Origin: Clostridiales bacterium
GTDB lineage: Bacteria; Bacillota; Clostridia; Christensenellales; UBA1242
DNA: 64,000 bases
Direction of reading: 5' to 3'
Assembly (NCBI GenBank): GCA_003522085.1
Contig: DPGI01000009.1
Span: 151,396-215,395, forward strand
Every line of letters begins with the position of its first letter. The first letter of the stretch is position 1. Below the pieces are notes generated by a model. That model saw only the letters and a program-made list of their open reading frames with translations. It ran no database searches and was not told the DNA's origin. Shown piece after piece: positions 1 through 64,000 of the stretch. Position numbers and translations under genes: made by a program.

Positions 1-110
1 GTCTAGTATAAAATTACTATATATATTTACATATTTCGCCCAGATTAAAGGCAAGTTTACTTGACTAAATTTGCAAATTAAGTAAACTAATTAAATAGGA
101 GAAACTTAAA

Positions 111-2840
111 ATGGGGCTTTTTGGAAGCGAAAATAAATCACAAGTAAAAAAATTAAAGAAGATTGCAGACAGGGTTATCGCTCTTGAAGACAAGTTTGCA
201 GCAATGAGCGATGAAGAACTTAAAAACCAAACTACTGTTTTAAAATCACGTCTTTCTGACGGTGAAACGTTGGATGATATTTTGCCGGACGCATATGCAG
301 TTGTTAGAGAAGGTGCTTGGCGTGTTCTTAACATGAAACACTTTTACGTTCAAATTTTGGGCGGGATTGCACTGCACCAAGGTAGAATTGCAGAAATGGC
401 GACAGGTGAAGGAAAGACTTTGGTTGCAACATTGCCGGCGTATTTGAATGCACTTGCTGGAAACGGCGTGCATGTTGTTACAGTCAATGAATACTTGGCA
501 AAACGTGACGCTGAATGGATGGGAAAAGTTTATAAATTTTTAGGGCTCAGTGTTGGTGTTATTGTTTCAAATATGCCTGAAAAATTAAAGAAAAAGGCAT
601 ACGATGCCGACATAACTTACTGCACAAACAACGAACTTGGATTTGACTATCTTCGTGATAATATGGCCGTTTCAAAAGAGCAGCGTATGCAACGCGGACA
701 CGCTTTTGCAATCGTGGACGAAGTCGACTCAATTTTGATTGATGAAGCAAGAACACCACTTATCATTTCTGGTCGTGGCGGAAAAAGCGGCGACGACTAT
801 ATTGCTGCTCAAAAATTTGTAAAAACATTAAAGAAAGACGTTGATGTCGAAATAGATATTAAAACAAAAGAAATCAACCTTACCGAAAGCGGAATTGCAA
901 AGGCTGAAAGATTCTTTCATATTGCAAACCTTTCTGACCTTGAAAACCTTGAACTTAACCACTATATCAACAACGCATTAAAAGCAAACTTCATTATGCT
1001 TAAAGACGACAACTATATCGTCACAAAAGACGGCGAAGTTATGATTGTCGACGAATTTACTGGACGCTTAATGCCGGGAAGAAGATTTAGCGACGGCTTG
1101 CACCAAGCAATCGAAGCAAAAGAAAATGTTGAAATCAAAGATGAAAACAAAACTCTTGCAACAATTACTTTCCAAAATTATTTTCGTCTTTACAAAAAAC
1201 TTTCGGGAATGACGGGAACAGCAAAAACCGAAGAAGCCGAATTTAGAACAATTTACAGTCTTGACGTAGTTACAATTCCACCAAACCTTCCAAACAAAAG
1301 AAAGGACGAAGCGGATATTGTTTACACAACTTACAACGGAAAAATTGCTGCGATTGTTGAAGAAATCAAACGTTGCAAAGAAGTAGGACAACCTGTGCTT
1401 GTCGGAACAATCACTATTGAAAAATCGGAAGAAATTTCAAAAGCATTAAAGAAAGAAAAAATCGCACATGTAGTCTTAAACGCGAAAAATCACGAACAAG
1501 AAAGTGCAATCGTTGCGCAAGCGGGACGCAAAGGTGCAATTACAATCGCAACAAACATGGCCGGCCGTGGAACGGATATTTTGCTTGGTGGAAATGCTGA
1601 GTTTATGGCTAAAAAGAAAATGCAAGACGAAAAATACACTGACGAACAGATTTCATATGCGACTGCATTCAACCATGTTGACGATGAAGAATTAAACAAA
1701 GCGCGCGAAAGATTTAACACACTTTATAAAGAATTTAAAGTTGAAACTGACAAAGAAAAAGAAGAAGTAGTTGCTCTCGGCGGCCTTCATATTATCGGAA
1801 CAGAAAGACATGAATCGCGTCGTATCGACAACCAGTTGCGTGGACGTGCCGCTCGTCAAGGCGACCCTGGTTCAAGCGTGTTCTTCCTTTCACTTGAAGA
1901 CGACCTTTTAAAACGATTTGGTGGCGAAAGATTGCAAAGAATCGCTTTTATGTTTAAAATTGATGAAAAAACACCAATTCAACTTAAAATTCTGACAAGA
2001 CAAATTTCAAATGCTCAAAAGAAAATCGAAATTCAAAACTTCTCGATGAGAAAGAATGTCCTTCAATTCGACGACGTCATGAACGCTCAAAGAACAATTA
2101 TTTATGACGAAAGAAATCGCGTGCTTGACGGGCTTCCTGTGCGTGACCAAATTTTAAATATGTTCCCAGACATTATTTCAAAAATTGTCTACAAAAATCT
2201 TGACGAAGAGCGCCCTTATTATGAATGGGATTTATCGTCAATCAATGCCGATCTTGAAAAGGGCTGGTTTGCACCAGGAAGCAACATTGTCAACGAAAAA
2301 TTTGTAGAAGATTGCGACATCAATGAGGTTGTTGACAAACTATTAAATTTAATCAAAGTCAGATACAACGCTCACATTAAAGAGGCGGAGGAAATCAAAG
2401 TTGATTTTGCCGATGTTGAAAGATTTGTGCTTTTAAGAGTAGTTGATATGAATTGGATGAACCATATTGACGATATGCAAATTTTGAAAAGCGAAATAAT
2501 TTCTCAAGCATTCGGAAATCAAGACCCAGTGCTTGCTTACAAACGCGAAGGTTATGAACTTTTTGAAAAGATGATCGAAAAGATTAAAGAAACAACTTGC
2601 CAATTCTTGCTTGCAAGTCATCTTGAAAAGGAAGAAGCGCCAAAGCCTCCAATGCAAAGACCAACCTTTACACCTATTGCAAGAAAAGAGCCACAACCAG
2701 CACAAGAACAGAAAAAAGAAAGTAAGCCTTTTGTTCAAAAAACAGTTGTCAACGATACTCCAAAAATCGGACGAAATGACCCATGTCCATGCGGCAGCGG
2801 TAAGAAATACAAAAACTGCTGTGGCAAAAATAACACCTAA
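111..2840 (+). CDS. secA: preprotein translocase ATPase SecA
   Basis: 909-aa ORF; Walker A MATGEGKTL, DEAD-like IVDEVDSILIDEARTPLIISG, C-terminal zinc tail CPCGSGKKYKNCCGK; AGGAG SD upstream. Confidence 0.97.
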   Translation: MGLFGSENKSQVKKLKKIADRVIALEDKFAAMSDEELKNQTTVLKSRLSDGETLDDILPDAYAVVREGAWRVLNMKHFYVQILGGIALHQGRIAEMATGEGKTLVATLPAYLNALAGNGVHVVTVNEYLAKRDAEWMGKVYKFLGLSVGVIVSNMPEKLKKKAYDADITYCTNNELGFDYLRDNMAVSKEQRMQRGHAFAIVDEVDSILIDEARTPLIISGRGGKSGDDYIAAQKFVKTLKKDVDVEIDIKTKEINLTESGIAKAERFFHIANLSDLENLELNHYINNALKANFIMLKDDNYIVTKDGEVMIVDEFTGRLMPGRRFSDGLHQAIEAKENVEIKDENKTLATITFQNYFRLYKKLSGMTGTAKTEEAEFRTIYSLDVVTIPPNLPNKRKDEADIVYTTYNGKIAAIVEEIKRCKEVGQPVLVGTITIEKSEEISKALKKEKIAHVVLNAKNHEQESAIVAQAGRKGAITIATNMAGRGTDILLGGNAEFMAKKKMQDEKYTDEQISYATAFNHVDDEELNKARERFNTLYKEFKVETDKEKEEVVALGGLHIIGTERHESRRIDNQLRGRAARQGDPGSSVFFLSLEDDLLKRFGGERLQRIAFMFKIDEKTPIQLKILTRQISNAQKKIEIQNFSMRKNVLQFDDVMNAQRTIIYDERNRVLDGLPVRDQILNMFPDIISKIVYKNLDEERPYYEWDLSSINADLEKGWFAPGSNIVNEKFVEDCDINEVVDKLLNLIKVRYNAHIKEAEEIKVDFADVERFVLLRVVDMNWMNHIDDMQILKSEIISQAFGNQDPVLAYKREGYELFEKMIEKIKETTCQFLLASHLEKEEAPKPPMQRPTFTPIARKEPQPAQEQKKESKPFVQKTVVNDTPKIGRNDPCPCGSGKKYKNCCGKNNT

Positions 2841-2897
2841 AATTGGTCTTTTCTTGAAAAGGCAAATCGAGAAATTTTAAAATAATTAAATAAAAAT

Positions 2898-2928
2898 AAG
2901 GCGAATTTATTTAAAATTTGCCTTTTTT
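2898..2928 (+). terminator. rho-independent terminator after secA
   Basis: stem aaggcgaattt/aaatttgcctt followed by T-run. Confidence 0.7.
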
Positions 2929-3049
2929 ATGCCTTTTTTGTTTATTTTTTGTTTATTTTGTTATTTTTTATTAAATTTTTCTTTCTTTTTTTGTTTGAGT
3001 TTGTGTTTGGTTTATAAAAAATATTAAGACAAAAAGATTAAAAAATGAC

Positions 3050-3078
3050 TTGCTATCTTTATTTATTTATGTTATACT
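3050..3078 (+). promoter_or_regulatory. sigma-A-type promoter of the rpsF-ssb-rpsR cluster
   Basis: TTGCTA(3050-3055), 17-nt spacer, TATACT(3073-3078) with TG just upstream; about 75-nt leader containing hairpin gcttaaag/ctttaagc before an AGGAGG SD. Confidence 0.55.
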
Positions 3079-3153
3079 ATGCCAGTCGATAAAAAACTCT
3101 TTGCTTAAAGCGTGTGACTTTAAGCCAAATTTGTCCAAAAGGAGGAAATCAAT

Positions 3154-3435
3154 ATGCCAAGATATGAACTTCTTTATATAATTGCTCCAGACGTTGCTGA
3201 AGACAAAAGAGAAGAAATCATTGAAAAATTCCGTGCTTATGTTGAAGCAAAAGGTGGAAAGATTGAAGGCGTTGAAAAGTGGGGAATGAAAAAACTTGCT
3301 TATCAAATCAACTTCAAATCTGAAGGCTTTTATGTTCTCATGAAAATGGAATTACCTGCCGGCGAAGTTGATGCTATGAGCAAACTCATGAACATCACTG
3401 AAGGCATCATGCGTCATCAATTTGTTAGAATTTAA
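3154..3435 (+). CDS. rpsF: 30S ribosomal protein S6
   Basis: 93 aa, MPRYELLYIIAPDV... typical S6 N-terminus; AGGAGG SD; conserved rpsF-ssb-rpsR order. Confidence 0.94.
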   Translation: MPRYELLYIIAPDVAEDKREEIIEKFRAYVEAKGGKIEGVEKWGMKKLAYQINFKSEGFYVLMKMELPAGEVDAMSKLMNITEGIMRHQFVRI

Positions 3436-3460
3436 TTTTTTATAACATTAGGAGAAAAAC

Positions 3461-3877
3461 ATGAATAAAGTTATTTTAATCGGAAATCTTTCAAGGGATC
3501 CAGAACTTACAACCACAAACGGTGGAGTTTCTGTTTGCAGATTTACAATCGCTGTTCAAAGAAGATTTCAAAATGCCGAAGGCGAAAGAGATGCCGACTT
3601 CATCAATATTGTTGTTTGGCGTGCTCAGGCTGAAAATTGCCATAAATATTTAAGAAAAGGTTCAAAATGTGCCGTTGACGGAAGACTTCAAACATCTTCT
3701 TATGAAGCACAAGACGGAACTAGAAGATATGTAACAGAAGTTGTTGCAGATAACGTTGAATTTGTTGGGGCGAGAAGAGATGATGAAGACTCAGCCACAG
3801 TAACTAGAAGTGAAAAAACATCTTCAAAACCAGTTGCTGAACTTGAGCCGATTGATGATGACTCGCTTCCATTCTAA
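3461..3877 (+). CDS. ssb: single-stranded DNA-binding protein
   Basis: 138 aa, MNKVILIGNLSRDPEL OB-fold N-terminus and acidic C-terminal tip DDDSLPF. Confidence 0.94.
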   Translation: MNKVILIGNLSRDPELTTTNGGVSVCRFTIAVQRRFQNAEGERDADFINIVVWRAQAENCHKYLRKGSKCAVDGRLQTSSYEAQDGTRRYVTEVVADNVEFVGARRDDEDSATVTRSEKTSSKPVAELEPIDDDSLPF

Positions 3878-3889
3878 AAGGAGAATAAT

Positions 3890-4147
3890 ATGAGCGAAGT
3901 TAAAACTGAAGAAAGACCAGTTAAAAAATTCCGCAAACCATCAAAGAAGAAAGTTTGTGCTTTCTGCGTTGCTGGTGAAAAGGAAATTGATTACAAAGAC
4001 GTTGCTAAACTTAAAAAATTTATTACCGAAAAAGGAAAGATTTTGCCTAGAAGACAAACAGGTGTTTGCTCTCATCACCAAAGAAAACTTGCACTGGCAA
4101 TCAAACGTGCAAGAAATATGGCACTTCTTCCATTTGTTGGGGACTAA
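3890..4147 (+). CDS. rpsR: 30S ribosomal protein S18
   Basis: 85 aa, CAFC...IDYKD...[42 protein letters not shown]. Confidence 0.94.
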
Positions 4148-4156
4148 GGAGGAATC

Positions 4157-4363
4157 ATGAAAGAAAACATTCATCCAAATTATCATGAAGTTACTGTTGT
4201 TTGCGCATGTGGAAACACTTTCAAAACACGTTCAACAGTTAAAGGAGAGTCGCTTAGCGTCGACATTTGCAATCAATGCCATCCATTCTTCACAGGAAAG
4301 AAGAAAATTGTGGACGCAAGCGGAACAGTTGAAAAATTCAAGAAAAAATATAATATTGACTAA
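4157..4363 (+). CDS. rpmE: 50S ribosomal protein L31 (Zn-ribbon type)
   Basis: 68 aa, [16 protein letters not shown]...[11 protein letters not shown]. Confidence 0.94.
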
Positions 4364-4366
4364 TTT

Positions 4367-4391
4367 AAAAACTCCAAGTTGGAGTTTTTTT
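4367..4391 (+). terminator. rho-independent terminator after rpmE
   Basis: aactccaagttggagtt hairpin followed by T7. Confidence 0.8.
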
Positions 4392-4392
4392 A

Positions 4393-4420
4393 TTGACAAA
4401 AATTATATGTGTGTTAAAAT
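4393..4420 (+). promoter_or_regulatory. promoter abutting the ATG at 4427 (leaderless candidate)
   Basis: TTGACA(4393-4398), 16 nt, TAAAAT(4415-4420), then 6 nt to the ATG; no SD. Confidence 0.55.
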
Positions 4421-4426
4421 TAAAGT

Positions 4427-5074
4427 ATGGAAAGAAAAAAGAAACAAAAATCTTTCATGAGCGCGCAGACTCGTGAAAAAATAAGTAAAGCAATTTTAAA
4501 GAAACAGCATGCAAGTTATGCTGTTTATCAACCACCAAGAAGTTTTGATGAAGTAATCGAACATCTGCAAGAATATATTGAGCAGTTCGGAAATGCTGAT
4601 GTTCCAACTCGATATGTTTGCGGTGATGGATTTAAATTGGGGCAATCAATTTATGCCTATAAAGGCAAAATGCGTGAACTTGAAGAAGGCGTATCAAAAC
4701 GCATAAAACCCGAAAAATACGAATTGCTTAAAAGCATGGGCGTTTCAACAGCTCGCAATGATCCGTATGGCCCCGCAATTGAAAAATGGCAAGAATTTTA
4801 TGAAGAAAACGGACATTTTTATGTCCCAAAAAATTATTTCTGTCCTGGGGTGGACCTTTACAACAAAGTCAAACGAATCATGAAGATGCGTTGCGAAGGA
4901 AGATTATCGAGCGATTATTCAAAAACTCTTGACGAAATGGGGGTTCCTAAAACTTGGAGTGAAGTTAGGCTCCAATATGAAGAGCTGTTAAAAAAACAAC
5001 AAGCAGACAAGCGATTTAAAGAAAGGGTTGCAGCAATTTTAAATAAACATAAAGACGATGTTTATTTAAATTAA
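4427..5074 (+). CDS. helicase-associated (HA) repeat protein, function unknown
   Basis: 215 aa; two repeats of the pattern W/F..y.e..G...VP..Y......LG/LY..v...R (FGNADVPTRYVCGDGFKLGQSIY; NGHFYVPKNYFCPGVDLYNKVKRI). Confidence 0.6.
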   Translation: MERKKKQKSFMSAQTREKISKAILKKQHASYAVYQPPRSFDEVIEHLQEYIEQFGNADVPTRYVCGDGFKLGQSIYAYKGKMRELEEGVSKRIKPEKYELLKSMGVSTARNDPYGPAIEKWQEFYEENGHFYVPKNYFCPGVDLYNKVKRIMKMRCEGRLSSDYSKTLDEMGVPKTWSEVRLQYEELLKKQQADKRFKERVAAILNKHKDDVYLN

Positions 5075-5077
5075 CTT

Positions 5078-6826
5078 ATGAGATTAAAATTTTCATATTT
5101 TGTTAAAAATCAAAGTATGAAAATTTTTTTATTTCCATGTTCGATTGGAGTTCGCGCGCAAAATGGCAATCGTGCTGCGCTTGCTGTCATTGACGAAAGG
5201 GGATTAAAACGAATTCGCGCAGGTAGAACTAAAATAAAAGTGTTAGCACAAAAAATTCCAATAATTAGAGGAATTTGTTACTTTTTTGCTGCAATTTTTG
5301 CTCTTTTTTGCGCATTTTGGGATTCTTGTAAACTTTCAGAGAAGCCGCTTAATAGCGTGAGTAATAAAATTTCAAATAAATTAAATATAAAACGTGAAAG
5401 TGTTGTAATCACTTTACTACTGAGTGTGAGTGTTGGGATTTCGCTGTTTTTACTTGGTTATGTTCCGTCAAAAATGTATTCAGTTTTTATTGAAATGAAC
5501 ACGGATTTTGGTTTAAGAAATTTTTTAATTGCGCTTATAAAAATTGCTATTATATTTTTGATTTTGATGATTTTAAGATTTTTGCCCATGACGCAAGACC
5601 TTTACAAATTTAACGGCGCGTGCAATCAAGTGCAAAGAAGAGGCGGAAGTAGTATCTCTAAAACAAAATTCGACCACCATGGAACGTTTAATGTGCTGAA
5701 TATAATAATATTTACTTTTATTTTAAGCGTTTTTGTGATAACATGTGTTGGAGCAAGAATCGCATGGCATTGGGATATGCTGATAAATGTTGGATTGTTT
5801 TTTACCTGCATGGCAGTAGCCTATGAAATTTGTTACTATTTTGACAAATGGAAAGTAACGCGTGCAATAGGAATTATAACAGATTGTTTTGTTTCGGCAA
5901 AGCCTAACATTACGCATGATGAAGTCGCGCGCATTGCATGGACGGAAGTCAAAATGTTTTCAAAAGAGGACGATGTGAAAGATAAAGAAAACTCGCTTTC
6001 AAGTTTGCTTGTTGAAATGCAAACCATTTTGGAAAGAGCGGGGAAATACGAAAAAAGCGATGTTGAATGGATTATTGCCACAGTTTTAGGGGTGTCAAGG
6101 CCAGAAGCCAAACTCGTAAAAGTTTTTTCGCCAAAACAATATCGCGACATTATCAAAGCAACATATGCACGCGCGGCGGGCAAACCGCTTTCGTCTATTT
6201 TTGGGTTTGTTGAATTTTACGGGTTACGATTTGATGTCAGCAAAAAGGTGCTTTCACCACGAATGGAAACCGAAATTTTGGTTGAACAAGTAGCAAAGGC
6301 GGCTCAAAATGACAAAATAAGCATACTTGACATCGGCACGGGCAGTGGAGCGATTGCGGTCACTCTTGCAAAAATCACAAACGCTTCGGTTACAGCGGTG
6401 GATGTTTCTAAGCAAGCCCTTGTGGTAGCCAAGAGTAATGCAGAAAAAAATGAAGTCAAAGTAGAATTTTTACAATCCGATTTATTTAGTCGATTGAAAA
6501 AATCTCGAAAGTTTGATATAATAGTGTCAAATCCACCATATATTCGTTCACTGGATATAGCAGGACTTGACGAAGAAGTTAAAAATTACGATCCAAAACT
6601 CAGCCTAGATGGGGGCGAAGATGGGCTTGATTTTTACAGAAGAATTTGCCAAGAAGCGCCTTTGCATTTAAAAAACGGCGGGCAAATTTTCTTCGAAATT
6701 GGGAAAGGACAATTTAAAGATGTGTCAAACATCTTACAACAAAATGGTTTCAGTGAGATAGCAAGTAAAAAGGATTATTCAAATATAATTAGAGTAGTAA
6801 GGGCAAAATATGACAAACGCAAATGA
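5078..6826 (+). CDS. prmC: DUF1385-like membrane domain fused to release-factor glutamine methyltransferase PrmC/HemK
   Basis: 582-aa uninterrupted ORF. The first ~300 aa are multi-TM and DUF1385-like. The last ~280 aa carry the SAM motif ILDIGTGSGAIA and the catalytic NPPY (VSNPPYI). An alternative start is the ATG at 5117. Confidence 0.8.
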   Translation: MRLKFSYFVKNQSMKIFLFPCSIGVRAQNGNRAALAVIDERGLKRIRAGRTKIKVLAQKIPIIRGICYFFAAIFALFCAFWDSCKLSEKPLNSVSNKISNKLNIKRESVVITLLLSVSVGISLFLLGYVPSKMYSVFIEMNTDFGLRNFLIALIKIAIIFLILMILRFLPMTQDLYKFNGACNQVQRRGGSSISKTKFDHHGTFNVLNIIIFTFILSVFVITCVGARIAWHWDMLINVGLFFTCMAVAYEICYYFDKWKVTRAIGIITDCFVSAKPNITHDEVARIAWTEVKMFSKEDDVKDKENSLSSLLVEMQTILERAGKYEKSDVEWIIATVLGVSRPEAKLVKVFSPKQYRDIIKATYARAAGKPLSSIFGFVEFYGLRFDVSKKVLSPRMETEILVEQVAKAAQNDKISILDIGTGSGAIAVTLAKITNASVTAVDVSKQALVVAKSNAEKNEVKVEFLQSDLFSRLKKSRKFDIIVSNPPYIRSLDIAGLDEEVKNYDPKLSLDGGEDGLDFYRRICQEAPLHLKNGGQIFFEIGKGQFKDVSNILQQNGFSEIASKKDYSNIIRVVRAKYDKRK

Positions 6827-7898
6827 TATTTTACAAAAAACATTAAAAATTAGACAGAGAAGCGACGAACTTTCTGAGCAAATAGCTTCTCCTTCTGTCA
6901 TTGCAGACAACAAAACTTGGAGAGCGCTTGCAAAAGAGCACGCCTCGCTGCAAGAAATTGTTGAGGCTTCGCAAAAGCTTGAAAAAGCGATTGAAGATCG
7001 CAACAACTGTGAGCATGACCGCGACAACGAGCATGATCACGAACTTAAAGCAATGTTTGAAGAAGAATGCGAAAATTTAAATAAAAAAATTGAACAGTTA
7101 TGTGAAGAAATCAAATTTTTGCTTTTGCCGAAAGATGAAAATGATGACGGCAATATTATTATGGAAATTCGTTCTGCTGCAGGCGGGGAAGAATCGGCTT
7201 TGTTTGCGACTGAACTTATGAGAATGTATAGTTATTATGCAGAAAAACATCATTGGAAAATCGAAATTTCTGATATAAACGAAACCGAACTAGGCGGAAT
7301 TAAAGAAGTTACTTTCACGGTTAAAGGAAAGGGTGCTTACGCTAGACTTAAATACGAAGCGGGAGTGCACAGAGTGCAACGCGTGCCAGAAACAGAATCG
7401 CAAGGAAGAATCCATACGTCTACTGCGACGGTTGCTGTTTTGCCTGAAGTTGAAGATGTTGATTTTGAAATTCTTGACAGCGACCTTAAAATCGATACAT
7501 ATCGTGCCAGCGGCGCTGGTGGACAGCACATTAACAAAACAGAATCGGCAATCAGAATTACACACATTCCAACGGGAATCGTTGTTGCGTGCCAGACACA
7601 AAGATCACAAATTCAAAACCGTGAAGTTGCGATGAATATGCTTAAATCAAAGCTTTATGAACTTTATGAGTCGCAACGACAAAAAGAACAAAAAGACAAG
7701 CGCCATTCACAAGTGGGAACGGGGGACCGTAGTGAAAGAGTTAGAACTTACAACTATCCTCAAGGTCGAGTTACTGACCACAGAGTAAATGTTTCGTCTT
7801 TTGATTTGGAAGGCGTTTTGAATGGAGATATTGACATATTCATCGATGCATTGATTTTAAAAGATAGAACCGAACAACTTGAGAGCGGGGAAGAATAA
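6810..7898 (+). CDS. prfA: peptide chain release factor 1
   Basis: 362 aa; GGQ motif (SGAGGQHINKTESAIRITH) and RF1 PxT-type region (RVQRVPETESQGRIHTSTATV); overlaps prmC by 17 nt. Confidence 0.96.
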   Translation: MTNANDILQKTLKIRQRSDELSEQIASPSVIADNKTWRALAKEHASLQEIVEASQKLEKAIEDRNNCEHDRDNEHDHELKAMFEEECENLNKKIEQLCEEIKFLLLPKDENDDGNIIMEIRSAAGGEESALFATELMRMYSYYAEKHHWKIEISDINETELGGIKEVTFTVKGKGAYARLKYEAGVHRVQRVPETESQGRIHTSTATVAVLPEVEDVDFEILDSDLKIDTYRASGAGGQHINKTESAIRITHIPTGIVVACQTQRSQIQNREVAMNMLKSKLYELYESQRQKEQKDKRHSQVGTGDRSERVRTYNYPQGRVTDHRVNVSSFDLEGVLNGDIDIFIDALILKDRTEQLESGEE

Positions 7899-7959
7899 GC
7901 GGGCTTTGCCAGCGCTTTGGTGCGCTAACAGGCTTTCGACAGCGAAAGCCTGCGAAAAC

Positions 7960-7998
7960 AAAAAAATACGAGCAAAATCAATTTTGCTCGTTTTTTTG
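7960..7998. terminator. bidirectional terminator between prfA and rplI
   Basis: acgagcaaaatcaattttgctcgt hairpin flanked by an A-run and a T-run. Confidence 0.75.
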
Positions 7999-8027
7999 TT
8001 TTGCAAAGCCCGCGTTGTCCTTTGAAC

Positions 8028-8471
8028 TTAGTTTGTTGAGTCTACGACAACTTTTACCACTGATGTAACTTTTGGATGAAGTTTGATTGAAACTGAATAA
8101 ATTCCGGCATTTTTAATTGAAGGGCATTCAATTTTTTTCTTGTCGATATTAAAGCCAAGACTAACAAGTTTTTCAGCAATTTCTTTGCTTGTTATCGCCC
8201 CAAAACTTTTTCCGTTTTCGCCACATTTAATTGAAAGGTTGATTTGTAGATTTTTGAGTTTTTCTGCTTCGTTTTGAGCAGCCTTTAATGCTTCGGCTTT
8301 ATGAAAAGCGTCGGCAGATGATTGTTGTGCATGGTTTGAAAGTGCCGTGTTGTCTGCCACGACAGCAAGTTTGTTTTTCAATAAATAATTTTGTCCATAT
8401 CCGGCAGCAACTTCTTTCACTTCGCCTTTTTTGCCGCAGCCACGAACGTCACTTAAAAGAATAACTTTCAT
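8028..8471 (-). CDS. rplI: 50S ribosomal protein L9
   Basis: 147 aa, [36 protein letters not shown]; AAGGAGAG SD. Confidence 0.94.
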
Positions 8472-8552
8472 TTTTCTCTCCTTATAAAAATATTACTTTA
8501 TATTTGGTTAAAAGTCAATTAAAATGGGAAAACTTATGCCAGGAGAAAAAGC

Positions 8553-8864
8553 ATGGACATTAGGTGTAGAAAATTGAAATGCAAATACAACGATCATTTT
8601 ACGTGCAAAGCAAAAAGTTTGGACGTTTCTAAAAACGCGATTTGCAATATTTATGAGCCAGACGAAAACAAGCCTCAGCCTGACACAACGGCAAGATTGT
8701 TTGAGCGAACTCCAAAATTCAGTCCACAACGGGATTCGAAAGCGGTTGACATATGTTGCGGCGCGGATTGTTTGCTTAAACATGAAGGGAAATGCATCGC
8801 CAATGGCATAACAATAAATGATTATCGAGCCAAGCCTTATTGCCTGACATTTTTGAAAAAGTAA
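8553..8864 (+). CDS. small Cys-rich protein, DUF1540-like (two C-x-x-C...C repeats)
   Basis: 103 aa; repeats IRCRKLKCKYNDHFTCKAKSLDV and ICCGADCLLKHEGKCIANGITI; SD AGGAGA. Confidence 0.55.
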   Translation: MDIRCRKLKCKYNDHFTCKAKSLDVSKNAICNIYEPDENKPQPDTTARLFERTPKFSPQRDSKAVDICCGADCLLKHEGKCIANGITINDYRAKPYCLTFLKK

Positions 8865-8865
8865 C

Positions 8866-8894
8866 TTGCAAAAAAAATGTAACTATTGTATAAT
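8866..8894 (+). promoter_or_regulatory. promoter abutting the ATG at 8901 (leaderless candidate)
   Basis: TTGCAA(8866-8871), 17 nt, TATAAT(8889-8894), then 6 nt to the ATG. Confidence 0.6.
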
Positions 8895-8900
8895 ATTTAT

Positions 8901-10250
8901 ATGGAAAAAAACACACGTCCGCAAAAGGAAACATGGAAGGTTTTTGGAAGTGATGAAATCCTTGAAGATAAGGAATTGATTGACTATTACAAATTGCACC
9001 TTTATGATGAAAAATTGATAAACAAGCTCCTTGGTGAATTTACAGACAAAGGAGAATATGTTTTGCCTGATGATGTAAAAACACCACTTGTTAAAGTGAA
9101 AAAACTCATAACATTTTCGGGCGAAAATTCTTATGCGGCAGAAACGCCAGTTAAAAATCAAACCATGAGATTTTTGGTTAAATACTGGTATGTAGAAAAA
9201 ATGGGGATCGCCAACTTGTATTTTATTGAAAACCTTGATGGCGAAGATATGAGAACATTTGTTGCTCAATTCATAGGTGAAAACAACAGCGATTTTCTTA
9301 CGCGTGTTAAAGCGGCTTTCAATTTAAACAGCGACATAGATGAATTTGCTGACGACTATTTTGATCAGTTGCAACAAAAATATGATTTTTTAACTGCCAA
9401 GAAAGCTGAAAGAGACTTTGTAGTAGAAATTCAATCGGAATATTACCTGCGTGAAATGCTGGAACTTTTAAAAGAAAAAGGCGGTGAAAAAGGGAAAGCT
9501 ATTGCCGAGCAAATAGAACAAGAAATTGAAGAAAAAAAGTTACTTATAAATAAAGAAGGCATGTATACTTTGCTTCGTCTTAAAATGGACAAGTTGATTA
9601 TCGCTTCTGGCGGGTTTAACGAACTTAAAAAAGTGATTATAACCTTGCCAAAGGCCGTGCAAAATTATACTAAGCCAGTTAAAGATTATGATGACATTTC
9701 ACAAAAACTTGATGCTATGAAAGTGCCTGATACTCCTAAAACAAAAGCCGCGTCGGGAGCAAGAAATGCAGCAGGCAAAAAAGCGGCCAAGAAGGGTAAA
9801 CCCTTTACACCACCTAAAACTAAATCTTATTATTCATTAGACACACCTAAAAAGCCGGCAAAAACTAAAGAATTAATGTTGGGGCATAAGTCTTCTGTAA
9901 CACCAGCAGCGAAAGGCAATGATAGTGTTGCGCAAACAAAGCCAGCCACAAGCGACAAAAGTGCAACGACTCCTGTAATCAAGCCAACCATAAAATATAA
10001 CACTCCTGGGGTTATGTTTGATTTTGCAGATGCATATTTCTTAGATAAATACAGCCCAAGCAATATCAATTTAGTGGCTTCATCAAATCAAACCAAGACA
10101 TTACAGATGATGGATGAAAAATATGTTTCATCACCAAAAAACGAGAGCCTTGAAGGTGTTTATTTAAAAGAAACAATAAAGCCAACCGAAAGCAGCCTTC
10201 TAGAAAATCCAGCGCCAAAAGCGGACCTTGTTGATATTCTTGTTTACTAA
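8901..10250 (+). CDS. hypothetical protein with K/P/A/T-rich low-complexity C-terminal half
   Basis: long ORF. The track's TTG start at 8886 lies inside the TATAAT box, so the ATG at 8901 is preferred. No recognisable domain. Confidence 0.6.
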   Translation: MEKNTRPQKETWKVFGSDEILEDKELIDYYKLHLYDEKLINKLLGEFTDKGEYVLPDDVKTPLVKVKKLITFSGENSYAAETPVKNQTMRFLVKYWYVEKMGIANLYFIENLDGEDMRTFVAQFIGENNSDFLTRVKAAFNLNSDIDEFADDYFDQLQQKYDFLTAKKAERDFVVEIQSEYYLREMLELLKEKGGEKGKAIAEQIEQEIEEKKLLINKEGMYTLLRLKMDKLIIASGGFNELKKVIITLPKAVQNYTKPVKDYDDISQKLDAMKVPDTPKTKAASGARNAAGKKAAKKGKPFTPPKTKSYYSLDTPKKPAKTKELMLGHKSSVTPAAKGNDSVAQTKPATSDKSATTPVIKPTIKYNTPGVMFDFADAYFLDKYSPSNINLVASSNQTKTLQMMDEKYVSSPKNESLEGVYLKETIKPTESSLLENPAPKADLVDILVY

Positions 10251-10252
10251 AT

Positions 10253-10286
10253 AAAAAAAGAACAATTTAATTTGTTCTTTTTTTTA
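10253..10286. terminator. bidirectional terminator between convergent genes
   Basis: aaagaacaatttaatttgttcttt hairpin flanked by A- and T-runs. Confidence 0.75.
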
Positions 10287-10299
10287 TAACAAATATATT

Positions 10300-10809
10300 T
10301 TAAATTGAAGGGACGTCGTGTTCAACACATTTGTTTACTGTTTCTTGGAAAGTAACAAGTGCATTGTTTGCGTCGATGTTGACTTTGTCAAGCTCTTCAA
10401 CGGGTTTTAATTGTCCGTTTTCCATAAGATCATTGATATATTGGTGGAAGTTGAAGATTTGAAGTTCGCTTGAATTTCTTGCATATGATCCTGGGTTTCT
10501 TGATAAGCCACCTGTGAATCCTGAAAGATTTTGGAAAACAAGTGAACGTGAATATTTGACAAAGTTTTTGTCAAATTGTCTTAAAAAGTCTCTGCATTCT
10601 GCTTCGTTTACGATTGGAGTTGAAACTGTTGATGCCATTGGGCTGTCAAGCCATGCTTGATAAGTTTCATCATTTTCAACTGGCACATAATTTGCATCAT
10701 GCTTTCTATAAATATAATCCACCAAATTAAACATAATCAAGCATAAATTTTTTTGTTGAATGTTTAATTTATCAACATTGGCTTTACTTAATTCGGTAAT
10801 GTATTTCAT
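10300..10809 (-). CDS. hypothetical protein (169 aa)
   Basis: ORF with a GGAGGAAAAC SD; no motif recognised. Confidence 0.6.
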   Translation of the reverse strand: MKYITELSKANVDKLNIQQKNLCLIMFNLVDYIYRKHDANYVPVENDETYQAWLDSPMASTVSTPIVNEAECRDFLRQFDKNFVKYSRSLVFQNLSGFTGGLSRNPGSYARNSSELQIFNFHQYINDLMENGQLKPVEELDKVNIDANNALVTFQETVNKCVEHDVPSI

Positions 10810-10919
10810 GTTTTCCTCCGTTTGACTTTTGTTTTGTATAACTTTTTTGCTGATTTTAGAGCTATATTGGTCTATGTTTGTCTAATTATAACATAAAAGT
10901 TTTGGTTTGTAAATACCCT

Positions 10920-10949
10920 TTGCATAAGATTTTTTATTAAGTTTACACT
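10920..10949 (+). promoter_or_regulatory. promoter abutting the ATG at 10956 (leaderless candidate)
   Basis: TTGCAT(10920-10925), 18 nt, TACACT(10944-10949), then 6 nt to the ATG; no SD. Confidence 0.45.
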
Positions 10950-10955
10950 AAGATT

Positions 10956-12488
10956 ATGTCAAAAAATATTGGAAGGGGGACCATAATTTTAATTGCAAGC
11001 GGGATTTTGTGCAAGGCGCTAGGGGCGCTTTTTAGACTTCCGCTTACTTCTATTTTGGGCATTGAGGGCATCGGCGTTTTTCAAATGGTTATGGCCGTCT
11101 ATTCATTTGCGCTTGTTTTAACAAGCGGCGGCGTGGCGGCGACTCTTTCTAAATATGTGTCGCAAGCCAGGGCGCGCGGAGACTGGGGAAAGATCAAATC
11201 TCTTCTGAGATCGGCGCTTATTTATTCTTTAACTGGCGGAATAATTGTGGGCGGAATAATTTTCGCTTTTGCCGGCGGAATTTCTGCTGTTCAATCAATT
11301 CCGGATGGGGTGCTGAGTTATCGCTTGATGATTTTGCTTGTTCCTTTTGGCGGAATAATCGCTGCGGTAAGGGGAGTGTTTCAAGGATATGAAAACATGA
11401 CACCAACAGCCGTAAGTCAAGTTTTAGAACAAGGTGGCAAGTTTGGATTTGGGCTGCTGTTTGCTTTTTTGTTTGGCAAAAAAGGTTTGGCGGCTGGTGT
11501 TTTTGGTGCGTTTTTAGGCATAACGATAAGTGAAGTAATCGTAATAATGGTCCTTTCAATATATATGAAAATGCGCGGAAGAAATAACAAAAATGTGCTG
11601 TCTAAAACAAAAACGGCTTTTGTTAAAGACACGGCTACGCTGTCTTTGGGATTGTCGATTATGCCGCTTGTGTCGGCTATTGACAGTTTTATCATTGTTT
11701 CAAGGCTGATGCTTGCTGGTTTTTCGGCCGAAAACGCAACTGCTTTATTTGGACTTCAAACGGGAGTCGTCGGCGCGCTGATGAATTTTCCACTTATTCT
11801 TTCTTCGTCTATTTCTGTCGCGCTGTTGCCGTCTGTTTCATATGACGAAGCAGCGCTTAGCGAGCAAAGTCAAAATTCTATTTCAAAAACACTCAAAATC
11901 ATGTGGCTTGTGCTTATGCCACTTTCGGTCGGAATCGCGTCCATTTCGAGACCGCTTTATAGTTTAATCTACCCAAATTTAGACAAAAATTTACTAGACT
12001 TCGCTGTCAATTTAACCTATTTGGGTGCTGTTTCAACCATAGTCACGGCGCTTATGCAATTTTTTGTTACTTTACTGCAAGCGAAGGGGCTGTTTAGATA
12101 TTGCATGTTAAGTTATCTGGTTGCAGGGGTGGCAAAAATCCTTTGCGTTTATTTTTTGTGTGCCATCGAAAGTGTGAATATTTATGGAATTGCGGTGGGA
12201 AACATTGCGTTTGCAAGCATAGTTGTGATTATGGCGCTTGTCAGAAACAAGCGCAAGGTTTCGGTGGGATTTTTTGATTTGGTGCTGCCACTTTTGTCTG
12301 CTGTCGCTATGAATTTGGCGATTTTAAGGCTGCTTAGCCTGACAAGTTTTTCGCCGATTGTGCAAGTGGTGCTTAGTATTGCACTTGGCGGCGTTATATA
12401 TGTTGTTTCCACGCTTCCGACCAGCAGTGAAATCGTTAAAGATTATGTGAAAGCGAAAAATAAAAAGCAAGAAAAAAAGCCAAACTGA
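10956..12488 (+). CDS. MOP-superfamily flippase (MurJ/SpoVB-like polysaccharide or lipid II flippase)
   Basis: 510 aa, about 14 TM segments, N-terminus GTIILIASGILCKALGALFRLPLTSILG typical of the SpoVB/MurJ family. Confidence 0.8.
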   Translation: MSKNIGRGTIILIASGILCKALGALFRLPLTSILGIEGIGVFQMVMAVYSFALVLTSGGVAATLSKYVSQARARGDWGKIKSLLRSALIYSLTGGIIVGGIIFAFAGGISAVQSIPDGVLSYRLMILLVPFGGIIAAVRGVFQGYENMTPTAVSQVLEQGGKFGFGLLFAFLFGKKGLAAGVFGAFLGITISEVIVIMVLSIYMKMRGRNNKNVLSKTKTAFVKDTATLSLGLSIMPLVSAIDSFIIVSRLMLAGFSAENATALFGLQTGVVGALMNFPLILSSSISVALLPSVSYDEAALSEQSQNSISKTLKIMWLVLMPLSVGIASISRPLYSLIYPNLDKNLLDFAVNLTYLGAVSTIVTALMQFFVTLLQAKGLFRYCMLSYLVAGVAKILCVYFLCAIESVNIYGIAVGNIAFASIVVIMALVRNKRKVSVGFFDLVLPLLSAVAMNLAILRLLSLTSFSPIVQVVLSIALGGVIYVVSTLPTSSEIVKDYVKAKNKKQEKKPN

Positions 12489-12507
12489 AATATCTTTGAA
12501 AATCAGT

Positions 12508-12535
12508 TTGTTTGATTGATAAAGTTTGATAAAAT
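12508..12535 (+). promoter_or_regulatory. promoter abutting the ATG at 12542 (leaderless candidate)
   Basis: TTGTTT, 16 nt, TGaTAAAAT(12530-12535), then 6 nt to the ATG. Confidence 0.45.
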
Positions 12536-12541
12536 ATTGTC

Positions 12542-13474
12542 ATGACAGATTTACTCAAACTTGACAATAACATAGTTATTGCTCCTATGGCGGGATACAG
12601 CGATGTGGGATTCCGCTCTATTTGTTGTGACTTTGGTTCGGGTGCGACGTTTACCGAAATGTTGTCGGCACAGGCTATGCTTTACGGCAACAAAAAGACG
12701 CAAGATATGACATTTAGATATCCAACTGAAAAGTGTGTAATCGCTCAGATTTTTGGAAATGATCCAATTGTTATGGCGCGCGCAGTTGGCAATCCGATAT
12801 TAGATGGGTTTGAAGGCATAGATATAAACATGGGTTGCCCAGCGCCAAAAGTTGTAAAAAACGGCGAAGGCTCGGCGCTTTTGAAGAATTTGCCACTTGC
12901 GGGAAGAATCATTCAGGCGTGCAAAAAAGAGGCGGGAATGCGTCCGCTTAGTGTGAAGGTTAGGTTGGGCTTTAATGAAAACAACATCACCGAAATCGCA
13001 AAAATGTGTGAAGAGAGCGGAGCAGATTTTATCACTGTTCATGGCAGAACGACCAAGCAAATGTTTGCGGGCGAAGTTGATTATGATTCAATCGCAAAAG
13101 CAAAACAAAGCGTTTCGATTCCGGTTTTCGGAAATGGGAATGTGACAGATAAACATAGTTATGAAAAAATGCTTTCGACGGGAGTTGACGGTATTATGAT
13201 TGGCAGAGGTGTTGTTGGCAAACCTTGGCTGATAGCCGATTTGCTTGACAAACCTTATGTTATTTCGCCGATTGAGGCAATAAAAAAACATGTTGAAATT
13301 TTGCGAAAATATTATCCGGAGCAATGGATTGTTTTGTTTATGCGAAAGCATTTTATCGCATATGCCTCTGCCTTTAAAGGTGGGGCGAAAAGCAAGATTG
13401 CGCTTTCGACCAGTCAAAGCATTGATGAAAGTTTAAATATATTGCAAGAACTTTATAATCATTTTGAAATTTAA
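12542..13474 (+). CDS. dus: tRNA-dihydrouridine synthase
   Basis: 310 aa; APMAGYSD, DINMGCPAPKV, TVHGRT, GNG motifs of the Dus family. Confidence 0.9.
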   Translation: MTDLLKLDNNIVIAPMAGYSDVGFRSICCDFGSGATFTEMLSAQAMLYGNKKTQDMTFRYPTEKCVIAQIFGNDPIVMARAVGNPILDGFEGIDINMGCPAPKVVKNGEGSALLKNLPLAGRIIQACKKEAGMRPLSVKVRLGFNENNITEIAKMCEESGADFITVHGRTTKQMFAGEVDYDSIAKAKQSVSIPVFGNGNVTDKHSYEKMLSTGVDGIMIGRGVVGKPWLIADLLDKPYVISPIEAIKKHVEILRKYYPEQWIVLFMRKHFIAYASAFKGGAKSKIALSTSQSIDESLNILQELYNHFEI

Positions 13475-13509
13475 ACAAAAAAGTGTATATTATTTTTAGG
13501 AGGCTTTAT

Positions 13510-14691
13510 ATGAAAAGAAGCATCAGAGATTTAGTCAACCTTGAAGGCAAACGGGTGTTTTTAAGAACAGACTTCAACTTACCTATGGACAATGCTGGTA
13601 GAATTACAGATACGACAAGACTGATCAGCGAATTACCTACGATAAGATTTTTGGTTGAACGCGGCGCGCGCGTTATTATTTGCTCGCACCTTGGCAGACC
13701 AAAGGGGTTTGATTTTAGGCTTTCTTTGTGGCCAATCTCGCTGATTTTAATGAAATATTTTCCTGGAAAAGTTTCGTTTGCGCACAAAGTAGTTGGCGAT
13801 GAAGTTAAAAAACAAGTTGAATGCATGTCAAACGGCTCAATCCTGCTTTTAGAAAATGTTAGATTTTACAAAGAAGAAACTGAAAACGATCCTGAGTTTT
13901 CAAAAGAACTTGCTTCGCTTGCAGACATTTATGTAAACGATGCGTTTGGTGTTATCCACAGAAAGCACGCATCGACTTATGGCGTTGCAAGACTTTTGCC
14001 AAATGCAATTGGATTTTTGGTTGAAAATGAACTCAACATTATTACAAACGCGTTAAAAAATCCACAACAACCTTTCATCGCTATCTTTGGTGGAGCAAAG
14101 GTTGAAGATAAAATTTCGGCAATTTTAAATATTCTCAAAACTGCCGACATTATTTTGGTTGGCGGAGCGATGGCTTATTCGTTTATGATGGCAAAAAATC
14201 AAACCATCGGCCGCAGTTTTTCAAGCTTAAACAGCGTCACAATCGCAAAGCAGATTTTGGAAGAAGCCCAAAAAGCGGGCAAGCGAATTGTGCTTCCTGT
14301 TGACCATATAGCATATATGTATGGTGACAAAAAACGCAAGACTTTTGTTACTGAAGTTTTGTCAGGCGAAATGGTCGGCTGTGATATTGGTCCTAAGACA
14401 ATCAAACTTTTTTCCGAAGAGATAGGAAAGGCAAAACAAGTTATTTGGAACGGACCGCTTGGAATGTATGAAGAACCAAAATTCCAAAAAGGAACATTTG
14501 AAATAGCAAAAATAATTGGTCATAGCACCGCTTATTCAATAGTTGGCGGTGGAGATAGCGCAAGTGCGGTTAAACAGGCGCATTGTCTTAGAATGATAAA
14601 TCATGTTTCAACAGGCGGAGGAGCTACACTTAAACTTATGGGCGGTGAATCTTTGCCAGGGATCGAAGTAATTCAGGAGAAATCAGTATGA
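13510..14691 (+). CDS. pgk: phosphoglycerate kinase
   Basis: RVFLRTDFNLP, SHLGRPKG, STGGGATL motifs; AGGAGG SD before the ATG at 13510 (the track start at 13483 is less likely). Confidence 0.96.
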   Translation: MKRSIRDLVNLEGKRVFLRTDFNLPMDNAGRITDTTRLISELPTIRFLVERGARVIICSHLGRPKGFDFRLSLWPISLILMKYFPGKVSFAHKVVGDEVKKQVECMSNGSILLLENVRFYKEETENDPEFSKELASLADIYVNDAFGVIHRKHASTYGVARLLPNAIGFLVENELNIITNALKNPQQPFIAIFGGAKVEDKISAILNILKTADIILVGGAMAYSFMMAKNQTIGRSFSSLNSVTIAKQILEEAQKAGKRIVLPVDHIAYMYGDKKRKTFVTEVLSGEMVGCDIGPKTIKLFSEEIGKAKQVIWNGPLGMYEEPKFQKGTFEIAKIIGHSTAYSIVGGGDSASAVKQAHCLRMINHVSTGGGATLKLMGGESLPGIEVIQEKSV

Positions 14692-15437
14692 AAAAATTGA
14701 TTATTGCAAATTTAAAAATGAACCAAAATGCAACTGAAGCAAAATTGTATTTCACAAAACTTGTTGCGGGGTTTACAAGTCAAAAATGTGACTTAGTTGT
14801 TTGCCCAAGTTATGTTGCATTGCCAATAGCAAACTATTTGACAGTTGGCAGTCCAATCAAACTAGGCGCGCAAAATGTCAGCGACGAAGAAAACGGCGCA
14901 CACACTGGCGAAATCAGCGCAAGCATGCTTAAAGACATTGGCGCAGAATACGTTATTGTCGGACACAGCGAAAGAAGAACCAAGTTTAAAGAAAGCGATA
15001 AACTTATAAATAAAAAGATTAAATTTGCGCTTAAATACAGACTAAAATGTGTGCTTTGCATTGGCGAAAGCCTTGCAGATAGAAACAGCGGAAAAACTTA
15101 TGAAATATTAAAGAAGCAACTCGATGAAGATTTGCGCGGACTTTATGAAAACGAACTTGAAAGCGTTGTCATCGCATATGAGCCAGTTTGGGCCATTGGG
15201 ACGGGCAACAATGCATCAGTTAAAGATGTGGAACTTGCCGCAAGGCAAATCAGAAAAGTTGTTTATGAAAACTTCTCAGAAAAGGCAAGCCGTGACATTC
15301 AAGTTGTTTATGGCGGAAGTTTAAACGAGAAAATTTATGCCGCACTTATTTCGGCAAGTGGAATTGATGGCGGGCTGTTTGGCGGTTCATCACTAAGCGC
15401 AAACTCATTTTTAAATATGATAAATTCATTAAAATAA
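14688..15437 (+). CDS. tpiA: triosephosphate isomerase
   Basis: 249 aa; IIANLKMN, VIVGHSERR, AYEPVWAIGTG motifs; 4-nt overlap with pgk. Confidence 0.96.
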   Translation: MKKLIIANLKMNQNATEAKLYFTKLVAGFTSQKCDLVVCPSYVALPIANYLTVGSPIKLGAQNVSDEENGAHTGEISASMLKDIGAEYVIVGHSERRTKFKESDKLINKKIKFALKYRLKCVLCIGESLADRNSGKTYEILKKQLDEDLRGLYENELESVVIAYEPVWAIGTGNNASVKDVELAARQIRKVVYENFSEKASRDIQVVYGGSLNEKIYAALISASGIDGGLFGGSSLSANSFLNMINSLK

Positions 15438-15462
15438 CAAAGGCAGTGCGGGCAAATATAAT

Positions 15463-15491
15463 TTGACAAACACCGTCACATAGTTTAATAT
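15463..15491 (+). promoter_or_regulatory. consensus promoter abutting the dnaX ATG (leaderless candidate)
   Basis: TTGACA(15463-15468), 17 nt, TAATAT(15486-15491), then 6 nt to the ATG at 15498; no SD. Confidence 0.65.
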
Positions 15492-15497
15492 AAAGAT

Positions 15498-16604
15498 ATG
15501 GAAAATCATTTAGCACTTTACAGAAAATACAGACCACAAACATTTGATGAAGTGGTAGGTCAAGAACACATTACGAAAACTCTGGCAAATCAAATTGTGT
15601 CAGACAAACTTTCTCACGCCTATCTTTTTACTGGTTCACGCGGAACGGGCAAAACCAGTGTTGCAAAAATCTTTGCAAAGGCAGTTAATTGCACTCACAA
15701 CGAAAACGGATCGCCTTGCGGTCAATGCGAAAGTTGCAAGAGAATCAGCGAAGGTCGCGATGTAAACGTAATTGAAATTGACGCTGCTTCAAACAACCGT
15801 GTTGACGACATAAGAGAATTGCGCGAAAAGGTTAAGTTTGCACCAATAGATGCTAAATACAAAGTTTACATCATCGACGAAGTGCATATGCTTTCAGACA
15901 GTGCATTCAACGCGCTTTTAAAAACATTGGAAGAACCACCAAAATATGTGATTTTCATTTTGGCGACAACTGAAGTTCACAAACTTCCTGCAACGATTCT
16001 TTCAAGATGTTCTAGATTTGATTTTAGATTGCTTTCAATCGAAAACCTTTGCAAGGTTTTAAACAAAGTTTTTGCAAGTGAAGAAATTACCGCCGAACCA
16101 GAAGCCGTTAAACTTATCGCAGCAAGCGGCGAAGGAAGTGTGAGAGATACTCTTTCAATTGCTGACAGTATAAATGCATATGCAGACGGGAACATCACAA
16201 AAGAAGACGTTTTAAAGGTTTTGGGAACAACCGATCACGACCTTTTGATCGAATTCTTTGACAAAATTATAAACAAAGATATTGGCGGCGTGCTTTCGCT
16301 TATAAGCGAAATTGACGGCAAGGGCAAAAACCTAGCAGTGTTTGCTAAGGATTGCGCTAAACATGCAAGAGATTTGCTTGTTTGCAAAACTTGCAATGAG
16401 CCAGCGGCTATACTCAACTTTCCAGAAGAACTTTTGAAAAAATACACCGCACAAGCTCAAGAAGTTAGCGACAAAGATTTGATTTGCTATATGCAAAATT
16501 TTGCAGCAAGCGAAACCGAACTTAGATATGCACTTTCAACTAGATTGCTGCTTGAAAGCATTGCAATAAATTGCATTAACGGTGAAACCGCAAAAAAAAA
16601 CTAA
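15498..16604 (+). CDS. dnaX: DNA polymerase III subunit gamma/tau, zero-frame product (domains I-III)
   Basis: 368 aa; LYRKYRPQTFDEVVGQ, GSRGTGKTS Walker A, Zn module CTHNENGSPCGQCESC, IIDEVHML; ends in GCA AAA AAA AAC TAA. Confidence 0.93.
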   Translation: MENHLALYRKYRPQTFDEVVGQEHITKTLANQIVSDKLSHAYLFTGSRGTGKTSVAKIFAKAVNCTHNENGSPCGQCESCKRISEGRDVNVIEIDAASNNRVDDIRELREKVKFAPIDAKYKVYIIDEVHMLSDSAFNALLKTLEEPPKYVIFILATTEVHKLPATILSRCSRFDFRLLSIENLCKVLNKVFASEEITAEPEAVKLIAASGEGSVRDTLSIADSINAYADGNITKEDVLKVLGTTDHDLLIEFFDKIINKDIGGVLSLISEIDGKGKNLAVFAKDCAKHARDLLVCKTCNEPAAILNFPEELLKKYTAQAQEVSDKDLICYMQNFAASETELRYALSTRLLLESIAINCINGETAKKN

Positions 16605-16933
16605 TTAAACAAGTTGCCTCTAATAACGAGCGTGACATTTGGGGAAAAGTTGTGCTGTTTTTAAAAGAACACCGACATATTGCCATGTTTGTTGCTTGTG
16701 GAGACATTACAGAAGTTGCTGTGCAAGACGGAAAATTTATTATCACAGCACCAGACAAAACAGTTTATGCGCTGCTCAGCCAAGGTAAGCGAGAAATCGA
16801 ACGTGCGCTTTCATGGCAGGGGCTTGAACTTAATGTAGTCATCGAAGAAAAAGAAATCGTGCCGGATAAATTTGAAGACGACAAAAAAGTGCTTTCAAAA
16901 ATCTTTGGCAAAAAACTTACAACCATAGAATAA
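16586..16933 (+). CDS. dnaX: dnaX downstream segment in the -1 frame (tau C-terminal region)
   Basis: The -1 frame is open from 16586 through the A9 run (16592-16600) to 16933. It encodes ..ERDIWGKVVLFLKEHRHIAMFVACGDITEVAVQDGKFIITAP.., which matches the usual IW..vl..l pattern of Bacillota DnaX C-termini. Confidence 0.6.
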   Translation, partial: NRKKKLIKQVASNNERDIWGKVVLFLKEHRHIAMFVACGDITEVAVQDGKFIITAPDKTVYALLSQGKREIERALSWQGLELNVVIEEKEIVPDKFEDDKKVLSKIFGKKLTTIE

Positions 16934-16945
16934 TTGGAGGAATAT

Positions 16946-17266
16946 ATGGGATACGGATTTGGTGGATTTGGCGGAGGAAATATGCAACAACTCATGCGCC
17001 AAGCACAAAAAATGCAGCAAGACATGCAACGTGCGCGTGCCGAACTTGACGAAAGAGAATTTACAAGCAGTGTTGGCGGAGGAATGGTTGAACTGACTAT
17101 GCTTGGAAACAAGACAGTAAAATCACTTTCCATCAAACCTGAAGTTATTGATCCTGATGACAAAGAAATGCTTGAAGACTTGATTGTAAGCGCGTTTAAC
17201 GACGTTATCGCTAAAATCGAAATCGCAGAAAAAGAAACTATGCCTAATATGCCGGGGATGATGTAA
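16946..17266 (+). CDS. ybaB: nucleoid-associated protein YbaB/EbfC
   Basis: MQQLMRQAQKMQQDMQ...GGGMVELTMLGNKTVKSLSIKPEVIDPDD; GGAGG SD before the ATG at 16946; conserved dnaX-ybaB-recR order. Confidence 0.9.
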   Translation: MGYGFGGFGGGNMQQLMRQAQKMQQDMQRARAELDEREFTSSVGGGMVELTMLGNKTVKSLSIKPEVIDPDDKEMLEDLIVSAFNDVIAKIEIAEKETMPNMPGMM

Positions 17267-17267
17267 G

Positions 17268-17861
17268 ATGGCAAGATTTGACGAACCTATTGAAAGACTG
17301 ATTGAATATTTTCGCTCTTTGCCTGGGGTCGGTTATAAAACTGCACAAAGATATGCCTATTCAATAATCGAAGGCTCAAACGAACGTGCTGAAAACTTTG
17401 CAAACGCCATAAAAGACGTTAAAAGTAAAATCGGACTTTGCACTAAGTGCGGGAATTATACGGACAAGCCTGTTTGTGATATTTGCGAAAAGCGCAGCGG
17501 CAAAACTATTTGCGTAGTTAAAGAGCCAAAAGATATTCTTTCAATGGAAAAAATAAAAAACTACGACGGAGTTTATCACGTGTTGTTTGGACTTATAAGT
17601 CCGCTTGAAGGCAAAGGTCCAAATGATATTAAAGTGAAAGAACTTTTAAATCGCATAAACGAACTTGGAACAGAAGAAGTCATTATGGCAACTGATCCAG
17701 ACGTTGAAGGCGACGCGACAGCAATGTATATCGCAAAACTTTTAAAGCCAATGGGCATAAAGGTTACGCGTCTTGCTCAAGGAATCTCTATGGGCAGCGA
17801 TCTTGAATACGCCGATGAAATTACGCTTTCAAAAGCGATGGAAGGAAGAAGAGAAATTTGA
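17268..17861 (+). CDS. recR: recombination protein RecR
   Basis: 197 aa; LPGVGYKTAQRYAY HhH, C4 zinc finger CTKCGNY..CDIC, Toprim region VVKEPKD..ATDPDVEGDATA. Confidence 0.95.
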   Translation: MARFDEPIERLIEYFRSLPGVGYKTAQRYAYSIIEGSNERAENFANAIKDVKSKIGLCTKCGNYTDKPVCDICEKRSGKTICVVKEPKDILSMEKIKNYDGVYHVLFGLISPLEGKGPNDIKVKELLNRINELGTEEVIMATDPDVEGDATAMYIAKLLKPMGIKVTRLAQGISMGSDLEYADEITLSKAMEGRREI

Positions 17862-19594
17862 TTAGAAAACTTTTAGAACAAAAACTTAATAATGCTGCTA
17901 AAACTGAAAACCTGCCACAATCGTTTTCAGTTTCTTTTTCGGGCATACCTGCAATGTGCGACTTTCAAAGCAACTCATGCTTTGTTTTGGCAAAACAACT
18001 TCATGCAAACCCACTTGATATAGCGCAAAAAATTGTTGCAAATCTTCAAAATGACGAAGATTTTGTTTTTGAAGCAGTTCGACCTGCATTTATCAACATT
18101 AAACTCACAGATAAGGGTATAAACAAACTTGCGCAAGATATTAAACTTGACAAAGTTGGTCGCATTGGCGATGGCAAGCGCATATATCTTGACTACGGCG
18201 GGCCAAACTGTGGCAAAGCGATGCACATTGGGCATATGCGCTCGTTTAATATTGGTGAAGCATTTAAACGCCTTTACAAAAAACTTGGCTACGACGTTAT
18301 CAGCGACATTTTCTTGGGCGACTGGGGAATGCCAATGGGACTGATTATGGCTATGCTTGAAAAAGAAGGAACGCTTGATGATTACATAGCGGGCAAATTG
18401 CCACTTACCCTTGATGTGATGAATGTGGCATATCCAAAAGCAAGCAAATTAAAGTCAGAAGACGAAAAGTTTAAGGCGCGCGCCGAAGAGATTACTTTGC
18501 TTTTCCAACACAAAACACAACCTTATTTTGATTTTTGGAAGAGACTTCGAAATACATCGGTTTCGGCAATCAAACAAGTTTGCAAAATGCTTAACATAAG
18601 CTTTGACCTTTGGAACGGCGAAAGCACTGCAAATGAATATATCCCGGAGGTGCTTAAAATATTTAGAGAGAAAAATCTCGTTCGTCAAAGCCAAGGTGCA
18701 CTTGTTGTTGACGTGGCACAAGAAGGGGAACAAATTCCTATTCCAAAAAAATCGCCAGACGAAGTTCAGAGATATGAAAATCCTATGCCACCACTTATTT
18801 TGCAAAAGTCAAATGGTGGGGATATGTATGCAACAAGCGACGTTGCAACTATATATTTAAGAAATAAACTTTATCACCCGGACGCTATTCACTATTTCAG
18901 TGACGCAAGACAAAATCAACATTTTACGCAAGTTTTTAGAGCCTGCAAAATGGCGGGCATATCGCCCGAAAATCAGCAACTTTGGCACACTGGCTTCGGG
19001 ACGGTCAACGGCAAGGACGGCAAGGCTTTAAAGACGCGTGATGGCAATAATATGCAACTTCTTGACCTTATGAACATGCTTTATTCTAAGGCTGAAGAAA
19101 AGTTGATTGCAAACGGAACAGAATATGACGAAAACCTTAAACGCCAAATAGGCAATGCCGCTTTAAAGTTTGTTGACCTTTCAAGTAATGTTGAAAAAGA
19201 TTATAACTTTGATATTGACCGCGTGCTTGCCTTTGAAGGGAAAACAGGCCCATACATTCAATACACCGCTTGCAGAATTAAATCTATTTTAAACAAGGCG
19301 GGAGAGTTTGAAGAAAACTTTAACCTTTTGCCAGAACACAGAAAAGTTATTTTGGCGCTGAACAAACTTCAATCAAGTTATGCTTTGAGTTTTGAAGAAA
19401 AAAGTCTAAACAGCATTTGCACAAGCCTTTACGAAGCAGCAAGCGAATTTGCAAGTTTTTACAACACTTGCCATGTCCTTTCTGAACCAGATTTGCAAAA
19501 GCGTTCGGCACATCTTACACTTTTAAAACTTACGCTTGACGCGCTTACAAGAGGCGCAGATATTCTTGGAATTGAAATTCCACAAAAAATGTAG
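17858..19594 (+). CDS. argS: arginine--tRNA ligase
   Basis: 578 aa; class I HIGH-type motif (MHIGHMRS); TTG start overlapping the recR stop. Confidence 0.93.
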   Translation: MIRKLLEQKLNNAAKTENLPQSFSVSFSGIPAMCDFQSNSCFVLAKQLHANPLDIAQKIVANLQNDEDFVFEAVRPAFINIKLTDKGINKLAQDIKLDKVGRIGDGKRIYLDYGGPNCGKAMHIGHMRSFNIGEAFKRLYKKLGYDVISDIFLGDWGMPMGLIMAMLEKEGTLDDYIAGKLPLTLDVMNVAYPKASKLKSEDEKFKARAEEITLLFQHKTQPYFDFWKRLRNTSVSAIKQVCKMLNISFDLWNGESTANEYIPEVLKIFREKNLVRQSQGALVVDVAQEGEQIPIPKKSPDEVQRYENPMPPLILQKSNGGDMYATSDVATIYLRNKLYHPDAIHYFSDARQNQHFTQVFRACKMAGISPENQQLWHTGFGTVNGKDGKALKTRDGNNMQLLDLMNMLYSKAEEKLIANGTEYDENLKRQIGNAALKFVDLSSNVEKDYNFDIDRVLAFEGKTGPYIQYTACRIKSILNKAGEFEENFNLLPEHRKVILALNKLQSSYALSFEEKSLNSICTSLYEAASEFASFYNTCHVLSEPDLQKRSAHLTLLKLTLDALTRGADILGIEIPQKM

Positions 19595-19646
19595 ATCCCT
19601 TTAAAATAAAGAGAGAAAAATATTTTAATTATTTTTTAAAAAGGTA

Positions 19647-19675
19647 TTTACAAATCAAATTTTTTATGATATTAT
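19647..19675 (+). promoter_or_regulatory. promoter of the 40-codon small ORF
   Basis: TTTACA(19647-19652), 17 nt, TGaTATTAT(19670-19675). Confidence 0.5.
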
Positions 19676-19698
19676 CTAGGTATCAATAGGAGGTAGAC

Positions 19699-19821
19699 AT
19701 GCCAGTTTATACATTAAGAATTCCAAAAGAAATGAATATTGTAAGTTACAATCCTGTTCAAGCAGGCAAGACAAAAGAAGCGTCAATCGGCAAAGTTGCA
19801 GAAAAGGGTCTTGAATTATAA
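19699..19821 (+). CDS. small ORF (40 aa), unknown function
   Basis: MPVYTLRIPKEMNIVSYNPVQAGKTKEASIGKVAEKGLEL; AGGAGG SD 5 nt upstream; own promoter and terminator; below the ORF-track size cutoff. Confidence 0.4.
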   Translation: MPVYTLRIPKEMNIVSYNPVQAGKTKEASIGKVAEKGLEL

Positions 19822-19838
19822 TATATAATTTTTTCTTT

Positions 19839-19863
19839 AAACGAGCGTTTTGCTCGTTTTTTT
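19839..19863 (+). terminator. rho-independent terminator
   Basis: acgagcgttttgctcgt hairpin followed by a T-run. Confidence 0.75.
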
Positions 19864-19924
19864 ATGTCATTTTGTTTGCTAAACAATGTTTTGTTGTGCT
19901 AAAATAAAATAAGTGGAGAGAAAA

Positions 19925-20212
19925 ATGCAACAATTTATTTACCCAGCAATTTTTTATATCGACGAAGACGAAACAAAAGTCTACTTTCCAGACCTTGACA
20001 TTTCAACCTCGGGAGACAATTATGACGAGGCCTTTTTGTTTGCAAAAGAACTTTTGAAAGTCTATTTTCTTTACGCAATCTCAAATGATTTGGACTTTAA
20101 TTTCCCTTCAAGTTTCAACGACATCAAAAACAAATGCACAGGCAAAGAAGTTCCGCTTTTGATTGATACGGTCATTGCACCAGCCGACATCAAAGCATTT
20201 AAAAAAAGTTAA
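19925..20212 (+). CDS. HicB-like (UPF0150) antitoxin-fold protein, orphan
   Basis: YPAIFYIDEDETKVYFPDLDISTSGDNYDEAFLFAKELL matches the YPa.f...dg...v.fPDl.g..t.G.t.eEA signature; ATG at 19925 follows a GGAGAG SD. Confidence 0.65.
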   Translation: MQQFIYPAIFYIDEDETKVYFPDLDISTSGDNYDEAFLFAKELLKVYFLYAISNDLDFNFPSSFNDIKNKCTGKEVPLLIDTVIAPADIKAFKKS

Positions 20213-20231
20213 GTTTTTGCTCGCTTTTCTC

Positions 20232-20260
20232 TTGACATAAAAACATGGTTATGTTAAAAT
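20232..20260 (+). promoter_or_regulatory. candidate promoter of rpmG-secE-nusG
   Basis: TTGACA(20232-20237), 17 nt, TAAAAT(20255-20260) with TG upstream. Confidence 0.5.
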
Positions 20261-20262
20261 AC

Positions 20263-20295
20263 ACTAACACTTCCAATTGGGGTGTTAGTTTTTTG
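20263..20295 (+). terminator. strong terminator-like hairpin between the candidate promoter and rpmG
   Basis: actaacacttcc / ggggtgttagt stem (two G-U pairs), loop aatt, then T-run. Confidence 0.6.
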
Positions 20296-20311
20296 TTAGG
20301 AGAAAATAATT

Positions 20312-20473
20312 ATGGCAGCACCAAAACGTAAAGATATCACTCTTGCATGCACAGAATGCCAAGAGAGAAACTATGCTACATCAAAGAACAGCACTGCAAA
20401 TCCTGAAAGAATTGAAATCAAAAAATTCTGCCCAAGATGCGGAAAAAGAACTGTTCATAAAGAAACAAAATAA
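20312..20473 (+). CDS. rpmG: 50S ribosomal protein L33
   Basis: 53 aa, not in the ORF track: [53 protein letters not shown]; SD AGGAGA. Confidence 0.9.
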
Positions 20474-20493
20474 TTTTAAGCAGGAGAGAGAAT

Positions 20494-20883
20494 ATGTCTA
20501 AGAAAAAAAACTTAGAACAAGAAGTTTTAATTTCTGAAACTGAAGAAACCACAGACGCTGTTGTTGTTACTGACGAGAGCGAAGTTAAGCCTGCAAAAGA
20601 AGAAGAAGAAAAAGTTTCGAAAAACAGCAAGCAAGAAAACAAGTCGAAAGATGACAAATCTAAAAACAAAAAAGACAAAAAGCCTAAAGAAAAAGGCAAG
20701 TTTAAACGCAAAGCCAGAGAAACAATGAGCGAACTTAAAAAAGTTACTTGGCCAAGTTTTGGTGAAGTTTGCAAAAAGACGGGAATTGTTTTGTCAGTAG
20801 TTGTTGTGTTTGGTTTGGTTTTGTTTGGACTTGATGCCCTTCTCGGATTTTTGTTTGGTCTTTTGACTAAGGGAGGAAAATAG
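20494..20883 (+). CDS. secE: preprotein translocase subunit SecE with a long K/E-rich N-terminal extension
   Basis: C-terminal RETMSELKKVTWPSFGEVCKKTGIVLSVVVVFGLVLFGLD is the SecE TM core; position between rpmG and nusG. Confidence 0.85.
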   Translation: MSKKKNLEQEVLISETEETTDAVVVTDESEVKPAKEEEEKVSKNSKQENKSKDDKSKNKKDKKPKEKGKFKRKARETMSELKKVTWPSFGEVCKKTGIVLSVVVVFGLVLFGLDALLGFLFGLLTKGGK

Positions 20884-21495
20884 ATGGAAGAAAACGAAGT
20901 TTTTGATGAACAAACACCAGTTGAAGAAAATGCAACAGAAGTTGTAGAAGACAAAATTGCAGATCCATCAAAATCTAAAGATGCAAAATGGTATGCTCTT
21001 CACACATTTTCAGGTTATGAAAACGTAGCAAAAGAAAACCTTGAAACAGTTGTTACAAAATTTGGGCTTCAAAATCGTATTTTTGACATTATTATTCCTA
21101 TGGAAAGTGTTGTCGAAGAAAAAAATGGCAAGAAAAAACTTGTAGAGCGCAAAAGTATGCCATGCTACATCTTTGTAAAGATGATTTATGGCGATGACCT
21201 TTGGCACAATGTTACAAGAACACGTGGCATTACAGGTTTTGTAGGACCAAACGGACGTCCTCTTGCGCTTACTGAAGAAGAAGTAAGAAAGAATAAACTT
21301 GAAAAAATTAAAGTTGAAGCAAATCTTCAAATTGGCGACAAAATTGAAGTTATCGATGGACCTTTGGAAGGAACAATCGGACAAGTTCAATCTGTTGACG
21401 CTGAAAACGGCATTGCAACTGTTTTGGTTGAAATGTTTGGAAGAGAAGCTCCGGTTGACCTTGATTACACTCAAATGAGAAAAATCGAACTTTAA
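20884..21495 (+). CDS. nusG: transcription termination/antitermination factor NusG
   Basis: KWYALHTFSGYENVAKENL NGN domain and a C-terminal KOW (GDKIEVIDGPLEGTIGQV). Confidence 0.95.
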   Translation: MEENEVFDEQTPVEENATEVVEDKIADPSKSKDAKWYALHTFSGYENVAKENLETVVTKFGLQNRIFDIIIPMESVVEEKNGKKKLVERKSMPCYIFVKMIYGDDLWHNVTRTRGITGFVGPNGRPLALTEEEVRKNKLEKIKVEANLQIGDKIEVIDGPLEGTIGQVQSVDAENGIATVLVEMFGREAPVDLDYTQMRKIEL

Positions 21496-21617
21496 TCCAA
21501 AACAAATTTGGTATTTCGCAAGCATCGCTTGCTTTAAATACACAAAGGCACAGCCTTTGATTAAAAATGTGGCAGAGCGCGCTGCAACCGCTCAAAACGA
21601 CCACAAAGGAGGATAAA

Positions 21618-22049
21618 ATGGCAGCAGTAAAAAAGATTGGCGCAGTTGTTAAACTTCAACTCCCAGCCGGTAAAGCCACACCTGGACCTCCAGTAGGATC
21701 ATCACTTGGTCCTCATGGAATCAACATCGCGGCATTTACCAAAGAATTCAACGAGAAGACAGCTTCTCAAGCGGGCTTGATCATCCCAGTAGTTATCACT
21801 ATCTACCAAGACAGATCATTTACTTTCGTTTTGAAAACCCCACCTGCAGCAGTTCTTATTAAGAAAGCTTTAGGTCTTGACAAGGGTTCAGCAAAACCAA
21901 ACAAAACAAAAGTCGGAAATCTCACAAAAGCACAAGTTCGTGAAATTGCAGAGCAAAAAATGCCTGACCTCAACGCTGCAAGCATTGAAGCAGCTATGAG
22001 CATGATCGAAGGTGCTGCACGCAGCATGGGCGTTACAATCAGCGAATAA
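21618..22049 (+). CDS. rplK: 50S ribosomal protein L11
   Basis: [37 protein letters not shown]; AGGAGG SD before the ATG at 21618. Confidence 0.96.
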
Positions 22050-22060
22050 GGAGAAGGAAA

Positions 22061-22744
22061 ATGAGAAAAGGTAAAAGAATGACTCTTGCTCTTTCTACTT
22101 ATGACAAAACAAACGCTTATACTGTAAGCGAAGCATTTGATCATATGCTTGAAACTGCAAAAGCTAAATTTGATGAAACAGTTGAACTCCACGTTAAACT
22201 TGGCGTAGACGGAAGAAACGCTGACCAACAAGTAAGAGGCGTTGTTGTTCTTCCTCACGGAACAGGAAAAAGCGTTAGAGTGTTAGTAATCGCAAAAGGT
22301 GACAAAGCTGATGAAGCTCTTGCCGCTGGTGCTGACTTTGTTGGCGCTGAAGAAATGGTTGCAAAAATCCAAGGTGGATGGCTTGATTTTGATGTCTGCA
22401 TCACAACACCTGATATGATGGGCGTTGTAGGCCGTGTAGCTAGAGTTCTCGGACCTAAAGGCTTGATGCCAAACCCAAAGAGCGGAACAGTTACTATGGA
22501 CGTTAAAAAGGCTATTAACGACGTTAAAGCTGGTAAAGTTGAATACAGACTTGACAAAACAAACAACGTTCACGTTATCCTTGGTAAAGTAAGCTTTGGA
22601 AAAGATAAACTTGTTGAAAACTATCAAACAATCATTGAAGCATTGCAAAAAGCTAAACCAGCTGCAGCAAAAGGACAATATTTCAAAAATATTTCAATTT
22701 GCTCAAGCATGGGCCCTGGCGTAAAAATTGTTTCTATTGGATAA
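22061..22744 (+). CDS. rplA: 50S ribosomal protein L1
   Basis: 227 aa; [34 protein letters not shown] typical of L1. Confidence 0.96.
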
Positions 22745-22759
22745 GATAATTTTTAAATA

Positions 22760-22790
22760 AAAAACACCTTACAATGTAAAGTGTTTTTTT
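22760..22790 (+). terminator. terminator after rplA
   Basis: acaccttac/gtaaagtgt hairpin followed by T7. Confidence 0.7.
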
Positions 22791-22845
22791 ATGTTTGTTT
22801 ATTTGACAAAAACCCAGCAATAAAAATTTTACAAATGAAACAATA

Positions 22846-22881
22846 AGAAAAAAACCGACTAAGCTCAAAGTCGGTTTTTTG
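22846..22881. terminator. bidirectional terminator that closes the giant minus-strand gene
   Basis: ccgact...agtcgg hairpin flanked by A7 and T6. Confidence 0.75.
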
Positions 22882-22891
22882 TTTGATTAGA

Positions 22892-25800
22892 TTATTTTAC
22901 TTTAATCTTCTTTCTAAGTTTGATGATTACAACAACAACGATTATTGCTCCAACTGCGCCGATGCAGATTGCTGCGATGGCCCATGCGTTGAGAGGTTCG
23001 TTTTTGATTACTTTATAACTATAAAGCAAGTTGCCACTTGTTGATCTGACTGTAATAAAGTAAGTTCCGGTTGTTGAGATTGGTTGTGTAACTGTGCCGA
23101 TAGTTGCGATTGTGTCTGCATTGATTTCAAATTGTTGAGAACCAATGGTGATTACGCATTCACCGACTGCTTCAAATACTCTTTCAGCGTTGAATGATAC
23201 GTCGATGTTTTTGCTTGTTGCTTCACCTTCTGTCACTGAAACTGAAATTGGAACTGTGCTGGTGTTTACCCAGTAACTAAAACTAAAATCAGTTGTAGCA
23301 GTGTAGTCGGTGCGGTTTAACGCTTTTGTTGTGCAGATTGTAATTGTGTATCTTCCAACACCGGTCAAACTGTCTAAGAATGATGTTGTAAAGTGTTTCA
23401 AATATTCTTTGTTGTTTATGATTACGGTTTGATAAACATCTTTGAACGCTTGTTTAAGTTGTCCGTTTTCATCTCTTGTGATGTCGCCAAGGTTGTCTTT
23501 AACGATTGACTTGATGTAGTAACCATCAAATGGCGCGTATTCAAATGAATATCTAGATTCTTCAGGGTTTACGATTGTGAAGTTGTAAATTTCTTCTCTG
23601 ATTGGCACGCCAGTTGTGCTTGTTGCTGAGAAGTAAACACTGTAATATCCAGGCATTTCAAAAGTGAAGGTCTTTGTTGTTGCATTAAATTTGAAGTCGG
23701 TGAATTCTTGTCCATTTCGTGTTGCTGTGATCATGCTTTGACCACTTCCGACAGATTGTGCCGTATAGTATTCTTCGGTTTTTAACAGTGTTAATTCAAC
23801 TTTTTTGTTAAACACGCCTTTTTGAATAGGGTCTGTTGTGTGGGTTACGCCGTCTGTGTCTGTGTAAGTCATTGTAAAGGCTACATCTTTTAAGAATATC
23901 AATTTAAGAGTTCCAGACGCTTGTGATGTTCCTGCTGCAAACACTTGTCTGTTTCCTGCAATATCTGAAAGTGAAATTGTGTATGTTCCAGATGTTGTAA
24001 GTTCGACATATCTGTAAGTTTTGTTTGCTTTTCCGCTTTCTGATGAAACTATTTCTTCGGTTTTTGTTTCGATAGGGTAAGCAACACCATCTTTAAGAAT
24101 TGAAATTTTAATAAGGTTGTTTGCGATGCCGTATGAGTTGGAGAAGATAAGTTTTACAGAACTTAATGCAGAATCATTTTTGTCAGCCGCTGCAGTGATG
24201 CTGCTTGATGTAAGCATATCTATTTGGTCGGCTGAGTTGAATGTAAAGTATGCTTCGCTTACAGGTTGTGATGTAGGAGGGATGAAGGTGATGAAGACTG
24301 TTCTGTTAAATGGGCTAGTTCCCGGTTTAACGGTTTCGGTTTCGCTGTAGTTGTAAACGCGATATCCGATTGTAAACACGCCTTCGCCTTCGGCTTCTTT
24401 AATAGAAGTTGGTTGAACTTTAACGTTTTGATAATTGTTTGGAACAATTTGAACAAGTGAAGCTGATGTGTTGTAGTTTACGTTTACTATGTAGTATTCA
24501 GAATATTCTGTTCCTCTGTAGTAATAGTAAGAACCTGCTTTTTCAACTTGTTTTCCATTGTTTGTTACGCGATAGAATTCGGTTGCAGAATCAAGTATTT
24601 CAAGTTTGTAAAGACTGTATTCGTTGGTCAATACTGAATCATAACTGATTAAGAAGTAATAAACTCCGCTTTCAGTAAATGATGTTCCGCTCTTTACAAC
24701 TGTCCAGCCGCTGCTTTCACCACCTTCTTTATAGTAGTATGCGGTGAATGGATAGTCAAACGATTCAGAATTTGAATATGTGAATGTAACTGAACTTGCA
24801 AATGTTGAGCCTGAACGTGAAATTGTATATACGCGATTGTTGATTGTGATTCTTTGAACGGTTGTGTCGGTAAGTGTTGCATCTGTGATGTTTTCGCCAT
24901 AGTTATCACTAAGTTTAAAGTATGATTCAAGTGTTTCATCTGTTTGTGGAAGCATATTGTAAATGTGGAAGTAAACCGTTTTTACATATTTGCTGTCGTC
25001 AACGTTGTTTGGCGAGTCTTCGTCATATTCATAAACGTCGATCTTGTATTTGTTGTTGATAAGTCCGCCGCTAGGGTTTGAGAATGTCATCGTTGTAAGA
25101 TTTACTCTTGAGTAACCATATTCGGTGGTTGGCGCCCAAACGTTTCCGTCCCATTTAAACACTTTCAAAGTGTGAACAGTGTCGTTGTATGAGAATCTTA
25201 AATCAACAGGGCTGATGTAATATGTTTGCGCTTCGTGTCCGGTCGTTGCGTCGTTGATAAGTGCTGTATACATATTGCCTGAGCTTTCGATTTCGTTGTA
25301 AAGGTTTTGCCCATAAACGTGAACGATTTTTGTTGTGTTTCCAAAGTTGTCAACGATTTCATATTTAATCTTTGAGTTTGGATTTGGAAGAGTGATGAAT
25401 GTGAAGTTAAGTCTTGAAAGTGTTTGATCGGCAGTTGCTACGATTGTGTCGTTGTCGTATTTGCTCCAATTTGCAAGATAAGCATAACTTGAATTCAGGT
25501 TTGCAAGAGTATTTGGATCATTTTGTGCCGAGTAAACTTGATTTCCGTTGTAAACGGTAACTTTAACAGGATATACACTGTTTGAATAGCCAATCGAAAT
25601 GTATTCTTGTGCAGTTGAATCTGCAAGGTAAGTGTTGAGTGATGCGCCGTCAAGCAACGTCAATTTGATGTTTGCAAATGATCCATCTGCGGCGTTTGAA
25701 ATAGCAATATTGATTGGCGTGGTTGAAGAACTAAACGAAGCGAAAATTGCATTGAGAGAAACGATTTCTGCGTTTTGTCCAGCAAGTCTGTATGCTTGTC

Positions 25801-28800
25801 CGTTTTCAAGCCATGGGGTTAACATATAAAGTGAACCGTTGATGTTAAGTTCAAGCCATCTGTCACCCATAAAGTTGAGTTTTTCAACAGAGAATGTTGT
25901 TGAAGAATAGATGTTGAGAAGATTTGTAAGTATTTGCTTATCAAATACATATTTGTCGGTTTTGCCGTCGGTGTAGTGCAGGCCTTGTGAAAATTCTTGT
26001 ATTTCGTTTCCTTGGTCATCGATTGTATCTGTCATGCCTTCTGCGGCTGTATATTTGTGAACGAGATAGATTGTCAGGTTTCCAGCAAGATCTTGTTCTA
26101 CAATTTCAAAATATCCAGACTCTTGAGTTGGAGTTCCGTTTACGATTTCGTTGTATTTTGATGCAGCAAAGTTGTCATAACTTGTTTCAGTGAATGTTCC
26201 TGAATATGGATCTTCATTAAGAAGTTTATAGTATGCTGCGATTGTATCGCCACGATAGTTTGCGCCAAGTGTGTTGTTGGTTTCAACCATAGTTTTGAGA
26301 GCAGTGAAGAAATCGTCAGAAACTTGATAAGCATAATATTTTAAGTAGCCAACATTTTTTGAAATGTTGTATGCGGCTTCGTCTGCTGTTTTAACAGATT
26401 TGCCTTCGATGTTGTAATAATTTCTAAGATTTGATTCATCAAGTGGGATAGCATCGTTTGTGAATGCTGAAAGCTTTGCAATAAGCGATCCAACTGTTTC
26501 GTAAGATGCTTTTTTGTCGATCACAATAGTTTTTGTTGTTTTTTGATAGTATTCATCATTGTGACCTTCGAATTGCATTGTGAGTGAGAATTTGTCATCG
26601 TTGCTGTAAATGCCTAATTTGTCAAAGTTTACAGCAAGATAATTCATTTTGCCTGATCTAGTAAATTCAAGTGCAGACACAAGGGTCGCGTTAGAATTTT
26701 CTGTTGTTATTTCATATCCGCCGTTTGCTGCAGTCGTGATTGAAATTATGTCAGAGAATTGATTTTGCGACTTTGTGATTGTTACTTCAATTTTTGTTTT
26801 ATCAATTTTTGCAATGTAACGATCGTCAGTGTCTTCTTTCCATGAAATGGTTGCTGATTTTTCATTTGTGTAATAGTTTGCTTGGTCAAGAGTGTTAAGT
26901 TCTTTTCCTGATGCGCTGATGTTAAACTCAGGGGTAGATGATTCGATTGTAAAAGCAAACTTATAATTTTTACGGAAGTTGTTTGTTGAGTTTGAGTCTG
27001 AATAGTAGCCTTGAGTGATAGTTACAATGTATGACCCTGGTTTTGAGAAGTTTTTAACAGCGGCGCCGTTGCTGTCGACAAATGCCAAGAATCCATTTTC
27101 TCCAGCGGTTGAAGTATAAACTTCAGTTTCAGATGCGCCTGTTGCAAGAAATTCGATTGATGCAACAATTTGATAAGGAGTGATAATTGATGTTTGTCTA
27201 AAGTTTTCGTCATTATCAAAATAAGTAAGGTCGTTGTTTAAAATGTTTTTGATGAAAACTTGTTCGTCTGCATCAATGTCGTCTTCGTTAGTTATTGTAT
27301 ATTTCACTTCAGGGATATATAATTTTACAGGAAGTTTGTTTGTCTTTAATGAAGTTGTAACGCTTGTGTCGTTGTCGCTCCAGTTATTGTTGTTTGCGGT
27401 ATACAAGCTGTCACCTGAGTTGATTCCGTTGTTGTAATAAGGGAAAGATACTGAAATAACACCTTCTGGCAAGTTTTTGTCGTCATACATGTTAATCAAG
27501 ATGTCGCCGCCAATGATACTTTCAAGTGATGGGCCAACAGAAACGTTAGTCGTTGCGGATTCTGAAAGAGTCACATCAGGTATTAAAAGCTTGAAGTTAA
27601 AGTCTTTGCTTACATTGTTTTCGAATATTGCAAAAACCTGATAGTCGTTAACACCAAACATTTCGATTGGTCTGATTCCCCCATCTGTTATCTCGCAGTT
27701 GGCATCGCTTATTTTTGGTGAGCCATCAGCAGGGGTAATAATTACAATATTGCCGTAAGTTTGTGCCGTGTAAGCAGTGGTTGTTCCGCCATTTATTGTG
27801 TATTCTTTTTTGATGCTTTCAGCGCTGATTGTTTCTGGAGCGGTGATTACGCCATATCGGTCAACAATCGCGGTGAGTTTTCTTTCGAAATAGTCGAAGA
27901 TGTCGATTGTGTATCCTTCGCCTGTTTTGTAAGTTCTTGTAAGAATATATTTTCCGGCTACTGTGATTTCTTTGTCGATGTTGATTTCTTTTTCGACAAT
28001 CGATTCATTTGCTCCGTCAATGCTTAAATCATATATAACATTTTCGAAAAGTGGGTTAGTAGAAAGTGTTTTATAGAATGCAAAGTATGGAGTTTTGTTT
28101 GCGTCAAGTTTTGTGACTACTTTGGTTTCGTATGGATAGAATGACAATGTTACTTTGTCAACCTGTGTGATTGTGCTGCTTCCTGCATTTCCAATGGTTG
28201 GTTGGAATGAAACATAAAGCTTTTTATCAACTGAAGTAGGGTTGAAGTAACTTGATTTTTTGTTGTAGCCAGTTGGGTTTCCGTCTTCTAATATTTCATC
28301 GATTCTAGCAAATGAAGCATCTGTAAGTGTTGTTTGCAAGGTGCTGTCTTCTTTGTAGTAAACTTGCATTTGTGAAGAATCGCTTGTCACTCTGATATAT
28401 TGGAAACTTGAAGCATAGCGAAGGAATTTTTGATCTTGTGAAAGGTGTGCGCCTTTTGTGTTTGATGCGTCTCTGATGTAGAATATATATGTTCCTTCCA
28501 TGTCAACAAAAGGCATTTTTGATGCGGCTTTTCCGTTGATGTAGCATACGCCGTTTGTGATTGTTGCTGTTACACTTTCGCCTTTAAGTGAAGTAAGTGA
28601 AAGTGAACCAGATTGTCCGTAATAATATTGATAGCCAGTTTCGGTTGCCAGCATATAAATATCAGCTGAGTATAAGATGTTTCCATCTATGTAAGTTATG
28701 CCGCCACTTTGAGTAGCGTCAACAAGTTCTCTTTCGCCTGATTCACCGGCAGTCATTGTGAGATATTGTGATGCGTTTGAAGTTGAAAGATAATATTTTA

Positions 28801-31588
28801 CTTGTTCTGCATTTAAGGTGTAATGAATAGTGTATGAGAATTGAATATCTTTTTGCGACATTGTTTCAAGTGATGGTCTTTCGGTTGATTTGTCTTTGTA
28901 TGCCATTTCTGCATCAATTGGAGAGAGATAATACAATCCTTTTTTTGCTGAACCAAGGTCGTAGTTGTTAATGTTTTTGTCTATGAAAGCATTTAAGGCG
29001 TCTTGAAGTTTTGTGTCTTCTTTGCCATTTCTGTTTTTGCAAATTGCCGTTAAATTGCTTGCGTCATAGTTTGTTTTGATTGCTTTGTTTTTAGACCAAA
29101 TAACAGTTGCATCTGTTGTTAATGTGTAATTTGAAGTGATAAGTTGATATCCTTCGCTTTGAGTATACAAAACAAAGTAAGGTTTCGAATCGTCAAGGAA
29201 TACAAGATAAACTGCACTGTTTCCGGCATCGTCAAAGATTTCAAACATATACAAGCCCGCGCTTTCTTTAACATAGCTTGAAGGGATTGATGAGTTGTTT
29301 AAAGTCAAATGTTGAGCGTTGGCATAATTGATCCAAGAGTTGTCTTTTGAAATGGTCAGTTCTCTATCTGCTGCAAGCATTTCGTTGCGCAACAAGTTTC
29401 CGATCAATGAGTTGATGTCAGATGTGTTGTAATAGTTTGAGTATGTAAGTGGAAAGTATTTGTAATAGCCATATGTTCTTGCTCCGCTCTTCTTTACATT
29501 GTCCCAAGTGAAAACAAATGGTTGGTTTGTTGCATTTGCAAAAGTGCTTGTTGTTCTGTAATCAGCGTTGATTCCAGAAGTTTCAACTGCGTATGGAGTG
29601 AGTGCTGAGATGTCTTGTCTATCGATTGTGAAAGTTCTTGTGATTGGAGTAAGTGCAAGAGATTGTTTTCCGTAATAGACTTTGAGAGTGTAAGTTCCTT
29701 CATCTTCGATAATCTCTTCAGTTTTTGAGCCTGTTAATATTGAGATTGCAGGTTGTTCTACGTTAGTAAGGAAATCTTTGCGGATAAGTTCAAACTTAAC
29801 TGGAGCGTCGAAGTCACTTTGATTTGATGCATATTTGATTAAAACTTTTTCAGCGTTTGTGTATTCGCGAGAATATAACTCTTTCTCATTTGCTGTGATG
29901 TTTACGCTAGGTGTAGTTTTTTCAATTTTGAAATAGAAGAATTGATTGAAAACTTTACCTGAGTCTGGGTGAGAAGCATAACTAAAATTTGTTAGTGAAA
30001 CTAAATATGTTCCAGGTGTGCTTAAGTTTGATGTGATGGCAAAGTCGCTAGCTTCTCCCCAGCTTTTTCCATCATTTGCCAACTTTTGAATTTGAATCGT
30101 TGCATTTTCTGCGTTAAAGTTGTTTGTAAATTTAATTGGAGTTTGGTTTGTCGAAACAGGTTTCCTTTTTTCCAATGGGATCTCTAATAAGTATTCGGCA
30201 AGACCTTTTGTTGAGTTTGCACTTTTCCAGGTTGTATACTCACTGTCTGTCAAAAGGTAAGAAACATCAGCGCCTTTTTGGGCAGTATATTTGCCGTCAT
30301 TGTAAATAATCTTTTTAAATTCTTTAAATTCGTTGTTGGTGTAATCGGTGTAAGATGCTTGTGAACCTACAACATGGACTTTTTGGTCAAGAACTTTAAC
30401 TATGTCGCCCTGATTATTAAAGTTAAGATTTAAAGGTTGATTGATTTCATATGTGTGATGCGTAGTTGTTTCGCCAGCGGTTGTTGAGTAGTTGTAAATC
30501 ATGTCGTAGTGCATATTGTAAACGCCGACGTCGTTAAAATAAACTGTGGTTTTGTTTCCGTTTTCTGCAACAACTACATCTTGCACAAAGTCTGGTTTTA
30601 CAATTTCGTTTGTTTCTGGGTTGAAAGTAAGAGTTGCGCTTTCAGTATTGTTGTTAAAGTTTTTAGTAAGTGTAAGTCTGAAGTGATTAGCGTCGTATGT
30701 GATGCTTGGCAAGTCTTGAGTTCCGTAATTGTAGAAGTATTCCCATTTATGTGTTGATGATGACAAACTTGCACTTCGAGAAAGTGATGAAAATTCAATC
30801 TTTGGAGCGTCTTGGCAAGAAGGTTCAAAATAATCATCATTGTTGAAAAGGAAAGCGGTGTATGAGAAAGTTTGATTTGTATAAGTTGTGGTTTCGGTGA
30901 AATCTGGGTCGACATCGTTCTCTTTATAATTTTTTCCAGGGACGAAAGTTGTATCATAAAGCCCATAAGATATGTTAACTTCTAAAAGTCCTGATTTGTC
31001 TATTGAAAGTATGCCCGGAGTGACTTTCCATCCCGTTATTTCACCATTCGTGTCTATTATTGCAGATTCCGTGGCTGTCGTTTCGCCAAGAGTCGTGTCG
31101 CGAGCAATTTTCATTTGCAGAGTTTGAGGATAAATTGCTGCGTCGCTATTGCGAATAGTATCGTTTGATGTAAGTATATATTTGCTTGAGTCGACAGGGA
31201 TTTGTTTGCCGTTTAAATAAACTGAAATTTGAATGTCGTTGAAAAGGTAGTAGTGATTTGGGTCTTCAGTTTGGTTTGGGAAGTAGGCATATACTTGTTT
31301 AGCTTCATTTGTAGTTTCGCCACCTACCGTTTTGACTATCGTCCCTCTGCCGGATTTTTTCTCAGTGGTGAATGACAAAGGAAGATCTTTTGAAAAGTAT
31401 GTATTGTTTTGAGTCAGCACGCCTTTGTTTATATAAGGTGGGATCACGTTTGTAATCGTCTCTTCAACAACGTCAGCACTTGACTTTGAAATGCTGGTTG
31501 GTTGAATTAAAAAGCAGGCGCCGGTTGCCATTGACAAAGCCGCCATACTAAGAACTGATAAACTTAAAACCTTTTTAAATTTGTTCAT
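22892..31588 (-). CDS. giant (2,898 aa) secreted surface protein with a C-terminal membrane anchor; adhesin-like, multiple Ig/HYR-like beta-sandwich signatures
   Basis: N-terminal signal peptide MNKFKKVLSLSVLSMAALSMATGA. C-terminal TM AWAIAAICIGAVGAIIVVVVII followed by KLRKKIKVK. T/S/N/Y-rich. Recurrent D-x-AGN motifs (FDDAGNSAVYLVF, QDLAGNLTIYLV, SDIAGNRQVF, VDNFGNTTKIV). Confidence 0.85.
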   Translation of the reverse strand: MNKFKKVLSLSVLSMAALSMATGACFLIQPTSISKSSADVVEETITNVIPPYINKGVLTQNNTYFSKDLPLSFTTEKKSGRGTIVKTVGGETTNEAKQVYAYFPNQTEDPNHYYLFNDIQISVYLNGKQIPVDSSKYILTSNDTIRNSDAAIYPQTLQMKIARDTTLGETTATESAIIDTNGEITGWKVTPGILSIDKSGLLEVNISYGLYDTTFVPGKNYKENDVDPDFTETTTYTNQTFSYTAFLFNNDDYFEPSCQDAPKIEFSSLSRSASLSSSTHKWEYFYNYGTQDLPSITYDANHFRLTLTKNFNNNTESATLTFNPETNEIVKPDFVQDVVVAENGNKTTVYFNDVGVYNMHYDMIYNYSTTAGETTTHHTYEINQPLNLNFNNQGDIVKVLDQKVHVVGSQASYTDYTNNEFKEFKKIIYNDGKYTAQKGADVSYLLTDSEYTTWKSANSTKGLAEYLLEIPLEKRKPVSTNQTPIKFTNNFNAENATIQIQKLANDGKSWGEASDFAITSNLSTPGTYLVSLTNFSYASHPDSGKVFNQFFYFKIEKTTPSVNITANEKELYSREYTNAEKVLIKYASNQSDFDAPVKFELIRKDFLTNVEQPAISILTGSKTEEIIEDEGTYTLKVYYGKQSLALTPITRTFTIDRQDISALTPYAVETSGINADYRTTSTFANATNQPFVFTWDNVKKSGARTYGYYKYFPLTYSNYYNTSDINSLIGNLLRNEMLAADRELTISKDNSWINYANAQHLTLNNSSIPSSYVKESAGLYMFEIFDDAGNSAVYLVFLDDSKPYFVLYTQSEGYQLITSNYTLTTDATVIWSKNKAIKTNYDASNLTAICKNRNGKEDTKLQDALNAFIDKNINNYDLGSAKKGLYYLSPIDAEMAYKDKSTERPSLETMSQKDIQFSYTIHYTLNAEQVKYYLSTSNASQYLTMTAGESGERELVDATQSGGITYIDGNILYSADIYMLATETGYQYYYGQSGSLSLTSLKGESVTATITNGVCYINGKAASKMPFVDMEGTYIFYIRDASNTKGAHLSQDQKFLRYASSFQYIRVTSDSSQMQVYYKEDSTLQTTLTDASFARIDEILEDGNPTGYNKKSSYFNPTSVDKKLYVSFQPTIGNAGSSTITQVDKVTLSFYPYETKVVTKLDANKTPYFAFYKTLSTNPLFENVIYDLSIDGANESIVEKEINIDKEITVAGKYILTRTYKTGEGYTIDIFDYFERKLTAIVDRYGVITAPETISAESIKKEYTINGGTTTAYTAQTYGNIVIITPADGSPKISDANCEITDGGIRPIEMFGVNDYQVFAIFENNVSKDFNFKLLIPDVTLSESATTNVSVGPSLESIIGGDILINMYDDKNLPEGVISVSFPYYNNGINSGDSLYTANNNNWSDNDTSVTTSLKTNKLPVKLYIPEVKYTITNEDDIDADEQVFIKNILNNDLTYFDNDENFRQTSIITPYQIVASIEFLATGASETEVYTSTAGENGFLAFVDSNGAAVKNFSKPGSYIVTITQGYYSDSNSTNNFRKNYKFAFTIESSTPEFNISASGKELNTLDQANYYTNEKSATISWKEDTDDRYIAKIDKTKIEVTITKSQNQFSDIISITTAANGGYEITTENSNATLVSALEFTRSGKMNYLAVNFDKLGIYSNDDKFSLTMQFEGHNDEYYQKTTKTIVIDKKASYETVGSLIAKLSAFTNDAIPLDESNLRNYYNIEGKSVKTADEAAYNISKNVGYLKYYAYQVSDDFFTALKTMVETNNTLGANYRGDTIAAYYKLLNEDPYSGTFTETSYDNFAASKYNEIVNGTPTQESGYFEIVEQDLAGNLTIYLVHKYTAAEGMTDTIDDQGNEIQEFSQGLHYTDGKTDKYVFDKQILTNLLNIYSSTTFSVEKLNFMGDRWLELNINGSLYMLTPWLENGQAYRLAGQNAEIVSLNAIFASFSSSTTPINIAISNAADGSFANIKLTLLDGASLNTYLADSTAQEYISIGYSNSVYPVKVTVYNGNQVYSAQNDPNTLANLNSSYAYLANWSKYDNDTIVATADQTLSRLNFTFITLPNPNSKIKYEIVDNFGNTTKIVHVYGQNLYNEIESSGNMYTALINDATTGHEAQTYYISPVDLRFSYNDTVHTLKVFKWDGNVWAPTTEYGYSRVNLTTMTFSNPSGGLINNKYKIDVYEYDEDSPNNVDDSKYVKTVYFHIYNMLPQTDETLESYFKLSDNYGENITDATLTDTTVQRITINNRVYTISRSGSTFASSVTFTYSNSESFDYPFTAYYYKEGGESSGWTVVKSGTSFTESGVYYFLISYDSVLTNEYSLYKLEILDSATEFYRVTNNGKQVEKAGSYYYYRGTEYSEYYIVNVNYNTSASLVQIVPNNYQNVKVQPTSIKEAEGEGVFTIGYRVYNYSETETVKPGTSPFNRTVFITFIPPTSQPVSEAYFTFNSADQIDMLTSSSITAAADKNDSALSSVKLIFSNSYGIANNLIKISILKDGVAYPIETKTEEIVSSESGKANKTYRYVELTTSGTYTISLSDIAGNRQVFAAGTSQASGTLKLIFLKDVAFTMTYTDTDGVTHTTDPIQKGVFNKKVELTLLKTEEYYTAQSVGSGQSMITATRNGQEFTDFKFNATTKTFTFEMPGYYSVYFSATSTTGVPIREEIYNFTIVNPEESRYSFEYAPFDGYYIKSIVKDNLGDITRDENGQLKQAFKDVYQTVIINNKEYLKHFTTSFLDSLTGVGRYTITICTTKALNRTDYTATTDFSFSYWVNTSTVPISVSVTEGEATSKNIDVSFNAERVFEAVGECVITIGSQQFEINADTIATIGTVTQPISTTGTYFITVRSTSGNLLYSYKVIKNEPLNAWAIAAICIGAVGAIIVVVVIIKLRKKIKVK

Positions 31589-31741
31589 ACTTCTACCCCT
31601 ATGTCAACTATATTTTGACACGATCATTTTATCATAATTTTTCCCAAAAGCAAAATAATTTATGTATAAATAAATATAATATATATTATTAAATATAAAT
31701 ACATATTAAAATTTATTTATTTTTATTTTTTAAAATTGCAA

Positions 31742-31775
31742 AAAATAAAAAGCGAAAAATATTTATTTCGCTTTA
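31742..31775 (-). terminator. terminator between the sigma-factor gene and the giant gene
   Basis: on the minus strand, aaagcgaaataaatatttttcgcttt followed by a T-run. Confidence 0.6.
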
Positions 31776-31803
31776 AAATAAAGGGGTTAAAATAATAATT
31801 TAA

Positions 31804-32910
31804 TTAAAATAACAGAATATTTACGTTATTTTCGTCAATTATTTCGTTATTTTCGAAAATTGTGAATTTTTTTAATAAATCGCGGCGCACTTTCCCAAGC
31901 GCTGATGACTCGCGTGGGGTGATTGGTTCGCCCCTTAAAACCTTGTCTTCAAAAAACTGTTTTTCTTTTGGACCGAGCGACGGAATAATCAAAGTTTGCT
32001 TTGCAATTCCTTTTGGAAAGCATTTGATAAAGTTTTCTTTAAAGTGCTTGCTTAAAAATCGTGGAGGTTTGATGTAATTTTCAATCACATAGGTTTCCAT
32101 GGCATACATGGTGTTCCGCCACTTTGCCCGCATATGCGGATGTGAGATGCCTCTTTCATCACCAATCTTATACAGCGGCTCTAAGTGGTCGTTCACTGCG
32201 TGCCTTAAAATTAGTTCTTTTTCAAAATCATTGAATCTTTTATCAAAATAATCTTTAAAACATTCATCGTGTTTCCAGATATATCTCAAGTGCAGTATAG
32301 ACGGCGAGCCATATCCGCCCATGCGCCTGCGAAGCGAACCGTAAAGGTCTTGTTCTATCATATCAAAATCATTTGCATCAAAGTCCAACATCTTCGCCAC
32401 TTCTTCGGGCGTTTTCATTTCTTTATGATAAAGCCTGAAAAAATCTTGCTCACAAATTGGCAAAAGTTGAATCGCATTGTCGATTTCGGCGGCTTCTTTA
32501 AGTTCTAAAACTTCTTCGGGGCGAACTCCGCCTTCTATCAAGTCGATTTTTTCACAGCGCTCTTCGTCATCAATCATTGCATTTAATACGGCGACTTCAT
32601 TACGGGAATTTTGCCTGCGGTTTTCCATGAAGATTTCGTTTCGCATACAATATATGGCGTAGGTTGCAAATCGGTTGCCATGTTGAATGTCAAAGGTGTC
32701 AATCGCTTTAAGCATACCAATAGCGGCGAGTTGAAAGATATCGTCATAGTCGATTGTTGTGCGCCCTTGACCTACATTACAATATCGATTTGCTACTTGA
32801 TAAATCATTTTAATATTAAGCTTGATAATCTCGTCTTTTGCAGACTGGTCACCTTCGTGATATTTTTTTATGAGTTCGATTGTTTTGGAATTATAGTCGA
32901 TATTTTTCAT
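31804..32910 (-). CDS. sigma-70-family RNA polymerase sigma factor with a ~170-aa C-terminal extension
   Basis: region 2 DDIFQLAAIGMLKAIDTFDIQHGNRFATYAIYCMRNEI; region-4-like HTH (EQDFFRLYHKEMKTPEEVAKMLDF); the remaining C-terminal part is unassigned. Confidence 0.8.
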   Translation of the reverse strand: MKNIDYNSKTIELIKKYHEGDQSAKDEIIKLNIKMIYQVANRYCNVGQGRTTIDYDDIFQLAAIGMLKAIDTFDIQHGNRFATYAIYCMRNEIFMENRRQNSRNEVAVLNAMIDDEERCEKIDLIEGGVRPEEVLELKEAAEIDNAIQLLPICEQDFFRLYHKEMKTPEEVAKMLDFDANDFDMIEQDLYGSLRRRMGGYGSPSILHLRYIWKHDECFKDYFDKRFNDFEKELILRHAVNDHLEPLYKIGDERGISHPHMRAKWRNTMYAMETYVIENYIKPPRFLSKHFKENFIKCFPKGIAKQTLIIPSLGPKEKQFFEDKVLRGEPITPRESSALGKVRRDLLKKFTIFENNEIIDENNVNILLF

Positions 32911-32916
32911 AGAAAA

Positions 32917-32945
32917 AGTATATTTAAAAGCGAGATTAAAAATTA
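32917..32945 (-). promoter_or_regulatory. -10 box abutting the sigma-factor ATG (leaderless candidate)
   Basis: minus strand TATACT (plus 32917-32922), then 6 nt to the ATG at 32910; weak -35; no SD. Confidence 0.4.
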
Positions 32946-33008
32946 CATTTAGCGGTATTTCATTTTGATAATATTGTCAAATATTGTAAAATTGTATAAA
33001 GGTGAGTT

Positions 33009-34424
33009 ATGAATAGATTTATATGCAGAGTATGTGGATATGTTCATGAGGGAGAACTTGATGAAAAGACAGTTTGCCCAGTTTGTCATTTGGGTGCAGA
33101 ATTTTTTAAGCCCGAAGCAAAACAAGAGCGCGACGAGCACGTTTTTGTAGATATTGACGAATCAAACGTGGCAATTTGTCGCGATCCTGAAAAATGCATG
33201 CATTGTGGAAATTGCAAATCGGTGTGCAGATATAAGCAGGCTGTTTATGGTAGATATAACGCGCAAAAATGCAAATGCAAATCAGTTTGTGTTGATTGCG
33301 GGCAGTGCTCTATTGCATGTCCAGCAGGCGCAATTGAATATAAAAACGATTATTCACGCCTAAAAGCAGAAATGGAAGATGAAAACAAGGTTTTTGTTTT
33401 TATTACAGCGCCTGCAACACGTGTTTCGCTTGCTGAAGTTTTCGGTCAGCCGGAAGGAACTATCTGCACACAGCACGTTGTGGGAGCGCTTAGAAGCCTT
33501 GGCGCGGATTATGTTTTTGATGCCACATTTGGCGCAGATTTAACGATAATGGAAGAAGCGAAAGAACTCGTTTCGCGCTTGCAGTCGGGTAAAAAACTGC
33601 CTATGTTTACAAGTTGTTGTCCATCATGGGTGAAATATACCGAGATTTTTTATCCCAAAATGTTAAAAAATCTTTCTACTTGCAAAAGCCCGCTGTCAAT
33701 GCAAGCGGAAGTTATAAAAACCTATTGGGCTCAAAAGCAAAACATTGAGCCAGAGCGAATTAGGGTGGTTGCAATCACTCCTTGCACAGCAAAAAAGGCG
33801 GAGGCAAAGGAAAGAAAGGCGTTTGATTATGCAATTCCTGTTCGCGAACTTGCAAAGTGGATGGTCGAAGACGGCATCGTGTTTAACGATATTGTGCCAA
33901 GCGAGTTTGACAGTGTGGTCGGTTCTGGCAGTGGCGCGGGTGTTATTTTTGGCTCGGCTGGTGGAGTCATGGAAGCAGTGCTGAGATCAGCATATTATTT
34001 CGTGACTGGTAAAAATGCAGAACAACTCAATTTCAAAAACATTCGCAGTTTAAGCGGTTATGCCGAAGCGCAAATCAGCATAGGAGGCTACAACCTTAAA
34101 GTTGCGGCTGTTTCGGGGCTTGCAAATGCAAAAAAACTTTTGGACGAAATTCAAAAGGGCAAACATTTTGACTTTGTTGAAGTAATGGCTTGCCTTGGCG
34201 GTTGTATAGCAGGCGGCGGTCAGCCTAAAAACATCAATCATACTTACGAAGAAGTTAGAAAGTGGAGAAGCACGGCTCTTTATTATCTTGACCAGTGCCA
34301 AGAAGTGAGATGTGCTCATGATAACCCAGAAATTAAAACGTTATATCGCGATTTTTTGTCAAAACCGGGGGCGACGCAAATGTTGCATACAAAATTTGTT
34401 GACAAAAGTGGAATATTGGGCTAA
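33009..34424 (+). CDS. [FeFe] hydrogenase catalytic subunit with an N-terminal rubredoxin-like Cys4 module and 4Fe-4S domains
   Basis: H-cluster motifs TSCCPSW, ITPCTAKKAEA, EVMACLGGCIAGGGQP; N-terminal CRVCGY..CPVCH; ferredoxin-type CxxCxxCxxxC clusters. Confidence 0.9.
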   Translation: MNRFICRVCGYVHEGELDEKTVCPVCHLGAEFFKPEAKQERDEHVFVDIDESNVAICRDPEKCMHCGNCKSVCRYKQAVYGRYNAQKCKCKSVCVDCGQCSIACPAGAIEYKNDYSRLKAEMEDENKVFVFITAPATRVSLAEVFGQPEGTICTQHVVGALRSLGADYVFDATFGADLTIMEEAKELVSRLQSGKKLPMFTSCCPSWVKYTEIFYPKMLKNLSTCKSPLSMQAEVIKTYWAQKQNIEPERIRVVAITPCTAKKAEAKERKAFDYAIPVRELAKWMVEDGIVFNDIVPSEFDSVVGSGSGAGVIFGSAGGVMEAVLRSAYYFVTGKNAEQLNFKNIRSLSGYAEAQISIGGYNLKVAAVSGLANAKKLLDEIQKGKHFDFVEVMACLGGCIAGGGQPKNINHTYEEVRKWRSTALYYLDQCQEVRCAHDNPEIKTLYRDFLSKPGATQMLHTKFVDKSGILG

Positions 34425-34484
34425 TATTATCAAAAATTTTACAATTTGCATATAAAAATATGTAAATTTTAGAAGGAGGGAAAC

Positions 34485-34973
34485 ATGAATAAGTCTAGAG
34501 ATATATTTTTAATTGCACTCGCATTTCTTTCATCGCTTTTGTTTGTTTTTGGTGGGGTAGGAATTTTTGCGAGCGTGCTTGTGGGAATTTTGATTGTCGG
34601 CGTGGCATATCTTGTTTTCAAAGATAAATCGCTTGCGGCAAGAACTTTACAACCTTACATAATTTTGTGTGCGGTTACTCTTGTTAGGCTTGTGTTTGAA
34701 GCAATTTTTGCCATGATTCTTGCATTTACAAACGATTCAACTGTTTACTCAAACACGATACAGGCAGCATCGATTGTCCGCGGAATTTTGATGATTGTTT
34801 TGATTTGCCTTCAAATCGTTGCTCTTGTGTTTATTTGCTGCAAAAAAGATGCGCCACTTGTTGGAACATTTGCAAATAAAATTGTTTCAAATCCAGTTGA
34901 AAGCAAAACAAAAGCTCAAAAAAGCAAGAAAAATGAGCCAGAAACAGACAAAACCGAAAACGAAGAAAAATAA
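34485..34973 (+). CDS. hypothetical membrane protein (4 predicted TM segments)
   Basis: 162 aa, hydrophobic segments, GGAGGG SD. Confidence 0.6.
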   Translation: MNKSRDIFLIALAFLSSLLFVFGGVGIFASVLVGILIVGVAYLVFKDKSLAARTLQPYIILCAVTLVRLVFEAIFAMILAFTNDSTVYSNTIQAASIVRGILMIVLICLQIVALVFICCKKDAPLVGTFANKIVSNPVESKTKAQKSKKNEPETDKTENEEK

Positions 34974-35030
34974 ACTTGGTGATTTCCAAGTTTTTTCATA
35001 AAAAATTTAGATAGTGAATATTATATCATT

Positions 35031-35537
35031 ATGATTAAAGAACCTATTTTTGAAAAGTCACGTCTAAAAAGTTTGGTTGCAGATTCGCCGATTGATTCTA
35101 CGTCGGCGTGTGTTGCGAAAGATATGAGTGATACTTTAAATTATTTCAGGCAACACGGCAGCGGAGTCTCATATATTTGCGCAAATCAAATTGGCGACAA
35201 CGAAAGGATTGTCGCTGTTTTTGACAGTGCAAACAACAAGATGAAATTTTTATATAACCCTGAAATATACACCAAGCGTGAATTGCAAGATTATTGGGAA
35301 GAAAGTTTGTCGCGCCCCGGTAGACTTTATAATGTAAAATGTTATTTTGAAGTGGTTGTTTATTATTTTGACGAAAATGGCTCGCGAAAACATATGATTT
35401 GCAACGGCAAAACCGCCGCACTAATTCAATCGGCAATAAGCACGCTGGACGGAGTGTTGCCGGAAGAACGCGCAAGCGAGTGTGCAATTATTGAAAATGT
35501 GGTCAAAATACTAAACGATAGCGCGCTAGAATTATAA
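35031..35537 (+). CDS. peptide deformylase homolog lacking the catalytic/metal-binding residues
   Basis: collinear with Def. Motif 1 GIGLAAxQ is GVSYICANQ, motif 2 EGCLS is EESLS, and motif 3 QHExDH is QSAIST. Confidence 0.75.
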   Translation: MIKEPIFEKSRLKSLVADSPIDSTSACVAKDMSDTLNYFRQHGSGVSYICANQIGDNERIVAVFDSANNKMKFLYNPEIYTKRELQDYWEESLSRPGRLYNVKCYFEVVVYYFDENGSRKHMICNGKTAALIQSAISTLDGVLPEERASECAIIENVVKILNDSALEL

Positions 35538-35543
35538 AATCAT

Positions 35544-35572
35544 TTGCAAATCTTAAAAATTTCGACTAATAT
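35544..35572 (+). promoter_or_regulatory. consensus promoter abutting the ATG at 35579 (leaderless candidate)
   Basis: TTGCAA(35544-35549), 17 nt, TAATAT(35567-35572), then 6 nt to the ATG. Confidence 0.6.
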
Positions 35573-35578
35573 ATAGTT

Positions 35579-36850
35579 ATGTTAGATTTGCAAATTTCAG
35601 ATTTAGGAGCAAACGGAAGCGGAGTCGCTAAACAGGGTGGCTTCGTTTATTTTGTTCCATTTTCAATCGACGGTGAAATGGTGGAAGCTGAGATTGTAAA
35701 ATCTGAAAAACGATATGCCGTGGCAAAGGTCACAAAAGTGATTGAAAAATCAGCCTATCGCACAAAACCTGCTTGCCCTTATTTTGAAAAATGTGGTGGT
35801 TGCTCGTTGCAACATATGACCTATCAAAAGCAACTTGCATATAAGACGAATTTTATCAAAAACGAACTTTATCGCGCTTTTGGTTGCGAAATTGCCATTG
35901 ATGAATGTTTTCCATCAAAAAATCAATTAAATTATCGAAATAAAATCAATTTTAATATAAAAAACAATAAATTATGTTTTTTAGATGTAAATAATCAGCC
36001 AATTCAAATCAATTATTGCCCTTTATTTTGCTCGGAAATAAATAAAAATATAATTTCAATTTTTAATAATTATTTTTCAGAAATAAAAAATAAATTTTTT
36101 GCATTACATATCAGAAAAATATCTGAAAAATATCAATTTACGCTAATTTCAAGCGATTTTGAGTTGAAAAATCAGGAAAAACTTGTAAATTCTTTAAAAC
36201 TACTCGAAATTCAGTTTTCTTTGTTTGTTTCAAAAAGTGTGTCGCAAACTAGTTCAAATATAACTGACAATATTGTTTGTAAATATGGCGAACCAGCAGT
36301 TAGTTATAATGTTGGCGGGGCGAGTTGCCAAGTTTCTCCAGGAGCATTTTTGCAAGTAAACGAAGATGTGCAAAATGAAATTTACAAGCAAATATCGGTC
36401 ATGATAAAACCAAATTCAAGAATTGTAAACGCTTATGGCGGCACAGGGATTTTGGCGGTTGCGCTTGCAAAAGAAGTTGAAAAAGTTTTTTCTATCGAAA
36501 TAAATAAAGCTGCGGCAGGTGATTGCAAACAGCTTTTTGAAAACAACAAAATAGAAAATGCCATCAGCATTTGCGGTGACTGCAAATATGAAGTGCCAAA
36601 ACTTTTGAAAAAAGAAAAAATCGATGCGGTGATTTTAGATCCGCCAAGAAGCGGGGTTGAAAAGTCGATTCTTGATATGATAAAAAAGACAGACATACAA
36701 GAAATTATATATCTGTCGTGCAGTCCTCAAACGCTTATTCGTGATTTAAAAGTGCTGCAAGAATGTTTTTATATTGATAGTGTTAAACCTTATGATATGT
36801 TTCCACAAACTTATCATATTGAAACACTTGTTAAATTGTCAAGAAAGTGA
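35579..36850 (+). CDS. 23S rRNA (uracil-5-)-methyltransferase, RumA/TrmA family
   Basis: N-terminal TRAM domain, Fe-S Cys cluster CPYFEKCGGCSLQH, SAM fold, DPPRSG and catalytic YLSCSPQTLIRDL. Confidence 0.9.
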   Translation: MLDLQISDLGANGSGVAKQGGFVYFVPFSIDGEMVEAEIVKSEKRYAVAKVTKVIEKSAYRTKPACPYFEKCGGCSLQHMTYQKQLAYKTNFIKNELYRAFGCEIAIDECFPSKNQLNYRNKINFNIKNNKLCFLDVNNQPIQINYCPLFCSEINKNIISIFNNYFSEIKNKFFALHIRKISEKYQFTLISSDFELKNQEKLVNSLKLLEIQFSLFVSKSVSQTSSNITDNIVCKYGEPAVSYNVGGASCQVSPGAFLQVNEDVQNEIYKQISVMIKPNSRIVNAYGGTGILAVALAKEVEKVFSIEINKAAAGDCKQLFENNKIENAISICGDCKYEVPKLLKKEKIDAVILDPPRSGVEKSILDMIKKTDIQEIIYLSCSPQTLIRDLKVLQECFYIDSVKPYDMFPQTYHIETLVKLSRK

Positions 36851-37438
36851 TTAAATCAACTTTAAATTTTCGTCTTTATCCCAAAAGTTTGTTTTCATAT
36901 CTAAAAAATGCATAATATCATTTTCATCATAAAGGTGGAAGTGACTTAAATCGCAACCAATATTGAAGCCAAAACTTTTATAAATCCCCATAGCGTTGTG
37001 GCTGTGTCCAAAAAGCGTCAACATTGTTTTGCTGTGATTTATTGGCTTGTGTGTAAGATAAAAGGCTCTGTGTTTTATCTTAATTTTATCGTGATATTTC
37101 ACATCAAGATAGCCAAGTTTTAAACAATATTGCCTAAATGCTTCAAAATCATTGTTAAAAAAGTATTTTACAACTCTTTCTTCATTGTTGCCCATAATCA
37201 ATATGATTTTAGAGTTGATTTTTTTTACGATATTTAAACTTTTCTTCCATGTGTCGTTGTCTTTGTTATGGCAATCGACCAAATCTCCAATGACATATAT
37301 AATATCGTTGCCGTCTACTTGGCTGTTCCAAGTTTTTACGAGATATCTTTCAAATTGTTTATAATCTTTGAATGGGCGTTTGTTTAATATAAGGTTATAA
37401 TTGTTGCCAAGATGTAAGTCGCTTGTGAAATAATACAT
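36851..37438 (-). CDS. small metallophosphoesterase (calcineurin-like)
   Basis: 195 aa; SDLHLG, VIGDLVD, MGNNE, GHSH motifs; AGGAGAAAAAC SD. Confidence 0.8.
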   Translation of the reverse strand: MYYFTSDLHLGNNYNLILNKRPFKDYKQFERYLVKTWNSQVDGNDIIYVIGDLVDCHNKDNDTWKKSLNIVKKINSKIILIMGNNEERVVKYFFNNDFEAFRQYCLKLGYLDVKYHDKIKIKHRAFYLTHKPINHSKTMLTLFGHSHNAMGIYKSFGFNIGCDLSHFHLYDENDIMHFLDMKTNFWDKDENLKLI

Positions 37439-37530
37439 GTTTTTCTCCTGTTACAATTAAAGTATAACATGCAAAACGAGAAAAAGCCAACAAAATTTAT
37501 GAATGAGATTGTAATTTTTTCATGCTCTTG

Positions 37531-37559
37531 AATAATTGTTGGTTGTGTGTTATAATTAA
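37531..37559 (+). promoter_or_regulatory. promoter of the DUF3800 gene
   Basis: TTGAAT, 17 nt, TGtTATAAT, followed by an AGGAGA SD. Confidence 0.55.
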
Positions 37560-37574
37560 ATATAGGAGAAAATT

Positions 37575-38381
37575 ATGCAATATCTATTGTTTGTTGACGA
37601 CACTGGATTTAACAAAAATAAAAACTCAAAAAGGCTTAACGACGAAAAAATTTCGATGGTTGGCTGTTTGGTGGCGGTTGATAAAATTCAAGACCTTGCA
37701 AATGAATTAAATTTTCAGCTTAGCGAACTTAAAGAGCTCTACAATGCCGACGAATATCATTTTACTGACATTTGCAATCATAAAAATCAATTTGAAGGCA
37801 TTGACGGTTACGATGCACTTTCAATGATTCAACTGTTTGCTGAAATCATAAAAGAATATGACATAAAAATTGTTACGCAAACAATAACCAGCGAAATGCT
37901 AGAAAAGAAGGGCGACCTTATCGCTGGCGTGGATGCAATTGCGAGAGAATGCGGATTTTCAAGCAAAAGCGAAGCGCAAAAAAACGAAAGCCGCGCGCTT
38001 ATTTTGAATATTTTAGATGCTAAAAAATACGTTGAGTCATTAAGCGGCGACAACGAAATTGCAGCTGTATTTTGCGACGAAGGGTTGAGGAAAAATAACG
38101 CCGAAACAAAAATTAAACTTGGCGGCAAAGATGTTGAAATCGATTTTTGCTCGTCAAAGGAGTTTCCATATTTGCAAATAGCCGATTTTGCGGCATGGGC
38201 GCTTACTAGAAGCAAGTTGAATTTAGAAAAGTCACAGGAAAAAGAGATGAAAGACTTTGATTTGATGACAATGAAAATTTTGGAAGATATAGTGCCAAAC
38301 TACATAAACATCGAAGCCGTTTCAACTAATGCCGGATATGGAATAAACATAGACAAAACTTTTGATGAAATTATTAAATAA
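37575..38381 (+). CDS. DUF3800-family protein
   Basis: 268 aa; N-terminal LLFVDDTG (hhhDESG-like), mid EYHFTDI, C-terminal YLQIADFAAWAL (LQ.AD signature). Confidence 0.65.
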   Translation: MQYLLFVDDTGFNKNKNSKRLNDEKISMVGCLVAVDKIQDLANELNFQLSELKELYNADEYHFTDICNHKNQFEGIDGYDALSMIQLFAEIIKEYDIKIVTQTITSEMLEKKGDLIAGVDAIARECGFSSKSEAQKNESRALILNILDAKKYVESLSGDNEIAAVFCDEGLRKNNAETKIKLGGKDVEIDFCSSKEFPYLQIADFAAWALTRSKLNLEKSQEKEMKDFDLMTMKILEDIVPNYINIEAVSTNAGYGINIDKTFDEIIK

Positions 38382-38382
38382 A

Positions 38383-38405
38383 GCACCCCGACGGGTGTTT
38401 TATTT
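38383..38405 (+). terminator. terminator after the DUF3800 gene
   Basis: caccc-cgac-gggtg hairpin followed by T-rich tract. Confidence 0.55.
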
Positions 38406-38590
38406 GAGACAAAATTAAAATTATGCTTTAAAAATGTCTAAAATAAGTGCTAAATCTGATATGTCTTTTTAAGATATATGTTATACTAAAATCGTTAGGA
38501 GAACGCATGTAAAAATGCGTCTTCGGCAAAATGAATGATAAAGAATTTATAAAAGTGCAATTTTAAAAAATTGCGGTGTTGGAGCAAAAA

Positions 38591-39097
38591 ATGAGATTGA
38601 TAAGCATAGACATAAACGATAAAAAGAATTTTGATATTTTTCTTCAACAAATTAAAAAATCTTTTCCCGCAAGCGAAAGAACTGAAAGAGAAGAGTATGT
38701 TAAGTTTGTTGCTTTTGGGGGACAACCATATTTTATATTGGACGACGAAACAACGGTAGGCGTTTGCTATGTGTTTGAAGGAACAAATATGGCGTATGTG
38801 TATTATCTTGCCATAAATGAAGATTTACGAAACAACGGGCTTGGCTCGAAGACAATCAAAACGCTTAAAAATTATTTTTTTAAAAAACCGCTTGTGCTGT
38901 CTATTGAAGACATAGAAAGTGGGAATGAAACCGCTTTAAGAAGATACAAATTTTACACAAAAAATGGCTTTACACATCAAAACTTGTCGTATACATGGCA
39001 GGGGGTTAGGCTTATGATGCTCAGCGATGAAAGGGTTGATATTTTTGAATATCAAAACACTTTTGGAAAATTGTTTAATTATTCTGATTATAAATAA
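38591..39097 (+). CDS. GNAT-family N-acetyltransferase
   Basis: YYLAINEDLRNNGLGSKTIKTL matches the acetyl-CoA motif A (Q/R-x-x-G-x-G/A); ATG at 38591 follows a GGAGCA SD (track start 38576). Confidence 0.7.
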   Translation: MRLISIDINDKKNFDIFLQQIKKSFPASERTEREEYVKFVAFGGQPYFILDDETTVGVCYVFEGTNMAYVYYLAINEDLRNNGLGSKTIKTLKNYFFKKPLVLSIEDIESGNETALRRYKFYTKNGFTHQNLSYTWQGVRLMMLSDERVDIFEYQNTFGKLFNYSDYK

Positions 39098-39157
39098 AGT
39101 CACAAAACGACTTTTTGGGGGAGTATGAAAATTTAAAAAACAATTTGCGCACTTGCA

Positions 39158-39754
39158 TTGATGCTGTGTCTTGGCGTTTCAGCCGTGTTGCTTACGGCGT
39201 GCGGGGGGAATGACGTGTCAAGCTTGTTTGGGAAAACACTTTCGTTTTATGGATATGCAAACATTTCTGAACACAACTATACAGTAGAAAATAAAACCAT
39301 GAAACTTGACGCGCTTGTAAAAGATTATTTTGACAAAATCGATTGGAATGCAACTCTTGGAAAAAGCAAAGAAGAAGTTAAAGATTCAAACAATGCGATG
39401 AGAATTATGTCAGAGCAAATCTATCAAAATGTTGATGAAAAAGCCCTTAAAGCTGTCAAATTTGAATTTTCAAGCGAAGAAGCCGCCAAAGTTACTGTTG
39501 ACGGGAATGAATATGCCATAAATTTACATACACTTTACGAGTATAGATTTAAAACCGGAAAAGATGAAGAAGAAATAACCATCAGATATGAGGGCGACAA
39601 CGCATTCAGCTATGGCACGAATGCTTGGAATAATTCAGCCTTGCCAATAAGTGAGACAAACACAGTTTTTATTAAATTTTTACAACCAACCGAAATTGCT
39701 GACGGGCAAACGGGAGACATATGCGTCTCAGGTAGAGTTTTATACAAAGCATAA
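39158..39754 (+). CDS. lipoprotein (lipobox LLTAC)
   Basis: MLCLGVSAVLLTACGG. An in-frame ATG at 39125 with a better n-region is separated from it by a TAA at 39134-39136. Confidence 0.65.
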   Translation: MMLCLGVSAVLLTACGGNDVSSLFGKTLSFYGYANISEHNYTVENKTMKLDALVKDYFDKIDWNATLGKSKEEVKDSNNAMRIMSEQIYQNVDEKALKAVKFEFSSEEAAKVTVDGNEYAINLHTLYEYRFKTGKDEEEITIRYEGDNAFSYGTNAWNNSALPISETNTVFIKFLQPTEIADGQTGDICVSGRVLYKA

Positions 39755-39756
39755 AC

Positions 39757-39815
39757 AAAAAATCCAAGATATCGATTAGAGCTTCAGCTCATTTGATTTC
39801 TTGGATTTTTATTTT
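39757..39815 (+). terminator. terminator-like hairpin after the lipoprotein gene
   Basis: atccaaga...tcttggat stem with an inner gagc/gctc stem, then a T-run. Confidence 0.5.
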
Positions 39816-39894
39816 GTCATTTTATAGCGTGATAACATTTTATTGTTAATCATTTAAAAATTAACATAGTAAAACAATTTCAAAGCATTCTTAT

Positions 39895-39933
39895 AAAAAA
39901 TACGCACCCCAGCACACCTTATCAGGGTGCGTA
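39895..39933 (-). terminator. terminator hairpin next to the displaced tRNA-Ser 3' fragment
   Basis: tacgcaccc/gggtgcgta 9-bp stem with a T6 run on the minus strand. Confidence 0.6.
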
Positions 39934-39941
39934 TATTTTGT

Positions 39942-39955
39942 TGGCGGAGACGATG
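39942..39955 (-). repeat. partial copy of the tRNA-Ser 3' end (att-like direct repeat)
   Basis: TGGCGGAGACGATG versus TGGCGGAGACGGTG at 45794-45807. Both copies are preceded by AGGGTGCGTA (39924-39933 and 45773-45782). Confidence 0.65.
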
Positions 39956-40012
39956 CTATCCAATTCTAACTTTAAAGTCTATGTTGGTGATAGGTGGATT
40001 AAGATTTGTTGT

Positions 40013-41113
40013 TTAATCTAAAGGTGGAAATCCTGTATAACATTTTTGAGCATTGGCATGTCCTAACACTCTCCCTATTGAAGTAATAGAAAATCCATTT
40101 GGAATTTTATCCCACCAATCGTGTATAACTTTTAATGCAGGAAACGTGTCAAGTTTTTCGTAGAATTTATTTAATACAATATTTTTCTTATCTGCGACTT
40201 TATCATAGAAATCAATAACTTTATAAAGACATTCCTTTTCTTCTTGCGATAAAGGTAAAATAGTGCCATTTGATTGAATTTTATCAAGTTTGTCAATTTC
40301 CGTTGTTTTTGTCAAAGGTAGTCTTACATGATTATCTATAAGTTCGTGGTCAATGAGGATATTTTCTAATCCATAAGGTTTTAATAAATTAATTGCTTTT
40401 TGATAATTTTCAGAGTTTTTATCAATGCCCACGCAAAAATAACCATCAAGATTTTGTAAATAAAATTCTTTTAATTTCTTTAACCTACAAAATGAATTTA
40501 ATCTTATTGCCTTTAAAATATCTAATTGGTCTAACCAATCATTATTATTGGGCAAGTCGCAAATTAAAAGACTTTCAAACAATTTATTCATTACATTTAA
40601 CCCTTCGGTTATATTGCCAGTTATAGGGCATATCCCTATTAAAATTGTAGTAATAACAGTTAGAGCTACAAGGCTTTCATCTGATATTTGTTCTACAATG
40701 TCTACAGCTCCATTAATTCCAATACAGCTTGCCTTATTGTTTTGTTTTTTGTATCTATGAATAAGCAATTCTGATAAGATGTTGTAATCACTTTCTCTTG
40801 TCGTTGTAGCGGCTTGAATTTGGGCTTTTCTATATACTAATTTAAAAGCGGGGTCATTGAAGATTTCTAACGCATTCTCTATTTCTGCTAATTTTGGAAT
40901 AAATCTATTTTCAAAATCATTCATTCTTTTTTGTGCCAACTCATCTGCGTTTGAAAAATATTCTTCCATTATTTGCTTTGCAGAATACTCTGAAATTTGT
41001 TTTGCTTTCTCTTCATCAAATTGAGTAATATGATTATGTACAATAGTTAGATTTTCGCCTTGATAATTATTTGAATTTGCCCCAGAACTAATTTCTTGAT
41101 TTCTTTTTGTCAT
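40013..41113 (-). CDS. hypothetical protein (366 aa from MTKRNQ), island cargo
   Basis: The track ORF 40013..41230 is trimmed to the internal ATG preceded by a GGAGAAAAT SD. No recognisable motif. My character-level reading of the homopolymers near 41105 and 41160 disagrees with the track by compensating 1-nt shifts, so the start has an uncertainty of 1 nt. Confidence 0.6.
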   Translation of the reverse strand: MTKRNQEISSGANSNNYQGENLTIVHNHITQFDEEKAKQISEYSAKQIMEEYFSNADELAQKRMNDFENRFIPKLAEIENALEIFNDPAFKLVYRKAQIQAATTTRESDYNILSELLIHRYKKQNNKASCIGINGAVDIVEQISDESLVALTVITTILIGICPITGNITEGLNVMNKLFESLLICDLPNNNDWLDQLDILKAIRLNSFCRLKKLKEFYLQNLDGYFCVGIDKNSENYQKAINLLKPYGLENILIDHELIDNHVRLPLTKTTEIDKLDKIQSNGTILPLSQEEKECLYKVIDFYDKVADKKNIVLNKFYEKLDTFPALKVIHDWWDKIPNGFSITSIGRVLGHANAQKCYTGFPPLD

Positions 41114-41267
41114 GATTATTTTCTCCGAATTGTATATTGTTGCAATTATCTCCAGACGAAATATTTTGTTTGTTTGTCTGTTTATTATTGTAAATTGATA
41201 TTCCACCGAATATTGCAGAAATAATAGCAAATATTCCGGATATTATTGTGCAAATAATTTCAACCAT
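41088..41267 (-). CDS. small single-TM peptide (about 59 aa) overlapping the start of the downstream ORF
   Basis: MVEIICTIISGIFAIISAIFGGISIYNNKQTNKQN...; AGGAGG SD 7 nt upstream and TGgTATAAT promoter upstream. The 3' end follows the track-consistent frame. If my literal reading is right the ORF stops near 41145 instead. Confidence 0.45.
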   Translation of the reverse strand: MVEIICTIISGIFAIISAIFGGISIYNNKQTNKQNISSGDNCNNIQFGENNHDKKKSRN

Positions 41268-41498
41268 AATTACCTCCTATTTAGTGCTTAATCATTATAC
41301 CATATTTTGTAAAAAAATGAAAGGTCTATAAGAAAAAAAGAAGAAGTGTTTTTCAACTTCTTCTCGTGGGTGTTTTATTGATTGTTTTGCAAGTGAGAAT
41401 AGACATCTTTTGCTGTTAGATTTTGGATTTTGCCACTAGATTCGGCGAAGTTTTTTATGTCTGTTGCAAACATTAAACTTATTCGTTTAAGTTGCTGA

Positions 41499-41774
41499 TT
41501 TGACAAACTTGCTTGCCAAAGACTTGTTGATATGTTTTTAAATAGAGTTGTTTTGTATGATGACCACTGCGATATTTATTTCAACACAAATGATGATAAA
41601 TCTAAACATCTTAAACTTAAAGAGCAACTAGACTTAGAAAGCGAAATTTTGTTTGAAAACAAAAAGAACACCACTAGTGTTCTTGCGTACCTAAAAAAAG
41701 AGCAATCTAAACTAAAAAGTTCGGATTACTCCCTAATGGCGGGGCTAACAAAGTTCAGATTGAACTATTTTTAA
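41499..41774 (+). pseudogene. possible C-terminal remnant of a large serine recombinase
   Basis: open frame ..LVDMFLNRVVLYDDHCDIYFN.. resembles the fi.kI.vydd..ieI.F tail of large serine recombinases; no catalytic domain upstream. Confidence 0.3.
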
Positions 41775-41900
41775 TCAATGATCATTTACGATTATCGTTT
41801 ATATTAAAACAATTATAAAATATTGTTTGTAATATTTTGTCGAATATATAGAAATTATTAAAATATATGTTATAATGGTGCTATAAAGTGAGGTAAACTT

Positions 41901-44876
41901 ATGAAAAATTTATTTTTTGTTTTAAGCGATATACATATGAGAGAAGATCAATATATTGATAAAAAATATATTAATGGAATTGGAAATGTTTTGAATTCAA
42001 TAGAATGCTTAGATAATGCCTGTGTAATTGTTGCTGGCGATTTAGCTTTTTCTGGAAAGAAAAATGAATATAGAAAAGTTGGAAACTTGTTTGGGCTTAT
42101 TACTAATCAGTTAAAGAAAAAGTTAGGGAAAGAAGATATTATACCATTCTATGTTGTCCCAGGGAATCATGATATTAATTTTGATGGCAATCCTCGCGAA
42201 AGAGTAGATGTAAGAGAATTGCACAATAATGGAACTATTGATAATGAAATTGATACTGAATTAACAAAATTTGGTTCTTTTTACGAGCTTGCAGAGAGAA
42301 ATAGATGTTTTTTGCACAACAAATTGTATAATTATAGATGTTTTGGAACTGGCGAAATTAATACACAAATCAATCTACTTAACTCAGAATTGTTTTCTAC
42401 TTTTATGGATAAAAATGGAGATGATGATAAAGGATTACACTATTTCCCTGAATCAAGTATTTCCAAAATAACAAAACAAAAATGGGCAAACTATACAATA
42501 ACCGTTATGCATCGAAGCCCAGAATGGTTTTCTTGGCAATCTTCACAAAATTTAAAAAATAACTTTTACAGGGCAAGTAATATTTTAATTTGTGGGCACG
42601 AACATTCTTCAGATATTCAAGACATAGAAAAAGAACAAAAAAATCTAATTATGGTAAAGACAGGGATGTTTGATTTTCGTGAAAATAGTTATTCATTCAA
42701 TTTAATCATAATTGACACAGAAAAAAATACATGCGATATAAAATATTATACTTGGAATTCTGAAAGACAAATGTATGTTATAACAACGGAACAAAATGAT
42801 ATAGAACTTAAAGAAATTGTCGTTGATGATTTGTTAAAACCAAACATTAACTTTACAAGAGAATTCCTGACTATAAATAATTATAAAGTAGATGAACTTT
42901 TCGTTTTTCCTGACATTGATAAGATCAATAATCAGCAAGATAAAAATGAAAAAACGATAAAAAATATGGATGAACTCTTTGATTTTGTGAAAGAAAACAA
43001 CATAATATATATTGAAGGTGATGCTATGGCCGGCAAATCTTCTTTAGCAAAATCATTTTATAGTAATAGCATAAAACGAAAGAAGATTCCATTATATATT
43101 GATTTAGATCAAATCAGTAGAAAGAAATATGAAAATATTATTCGAGACGCTTTTTGTGAGCAATATAGCTATAATAGTTTAGACTATGAGAAATTTAAAC
43201 AAACATTAAAAGAAGATAAGGTTGTTATTGTTGATAATCTAGATAAGATTCCTGATAAATTAATTGATGATTTTGTGTGTAATTTAAAATGTGATTTTAA
43301 AAAAGTAATACTTTTATATAAACCTAATGATAAATGTGATATCGTTGAATTAACAAAAAAAAGTTTGAATGATAATGATAAATGTGAAAGATTGAGAATT
43401 TTGCCTTTCTACCTAAGAAAAAGAAAGGAATTGATAAAAAATGTCTTGTGTACTTCAGTAAATAAAGTGGATAATATTGATAATAAAGTTACAGAAATAA
43501 ATAATTTTATTTCAAATCAATTACAAGTTTTCAGTATCAATCCTAATTTTATTACAATGTATGTGTCATATTATGTTGATGATATACACAATGCTGATGT
43601 ACAGACTAATCTGTTTAGTAAAGTATTTGAAACAAATTTAGTTAAATCGTTACAAAAATATATAAGCAATGAAAATATAGAAGAATATTTCACTATTTAT
43701 GAGAACTTAGCATATAAGATACATTTTGAGAAAAAGTATCCAATTTCAATAAATGATATACAGAATGTTATAAAGTCATATAATGATAAATATATGCTAG
43801 AAATTGATTGTGCTGAATTCAGAAAAAATAGTATAAAAGCAAACATTCTAGATGAAATGGATAATGACACTTTTAAATTCTTTGATAATTCATATCTTGC
43901 TTATTTTGTTGCGAGTGCACTAAATAAAAAGGCAAATAATGGACAAAAAATTGATGATGAATTAAGTTGGATATGCACAAATTTGTGCTTTAATATTAAT
44001 GGAGATATATTATTGTTTTTGTCTTACATAACAAAAAATGTCTCCATTTTGGATTATATAATTAAGAGTACAAAAGAGATAATGCAACAATGGACTGAAT
44101 TTGATATTGACAATAACAATATTTCATTTTTAAAATTAAATGCTGAGGAAAAAGTTGAATTGCCAACTAGTGAAGACAAAGAAATCCATGAACAAAACAT
44201 AGAAAAACAGGAAAAAGCAATAAAGAAGAATTTAGAAATAAAAACTAGATCAATATATGATGACTATGATGAAACGAAGTTAGACTCCAAAGCATATAAA
44301 GTAAATCAAGCAATGAGACACTTGGAATTAGTAAGTAAAATTTTACCTAATTTTAATCATCTAATTGAAAAGGATAAGAAACTTGATTTGGCTCGAGGGA
44401 TATATGAATATCCTAATAAGATTTGTAATGAAATTTTACATGAAGTGGATTCGAATTTCAACTATATTTTAAAAGACTTATTGCAATATTGTGAAGAAAA
44501 TAATATTGAAAAAGGTCAAGATAAAATAATAAATCAATTGCAAATACAAGCTGAAATGTTTATATTGAATTTATTTGATATGACTGCGAGATTGTCTACT
44601 ACGACTAAAACCATTAAAGTATTAGACTCTATTGAACTAAGAAGTATTAATAATTCAATTTTAAATGTTATGATGTATGAAAATCTAGGGAACTTCAAAG
44701 AATTTGCAAAACGTGCTGACGATATTTATGACAAATCTAAAAACCCATTAGTAAAAACTATGATAAAAAGAATTGTAAGAAAGCATTTCTTATGTAACAA
44801 AGATTTAAAACAAGTAGGAGATGTTCAAAGAGTTGCGGATAAATATTTTGGACAATCTAGAAAATATTTAAAATAA
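41901..44876 (+). CDS. metallophosphoesterase / NACHT-STAND-like P-loop NTPase / helical C-terminal domain fusion protein (991 aa)
   Basis: MPE motifs SDIH (aa 9-12), GD (46-47), GNHD (88-91), H204, GHEH (232-235); Walker A GDAMAGKS (373-380); Walker B VVIVDNLD (441-448); GAGG SD and TATAAT upstream. Confidence 0.85.
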   Translation: MKNLFFVLSDIHMREDQYIDKKYINGIGNVLNSIECLDNACVIVAGDLAFSGKKNEYRKVGNLFGLITNQLKKKLGKEDIIPFYVVPGNHDINFDGNPRERVDVRELHNNGTIDNEIDTELTKFGSFYELAERNRCFLHNKLYNYRCFGTGEINTQINLLNSELFSTFMDKNGDDDKGLHYFPESSISKITKQKWANYTITVMHRSPEWFSWQSSQNLKNNFYRASNILICGHEHSSDIQDIEKEQKNLIMVKTGMFDFRENSYSFNLIIIDTEKNTCDIKYYTWNSERQMYVITTEQNDIELKEIVVDDLLKPNINFTREFLTINNYKVDELFVFPDIDKINNQQDKNEKTIKNMDELFDFVKENNIIYIEGDAMAGKSSLAKSFYSNSIKRKKIPLYIDLDQISRKKYENIIRDAFCEQYSYNSLDYEKFKQTLKEDKVVIVDNLDKIPDKLIDDFVCNLKCDFKKVILLYKPNDKCDIVELTKKSLNDNDKCERLRILPFYLRKRKELIKNVLCTSVNKVDNIDNKVTEINNFISNQLQVFSINPNFITMYVSYYVDDIHNADVQTNLFSKVFETNLVKSLQKYISNENIEEYFTIYENLAYKIHFEKKYPISINDIQNVIKSYNDKYMLEIDCAEFRKNSIKANILDEMDNDTFKFFDNSYLAYFVASALNKKANNGQKIDDELSWICTNLCFNINGDILLFLSYITKNVSILDYIIKSTKEIMQQWTEFDIDNNNISFLKLNAEEKVELPTSEDKEIHEQNIEKQEKAIKKNLEIKTRSIYDDYDETKLDSKAYKVNQAMRHLELVSKILPNFNHLIEKDKKLDLARGIYEYPNKICNEILHEVDSNFNYILKDLLQYCEENNIEKGQDKIINQLQIQAEMFILNLFDMTARLSTTTKTIKVLDSIELRSINNSILNVMMYENLGNFKEFAKRADDIYDKSKNPLVKTMIKRIVRKHFLCNKDLKQVGDVQRVADKYFGQSRKYLK

Positions 44877-44979
44877 AAAGCAGGCCTGTCGTTTTATCAT
44901 ATAAGATAACGACATAACTCATATGATAGTATGTTAACCTGCCTAATATAGCATATTCATTTACATGAAAATTATGTTA

Positions 44980-45009
44980 AAAGCGAACAATTTTTTGTTC
45001 GCTTTTTTG
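44980..45009 (+). terminator. terminator after the 991-aa gene
   Basis: agcgaacaa/ttgttcgct hairpin followed by T6. Confidence 0.75.
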
Positions 45010-45019
45010 TTTAAAAAAT

Positions 45020-45720
45020 AAAAACCACCAGCTGTGCTGGTGAGAAATGAAAAGCTTAAGCTATGCGTAGACAAAAAATTCCTCCTAAATAAAAATAGTG
45101 TTTGCTGACACGAAAATTAATAATGGGGGGGGATTTTTTGTTTATGAACGAAAATAGTATAGCACATACAAAATGGAATAGCAAATACCATATAGTATTC
45201 ACACCAAAGTATAGAAGAAAAGCAATATACGGAGAATTAAAAAAAGAGATAGGAGCAATATTAAGAGAATTAAGTAATTGGAAAGAAGTAGAAATAATAG
45301 AAGCACACGGATGTGTAGAGCACATACATATGTATGTATCAATACCACCAAAAATGTCAGTTGCCGGTTATGTGGGGTTTCTAAAAGGGAAAAGTACATT
45401 AATAATATATGAAAGGCATTCAAACCTAAAATATAAATACAGCAACAAGCATTTTTGGTGTAGGGGTTACTATGTGGATACAGTAGGAAGAAATGAAAAG
45501 GCAATAGAGGAATATGTAAGGAATCAAGAGAAAGAAGATATTATGAGTGACCAAATAAGTATGAAAGAATACTTAGACCCATTTAAAAAAATTTCTCGTT
45601 ACACACAATGGGTGTGTTATGGGGATTATATAATTGTCTTGTAAAAATCTTTCTCGTTTGACAAAATGGTGATAAAGTGAGATGGATTTTCAATCTTTGG
45701 TTTTTCAAAAGGAATAATTG
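45020..45720 (+). mobile_element. IS200/IS605-family insertion sequence (boundaries approximate)
   Basis: contains tnpA; subterminal hairpin caccagc-tgt-gctggtg at 45026-45042. The right end was not defined. Confidence 0.6.
45144..45644 (+). CDS. tnpA: IS200/IS605-family Y1 transposase TnpA
   Basis: HTKWNSKYHIVFTPKYRRK, HUH motif EHIHMYVSIPPK, catalytic Tyr region GYYVDTVG. Confidence 0.92.
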   Translation: MNENSIAHTKWNSKYHIVFTPKYRRKAIYGELKKEIGAILRELSNWKEVEIIEAHGCVEHIHMYVSIPPKMSVAGYVGFLKGKSTLIIYERHSNLKYKYSNKHFWCRGYYVDTVGRNEKAIEEYVRNQEKEDIMSDQISMKEYLDPFKKISRYTQWVCYGDYIIVL

Positions 45721-45742
45721 CACCAAAACATTCATGTAAAAT

Positions 45743-45785
45743 AAAAAACTGCACGCATTTCTCATTTTCACGAGGGTGCGTACAG
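45743..45785 (-). terminator. terminator downstream of tRNA-Ser
   Basis: minus strand ctgtacgc...gcgtgcag hairpin followed by T6. Confidence 0.6.
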
Positions 45786-45793
45786 TTCTCTAC

Positions 45794-45886
45794 TGGCGGA
45801 GACGGTGGGATTCGAACCCACGTGCCCGGGTTAGCGGACAACTTGATTTCGAGTCAAGCTCGGTGCGACCACTTCGATACGTCTCC
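45794..45886 (-). tRNA. tRNA-Ser (anticodon CGA), CCA encoded
   Basis: manual cloverleaf: acceptor GGAGACG/CGTCTCC, 3-bp D stem, anticodon stem CTTGA/TCAAG with loop CTCGAAA, long variable arm, T arm GTGGG-TTCGAAT-CCCAC, GCCA end. Confidence 0.9.
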
Positions 45887-45904
45887 TTGTTTGCTTCATC
45901 CGCT

Positions 45905-45933
45905 ATTTTATCACGCATCATTTTTTTTTGCAA
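45905..45933 (-). promoter_or_regulatory. promoter of tRNA-Ser
   Basis: minus strand TTGCAA, 17 nt, TGaTAAAAT, about 18 nt before the mature 5' end. Confidence 0.55.
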
Positions 45934-46183
45934 CTCTTCTGATTAATTATTTTTTTCACATTAACCTAACAGTAAATAGCTAAAGCAAAGCTTGCATTAC
46001 TCCCGATATTAAATGCGGAGTGAAAACAAAATGCAACATATATTGTGATGTTGTTTTGTTCGTTTCACTCACAAATCTATTTGCCTGCTGCAAATAGGTT
46101 GCAAGCAACACCATCACAATATGTATTATCATCAGTTGCTGGCAAGTATCCCTACGGGCTGTTTGCCGACAACTTCCGATAAT

Positions 46184-46339
46184 ATAAGCGAAGCGAAAAC
46201 AAGAAGAAAAAGCAAAGCTTGCGTTACAACGTAACATAAGCGAAGCGAAAACAAGAAGTAGTAACAAAGCTTGTATGGCTACGCAACATAAAGCGAAGAG
46301 AGAAACGCTGAAAAACATAAAGAAGGGAGGAAGAAACAG
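46184..46339 (+). repeat. 52-nt-period tandem repeat (3 units starting at 46184, 46236 and 46288)
   Basis: perfect 23-nt core ATAAGCGAAGCGAAAACAAGAAG at 46184 and 46236; a degenerate third unit, ATAAAGCGAAGAGAGAAACG, starts exactly where the 83-nt inverted repeat begins. Confidence 0.75.
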
Positions 46340-46370
46340 GGCGAGGGCCCGAAAAACGGAGGTTTCTTAT
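46288..46370 (+). repeat. 83-nt leader, left arm of a perfect inverted repeat
   Basis: identical to the reverse complement of 47290-47372 (checked base by base); contains a GGAGG SD. Confidence 0.9.
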
Positions 46371-46371
46371 A

Positions 46372-46728
46372 ATGAAAATGCTTAATTTTATATCTATGTT
46401 GGGTAATGCATGGGAAAAAGCCCTAAAAAATAAGGAAGGCAAGACATATGCGGGTTATGAATGGCTGGTTGACCTTTTTAAATATCTTAGCCCAATTTTA
46501 TACGCAATCTTAGCAGTAGTTGGTGCGGCTGGTGTGATTTACTCAATTGTTCTGGGTGTTAACCTTGCAAAAGCGGAAGACCAGTCAAAACGTGACGAAG
46601 CAAAGAAAAGATTAATTACAACAATTATTGCCGTAGCTGTTACAGTAGTGCTGATCATTTTCTTTAACGAACTGCTTCCTCTTATTGTAGGTGCAGTTGC
46701 TAAACCTGGCGATATACCTGGAGCTTAA
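46372..46728 (+). CDS. small two-TM membrane protein, paralog A (pilin/VirB2-like topology, tentative)
   Basis: 118 aa. The core ILYAILAVVGAAGVIYSIVLGVNLAKAEDQSKRDEAKKRLITTIIAVAVTVVLIIFFNEL is shared with paralog B; the N- and C-terminal parts diverge. Confidence 0.75.
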   Translation: MKMLNFISMLGNAWEKALKNKEGKTYAGYEWLVDLFKYLSPILYAILAVVGAAGVIYSIVLGVNLAKAEDQSKRDEAKKRLITTIIAVAVTVVLIIFFNELLPLIVGAVAKPGDIPGA

Positions 46729-46742
46729 TTAAAATATAAACA

Positions 46743-46796
46743 AAATAAATCTCTAAAAAATTAATTAATAAATTAAAATTTTTTAGAGATTTATTT
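46743..46796. terminator. 20-bp perfect hairpin between the convergent paralogs
   Basis: aaataaatctctaaaaaatt / aattttttagagatttattt with a 14-nt loop. Confidence 0.7.
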
Positions 46797-46876
46797 TATT
46801 AAATGTCGAAATTTGAGAAACGTCTTTCCTAAGAATTGATAGGAAAAATGAATTGCATTTAATAAGTCACGCGCGC

Positions 46877-46909
46877 AAAAAAACGACCCGTTCGGGTCGT
46901 CTATTTTTT
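46877..46909. terminator. bidirectional terminator
   Basis: acgacccg-tt-cgggtcgt hairpin flanked by A7 and T6. Confidence 0.75.
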
Positions 46910-46922
46910 ATATGTTAAATTA

Positions 46923-47291
46923 TTACATATGGATGAAGCCGGTATTTTTATGATTTGGTAAATTACCACTATTGTTACCGCCGACAGCTTTGATGATCAT
47001 AGGGAATAATTCATTGAAGAAAATAATCAAAACAACAGTAACAGCAACTGCAATAATTGTTGTAATCAATCTTTTCTTTGCTTCGTCACGTTTTGATTGG
47101 TCTTCCGCTTTTGCAAGGTTAACACCCAGAACAATTGAGTAAATCACACCAGCGGCTCCAACTACAGCCATGATAGCGTAAAGGATAGGTCCAAGATATT
47201 CATATACTTGTGCAACCCAGTGTAAATCAGATTCGGCTGGGAAATTTGTGTTCCAATCATAACCTAACATCGAAGAAATAAAATTTAACAT
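46923..47291 (-). CDS. small two-TM membrane protein, paralog B
   Basis: 122 aa. It has the same core as paralog A. The central ~115 nt are nearly identical at the DNA level, whereas the flanks differ. Confidence 0.75.
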   Translation of the reverse strand: MLNFISSMLGYDWNTNFPAESDLHWVAQVYEYLGPILYAIMAVVGAAGVIYSIVLGVNLAKAEDQSKRDEAKKRLITTIIAVAVTVVLIIFFNELFPMIIKAVGGNNSGNLPNHKNTGFIHM

Positions 47292-47372
47292 AAGAAACCT
47301 CCGTTTTTCGGGCCCTCGCCCTGTTTCTTCCTCCCTTCTTTATGTTTTTCAGCGTTTCTCTCTTCGCTTTAT
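47290..47372 (-). repeat. 83-nt leader, right arm of the perfect inverted repeat
   Basis: reverse complement of 46288-46370. Confidence 0.9.
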
Positions 47373-47571
47373 ATTAAAAAAGGTTGAAAGTTTTTTTGTT
47401 TTAATTAAATTAAAACTTTTAAATAATATTTGTAAAAAATAACTTTCTATGCGAACTATTTATTTACAAGATAATAGTAGCATAAAAAAATTTTTATGTA
47501 AAATGATTTTACATATTTTTTTAAAAATTTTTAAAAAATTTTATTTTTCTTTTTTTACCTATTTTTTCCGC

Positions 47572-47600
47572 ACAAAAAAAGCGACATTTTATGCCGCTTA
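47572..47600 (-). terminator. terminator after the rubrerythrin gene
   Basis: minus strand aagcggcat-aaa-atgtcgctt followed by T7. Confidence 0.65.
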
Positions 47601-47605
47601 ATTTT

Positions 47606-48193
47606 TTATTGATTTTCAAAGTTGATTATTACATAGCCTTGCGGATAGTTGCACAGGGGGCAAGTTTTCCAGGCTTCTTTTTTGGTTTCACGGTGGCCGC
47701 AGTTTGAACATTCATACAGGCGAGGCGTTTGCGATTTGTATAATTTGTGATGATTAAACATTTCGCCGAGATCGGCAAGTTTTTGCGCGTGAACTTTTTC
47801 TACTTCTGCAACCAGTGTAAATGTTTTGGCAATTTCGGGGAAGCCTTCGTCTTTTGCGACTTTTGCAAATGCGGGGTAGATGTTTTGGGCTTCATAGTCT
47901 TCGATTACTGCTGCCGCGGCGAGAGATGTTTTAAGTTCGGACTGCTTGAACGGATAGCCGGCTTCGATGTTTACATTTCCGTTTTTAGTTTGCAAATTGT
48001 CGACAAGATGTTGATAGAACATTTTGGCGTGCGCCATTTCGTTTTTAGCAAGCATTTTTAAAATTGTAGAAATGTAATTCATTTGGTTTTGCTTTGCATC
48101 TTTTGCGATAAACTGATAGCGGGCTCCGTCTTGACACTCTGCGGCGAAGGCGCGGGCTAAATTTTCTTTTGTTTTACTTTCTGAAAAATCCAT
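47606..48193 (-). CDS. rbr: rubrerythrin
   Basis: ferritin-like diiron domain (ENLARAFAAECQDGARY, EMAHAKMF) plus a C-terminal rubredoxin-like CSNCGH...CPLC; GGAGGA SD before the ATG at 48193. Confidence 0.9.
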   Translation of the reverse strand: MDFSESKTKENLARAFAAECQDGARYQFIAKDAKQNQMNYISTILKMLAKNEMAHAKMFYQHLVDNLQTKNGNVNIEAGYPFKQSELKTSLAAAAVIEDYEAQNIYPAFAKVAKDEGFPEIAKTFTLVAEVEKVHAQKLADLGEMFNHHKLYKSQTPRLYECSNCGHRETKKEAWKTCPLCNYPQGYVIINFENQ

Positions 48194-48294
48194 GGTTTTT
48201 TCCTCCAGAAAATATATTGACATAAATTAACTATTTAAACATTTGCATTTTTGTTTTAAAAAATGTAAAATATTCTTATATATAAGGAGTTGTT

Positions 48295-49068
48295 ATGGCA
48301 AACGAATATACGCCTATTAAAATTCACTATGATATGATTCGCGACAACGAAGCTCAGGTTGTGGACAAACTCGACCGTGAACTCAAGTTTTATCGCATTC
48401 TTTTTCAGAAAAAAATAAAGGGTTTGGAAATTATTTACGATACTCCAAACTGCTTGCTTTCTGGAGCGGGGATTGTTCTTAGCAAACAATACGACGACGG
48501 AAAGGCATTTTTTAAGGTTAGACGTATCTCATATCTTCCTACCGAATTCAGAAAGCCAAGTCAAAAATTTTACCTTTCACAAACAAACAATCGCGAAACC
48601 CCAAAGGATTTTCCTTTGCAAATCGCTACTGCAATCAACAATGCGTTTTCAAATGTTTTCACTATTGACCTTGTTGAAGTTGTTAAGCAGACTATGCCAA
48701 GATATGAAATAAAACTAAAAGGCAATTTGTATTCATTGACAAGCGGACTTGGAATGAAAGGGCAGATTGTTTTTGAAAAAGTTGTTTACAAAGACTGCGC
48801 CAATGGAAGAAAGGTTAAGCATCAAAGCGTAACCGTTACTTTGCCTGGTGACCCTGCTTATAAGCGTGAAGTTGAAGAAGTGCAAAACGCGATTGAGAAA
48901 AGCTGCAAAGAGCTTTTGAGATATAATGAAAGCCGATTTGAAATTGCACAACGCATTTTGAGAGTTAGAACTCCTATGACCAAGGAAGAGCGTAAGGCTG
49001 CCGAAGAAAAGGAGAGAAAACGCAAAGAGATGCTTGAAGAAGAAGCACAAAACGAAGAGAATAAATAA
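48295..49068 (+). CDS. hypothetical protein with a K/E-rich C-terminal tail
   Basis: 257 aa, AAGGAG SD; no motif recognised. Confidence 0.6.
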   Translation: MANEYTPIKIHYDMIRDNEAQVVDKLDRELKFYRILFQKKIKGLEIIYDTPNCLLSGAGIVLSKQYDDGKAFFKVRRISYLPTEFRKPSQKFYLSQTNNRETPKDFPLQIATAINNAFSNVFTIDLVEVVKQTMPRYEIKLKGNLYSLTSGLGMKGQIVFEKVVYKDCANGRKVKHQSVTVTLPGDPAYKREVEEVQNAIEKSCKELLRYNESRFEIAQRILRVRTPMTKEERKAAEEKERKRKEMLEEEAQNEENK

Positions 49069-49082
49069 ACTGCGCCCTTGCC

Positions 49083-49117
49083 AAACCTCGACGTGAAAAA
49101 ACGTCGAGGTTTTTTTT
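49083..49117 (+). terminator. terminator inside the GC-rich palindromic element
   Basis: aacctcgacgt/acgtcgaggtt hairpin followed by T8. Confidence 0.75.
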
Positions 49118-49160
49118 CGCCGGCACAGGCAGGGCGCGCGTGGGCGCGCGAGCGCGGGCG

Positions 49161-49187
49161 AAAAGCCCCGCTTCCGCGAAGCGGGGC
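49161..49187 (-). terminator. terminator of the minus-strand small ORF
   Basis: gccccgcttc/gaagcggggc 10-bp stem with a T4 run on the minus strand. Confidence 0.55.
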
Positions 49188-49244
49188 GCAAGGGCGCAGG
49201 TTTTTAGCGCAATGAAAATTTAAATTGATTATTAAAAGGACGGG

Positions 49245-49421
49245 TTAAAAAAGTCTGCCGGAACAGCCGGAGCAAGTGTTTGCACAACTTGAAAAACCGC
49301 TATTGTTTGAGAGAGCAAGCAGCAAAAGAAGCAGGAAATTGGTGTTTGTGTTCAAGTTTGTGTCGGTTGCATTTGAAAAAATTGAAAGCAACAGCACCAG
49401 CAAAATATCTTGAGAATTCAT
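49245..49421 (-). CDS. small hydrophobic Cys-tailed peptide (58 aa)
   Basis: MNSQDILLVLLLSIFSNATDTNLNTNTNFLLLLLLALSNNSGFSSCANTCSGCSGRLF; AAGGAGG SD 4 nt upstream; divergent from the ArsR-family gene; below the track size cutoff. Confidence 0.4.
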   Translation of the reverse strand: MNSQDILLVLLLSIFSNATDTNLNTNTNFLLLLLLALSNNSGFSSCANTCSGCSGRLF

Positions 49422-49610
49422 ATAACCTCCTTTTCAACAATAAAATAAAAAAATCAGCAAAAAAAGTGGAACAAATCCAAATTACTAATTTGCCTTTCTT
49501 CTTTAGTGCGATAAAATATCTCTAAATGTTTGTCGAGTGAGTTTGACAGCATTTAGCATATCAATTTATATGATTTTGCGGCAAAGTGTGATACAAAAAA
49601 GGAGATAAAA

Positions 49611-49943
49611 TTGGGGGATTATTTAGTTCTTTCAGAAAGACGGAAAAGTGAAATACTTGGGTTTTTGCCAACAGACCCGCAGATTAACAAGCTTGCGGAC
49701 TATTTTCAAAACTTTTCGGACTTTACACGGCTTAAAATTATTTCATGTTTATCTGTTTGCGACATGTGCGTTGGAGATATTTCAAACTTGTTGGATATCA
49801 ATCAAACAACTGTTTCGCATCAACTTAAAATCTTGAAGGATCAAGGGCTGGTGAGTTATAAAAGAGATGGAAAAATTTTGCTTTACACGCTTTTAGATAA
49901 ATCGGTCAGTGACGTTATGATGTATGCGGTGGAGTATTTGTGA
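49611..49943 (+). CDS. ArsR/SmtB-family metalloregulator
   Basis: 110 aa; wHTH ISNLLDINQTTVSHQLKILKDQGLV; Cys cluster CLSVCDMCVGD at the position of the ELCVCDL metal site; TTG start after an AAGGAG SD. Confidence 0.85.
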   Translation: MGDYLVLSERRKSEILGFLPTDPQINKLADYFQNFSDFTRLKIISCLSVCDMCVGDISNLLDINQTTVSHQLKILKDQGLVSYKRDGKILLYTLLDKSVSDVMMYAVEYL

Positions 49944-49972
49944 TTGACTTTTTTATGGCATAATGATAAAAT
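49944..49972 (+). promoter_or_regulatory. consensus promoter abutting the ATG at 49979 (leaderless candidate)
   Basis: TTGACT(49944-49949), 17 nt, TGaTAAAAT(49967-49972), then 6 nt to the ATG. Confidence 0.6.
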
Positions 49973-49978
49973 TATGGC

Positions 49979-50419
49979 ATGAAAAACGAAGTTAAAATGT
50001 TCGATTTGCCACACGGCTGGAAAAGAATAAACGAAACATATCAGTTGAAAAACGATCAAGGTTTGGATTTTGTGACAAACATACTTTCGCCAAGCGGGAG
50101 GGTTGTCACAGTGTTTAAAGCACAACCACTTTTGGGGCTTCCAAGTTTTGATAAGATGATAAATGATTACGGTGAAATAACCGCGCTACTTAAACTCAAA
50201 AAGAAGTTTAATATTAAGATGAAAGAAAAGACCTTTCCTATATATATTATAGAAGGCGCTGACGGAACGATTTTTGCACAAGCATTTTTTGACACCGAAA
50301 ACAAAGATGTGTTTAGTTTGTTTACGTGTCTTGAAACGGCGGGGAAAAATTTTAAAGAATATGCCCAAAACAATCCCGTTTTAAATGAAATTGTTTCACT
50401 TTTAAGGGTGGCAAAATGA
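49979..50419 (+). CDS. hypothetical protein (146 aa)
   Basis: ORF in an operon-like arrangement with queH (4-nt overlap). Confidence 0.6.
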   Translation: MKNEVKMFDLPHGWKRINETYQLKNDQGLDFVTNILSPSGRVVTVFKAQPLLGLPSFDKMINDYGEITALLKLKKKFNIKMKEKTFPIYIIEGADGTIFAQAFFDTENKDVFSLFTCLETAGKNFKEYAQNNPVLNEIVSLLRVAK

Positions 50420-50988
50420 AAAAGTTGTTGCTTCACAGTTGTTGCGGACCGTGCTCGACTCACGTAATTAACGTTTTAAAAGACAGATACGACTTGACAA
50501 TCTTTTATTATAATCCCAACATTTTTCCCGCTGAAGAGTATCAAAAACGTTTGGCAGAACAAAAACGATATGCTATGATTATGAGAATTGATGTTTTAGA
50601 AGGCGAGTGGAACGAAAAAGAGTTTTTAGAACTTGCCAAAGGGCATGAACTCGACAAGGAAGGCGGCGCGCGTTGCGAAATCTGCTTTAAAATGCGTTTG
50701 CAAAAGACGGCGCAAGTCGCAAAAGAAAATGGCTTTGACCTTTTTGCCACAACGCTTTCGGTCAGCCCACACAAAAACACAATGCTTATAAACAAGGTGG
50801 GGGAAGAAGTTGCTCAGGCGGAGGAAATTGAGTTTTTGCCTGAAAACTTCAAAAAACAAAACGGATATCTTGATAGTATCCAAATTTCAAAACAATACAA
50901 TCTTTACAGACAAAATTACTGCGGATGCAGATTTTCAATAAGGAAGGATTTGTGCTCGGATTTAGATTTAAAAAACAAAATACGATAA
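50416..50988 (+). CDS. queH: epoxyqueuosine reductase QueH (DUF208)
   Basis: LLLHSCCGPCS, FYYNPNIFP..EY, CEICF..RL, TTLSVSPHKN, YCGC motifs. Confidence 0.88.
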   Translation: MKKLLLHSCCGPCSTHVINVLKDRYDLTIFYYNPNIFPAEEYQKRLAEQKRYAMIMRIDVLEGEWNEKEFLELAKGHELDKEGGARCEICFKMRLQKTAQVAKENGFDLFATTLSVSPHKNTMLINKVGEEVAQAEEIEFLPENFKKQNGYLDSIQISKQYNLYRQNYCGCRFSIRKDLCSDLDLKNKIR

Positions 50989-51761
50989 GGCAGGAAGAAT
51001 ATTTAGAAAAGCAAGCAAAGAAATTTCCTAAAGTGCTTTTTTATGTCTTTCTAGTTTATTTCATCTTGTTTTCAATCTACATCGGCGGTTATATCTATTT
51101 TAGAAACACTTACGAACTTTCAGAAGTGTTTGGTGCAAGTATGCAAAACACGCTTAACCCAAACATCTATTCGCAAAATGATGGAGACGACCTTGTGTAT
51201 GTCAACATCAAGAAAAAACCTGAAAGGTTTGACATCATTGTTATTAAAGACAAAGATTCTTCGGGCAAAGAAATCAAACTTATCAAACGTGTCATTGGCA
51301 TGCCTGATGATTTGATTACGATTAAAAAAGACACCAGTGGCGGATTTTACCACGTATATTACGTAAACCGTGAAACCAAAGAAATTGAAAAACTTGATGA
51401 AACATATATAAAAAGTTATAAGGACTGGACAGACTCAAAAAGTTCATACACCGTTGGGGATATTGAATATGAAGATGAATTCTATACAAACTTCATAGCA
51501 AGTGGTAAATATAAAACTGAGAAAATCGACGGGACGACATTTTTTAAAGTTCCTGACAACAACATTTTTTACTTAGGTGACAATCGTGCACGCTCATCTG
51601 ACTCACGTGCAAGGGGAACGGGCGAAATAAAAAATGTTGAAGGAGTTGCTGAAATCATCCTTTCAGACGCAGCAAAAACAAATGCCAACGTTTTTGGAAT
51701 CAAATTTAAATCAATCTTTTCATTTTTATGGAAAGAACTTACAAGATTTTTTGCTAGATAA
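50925..51761 (+). CDS. lepB: signal peptidase I
   Basis: GASMQNTL (catalytic Ser box), KRVIGMPDD (Lys box), GDNRARSSDSR. The start is uncertain; a GTG at 50952 after AGGAAGGA is an alternative. Confidence 0.88.
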   Translation: MQIFNKEGFVLGFRFKKQNTIRQEEYLEKQAKKFPKVLFYVFLVYFILFSIYIGGYIYFRNTYELSEVFGASMQNTLNPNIYSQNDGDDLVYVNIKKKPERFDIIVIKDKDSSGKEIKLIKRVIGMPDDLITIKKDTSGGFYHVYYVNRETKEIEKLDETYIKSYKDWTDSKSSYTVGDIEYEDEFYTNFIASGKYKTEKIDGTTFFKVPDNNIFYLGDNRARSSDSRARGTGEIKNVEGVAEIILSDAAKTNANVFGIKFKSIFSFLWKELTRFFAR

Positions 51762-51797
51762 AGAAAAACGGCTAAAAATTGGTCGTTTTTCTTTTTT
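51762..51797 (+). terminator. terminator after lepB
   Basis: agaaaaacg...cgtttttct hairpin followed by a T-run. Confidence 0.65.
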
Positions 51798-51907
51798 AAG
51801 TGTTTAAATTGCCTAAAAATGGGCAAAATCGCTTTGTTTTAAAGTATTTTTATGATATAGTTTTTATAGCATAGAGATATGCAAATTCATAAAAAGGGAG
51901 AAATAAT

Positions 51908-52180
51908 ATGAATAAGTCTGAATTTATTAAGGCATTTGCTGAAAAAGCTAACTTCACACAAAAAGATGCTGGAATCGCTTTTGAAGCAATGGTGGCAACA
52001 ATTGTTGACACACTCAAGAAAGGAGAAAAAATTGCTATTGCTGGTTTCGGAACATATGAAATCAAAAACAAACCTGCTAGAATGGGAATCAATCCTATGA
52101 CAAAGCAACAGGTTAAAATCAAAGCATCAAAAGCTCCTAACTTCAAGTTCGGCAACAGCTTTAAAGAAATTTTTAACTAA
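51908..52180 (+). CDS. hup: DNA-binding protein HU
   Basis: 90 aa; MNKSEFIKAFAEKA...GFGTYEIKNKPARMGINPMTKQQVKIKASKAPNFK. Confidence 0.94.
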   Translation: MNKSEFIKAFAEKANFTQKDAGIAFEAMVATIVDTLKKGEKIAIAGFGTYEIKNKPARMGINPMTKQQVKIKASKAPNFKFGNSFKEIFN

Positions 52181-52202
52181 GATATTGTTTAATCTCGAAC
52201 AA

Positions 52203-52231
52203 AAAAGTCTCTCGTTAGGGAGACTTTTTTA
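52203..52231. terminator. terminator after hup
   Basis: agtctctc-gtta-gggagact hairpin followed by T6. Confidence 0.7.
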
Positions 52232-52272
52232 TTGCCTTGATTATTTCTGTGGCTAAATAAAAAAAACAGATA

Positions 52273-52929
52273 TTACTCTGTTTTTTCTGTTTCGGTTGGT
52301 TGGGTTTCGGCGGTTGCCTCAACTTGCGCTACAAGTGCTGGGTTGTTGTTCTTTTTAAGTTCCGCTAAAATTTCAGCAAGAAGTTTTTCTGTGGTTGGTT
52401 TTGCCGCTTCTTCAGCTGCCTTGCGCGCTGCTTCTTCGGCTGCTTCTTGTTCTTTCTTTGCTCGAAGTGCTTTTGTTGCTTCATGAACGGCTTTGCGGTC
52501 TTTCATGTTTACGCCTTGTGCTTTAAGTTCTTTTCTTTCTGCTTTTGATGGGCCAGCATGTAAAAGCTTGTCGGTTGTTGTGCGGAACATCTCACTAGAT
52601 TTCATTGCAATTTTCAAGATTATGAACAATGTAAAAGCGATAAGGAAGAAGTTGATTACGGCTGTGATGAATGCACCCCAGTCGATGTAGATGCTTTTGT
52701 TAAGGTCAATTGTTCCGTTTTCAAGATAGGCTTTTCTCAGAAAAGTGTATGCAGATTCAAGACCAGTCCCTCCAAAAGAAAGGAGCCAATTGATAAGTGG
52801 CATTATGATTTTGTTGGTCAGAGCGGTCACAATTGCCGAGAACGCACCACCTATGATAACGCCGACTGCCATGTCGATTACGTTTCCACGACTAATAAAC
52901 TTTTTAAAGTCACTAAAAAATTTTTTCAT
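52273..52929 (-). CDS. mscL: large-conductance mechanosensitive channel MscL with a ~90-aa A/E/K-rich C-terminal extension
   Basis: FKKFISRGNVIDMAVGVIIGGAFSAIVTALTNKIIMPLI is the MscL signature; total length 218 aa. Confidence 0.9.
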   Translation of the reverse strand: MKKFFSDFKKFISRGNVIDMAVGVIIGGAFSAIVTALTNKIIMPLINWLLSFGGTGLESAYTFLRKAYLENGTIDLNKSIYIDWGAFITAVINFFLIAFTLFIILKIAMKSSEMFRTTTDKLLHAGPSKAERKELKAQGVNMKDRKAVHEATKALRAKKEQEAAEEAARKAAEEAAKPTTEKLLAEILAELKKNNNPALVAQVEATAETQPTETEKTE

Positions 52930-52950
52930 TTTTCCTCCGGTCTAGTTATT

Positions 52951-53394
52951 CTAAAAGTTAGAGTCGGCTGTTGCGACAGAGAGACACACGACTACTAAGA
53001 TTATCATCGCTATAGAAATAGCAAGTGTAACCGCTGCGATTGTGCGATATTTTTTTTGAGTTGATTTTAATGTGATTGAAGAAGTTACGATTGATGCAAT
53101 GCTTAACCCTGTAATTAAAACAGCCATAATTATTCCTAAAATCATATATGTGAGCACAAACGATATAGCACTGTCGAGCGCGCTCTCAGAGCCTTCCGAT
53201 GAATTTATAAACCAAAAGAAGATTCCTATAAAGATGCCAAAAGCGATTGCGCATACCACTGAAATTGCCGTGCAGATAATTGATGCAATAAGAGTTTTGC
53301 GTTTGCTATTTGAATCTACTGGTTTTTCAGTAGTAAGAATTTGGTCGGCAGCTATTGAAGACAAATGATTTTCATTTTGTGTTTCATTCTGCAT
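52951..53394 (-). CDS. hypothetical membrane protein
   Basis: 4 hydrophobic segments; AGGAGG SD before the ATG at 53394. Confidence 0.55.
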   Translation of the reverse strand: MQNETQNENHLSSIAADQILTTEKPVDSNSKRKTLIASIICTAISVVCAIAFGIFIGIFFWFINSSEGSESALDSAISFVLTYMILGIIMAVLITGLSIASIVTSSITLKSTQKKYRTIAAVTLAISIAMIILVVVCLSVATADSNF

Positions 53395-53513
53395 AACTAA
53401 TCCTCCTATACTAAATTTTATCAAAAATTTTAAATAAAAACAAATATTTGCTTATAATATTTTGAAAAAAAACACAAATTTGATACTATTAAATCAAATA
53501 TGGAGGTTCAAAA

Positions 53514-54308
53514 ATGAAAATTGCTGTAATTACTGGTGCGTCATCAGGAATGGGGAGAGAATTTTGCAGACAACTTGATGATCGTGGATTTGATGAGATT
53601 TGGGGGCTTGGCCTTGGTGAAGAGAATTTTAAAGCGCTTGAAGCAGAACTTAAAACGCCACTGAGATATTTTGATCGAGATCTCACTAAACTTGAAAATA
53701 TTGAATATTTTAAATCTGAACTGGAAAAATACAAGCCAGCAGTTGAGTGGCTTGTAAACGCAAGTGGGTTTGGCAAATTTGGCAGATATGACGAAATTGA
53801 AACCGAAACAAGCGTAAACATGATTGAACTTAACTGTGTGGCCCTTGTTAGAATGACCGAATATGTTCTTCCATATATGGTTAAGGGCGGAAGAATTATT
53901 GAAATTGCTTCAGTCGCAGGGTTTCAACCTATTCCTTGCATCAACGTTTATGCAGCGACAAAGGCATTTGTCATCAGTTATTCAAGAGCGCTAAATGTCG
54001 AACTTAAATCTCGCAATATTTCTGTGACATGTTTGTGCCCATTCTGGACAAAGACTGCGTTCTTTGACAGAGCAAAAAAAATCAACTCCAAAACTGGAAT
54101 TGAGGTTGTAAGCAAATATGTTGTAATGTATGACCCGATTATGATTGTTAAGAAAGCAATCAAATCAGCTGATAAACGCAAAGACATGTGTATTCCTGGG
54201 TTTATTGCAAGAAGTCAAGTTCGTCTTGTAAAGATGTTGCCACACAAAATGGTTATGAAAATTTGGTGTAAGCAACAAAAACTTACAAAGAAATATCGTG
54301 ACAAATAG
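53514..54308 (+). CDS. SDR-family oxidoreductase
   Basis: TGASSGMG cofactor motif and YAATKAF catalytic Y-x-x-x-K. Confidence 0.88.
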   Translation: MKIAVITGASSGMGREFCRQLDDRGFDEIWGLGLGEENFKALEAELKTPLRYFDRDLTKLENIEYFKSELEKYKPAVEWLVNASGFGKFGRYDEIETETSVNMIELNCVALVRMTEYVLPYMVKGGRIIEIASVAGFQPIPCINVYAATKAFVISYSRALNVELKSRNISVTCLCPFWTKTAFFDRAKKINSKTGIEVVSKYVVMYDPIMIVKKAIKSADKRKDMCIPGFIARSQVRLVKMLPHKMVMKIWCKQQKLTKKYRDK

Positions 54309-54807
54309 AAATATTACGTTTTAATAAACTAAAAAAATTTAATGCAGGGCTAAAGAGCTTGTTACTTTTAAGCGATAAGCCCTTTTTTGTTTTCTCATTC
54401 TTTTTTGCGGCTTGGTCAAGTTTGATTTTGTTCATTTTAATAATATATTTTTCTGCAAAGGTAGAAATAAAATTTGTAAGTGACGGCTTTTCGTATGGAA
54501 AAAGATATTGACAACCGAGAACTTTGTTTAAAACCTTAAAACCACCTTGATAATAACTCGTGTCAAGCGCATGCCTGCATGAACGCTCAACGTTTTCAAC
54601 CTTAGTCTCATAAAGATTCGCGATTTTCGGGAAGAGTTCGGCCTTGATCGACCGAGGCGGCTTTCCGCTTAAAGCGGCGAGAAGTATTGCGTGACATAAA
54701 TATAAATAACCTCTGCAATTTGGACTGATATTCAACTTTCGTAAATCTGATGCAATGCGCCCTAAGCACTGCATCTCAAGCGAATCGCTTGTGTACGGGC
54801 TAAACAA
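54283..54807 (-). CDS. stand-alone Spo0A C-terminal (DNA-binding effector) domain protein, no receiver domain
   Basis: collinear with Spo0A_C: CRGYLYLCHAI, ELFPKIANLYETKVENVERSCRHAL, KPSLTNFISTFAEK; TTG start 8 nt after a GGAGG SD; 3' end overlaps the SDR gene by 26 nt. Confidence 0.7.
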   Translation of the reverse strand: MFSPYTSDSLEMQCLGRIASDLRKLNISPNCRGYLYLCHAILLAALSGKPPRSIKAELFPKIANLYETKVENVERSCRHALDTSYYQGGFKVLNKVLGCQYLFPYEKPSLTNFISTFAEKYIIKMNKIKLDQAAKKNEKTKKGLSLKSNKLFSPALNFFSLLKRNISICHDISL

Positions 54808-55047
54808 TTTGGCAGCCTCCTCAATTTAAATTTATGATATTCATGTTTTTATTATGCTCAGCAATGGTTAGACAAATAGTAGTGTCAAAATTTTGACTTG
54901 CTAATGTTTTTAAATCATTGGTTTATTGTAACGCTGTTTTGATTTTAAACAAAACAAATCGTCCGTGACTTTTTGTCGAATTTTGTCCTTAAAAAAATAT
55001 TTAAAAGGTGCTTGCTGTTTTTTGTTAAAACTGCTAGAATATATTGT

Positions 55048-55632
55048 ATGAAGATTATCGATGCCCAATACCTAACAAGTGTGGTTGACAAGAATAAACT
55101 TATTGACGATGATATCAGTGAGTTTGCTTTTGTCGGCAGAAGTAATGTCGGGAAATCAAGCATAATAAACAATTTGACAAACAAAAAAAGTTTGGCAAAA
55201 ACTTCGTCAAACCCTGGACATACTCGTATGATAAATTATTTCAACATCAATGGCGGGCTGTTCCGTTTTGTAGATTTACCTGGATATGGATATCACAAGG
55301 CCGGGAAGGGGAATGAAAGAATGTGGTCGAGTTTGATTGAAAAATACTTGCTTAATAGCCAGTGCTTAAAATTGGTGTTTATACTTGTTGACATAAGACA
55401 TGATCCAAGCGAACTTGACAAAATGATGATTAGATTTTTGATTGAAACGGGTCGAAACTTTGTTGTGATTGCAACAAAAGCCGACAAACTTTCAAAAGCG
55501 CAACAAGCAAACATGAAACAAAGAATCGCGTCACAATTAAAAATAATCCCTGAAATGATTGTTTTGCACAGCAGCCAAACTTCTCAAGGCCGCGAAAAAA
55601 TTTTAAATCATATCGAACTTTTAATAAATTAA
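55048..55632 (+). CDS. engB: ribosome biogenesis GTPase YsxC/EngB
   Basis: GRSNVGKSSIIN (G1), DLPGYG (G3), TKADK (G4). ATG at 55048 with TAGAAT 7 nt upstream. Confidence 0.9.
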   Translation: MKIIDAQYLTSVVDKNKLIDDDISEFAFVGRSNVGKSSIINNLTNKKSLAKTSSNPGHTRMINYFNINGGLFRFVDLPGYGYHKAGKGNERMWSSLIEKYLLNSQCLKLVFILVDIRHDPSELDKMMIRFLIETGRNFVVIATKADKLSKAQQANMKQRIASQLKIIPEMIVLHSSQTSQGREKILNHIELLIN

Positions 55633-55674
55633 GCCGATTAAAGAAAAAGATGGTTTTATTTATTTTAATTGAAA

Positions 55675-55702
55675 ACAAAAAACACGCTTTTGCGTGTTTT
55701 TT
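55675..55702. terminator. bidirectional terminator
   Basis: acacgc-tttt-gcgtgt hairpin flanked by A- and T-runs. Confidence 0.7.
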
Positions 55703-55738
55703 ATTTGGGTTTATATTTATTTGCTAATTAAAGTGAAT

Positions 55739-56350
55739 TTATATTTGTTTTTCATAAGTGAATTTTGCTTGGAAATCACTTAAGCATGATATAAATGGTT
55801 TTAGCCATTTTTTGTTTGTGTCAGGAACAGCAAATTTTATCATATTGTCAAATGGGGAGAGCGCTACTTTTTCAAGACCGTCATGGTTGGCGTCTTCAAC
55901 TTCTTCGATTGTCGTAGGAGACGATGCTTTTACATAAAGGTAAGGGACGAAACCTTCTTTGAGAAAAAAGCCAGAATTGTTTGCGTCAGCATTGATTTGA
56001 AGATTTTTAAAACCTTCTTTTTTTGCAGACTTGGCTAAAATCGTCATAAATCTTTTTGCAATGCCTTTTCCTCTAAATTTTGAAGAAACAGCGACAATGG
56101 ATAAGAAAAGCTCTTTGTCATTTAGTTTTACGGCTATAATTGAGCCGATGATTTCTTTTTCATAAACAGCATAAAATTGAATGTTAGTTTTGGTTTCAAC
56201 ATTTTCCATCATGGCTTGATAGATTTCATGCATAGGAAGAGCAACGCTACATTCAGTTTCACAGGTGTGAAAAGCACACTTCTTAAAGAAGTCGAATGTT
56301 TCTTTGACTTCATTTACTGTTTTAATAGGTAAATATTTTATCCCTCTCAT
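55739..56350 (-). CDS. GNAT-family acetyltransferase
   Basis: VAVSSKFRGKGIAKRFM motif A; ATG at 56350. Confidence 0.75.
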   Translation of the reverse strand: MRGIKYLPIKTVNEVKETFDFFKKCAFHTCETECSVALPMHEIYQAMMENVETKTNIQFYAVYEKEIIGSIIAVKLNDKELFLSIVAVSSKFRGKGIAKRFMTILAKSAKKEGFKNLQINADANNSGFFLKEGFVPYLYVKASSPTTIEEVEDANHDGLEKVALSPFDNMIKFAVPDTNKKWLKPFISCLSDFQAKFTYEKQI

Positions 56351-56356
56351 ACTTAT

Positions 56357-56384
56357 ATTATAACAAGTTGTTGCTATTTTGCAA
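56357..56384 (-). promoter_or_regulatory. consensus promoter abutting the ATG at 56350 (leaderless candidate)
   Basis: minus strand TTGCAA(56379-56384), 16 nt, TGtTATAAT(56357-56362), then 6 nt to the ATG. Confidence 0.6.
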
Positions 56385-56436
56385 AGCAAATTAACCCTTA
56401 AACACGATTTTTCATAAAATGCAATGTGGAGGGATT

Positions 56437-58200
56437 ATGTGTGGTATAGTGGGTGCAATTTGCCGATCGCATTGCGAAAGACTTACACTTGATAGTTTAA
56501 AGAAAATTGAATATCGTGGCTATGATTCGGCAGGGATATGTGTGAAAAACAAATGTCAAATGCATATTTATAAAACCGAAGGTTACATAGAAAAACTCGA
56601 TGGCATCGTGCCGTCATCGCTGGCGCCAGTCGCGATTTCTCACACAAGGTGGGCTACTCATGGTAAGGTGAGCAAAGAAAACGCGCATCCGATTTCAAGT
56701 GAAGATGGAGTATGGACGATTGTTCATAATGGCATAATAGAAAACTTTGATGAACTTAAAAGTATGCTTTTGGCAAAAGGCGTAAAATTTTCAACTCAAA
56801 CAGATAGTGAAGTGATTTGTGCACTGCTTGCACTAGAAACATTTTCCAATCCGATAAAAAATATTATGTGGGTTGTCAAAAAACTTAAAGGGAGTTTTGC
56901 TTTTTGTGCTGTCAAAAAAGACACCGAAAATGCAATTTATGCAGCGCGTCAAGGAAGCCCACTGTATGCTTATTTAAGGAATGGGAAAGCAATGATAGCC
57001 AGCGATCCAATTTGTTTTTTTGGTGACAGATATTATAAATTTGAAGACGGCGAAATTTGCAAGTTGACTCAACAAAGTATAGATTTTTATGCTTTTAGTG
57101 GCAAAAAACTTAAAAAAAGCGAAGTTTTTAATGAAAACATTCAATTTTCAGCCGAAAAAGGTGATTATTCACATTTCATGCTTAAAGAGATTTATGAAAC
57201 GCCACAAACTTTGCTAAACCTTGCAAGGCAATATCAAAAACTGGATTTGTCGATATTGGGCAAACTTAAATTCAACAAAATAAAACTCATTGGCTGCGGA
57301 ACGGCTTATCACTCATGCCTTATGGGTGCAAGTTTTATGCGAACGTTTTTGAAAGCAGATGCCGAAGCCTTGCAAGCCAGCGAGTTTAGATATGGCAACT
57401 ATATAATTGATGCGCAAACGCTGTGTATTTTTATTAGCCAAAGCGGAGAGACGGCAGACACTATTGCCGCTTATCAAAAAGCTGAACAAAAAACAAAAAA
57501 TTTAATATCATTGACAAACGTGCCACACAGCACGCTGGCAAGCATGAGCGGAGTTTGTTTGCCAATTTGCGCGGGACCTGAAATAGCAGTGGCGTCAACG
57601 AAAGCATATTCAAATCAAGTTGCAGCGCTGTTTGTGCTGACAAAAGCTTTAAAATCAAAACAAGACTTTTGGGGCGCGATTAGAAACGTTGTGGAACTTT
57701 CCAAAAAATTACAAAAATTTGATGTTGACATGAAAGGCGTTGCTCAAAAGATTTGCGGGCTTGATAAGATATTTTTTATAGGCAGGGGCGAAGATTATGT
57801 TACGGCGCAAGAGGGTGCGCTTAAACTTAAAGAAATATCTTACATAAATTGTAGCGCGTTTGCCGCGGGCGAACTTAAACACGGCTCGCTTGCACTTGTG
57901 GAAGACGGAACTCCCGTATTCGTGATTGCTAATGACGAAAAAGTTTTTGAAAAAACTATGAACAGCGCATTTGAAGCGAAAAGTCGAGGCGCGAAGCTGT
58001 TTTTGGTTTCGTCGCTTAGCCCTAAACAAAGCGAAGCTGACAATTTTGAAGATATTATTTTGCTGCCAAAATGCGGCAAATCGCTTGCGAACATTATGGC
58101 TGTTGTGCCCCTTCAACTGCTGAGTTATTGGACGTGCATTTTTAAAAATTTAAACCCTGACAAACCGCGCAATCTTGCCAAGTCTGTTACCGTTGAATAA
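56437..58200 (+). CDS. glmS: glutamine--fructose-6-phosphate aminotransferase
   Basis: MCGIVGA N-terminal nucleophile; two SIS domains; C-terminal NLAKSVTVE; GGAGGG SD. Confidence 0.95.
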   Translation: MCGIVGAICRSHCERLTLDSLKKIEYRGYDSAGICVKNKCQMHIYKTEGYIEKLDGIVPSSLAPVAISHTRWATHGKVSKENAHPISSEDGVWTIVHNGIIENFDELKSMLLAKGVKFSTQTDSEVICALLALETFSNPIKNIMWVVKKLKGSFAFCAVKKDTENAIYAARQGSPLYAYLRNGKAMIASDPICFFGDRYYKFEDGEICKLTQQSIDFYAFSGKKLKKSEVFNENIQFSAEKGDYSHFMLKEIYETPQTLLNLARQYQKLDLSILGKLKFNKIKLIGCGTAYHSCLMGASFMRTFLKADAEALQASEFRYGNYIIDAQTLCIFISQSGETADTIAAYQKAEQKTKNLISLTNVPHSTLASMSGVCLPICAGPEIAVASTKAYSNQVAALFVLTKALKSKQDFWGAIRNVVELSKKLQKFDVDMKGVAQKICGLDKIFFIGRGEDYVTAQEGALKLKEISYINCSAFAAGELKHGSLALVEDGTPVFVIANDEKVFEKTMNSAFEAKSRGAKLFLVSSLSPKQSEADNFEDIILLPKCGKSLANIMAVVPLQLLSYWTCIFKNLNPDKPRNLAKSVTVE

Positions 58201-58287
58201 TGCGAAAATCATAGATTTATTTTGCCAAAAGATATTGACTTGTAGCATAAACTGGGATACAATGGAACTGTATACTAAGGAGGAAAA

Positions 58288-58617
58288 ATGAAAACGCGCA
58301 AGGTTGTTAAACCAGTAGACACAAGTATTTTTAAGGGAGTTAAATTTGACGTAGAAGATTTAGAGTTTGCTGAGTGTAAAACTGAATATGAATATGTCCC
58401 AGTAGAGATGAATAAAAGAGACAGACGAGAAAATGTTGTTAAAACATTAAACGAAAAAGAGAGAGCAAAGCGTATTCGCATCAGAAAAAATAAAGAAAGA
58501 TTTGAAAATAAAGAAATTTTTGAAGAAGAAGAAAAAGCATTGAATTATTATTGTGCTGCACAAAACACAGCAAAAAGAAGAAAAGAAAAAAAAGTAGATG
58601 CAATCTGGTCATATTGA
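58288..58617 (+). CDS. hypothetical K/E-rich small protein
   Basis: 109 aa; AAGGAGG SD; TTGACT-17-TACAAT promoter at 58235-58263. Confidence 0.5.
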   Translation: MKTRKVVKPVDTSIFKGVKFDVEDLEFAECKTEYEYVPVEMNKRDRRENVVKTLNEKERAKRIRIRKNKERFENKEIFEEEEKALNYYCAAQNTAKRRKEKKVDAIWSY

Positions 58618-58651
58618 TCAATTAAATTTTAAAATTATCATATAAAAAGTC

Positions 58652-59464
58652 ATGAGAAAATTTTTTAAAGATTCTGATGACTTTTTTTATATCATCAATT
58701 CACAGGTCAAATCTGTTAAAAGCATCTCACAGATTTCCACCGGCTGGACTAACTTTGTTTTTAGGGTAAAAGCGAGAGACGGAACATATATCTTTCGATT
58801 TCCACGCAACAACTTTTTTTCTAAACAACTAGAAAAGGAGTGCGCTTTTTTGGCAAGTTTTGACCACACTTTGCTTTCTGTCAAAATTCCTAAAATGAAA
58901 CTTTGCTCCTTTATTGGACGGCCCTTTTCTGTGCATAAAGCTCTTAAAGGAAAGCCGCTTTCAAAGTGCAAACTTCATTTTTGGCAAAAACAAAAATTAG
59001 CGTGGAGCGCGGCGAAGTTTTTAATGGAGCTTAGCAGCATTCACACCAGCGTGCCTTTGCCTACAACTTCGGAATTTTTAAGGCAACTTTCGTTGGTCAG
59101 TGGCACAGGTTATGAGTTAAAAAAGCACACTCCGCTCCTTTTTGCCGAAAGGCGCGGACTTGTTTTGTCGCATGGGGATTTTAACCCCGGTAATATTTTG
59201 ATTCGTCATGGAAAAATGTGTGGGGTGTTGGATTTTGCATTTGTTTCATATTCTTCGCCGCTTGACGATATTGCAAGACTTGTCGGCAGAATGCCAACGC
59301 TGAAAGATTTTATGTTTTATCAGCTTGAAAAGATTGGCTTTGACGCAAGTGACAAAGCATTGGTTATGCAGATTTGCGGAGTTTGGGATTATGTCGAACA
59401 GCGATATATAGAATATATCAAACGAGAACATCCCGATATAATTCTGCCAGAAAAAGAATCTTAA
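58652..59464 (+). CDS. aminoglycoside/choline-kinase-like phosphotransferase (APH family)
   Basis: Brenner motif LSHGDFNPGNILI and the downstream GVLDFAF. Confidence 0.75.
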   Translation: MRKFFKDSDDFFYIINSQVKSVKSISQISTGWTNFVFRVKARDGTYIFRFPRNNFFSKQLEKECAFLASFDHTLLSVKIPKMKLCSFIGRPFSVHKALKGKPLSKCKLHFWQKQKLAWSAAKFLMELSSIHTSVPLPTTSEFLRQLSLVSGTGYELKKHTPLLFAERRGLVLSHGDFNPGNILIRHGKMCGVLDFAFVSYSSPLDDIARLVGRMPTLKDFMFYQLEKIGFDASDKALVMQICGVWDYVEQRYIEYIKREHPDIILPEKES

Positions 59465-60209
59465 ACTCAAGCATTTGTTGTTCGGAGTAAATCAGTGGCG
59501 AGATTTGTTTTTGCCTTTTTAAAAACACGCTATAACAGCCGTTTAGATTTCCACTGTAAATTGGTGATAAATCATATGGTGACCATAAAAAACATTGAAA
59601 ATTTGCATATTTTTTCAAATATTTCATGGATTTTGGCATAATTTTATAAAAATAATCGCTAGATTTTGATAAAGTTAGGCGTTTTGTGTTAGCTTTTCTT
59701 TTTAATATAAACGAGTCGGATAAAAGTTTGTTGACGCATAAAATGTGATAGCAAACTTTATAGTTCTGCTGTATTAAATTTTCTACTATAAATTTTTCAA
59801 AACGTTTGTCAAGCAGTGCAATTTCTAAGATGATATCACAGCCGTCGTGCATGGCTTTGTCAAGCACGCAAATCAAAACTTTTAGTGCAAAGCCGTTTGT
59901 CGCTTCGCGAAAGTTTGAAGAATTTTTAAGCTTTTCAAAATCGGGGTGAAAGCGCGCAAAATTTCTAACGGCGATGTGCATAGGTTTTATTCGTGATTTT
60001 TCAAAAATGGCGTTGTGGCTTGCAAACAATTGCGATGTTTTTCCGCTTCCGCTTTGCCCTGCCAGCCGAAAAAAATGCCTGCTTTTGGTGCAATTTTGTT
60101 GCAGGGACGAATATGCCTTTTTTGCTGCTGCAAAAATTTCACAATTGCTTGTTTTGTCCTTCCAAATGCTATGGGTTGCGTATGAAAAAGCCTGTAAAAA
60201 AAACTCCAT
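59418..60209 (-). CDS. zeta-toxin-like P-loop kinase family protein
   Basis: Walker A GQSGSGKTS in a ~260-aa protein of zeta/UNAG-kinase size; 3' end overlaps the APH gene by 47 nt. Confidence 0.55.
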   Translation of the reverse strand: MEFFLQAFSYATHSIWKDKTSNCEIFAAAKKAYSSLQQNCTKSRHFFRLAGQSGSGKTSQLFASHNAIFEKSRIKPMHIAVRNFARFHPDFEKLKNSSNFREATNGFALKVLICVLDKAMHDGCDIILEIALLDKRFEKFIVENLIQQNYKVCYHILCVNKLLSDSFILKRKANTKRLTLSKSSDYFYKIMPKSMKYLKKYANFQCFLWSPYDLSPIYSGNLNGCYSVFLKRQKQISPLIYSEQQMLEFKILFLAELYRDVLV

Positions 60210-60279
60210 CCTTTTTATCTATTCAGAATGAAGTTTTTTTGACATTTTATATTGAATTTTTTTGGTAAGATTGGTTTAA

Positions 60280-61074
60280 TTAAAGGCTTGCTTCAGTATA
60301 TCCATCAAGCTTAGGGAAGTTGATTTTGCCATCAAATTTTTCCATTGTGATGTCTGATGAGATTGATGCGTCGCCAAGTTGTTCGAAGCTACTCGTTTTA
60401 TAGTTGAAAGTAAGTTTTGCACCAGTGAGCATATTGTTGTCAAACACAAAGTAGCAGTTAAAGTTACTTCCAAGCACTTTTGTTGTAACGTCTAAAAGTA
60501 GTGAAAGATCGGCTTCGTCAGTTGAGAAATGATATTTTACATGATTTCCTTCAACAGAGCATTGAATGTCAAGTTTTCCCATCTTTTTAAGAGAATCCAT
60601 AATTTCTTGAACATCGCCAACGCCTGTTTGACCAAGGTCTTCTAAGAAATCTTTATCAACATCCATTTTTGTTTTTGTTTTAATTGTGTTTCCATAGGAT
60701 TCTGCTTCCATGTAAACATATCCGTCTTTAATATACATTGACATTTGAGTCTGGCTGCCTGCGGTAACTTTAAATGCGGCTTCAACTCCGCCGTTGGCAG
60801 TCTTTTTGATGATTCCGTTTGTGGTTGTTTCAACGCTTCCTTGCAAAGAAGATGATGCTGTTGTTTTCATTGTGAAACGATAGCCGTTTAATGAAACGTT
60901 TACGTCGTCTTTTGCCACATAAGTGTCAAATTGTTGTTGGCTTGCTGCTTGATAGTTTCCTGTTGTATTTACTTTTGCCTCAGTTGCAAGTTGGTCTTGT
61001 CCGCATCCTACGAAAAGGAAAGCGCATGGCACTAATGCGAGTGATGACAAAGCGATTTTTAATGATTTTTTCAT
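60280..61074 (-). CDS. lipoprotein
   Basis: MKKSLKIALSSLALVPCAFLFVGCGQD lipobox; AGGAGG SD. Confidence 0.75.
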   Translation of the reverse strand: MKKSLKIALSSLALVPCAFLFVGCGQDQLATEAKVNTTGNYQAASQQQFDTYVAKDDVNVSLNGYRFTMKTTASSSLQGSVETTTNGIIKKTANGGVEAAFKVTAGSQTQMSMYIKDGYVYMEAESYGNTIKTKTKMDVDKDFLEDLGQTGVGDVQEIMDSLKKMGKLDIQCSVEGNHVKYHFSTDEADLSLLLDVTTKVLGSNFNCYFVFDNNMLTGAKLTFNYKTSSFEQLGDASISSDITMEKFDGKINFPKLDGYTEASL

Positions 61075-61131
61075 AATTCCTCCTTTATGATATAATAATT
61101 TTAACTCATTTTTATTGACGTTGTCAAACGA

Positions 61132-63135
61132 TTAGTAGTTGCTGAATTGAGAATTATAGAGATTAAAGTAGAATCCTTTTTTTGCCATAAGCTCTTCGTG
61201 CGAGCCTTGTTCGATGATGTTGCCTTTGTTCATAACTAAAATCACATCAGAAGAGGTAATGGTTGAAAGTCGGTGTGCGACAACGAAACTTGTTTTACCT
61301 TTCATCATCTTGTTGAATGCGGCTTGAATTTCAAGTTCTGTGCGCGTGTCGATGTTGCTGGTTGCCTCGTCTAAGATTAGCATTGGTGGTCTTACAAGCA
61401 TTAAACGGGCGATGCAAAGCAGTTGTTTTTGCCCTTGAGACAAGTTGTCTCCGTTTTCATTTATGATTGTGTTGTAGCCGTCAGGCATGGTTTGAATAAA
61501 GAAGTCCGCGCCCGCCTTTTTAGCAGCATTTCGTATTTCTTTGTCGGTTGCATCAGGTTTTCCATACGCGATATTGTCGCGGATACTTGCGCGGAACAGC
61601 CAAGTTTCTTGAAGAACCATTCCAAAGTGGCTTCTTAGGCTTGCACGGGTAATTTGTCTAATGTCGTGACCGCTGATTTCAATTTTGCCTTTGTTGACGT
61701 CATAAAAACGCATTAGCAAATTGATAAGGGTTGATTTTCCGCAGCCGGTAGGGCCGACGATGGCAATTTTTTGCCCCTTGGTTACGGCAAGATTTAAATC
61801 TGTTATAAGTTTTTTATCAGGCAAGTATGAAAAGTCTACATGATCGAATTTGACTCTGCCCGTGCAATGTTTAATTTCAGGAAGAAAAGCATCACTTGAT
61901 TCATTTGGAATATCCAGAACGGAGAATACTCTCGCTGCCGAAGCATACGCGGCTTGCAAGTCTGCAAACACATCTGCGATGTCGTTGAAAGGGCGTGAAT
62001 ATTTGTTTGCATATGAAAGCAAAACTGAAATACTTCCGATTGAAAGTTGACCTTTTATTGCAAATAAACAGCCCATGATCGCTACGATAGCATACAAAAT
62101 ACCATTTACGAAACGTGAGACAGGCCCAGTTAGTGAAGAATAATAAGATGCTTTTTCGTTGCTGTTTCTAAGTTTTGAGTTGATTTTATCAAATTTTTCG
62201 ATAGAACGGTCTTCATACTCAAACGCCTTAACGATTTTTTGATTTCCGATCATTTCGACAAGCGTTCCAGAAAGTTCGCCCAGTTCTTTTGCCTGAATCT
62301 TAAATAAATCGTGTGTTTTTTTGATGATTATTGATGAAACGATAACTGATAATGGAGTCACGCATACAATCACTACAGATATTGGCACGTTAAGCTTGAA
62401 CATAAATGCCAGTGTAAATACAATTGATGAAATGCAGTCAAAGAAAGTTGTAAGCCCTTCGATAAATCCGTCTGTGATTGCGTCAACGTCGTTAATCATT
62501 CTGGATTGCAAGTCGCCATGGCTTGACGCATCGATGATTTTTAGTGGAACACGATTGAATTTGTTGAAGATGTCATTGTGCATCTGTTGCTCAATGCGAT
62601 AGGAAAGGTCGTTTGCCGTTTTTGTTGTCAGCCATTTCAAAACGACATAACCAATTATGCAGACTATCAAAGCGATAAGATGTTTACCAACCATAGCAAA
62701 ATCGACATTGCCTTGACCGACAATATGGTCGATTGCACTTCCAGTGATAAGAGGAATGCCGATTTCGAATACTGAGTTGGCAAGTCCGCAGAAAATAGAT
62801 ATTGCAAGCAGCCACCAATTTTTGCCAATGTATTTAAGAACGCGAGTGGTGATGTGTCGTTTCTTTTGAAGCTTAACATTTGCAACGCGTTCAATCTTTT
62901 TACCACCGCTGTCCAAGATGATTCCAGAATCAGTAGGTTTTGTGCGCATGTCTTCTGCAGAGGTGAGCTTGGTCGACTCTTGCATTAAAGAGCCAGGCAC
63001 AGCCGTTGGAACATTTACTTTTGGCTGCACTTTTTCAGGGTTGTTGAAAGCAGGCTTTGGAAGCGATGCTATCGCTTTTTTAAGCTTTCGATAATCCTTT
63101 TGCTCTTGAGTTTTGTTTTTGTTTTCTTCCGCCAT
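61132..63135 (-). CDS. ABC exporter, fused permease/ATPase, with a ~100-aa hydrophilic N-terminal extension
   Basis: 6-TM domain, Walker A GPTGCGKST, signature LSQGQKQ, Walker B LILDEATS. Confidence 0.92.
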   Translation of the reverse strand: MAEENKNKTQEQKDYRKLKKAIASLPKPAFNNPEKVQPKVNVPTAVPGSLMQESTKLTSAEDMRTKPTDSGIILDSGGKKIERVANVKLQKKRHITTRVLKYIGKNWWLLAISIFCGLANSVFEIGIPLITGSAIDHIVGQGNVDFAMVGKHLIALIVCIIGYVVLKWLTTKTANDLSYRIEQQMHNDIFNKFNRVPLKIIDASSHGDLQSRMINDVDAITDGFIEGLTTFFDCISSIVFTLAFMFKLNVPISVVIVCVTPLSVIVSSIIIKKTHDLFKIQAKELGELSGTLVEMIGNQKIVKAFEYEDRSIEKFDKINSKLRNSNEKASYYSSLTGPVSRFVNGILYAIVAIMGCLFAIKGQLSIGSISVLLSYANKYSRPFNDIADVFADLQAAYASAARVFSVLDIPNESSDAFLPEIKHCTGRVKFDHVDFSYLPDKKLITDLNLAVTKGQKIAIVGPTGCGKSTLINLLMRFYDVNKGKIEISGHDIRQITRASLRSHFGMVLQETWLFRASIRDNIAYGKPDATDKEIRNAAKKAGADFFIQTMPDGYNTIINENGDNLSQGQKQLLCIARLMLVRPPMLILDEATSNIDTRTELEIQAAFNKMMKGKTSFVVAHRLSTITSSDVILVMNKGNIIEQGSHEELMAKKGFYFNLYNSQFSNY

Positions 63136-63143
63136 TTTTCCTC

Positions 63144-64000
63144 TTATTTGGTTTGAGAATCGTAAATTTCTTTATAAACAGGGCAAGAGTCTATTAATTC
63201 TTTGTGTTTGCCAATGCCCACGATGTTGCCGTTTTCAAGCACGACAATTTGGTCGGCATTTTTAACGGTGTTTGCCCTTTGTGAAACTAAAAACACAGTT
63301 GAGTCGATATCGTTTTTAATTGCTTTGCGCAAACTTGCATCTGTCGCAAAATCTAGAGCGCTTGCGCTGTCGTCTAAAATCAGAATTTCAGGGTCACCTA
63401 CCAATGCTCTTGCTATGGTTAGACGTTGTCTCTGTCCGCCAGAAAGATTTTTTCCACCGGCTTGGATTCTGTAATCATATTTGCCACTGAGTTCGTTTAC
63501 AAACTCATCGCTTTGTGAAATTTTTATCGCTTTCGTTATTTCTTCGGCGGTTGCGTCTCTCTTGCGCCATTTCAAGTTTTCTCTAAGGCTGCCTTTAAAC
63601 AAAACTGCCTTTTGTGGGACAATCCCCATTTTAGAACGCAATTCGTGAAAGGAATAATTCTTTACATCAACTCCGTCAATATAAACACTGCCTTCGGTAG
63701 CGTCATAAAAGCGGGGGATGAGATTGACTATGCTGCTTTTTCCGCTGCCTGTCCCGCCGATGATTCCGATTGTTTGCCCTGGCATAACAACTAAATTGAG
63801 ATTGTTTACTGCATTTTTTGCTGCTCCTGAATAGGCAAACGAAACATTTCTAAATTCAACCTTAGGAACTTTTTTGTCTTGAATTATGTTTAACGGATCG
63901 TGATTTGTTTCGGGTACACTAGGGTGTGTGTCAAAAACTTCATTTATACGCTTTGCGCAGTTTGAAGCCTTGATGAAAGCGACGGTATAATTTGCGATTG
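63144..64000 (-). CDS. ABC exporter, fused permease/ATPase (5' part lies beyond the window)
   Basis: the frame stays open to the window edge; Walker A GGTGSGKSS, signature LSGGQRQ, Walker B LILDDSAS. Confidence 0.9.
   Translation of the reverse strand, partial: IANYTVAFIKASNCAKRINEVFDTHPSVPETNHDPLNIIQDKKVPKVEFRNVSFAYSGAAKNAVNNLNLVVMPGQTIGIIGGTGSGKSSIVNLIPRFYDATEGSVYIDGVDVKNYSFHELRSKMGIVPQKAVLFKGSLRENLKWRKRDATAEEITKAIKISQSDEFVNELSGKYDYRIQAGGKNLSGGQRQRLTIARALVGDPEILILDDSASALDFATDASLRKAIKNDIDSTVFLVSQRANTVKNADQIVVLENGNIVGIGKHKELIDSCPVYKEIYDSQTK

Follow-up and report, generated by a model that had tools for sequence, protein, structure and literature searches.

A cassette of two VirB2-like pilin genes between nested inverted repeats, probably shuffled by homologous recombination, in a reduced gut Clostridia genome

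Several bacterial systems are known in which repeated or paralogous genes are inverted or converted. The tfpQ/tfpI system of Moraxella bovis and M. lacunata contains two opposed alternative pilin sequences, and inversion picks one of them for the expression site, with the exchange point in sequence common to both genes. The product is a type IV pilin (T4P), the inversion depends on Piv and short sites, and the C-terminal parts alone invert behind a fixed promoter and N-terminus. The sap S-layer genes of Campylobacter fetus undergo homology-driven, RecA-dependent inversion between the conserved 5' regions (~600 bp of homology) of opposed paralogs. The genes are moved relative to a single promoter, which is within the invertible segment between divergent genes, and nested inversions lead to several combinations. 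The tufA and tufB genes of Salmonella enterica are inverted paralogs that are homogenised by gene conversion, and the intervening DNA is occasionally inverted. They are far apart, have a housekeeping role and show no selected variability. In the R64 shufflon the site-specific recombinase Rci acts on 19-bp sfx sites and trades the alternative C-terminal tails of PilV, a protein of a conjugation-linked pilus, by inversion. Here a single gene is expressed and the pilus is a type IV thin pilus. In gut bacteria, intragenic invertons recode part of a protein by inversion within a gene; they are short, presumed invertase-dependent and confined to a single gene (PMC10028968). Neisseria pilE/pilS and Mycoplasma pulmonis vsa each have one expression site and promoter-less copies, pilin variation in Neisseria is RecA-dependent, and antigenic variation has been proposed as the reason why a reduced Mycoplasma genome keeps recA (PMC4534519). 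In Neisseria the many silent partial pilS copies donate sequence to pilE by gene conversion in one direction only, and vsa employs a site-specific recombinase. The chromosomal Type IV Secretion System (T4SS) of Patescibacteria has arrays of VirB2-like pilins (PF18895/PF04956), which are divergent paralogs in a very small genome with a chromosomal VirB4. The paralogs stand in tandem and are old, with a mean identity of 25%, no inversion has been described, and the pilin variation is proposed to serve host interaction (10.1101/2025.01.22.634366).

The host of the locus described here is a gut bacterium of the Clostridia that has not been cultured, and its reduced genome measures 875 kb. The locus is probably a two-gene cassette encoding alternative VirB2-like (PF18895) pilin subunits of a chromosomal type IV secretion-like apparatus. 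Like tfpQ/tfpI it contains two opposed pilin sequences, but both genes are complete and each has a leader, the repeats form two nested pairs, the pilins are VirB2-like and no invertase gene was found near the locus. A Moraxella-like switch had been suggested in a preliminary description of the locus, and this analogy fails on mechanism, since no such gene was found. Unlike in sap, the genes in the segment are convergent, the segment does not include the putative promoter, and homologous stretches of 86 nt and ~200 nt are involved. The recombining blocks bracket hypervariable modules, in contrast to the tuf genes. The inner inversion would trade tails between two genes via a long coding repeat, whereas intragenic invertons alter one gene, and the cassette has two full genes with reciprocal exchange, unlike pilE/pilS and vsa. 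The Patescibacteria arrays share its Pfam family but differ in arrangement. Site-specific invertons are recognised by an adjacent or known global invertase and by short shared crossover sites, and the locus has neither. Homology-driven inverted paralogs are recognised by concerted evolution and by both orientations with breakpoints in the repeats, and the locus has both.

The cassette was studied in a window of 64,000 nucleotides, the whole stretch of DNA that was analysed, and positions without a contig label refer to it. Gene A (46372-46728, plus strand, 118 aa, allele class A1) and gene B (46923-47291, minus strand, 122 aa, allele class B) are convergent open reading frames. The gene A protein consists of a variable N-terminus, a first transmembrane segment (TM1), an invariant charged loop, a second transmembrane segment (TM2) and a variable tail. 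The two proteins are 68% identical overall. Each gene is preceded by an arm of a leader inverted repeat. Positions 46288-46370 and 47290-47372 are exact reverse complements (83/83 nt), and with the repeat finder the arms grow to 86 nt with a single mismatch at 46287. The left arm (46285-46370, plus strand) is the proximal 5' UTR with the Shine-Dalgarno sequence (SD) and ends at the start codon, and the right arm (47290-47375, minus strand) was established by the repeat finder and a base-by-base check. GGAGG is present in both arms, 6-9 nt 5' of the ATG. The repeat extends ~16-19 nt beyond the start codon in some alleles, and its outer boundary is sharp and retained across strains. No further copy of the leader, or of a 52-nt unit that is repeated beside it, is present elsewhere in the 875-kb genome. 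An Rfam scan of the leader and flanks for known RNA elements matched only a tRNA, and the leader folds no better than shuffled sequence (z = -0.97). The outer edge of the repeat bears a hexamer similar to a -10 element (TAATAT, TAACAT or CAACAT), which was considered as a promoter and dropped, because there is no usably spaced -35 in either flank.

A second inverted repeat of 205 nt and 86% identity lies inside the coding sequences. Its left arm is in gene A (46481-46685, plus strand) and its right arm, found by the repeat finder, is in gene B (46996-47200, minus strand). The left arm includes a near-identical tract (46528-46631) of 104 nt with 2 mismatches and identical runs of 56, 29 and 17 nt. 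The coding sequence on either side of this tract has many synonymous differences, and the tract is best read as a gene conversion tract. The genes are separated by an intergenic turnaround (46739-46900) that comprises an AT-rich palindrome (46739-46800) and a GC hairpin (46883-46900). The hairpin has A/T runs on both sides and might end transcription from either gene, a possibility inferred from sequence alone. Most of what the preliminary description had stated on this architecture held: the perfect 83-nt inverted repeat with a GGAGG in each arm, the two convergent paralogs and the diverged synonymous sites flanking the core. Its core of 'about 115 nt' with 2 differences was slightly generous in length, and its claim that the N-termini are unrelated was overstated, since they have MLNFIS..LG..W...W in common.

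The left (L) outer flank is marked by a tRNA-Ser(CGA) gene (45794-45886, minus strand), identified by ARAGORN and Rfam, and the right (R) outer flank by a rubrerythrin gene with its terminator (47579-48223, minus strand). For the typing of contigs, 45790-45990 was used as the L-flank marker and 47400-47900 as the R-flank marker. The left flank (45980-46283, folding z = -4.5) is a structured stretch followed by tandem repeats of the 52-nt unit (46180-46283, 81% identity). The unit is similar to the outer end of the leader and varies in copy number. Some strains have deletions in this flank (227 nt in L036; most of 45980-46283 in L066). A promoter scan of the L flank found no plus-strand sigma-70-like promoter facing the cassette, though such a scan may miss a promoter of unrecognised type. 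The right flank has a promoter region (47424-47515, minus strand) that was delineated by promoter scan and cross-species alignment. The predicted promoter is of the extended -10 type and comprises TTTACA (47502-47497), 17 nt and TGnTACTAT, with the -10 ending at 47474. A palindrome (47495-47515) overlaps the predicted -35, and a block, TTTTTTACAAATATTA, at 47424-47439 is conserved. Four species (G000, G006, G022, G014) have these R-flank promoter blocks in conserved form ahead of the pilin gene. Because the conserved pilin promoter is found in the R flank only and not in the L flank, a flip of the cassette probably decides which paralog occupies the main expression site. That a flip changes which pilin is expressed is thus likely but inferred, since the promoter evidence is computational and there are no transcript data. 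The 52-nt repeats and the palindrome had been noted before and both held; the promoter swap proposed along with them is unproven and has comparative promoter evidence only.

The whole cassette occurs in both orientations in public assemblies of the host species, with breakpoints inside the repeats. Contig L118 (17.8 kb, coverage 5) reads L flank, inverted repeat (IR), C3 ... A5, IR', R flank. It is one of a group with 6 similar places besides, some on contigs >200 kb. The 226-kb scaffold L119 has the allele pair of L118 in the opposite orientation. The two have in common a 1112-nt segment that includes both arms and is 99.55% identical but reversed, while their flanks are collinear. A second case, L108 (MEGAHIT k141), reads R, IR, A1 ... 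C2', IR', L flank. Inversion is also seen in seven further one-flank contigs (L035, L036, L065, L070, L094, L122, L123), and the window orientation is seen in 11 both-flank and 17 one-flank contigs. The inverted contigs are spread over at least three allele backgrounds. These data represent polymorphism between samples and not switching within one population. De Bruijn assemblers can mis-thread low-coverage one-flank contigs through an inverted repeat, and the orientation of the locus is ambiguous in short-read assemblies and must be called with care. L035 was downgraded as strong evidence, since L-flank sequence at both of its ends points to a hairpin traversal of the assembly graph. L066 was withdrawn as an inverted contig; its 16 nt past the repeat occur alike in B, A2 and C alleles and are uninformative. 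L109 and L110 were rejected as mixed orientations in one sample, since ends exactly at the repeat boundary are expected when k is smaller than the repeat.

Mosaic alleles are also present. From the left flank into the core, the sequence of contig L062 follows the A1 side of L078, up to a shared stretch of 25 nt. Past this stretch it contains the C2 C-terminus, the C2 downstream spacer and the reverse complement of the A1 C-terminus. The crossover maps to the core repeat region, and the mosaic protein recurs in two more assemblies (three in total). Perfect mosaics such as this one are built as expected after a crossover in the core repeat that swaps C-terminal tails. Other mosaics are P0005/L115, which has a B N-terminus and an A1 tail, and P0033, which has a class-A N-terminus and a C2 tail. 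An L115-type mosaic could be a product of assembly, since the core of (A1,B) strains has identical runs of at least 56 nt. L089 was set aside as a probable chimeric contig; its mosaic gene is beside an MnmA-like gene that is unmatched in the genome, and its coverage is 1.9. The leader arms evolve in concert. Three leader haplotypes (H1, H2, H3) are known, and the arms are identical within a genome and different between genomes. Relative to H1, H2 has ~13 differing positions and H3 has ~9, and L063 has one mosaic leader arm. Nearly all combinations of divergent N- and C-terminal alleles are found on flanks that are 98-99.6% identical. This is likely a pattern of diversifying selection on exposed ends, where the exposure is inferred. 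Three proposals of the preliminary description fared well against these contigs. Ongoing recombination between the copies is supported by the concerted arms and conversion tracts, inversion across the leader arms is supported by both-flank contigs in both orientations, and the chimeric alleles it had suggested looking for were found (L062, L115, P0033).

The assignment of the two proteins to the VirB2-like family is shown by profile and gene neighbourhood. The PF18895 (T4SS_pilin, VirB2-like) profile scores 27.5 bits for A and 30.2 bits for B, both above the Pfam gathering cut-off of 26.6. Most homologs in a database of 5.8 billion proteins carry PF18895. An AlphaFold2 model of the gene B protein (mean pLDDT 77) is a helical hairpin formed by H24-61 and H65-104. 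In an alignment of 30 genus sequences the loop LA[KR]AEDQSKRDEAKK does not vary, in contrast to the termini. The host genome encodes a VirB4-like protein of 907 aa (C9:63086-65809; P-loop_TraG, 64.6 bits) and a VirD4-like protein (C5:51647-53248). The virB4-like gene is a core gene, present in 25/25 genomes of the genus searched, and the pilin family is present in 23 of these 25. In the relatives G031 (C5) and G002 (C1) a pilin homolog is located ~2 kb upstream of the virB4-like gene. The earlier idea of a VirB2-type pilin is supported by the PF18895 scores, by the VirB4-like and VirD4-like genes and by the proximity of virB4-like genes to the pilins in G031 and G002. We regard a VirB2-type pilin as the likely identity of both proteins, with filament assembly and a role in a pilus inferred.

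The proposed mechanism rests on inverted repeats in two nested pairs: the 86-nt leader forms the outer pair, and the coding core for TM1, loop and TM2 the inner pair. An exchange between the leader arms would turn round all 1 kb of the cassette while the flanks stay in place. An exchange between the core arms would turn round the inner part alone and trade the C-terminal tails between the genes. Non-crossover outcomes (gene conversion) would keep the arms identical. Together with the exchange of alleles between strains, recombination would reshuffle the variable N- and C-terminal segments, which by analogy with VirB2 and TraA pilins may be the exposed parts of the filament. The cassette is in this sense probably a DNA-shuffling device that varies a surface structure, where surface exposure is inferred and the polymorphism has been seen between samples, without read-level data. 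The selective agent, whether phage, partner cell or host immunity, is inferred as well. Homology-driven recombination of the RecA type, and not a dedicated invertase, is likely the mechanism, because there is no serine recombinase in the host genome, no invertase gene was found near the locus and RecA is present (recA, C4:225764-226546). The dependence on RecA is itself inferred, and homologous exchange is usually inefficient when only 86 nt are shared.

The first rival explanation is programmed phase variation, in which a dedicated or global site-specific invertase, such as a lone tyrosine recombinase, cuts defined sites in the repeats. Invertases are known to act on distant switches, as do RecV of Clostridioides difficile and Mpi of Bacteroides fragilis. 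In its favour, the genome has one full-length tyrosine recombinase (G000:C4:127781-128326) in addition to one fragment, both on contigs other than that of the locus, the outer boundary of the leader is kept sharp across strains, and inverted forms are common. Against it, no recombinase adjoins the locus in other strains except for integrases of a variable island, and serine recombinases are missing from the genome. The exchanges take place in two repeats of unrelated sequence, with no motif of at least 8 nt common to leader and core, and repeats of 86 and ~200 nt are far above the length of a recombinase site. Exchange points vary from case to case; the conversion boundary of L063 and the crossover of L062 are at arbitrary points of identity, and other mosaics differ again. 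The lone recombinase of an 875-kb genome is most simply an Xer enzyme. We consider this rival unlikely.

The second rival is neutral rearrangement. It holds that an essential pilin gene underwent an old inverted duplication, that both genes are always co-expressed from their own promoters, and that inversions and mosaics are tolerated by-products. More distant species of the genus have the two paralogs in tandem, which suggests that both are needed together, and each strain of the species seen retains two intact genes with identical SDs. The Salmonella tufA and tufB genes are known to convert and invert without any switch function. On the other hand, nearly all combinations of terminal alleles sit on near-identical flanks, the conserved promoter block is on a single flank, and G006 has a decayed leader repeat and a frameshift in its L-side copy. 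We regard neutral rearrangement as improbable.

The third rival states that the proteins are not pilins and are two-helix membrane proteins with another role (holin-like, immunity or membrane anchor), whose match to PF18895 is compositional only. The Pfam scores are indeed just 1-4 bits over the cut-off. A Foldseek search of the PDB returned only generic, non-specific helical hairpins (best E = 0.31), a profile search of PDB sequences gave no hit under E = 0.18 and no relative with a solved structure, and PHROGs gave no significant match. In the host genome the pilin genes are distant from virB4 and virD4, which are at other loci. T4SS classes of Gram-positive bacteria are stated to be without VirB2 homologs (10.1101/2025.01.22.634366), and the present host is a member of the Clostridia. 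Against this rival stand the presence of PF18895 in most database homologs, the homologs close to virB4-like genes in G031 and G002, a VirB4-like protein in every genus genome searched, pilin-family members in 22 of the 24 genus genomes besides that of the host, and a hairpin with a charged loop and variable termini, which fits VirB2 and TraA. A role other than that of a pilin is doubtful.

The weakest rival, an assembly artefact in which inverted and mosaic contigs are wrong short-read paths through collapsed repeats and the true locus is fixed in the window orientation, gains some support from the many inverted contigs that are short, of low coverage (1-3x) and with one flank only, from the L-flank sequence at either end of L035 and from the long identical core runs of (A1,B) strains, but it is very unlikely, since L118 (with its 6 similar places) and L108 hold all four junctions with both flanks, with all four junctions present a unitig built at a k smaller than the repeat cannot pass through its 86 nt, identical core runs in (A1,C2) strains reach 27 nt at most, which is under the usual final k, the L062 mosaic is in three assemblies, and the concerted evolution of the arms is independent of orientation calls.

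The preferred reading is a homology-driven pilin cassette, and on this reading a minimal genome can generate combinatorial surface variation from two genes and two nested repeats, apparently without a dedicated recombinase. A genus of Clostridia with genomes of 0.8-1.3 Mb retains VirB2-type pilins and core VirB4-like and VirD4-like genes, which suggests a pilus-based lifestyle akin to that proposed for ultrasmall Patescibacteria. A bolder reading is possible, namely that these gut Clostridia depend on a chromosomal T4SS-derived pilus, for which no relaxase has been found so far, and diversify the exposed pilin ends by a two-level shuffling that is free of invertases. The flip of the cassette would pick the paralog at a single promoter, the core inversion would recombine N- and C-terminal modules, and RecA would be the sole enzyme needed. 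If this is true, a minimal genome would be able to escape phages or adapt to partner cells without a large archive of silent copies, and a pilus-dependent lineage would parallel the epibiotic Patescibacteria. Both orientations and the mosaics are already in public human-gut metagenomes, and the case is directly testable. Metagenomes in which the species occurs include ERZ4559960, ERZ27318457, ERZ28663749 and ERZ27250446. An IS200-type TnpA (45102-45644) was considered as the rearranging agent and rejected, as it belongs to a strain-specific island that is missing from strains with the same cassette. Beyond the tRNA-Ser(CGA) gene lies a variable defence island.

Two convergent genes, A (46372-46728, plus strand, 118 aa) and B (46923-47291, minus strand, 122 aa), make up the cassette. 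The preliminary description placed each gene behind one arm of a perfect 83-nt inverted repeat, and this part of it held: 46288-46370 and 47290-47372 are exact reverse complements (83/83 nt), both arms contain GGAGG, a start codon terminates each arm, and both open reading frames were confirmed. After extension with a repeat finder, the leader repeat is 86 nt long with one mismatch. A core inverted repeat (205 nt, 86%) lies inside the two genes, and within it the 104 nt of 46528-46631 match at all but 2 positions, whereas the adjoining codons carry many synonymous differences. The proteins are 68% identical overall; their N-termini, first described as unrelated, are diverged yet related. The spacer on which the genes converge contains an AT-rich palindrome and a GC hairpin that could terminate transcription from either side. 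A genome-wide search found no further copies of the leader or of the 52-nt flank repeats.

Both proteins score above the Pfam gathering score for PF18895 (T4SS_pilin), and they are the only copies of this pilin family in the source genome (875 kb, 99% complete), whose related MAGs are labeled as uncultured gut Clostridia. When 30 sequences from the genus are aligned, the loop LA[KR]AEDQSKRDEAKK that separates two conserved hydrophobic helices is invariant; residues ~10-35 and the tail at the C-terminus are hypervariable. AlphaFold2 predicts a long helical hairpin (mean pLDDT 77). Foldseek and PDB sequence searches gave no specific match for the pilin-like proteins. By analogy with VirB2 and TraA pilins, the variable termini would be exposed on the outside of the filament, and the invariant loop would face its lumen.

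Public contigs encoding the exact proteins or containing the leader were collected, without read-level data, and typed by the allele class that adjoins the tRNA-Ser flank (L; window 45790-45990) or the rubrerythrin flank (R; window 47400-47900). Flank identity across the contigs is 98-99.6%, which places them all in one species. Among the pilin alleles the classes are sharply different, with A1, A2, A4 and A5 on one side and B, C1, C2 and C3 on the other (the window has A1 and B), and nearly all pairings are found. The window's orientation (L-A ... B/C-R) is seen in 11 contigs that reach both flanks and in 17 that reach one. Inverted both-flank contigs comprise L108 and L118, plus six places similar to L118 that include contigs of >200 kb; seven one-flank contigs are also inverted (L035, L036, L065, L070, L094, L122, and L123). 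The 17.8-kb contig L118 reads L, IR, C3 ... A5, IR', R, where IR is a leader arm, and the 226-kb scaffold L119 has the same allele pair but in the window's orientation. Between the two, a 1112-nt block including both arms is 99.55% identical and reversed, and the flanks are collinear. This is a clean inversion with breakpoints inside the arms. The k141 contig L108 reads R, IR, A1 ... C2', IR', L, and at the far end it agrees with the L-flank sequence of contig L028.

A de Bruijn graph collapses an inverted repeat longer than k, and where coverage is low and a junction is missing, the middle segment can be threaded either way. Because such mis-threading is possible, the inversion claim is based on contigs with all four junctions, and short contigs are supporting only. 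One of the latter, L035, has L-flank sequence at both ends and looks like a mis-threaded assembly. Contig L066 was uninformative as orientation evidence and was dropped.

From the left flank to the core, contig L062 shows complete identity with the A1 side of strain L078; a 25-nt stretch that both genes have in common follows, and past it the identity is with the C-terminus of C2. Beyond this lie C2's downstream spacer and then the reverse complement of A1's C-terminus, as expected for inversion of the inner segment via a core-repeat crossover. Identical runs in this strain background do not exceed 27 nt, which is below the usual final k values, and the mosaic protein is found in two other assemblies. 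Other mosaics join a B N-terminus to an A1 tail (P0005/L115), a class-A N-terminus to a C2 tail (P0033), and an A4 N-terminus to an A2 tail (P0020). Some mosaics from the protein database derive from very low-coverage contigs. Core runs common to both genes reach at least 56 nt in strains with the pair (A1,B), hence L115 alone is unconvincing. Separately, contig L089 (1-2734, coverage 1.9) carries an A1-N/C2-C mosaic pilin gene and, 60 nt downstream, an MnmA-like gene; the remainder of the contig has no match to the source genome. L089 is probably chimeric; gene transfer is not excluded.

Evidence for concerted evolution of the leaders is independent of orientation calls. The window and the majority of strains carry haplotype H1; H2 (L028) differs from it at ~13 positions, and H3 (sister species G010) at ~9. 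Both arms share one haplotype in each genome, and in L063 one arm is H1 outside and H2 inside while the opposite arm is pure H2; thus the arms keep exchanging sequence. In the sister species G006 the leaders have diverged and the leader repeat is gone.

No serine recombinase was found in the genome, no recombinase consistently adjoins the cassette in other strains, and the leader and core repeat pairs have no word of at least 8 nt in common. Tyrosine recombinases are represented by one full-length copy and one fragment, both off the cassette's contig. Exchange points vary from case to case and RecA is present. For these reasons homology-driven recombination is the most likely mechanism, its RecA dependence being inferred. 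Crossovers between repeats would produce inversions, and non-crossovers conversion. The cassette logic combines features of several known systems: pilin parts are exchanged by inversion as in Moraxella and the R64 shufflon, inverted paralogs undergo homology-driven exchange as in Campylobacter fetus sap and tufA/tufB, and there is likeness to the logic of expression-site systems (review: PMC4534519). The locus does not satisfy the criteria for membership among invertase-type invertons, the intragenic ones included (PMC10028968).

A promoter scan predicted a sigma-70-like promoter with an extended -10 in the R flank (TTTACA, 17 nt, TGnTACTAT; 47502-47474) and none facing the cassette in the L flank. 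In four species of the genus, both this promoter block and another one, TTTTTTACAAATATTA, are conserved ahead of the pilin gene. At the tRNA the L flank forms a variable island, which differs among strains in repeat number and in deletions. In a model that we infer only tentatively and consider doubtful on balance, R would be the expression site and the L position weakly expressed or silent. In G006, the L-side pilin copy has a frameshift after ~24 codons (L004:2040-2400), which agrees with this model; a pseudogene and a MAG assembly error cannot be distinguished.

Between the tRNA and the 52-nt repeats, window 45980-46180 folds far more stably than its shuffled counterparts (z = -4.5) and resembles G000:C9:88654-88730, elsewhere in the source genome (16-18 nt matches; 77-79% over 77 nt in other strains). 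The stretch is missing from the left flank of L036 and L066, and may represent a small element that is mobile or structured. The cargo beyond tRNA-Ser differs by strain (window 39942-45886 compared with L028, L031, L076, and L107): the window has a metallophosphoesterase-STAND gene and IS200 TnpA, and other strains have a large serine recombinase with methylases, an SMC/AAA gene, DUF3800, or DUF4062. This hot spot for defence islands immediately adjoins the pilin cassette. On the R side, every strain has the gene for a conserved 257-aa protein (48295-49068) that adjoins rubrerythrin and has no Pfam match. Genes for a 58-aa Leu-rich peptide with a Cys-rich tail and a divergent ArsR-type regulator (window 49245-49943; L004:507-1181) still adjoin the pilin locus in G006, where rubrerythrin and the 257-aa gene are absent.

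The genome encodes two T4SS ATPases, a VirB4-like ATPase (L087, G000:C9:63086-65809; 907 aa, N-terminal membrane helices, P-loop_TraG 64.6 bits) and a VirD4-like coupling protein (L099, G000:C5:51647-53248; PF02534, 143 bits, 672-aa ORF). The latter gene sits on a third contig, hence the T4SS-like parts are dispersed over the 875-kb genome. All 25 genomes of the genus carry the VirB4-like gene, and G031 and G002 each have a pilin homolog ~2 kb upstream of a virB4-like gene. A 2025 preprint reports PF18895 pilin arrays adjoining virB4 in Patescibacteria, and states that VirB2 homologs are absent from the T4SS classes of Gram-positive bacteria (10.1101/2025.01.22.634366). Directly after the VirB4-like gene are a 3374-aa ORF with a lipoprotein-like N-terminus and then rpoB and rpoC (to C9:75956); this ORF might encode a giant protein of the cell surface that partners the T4SS-like motor.
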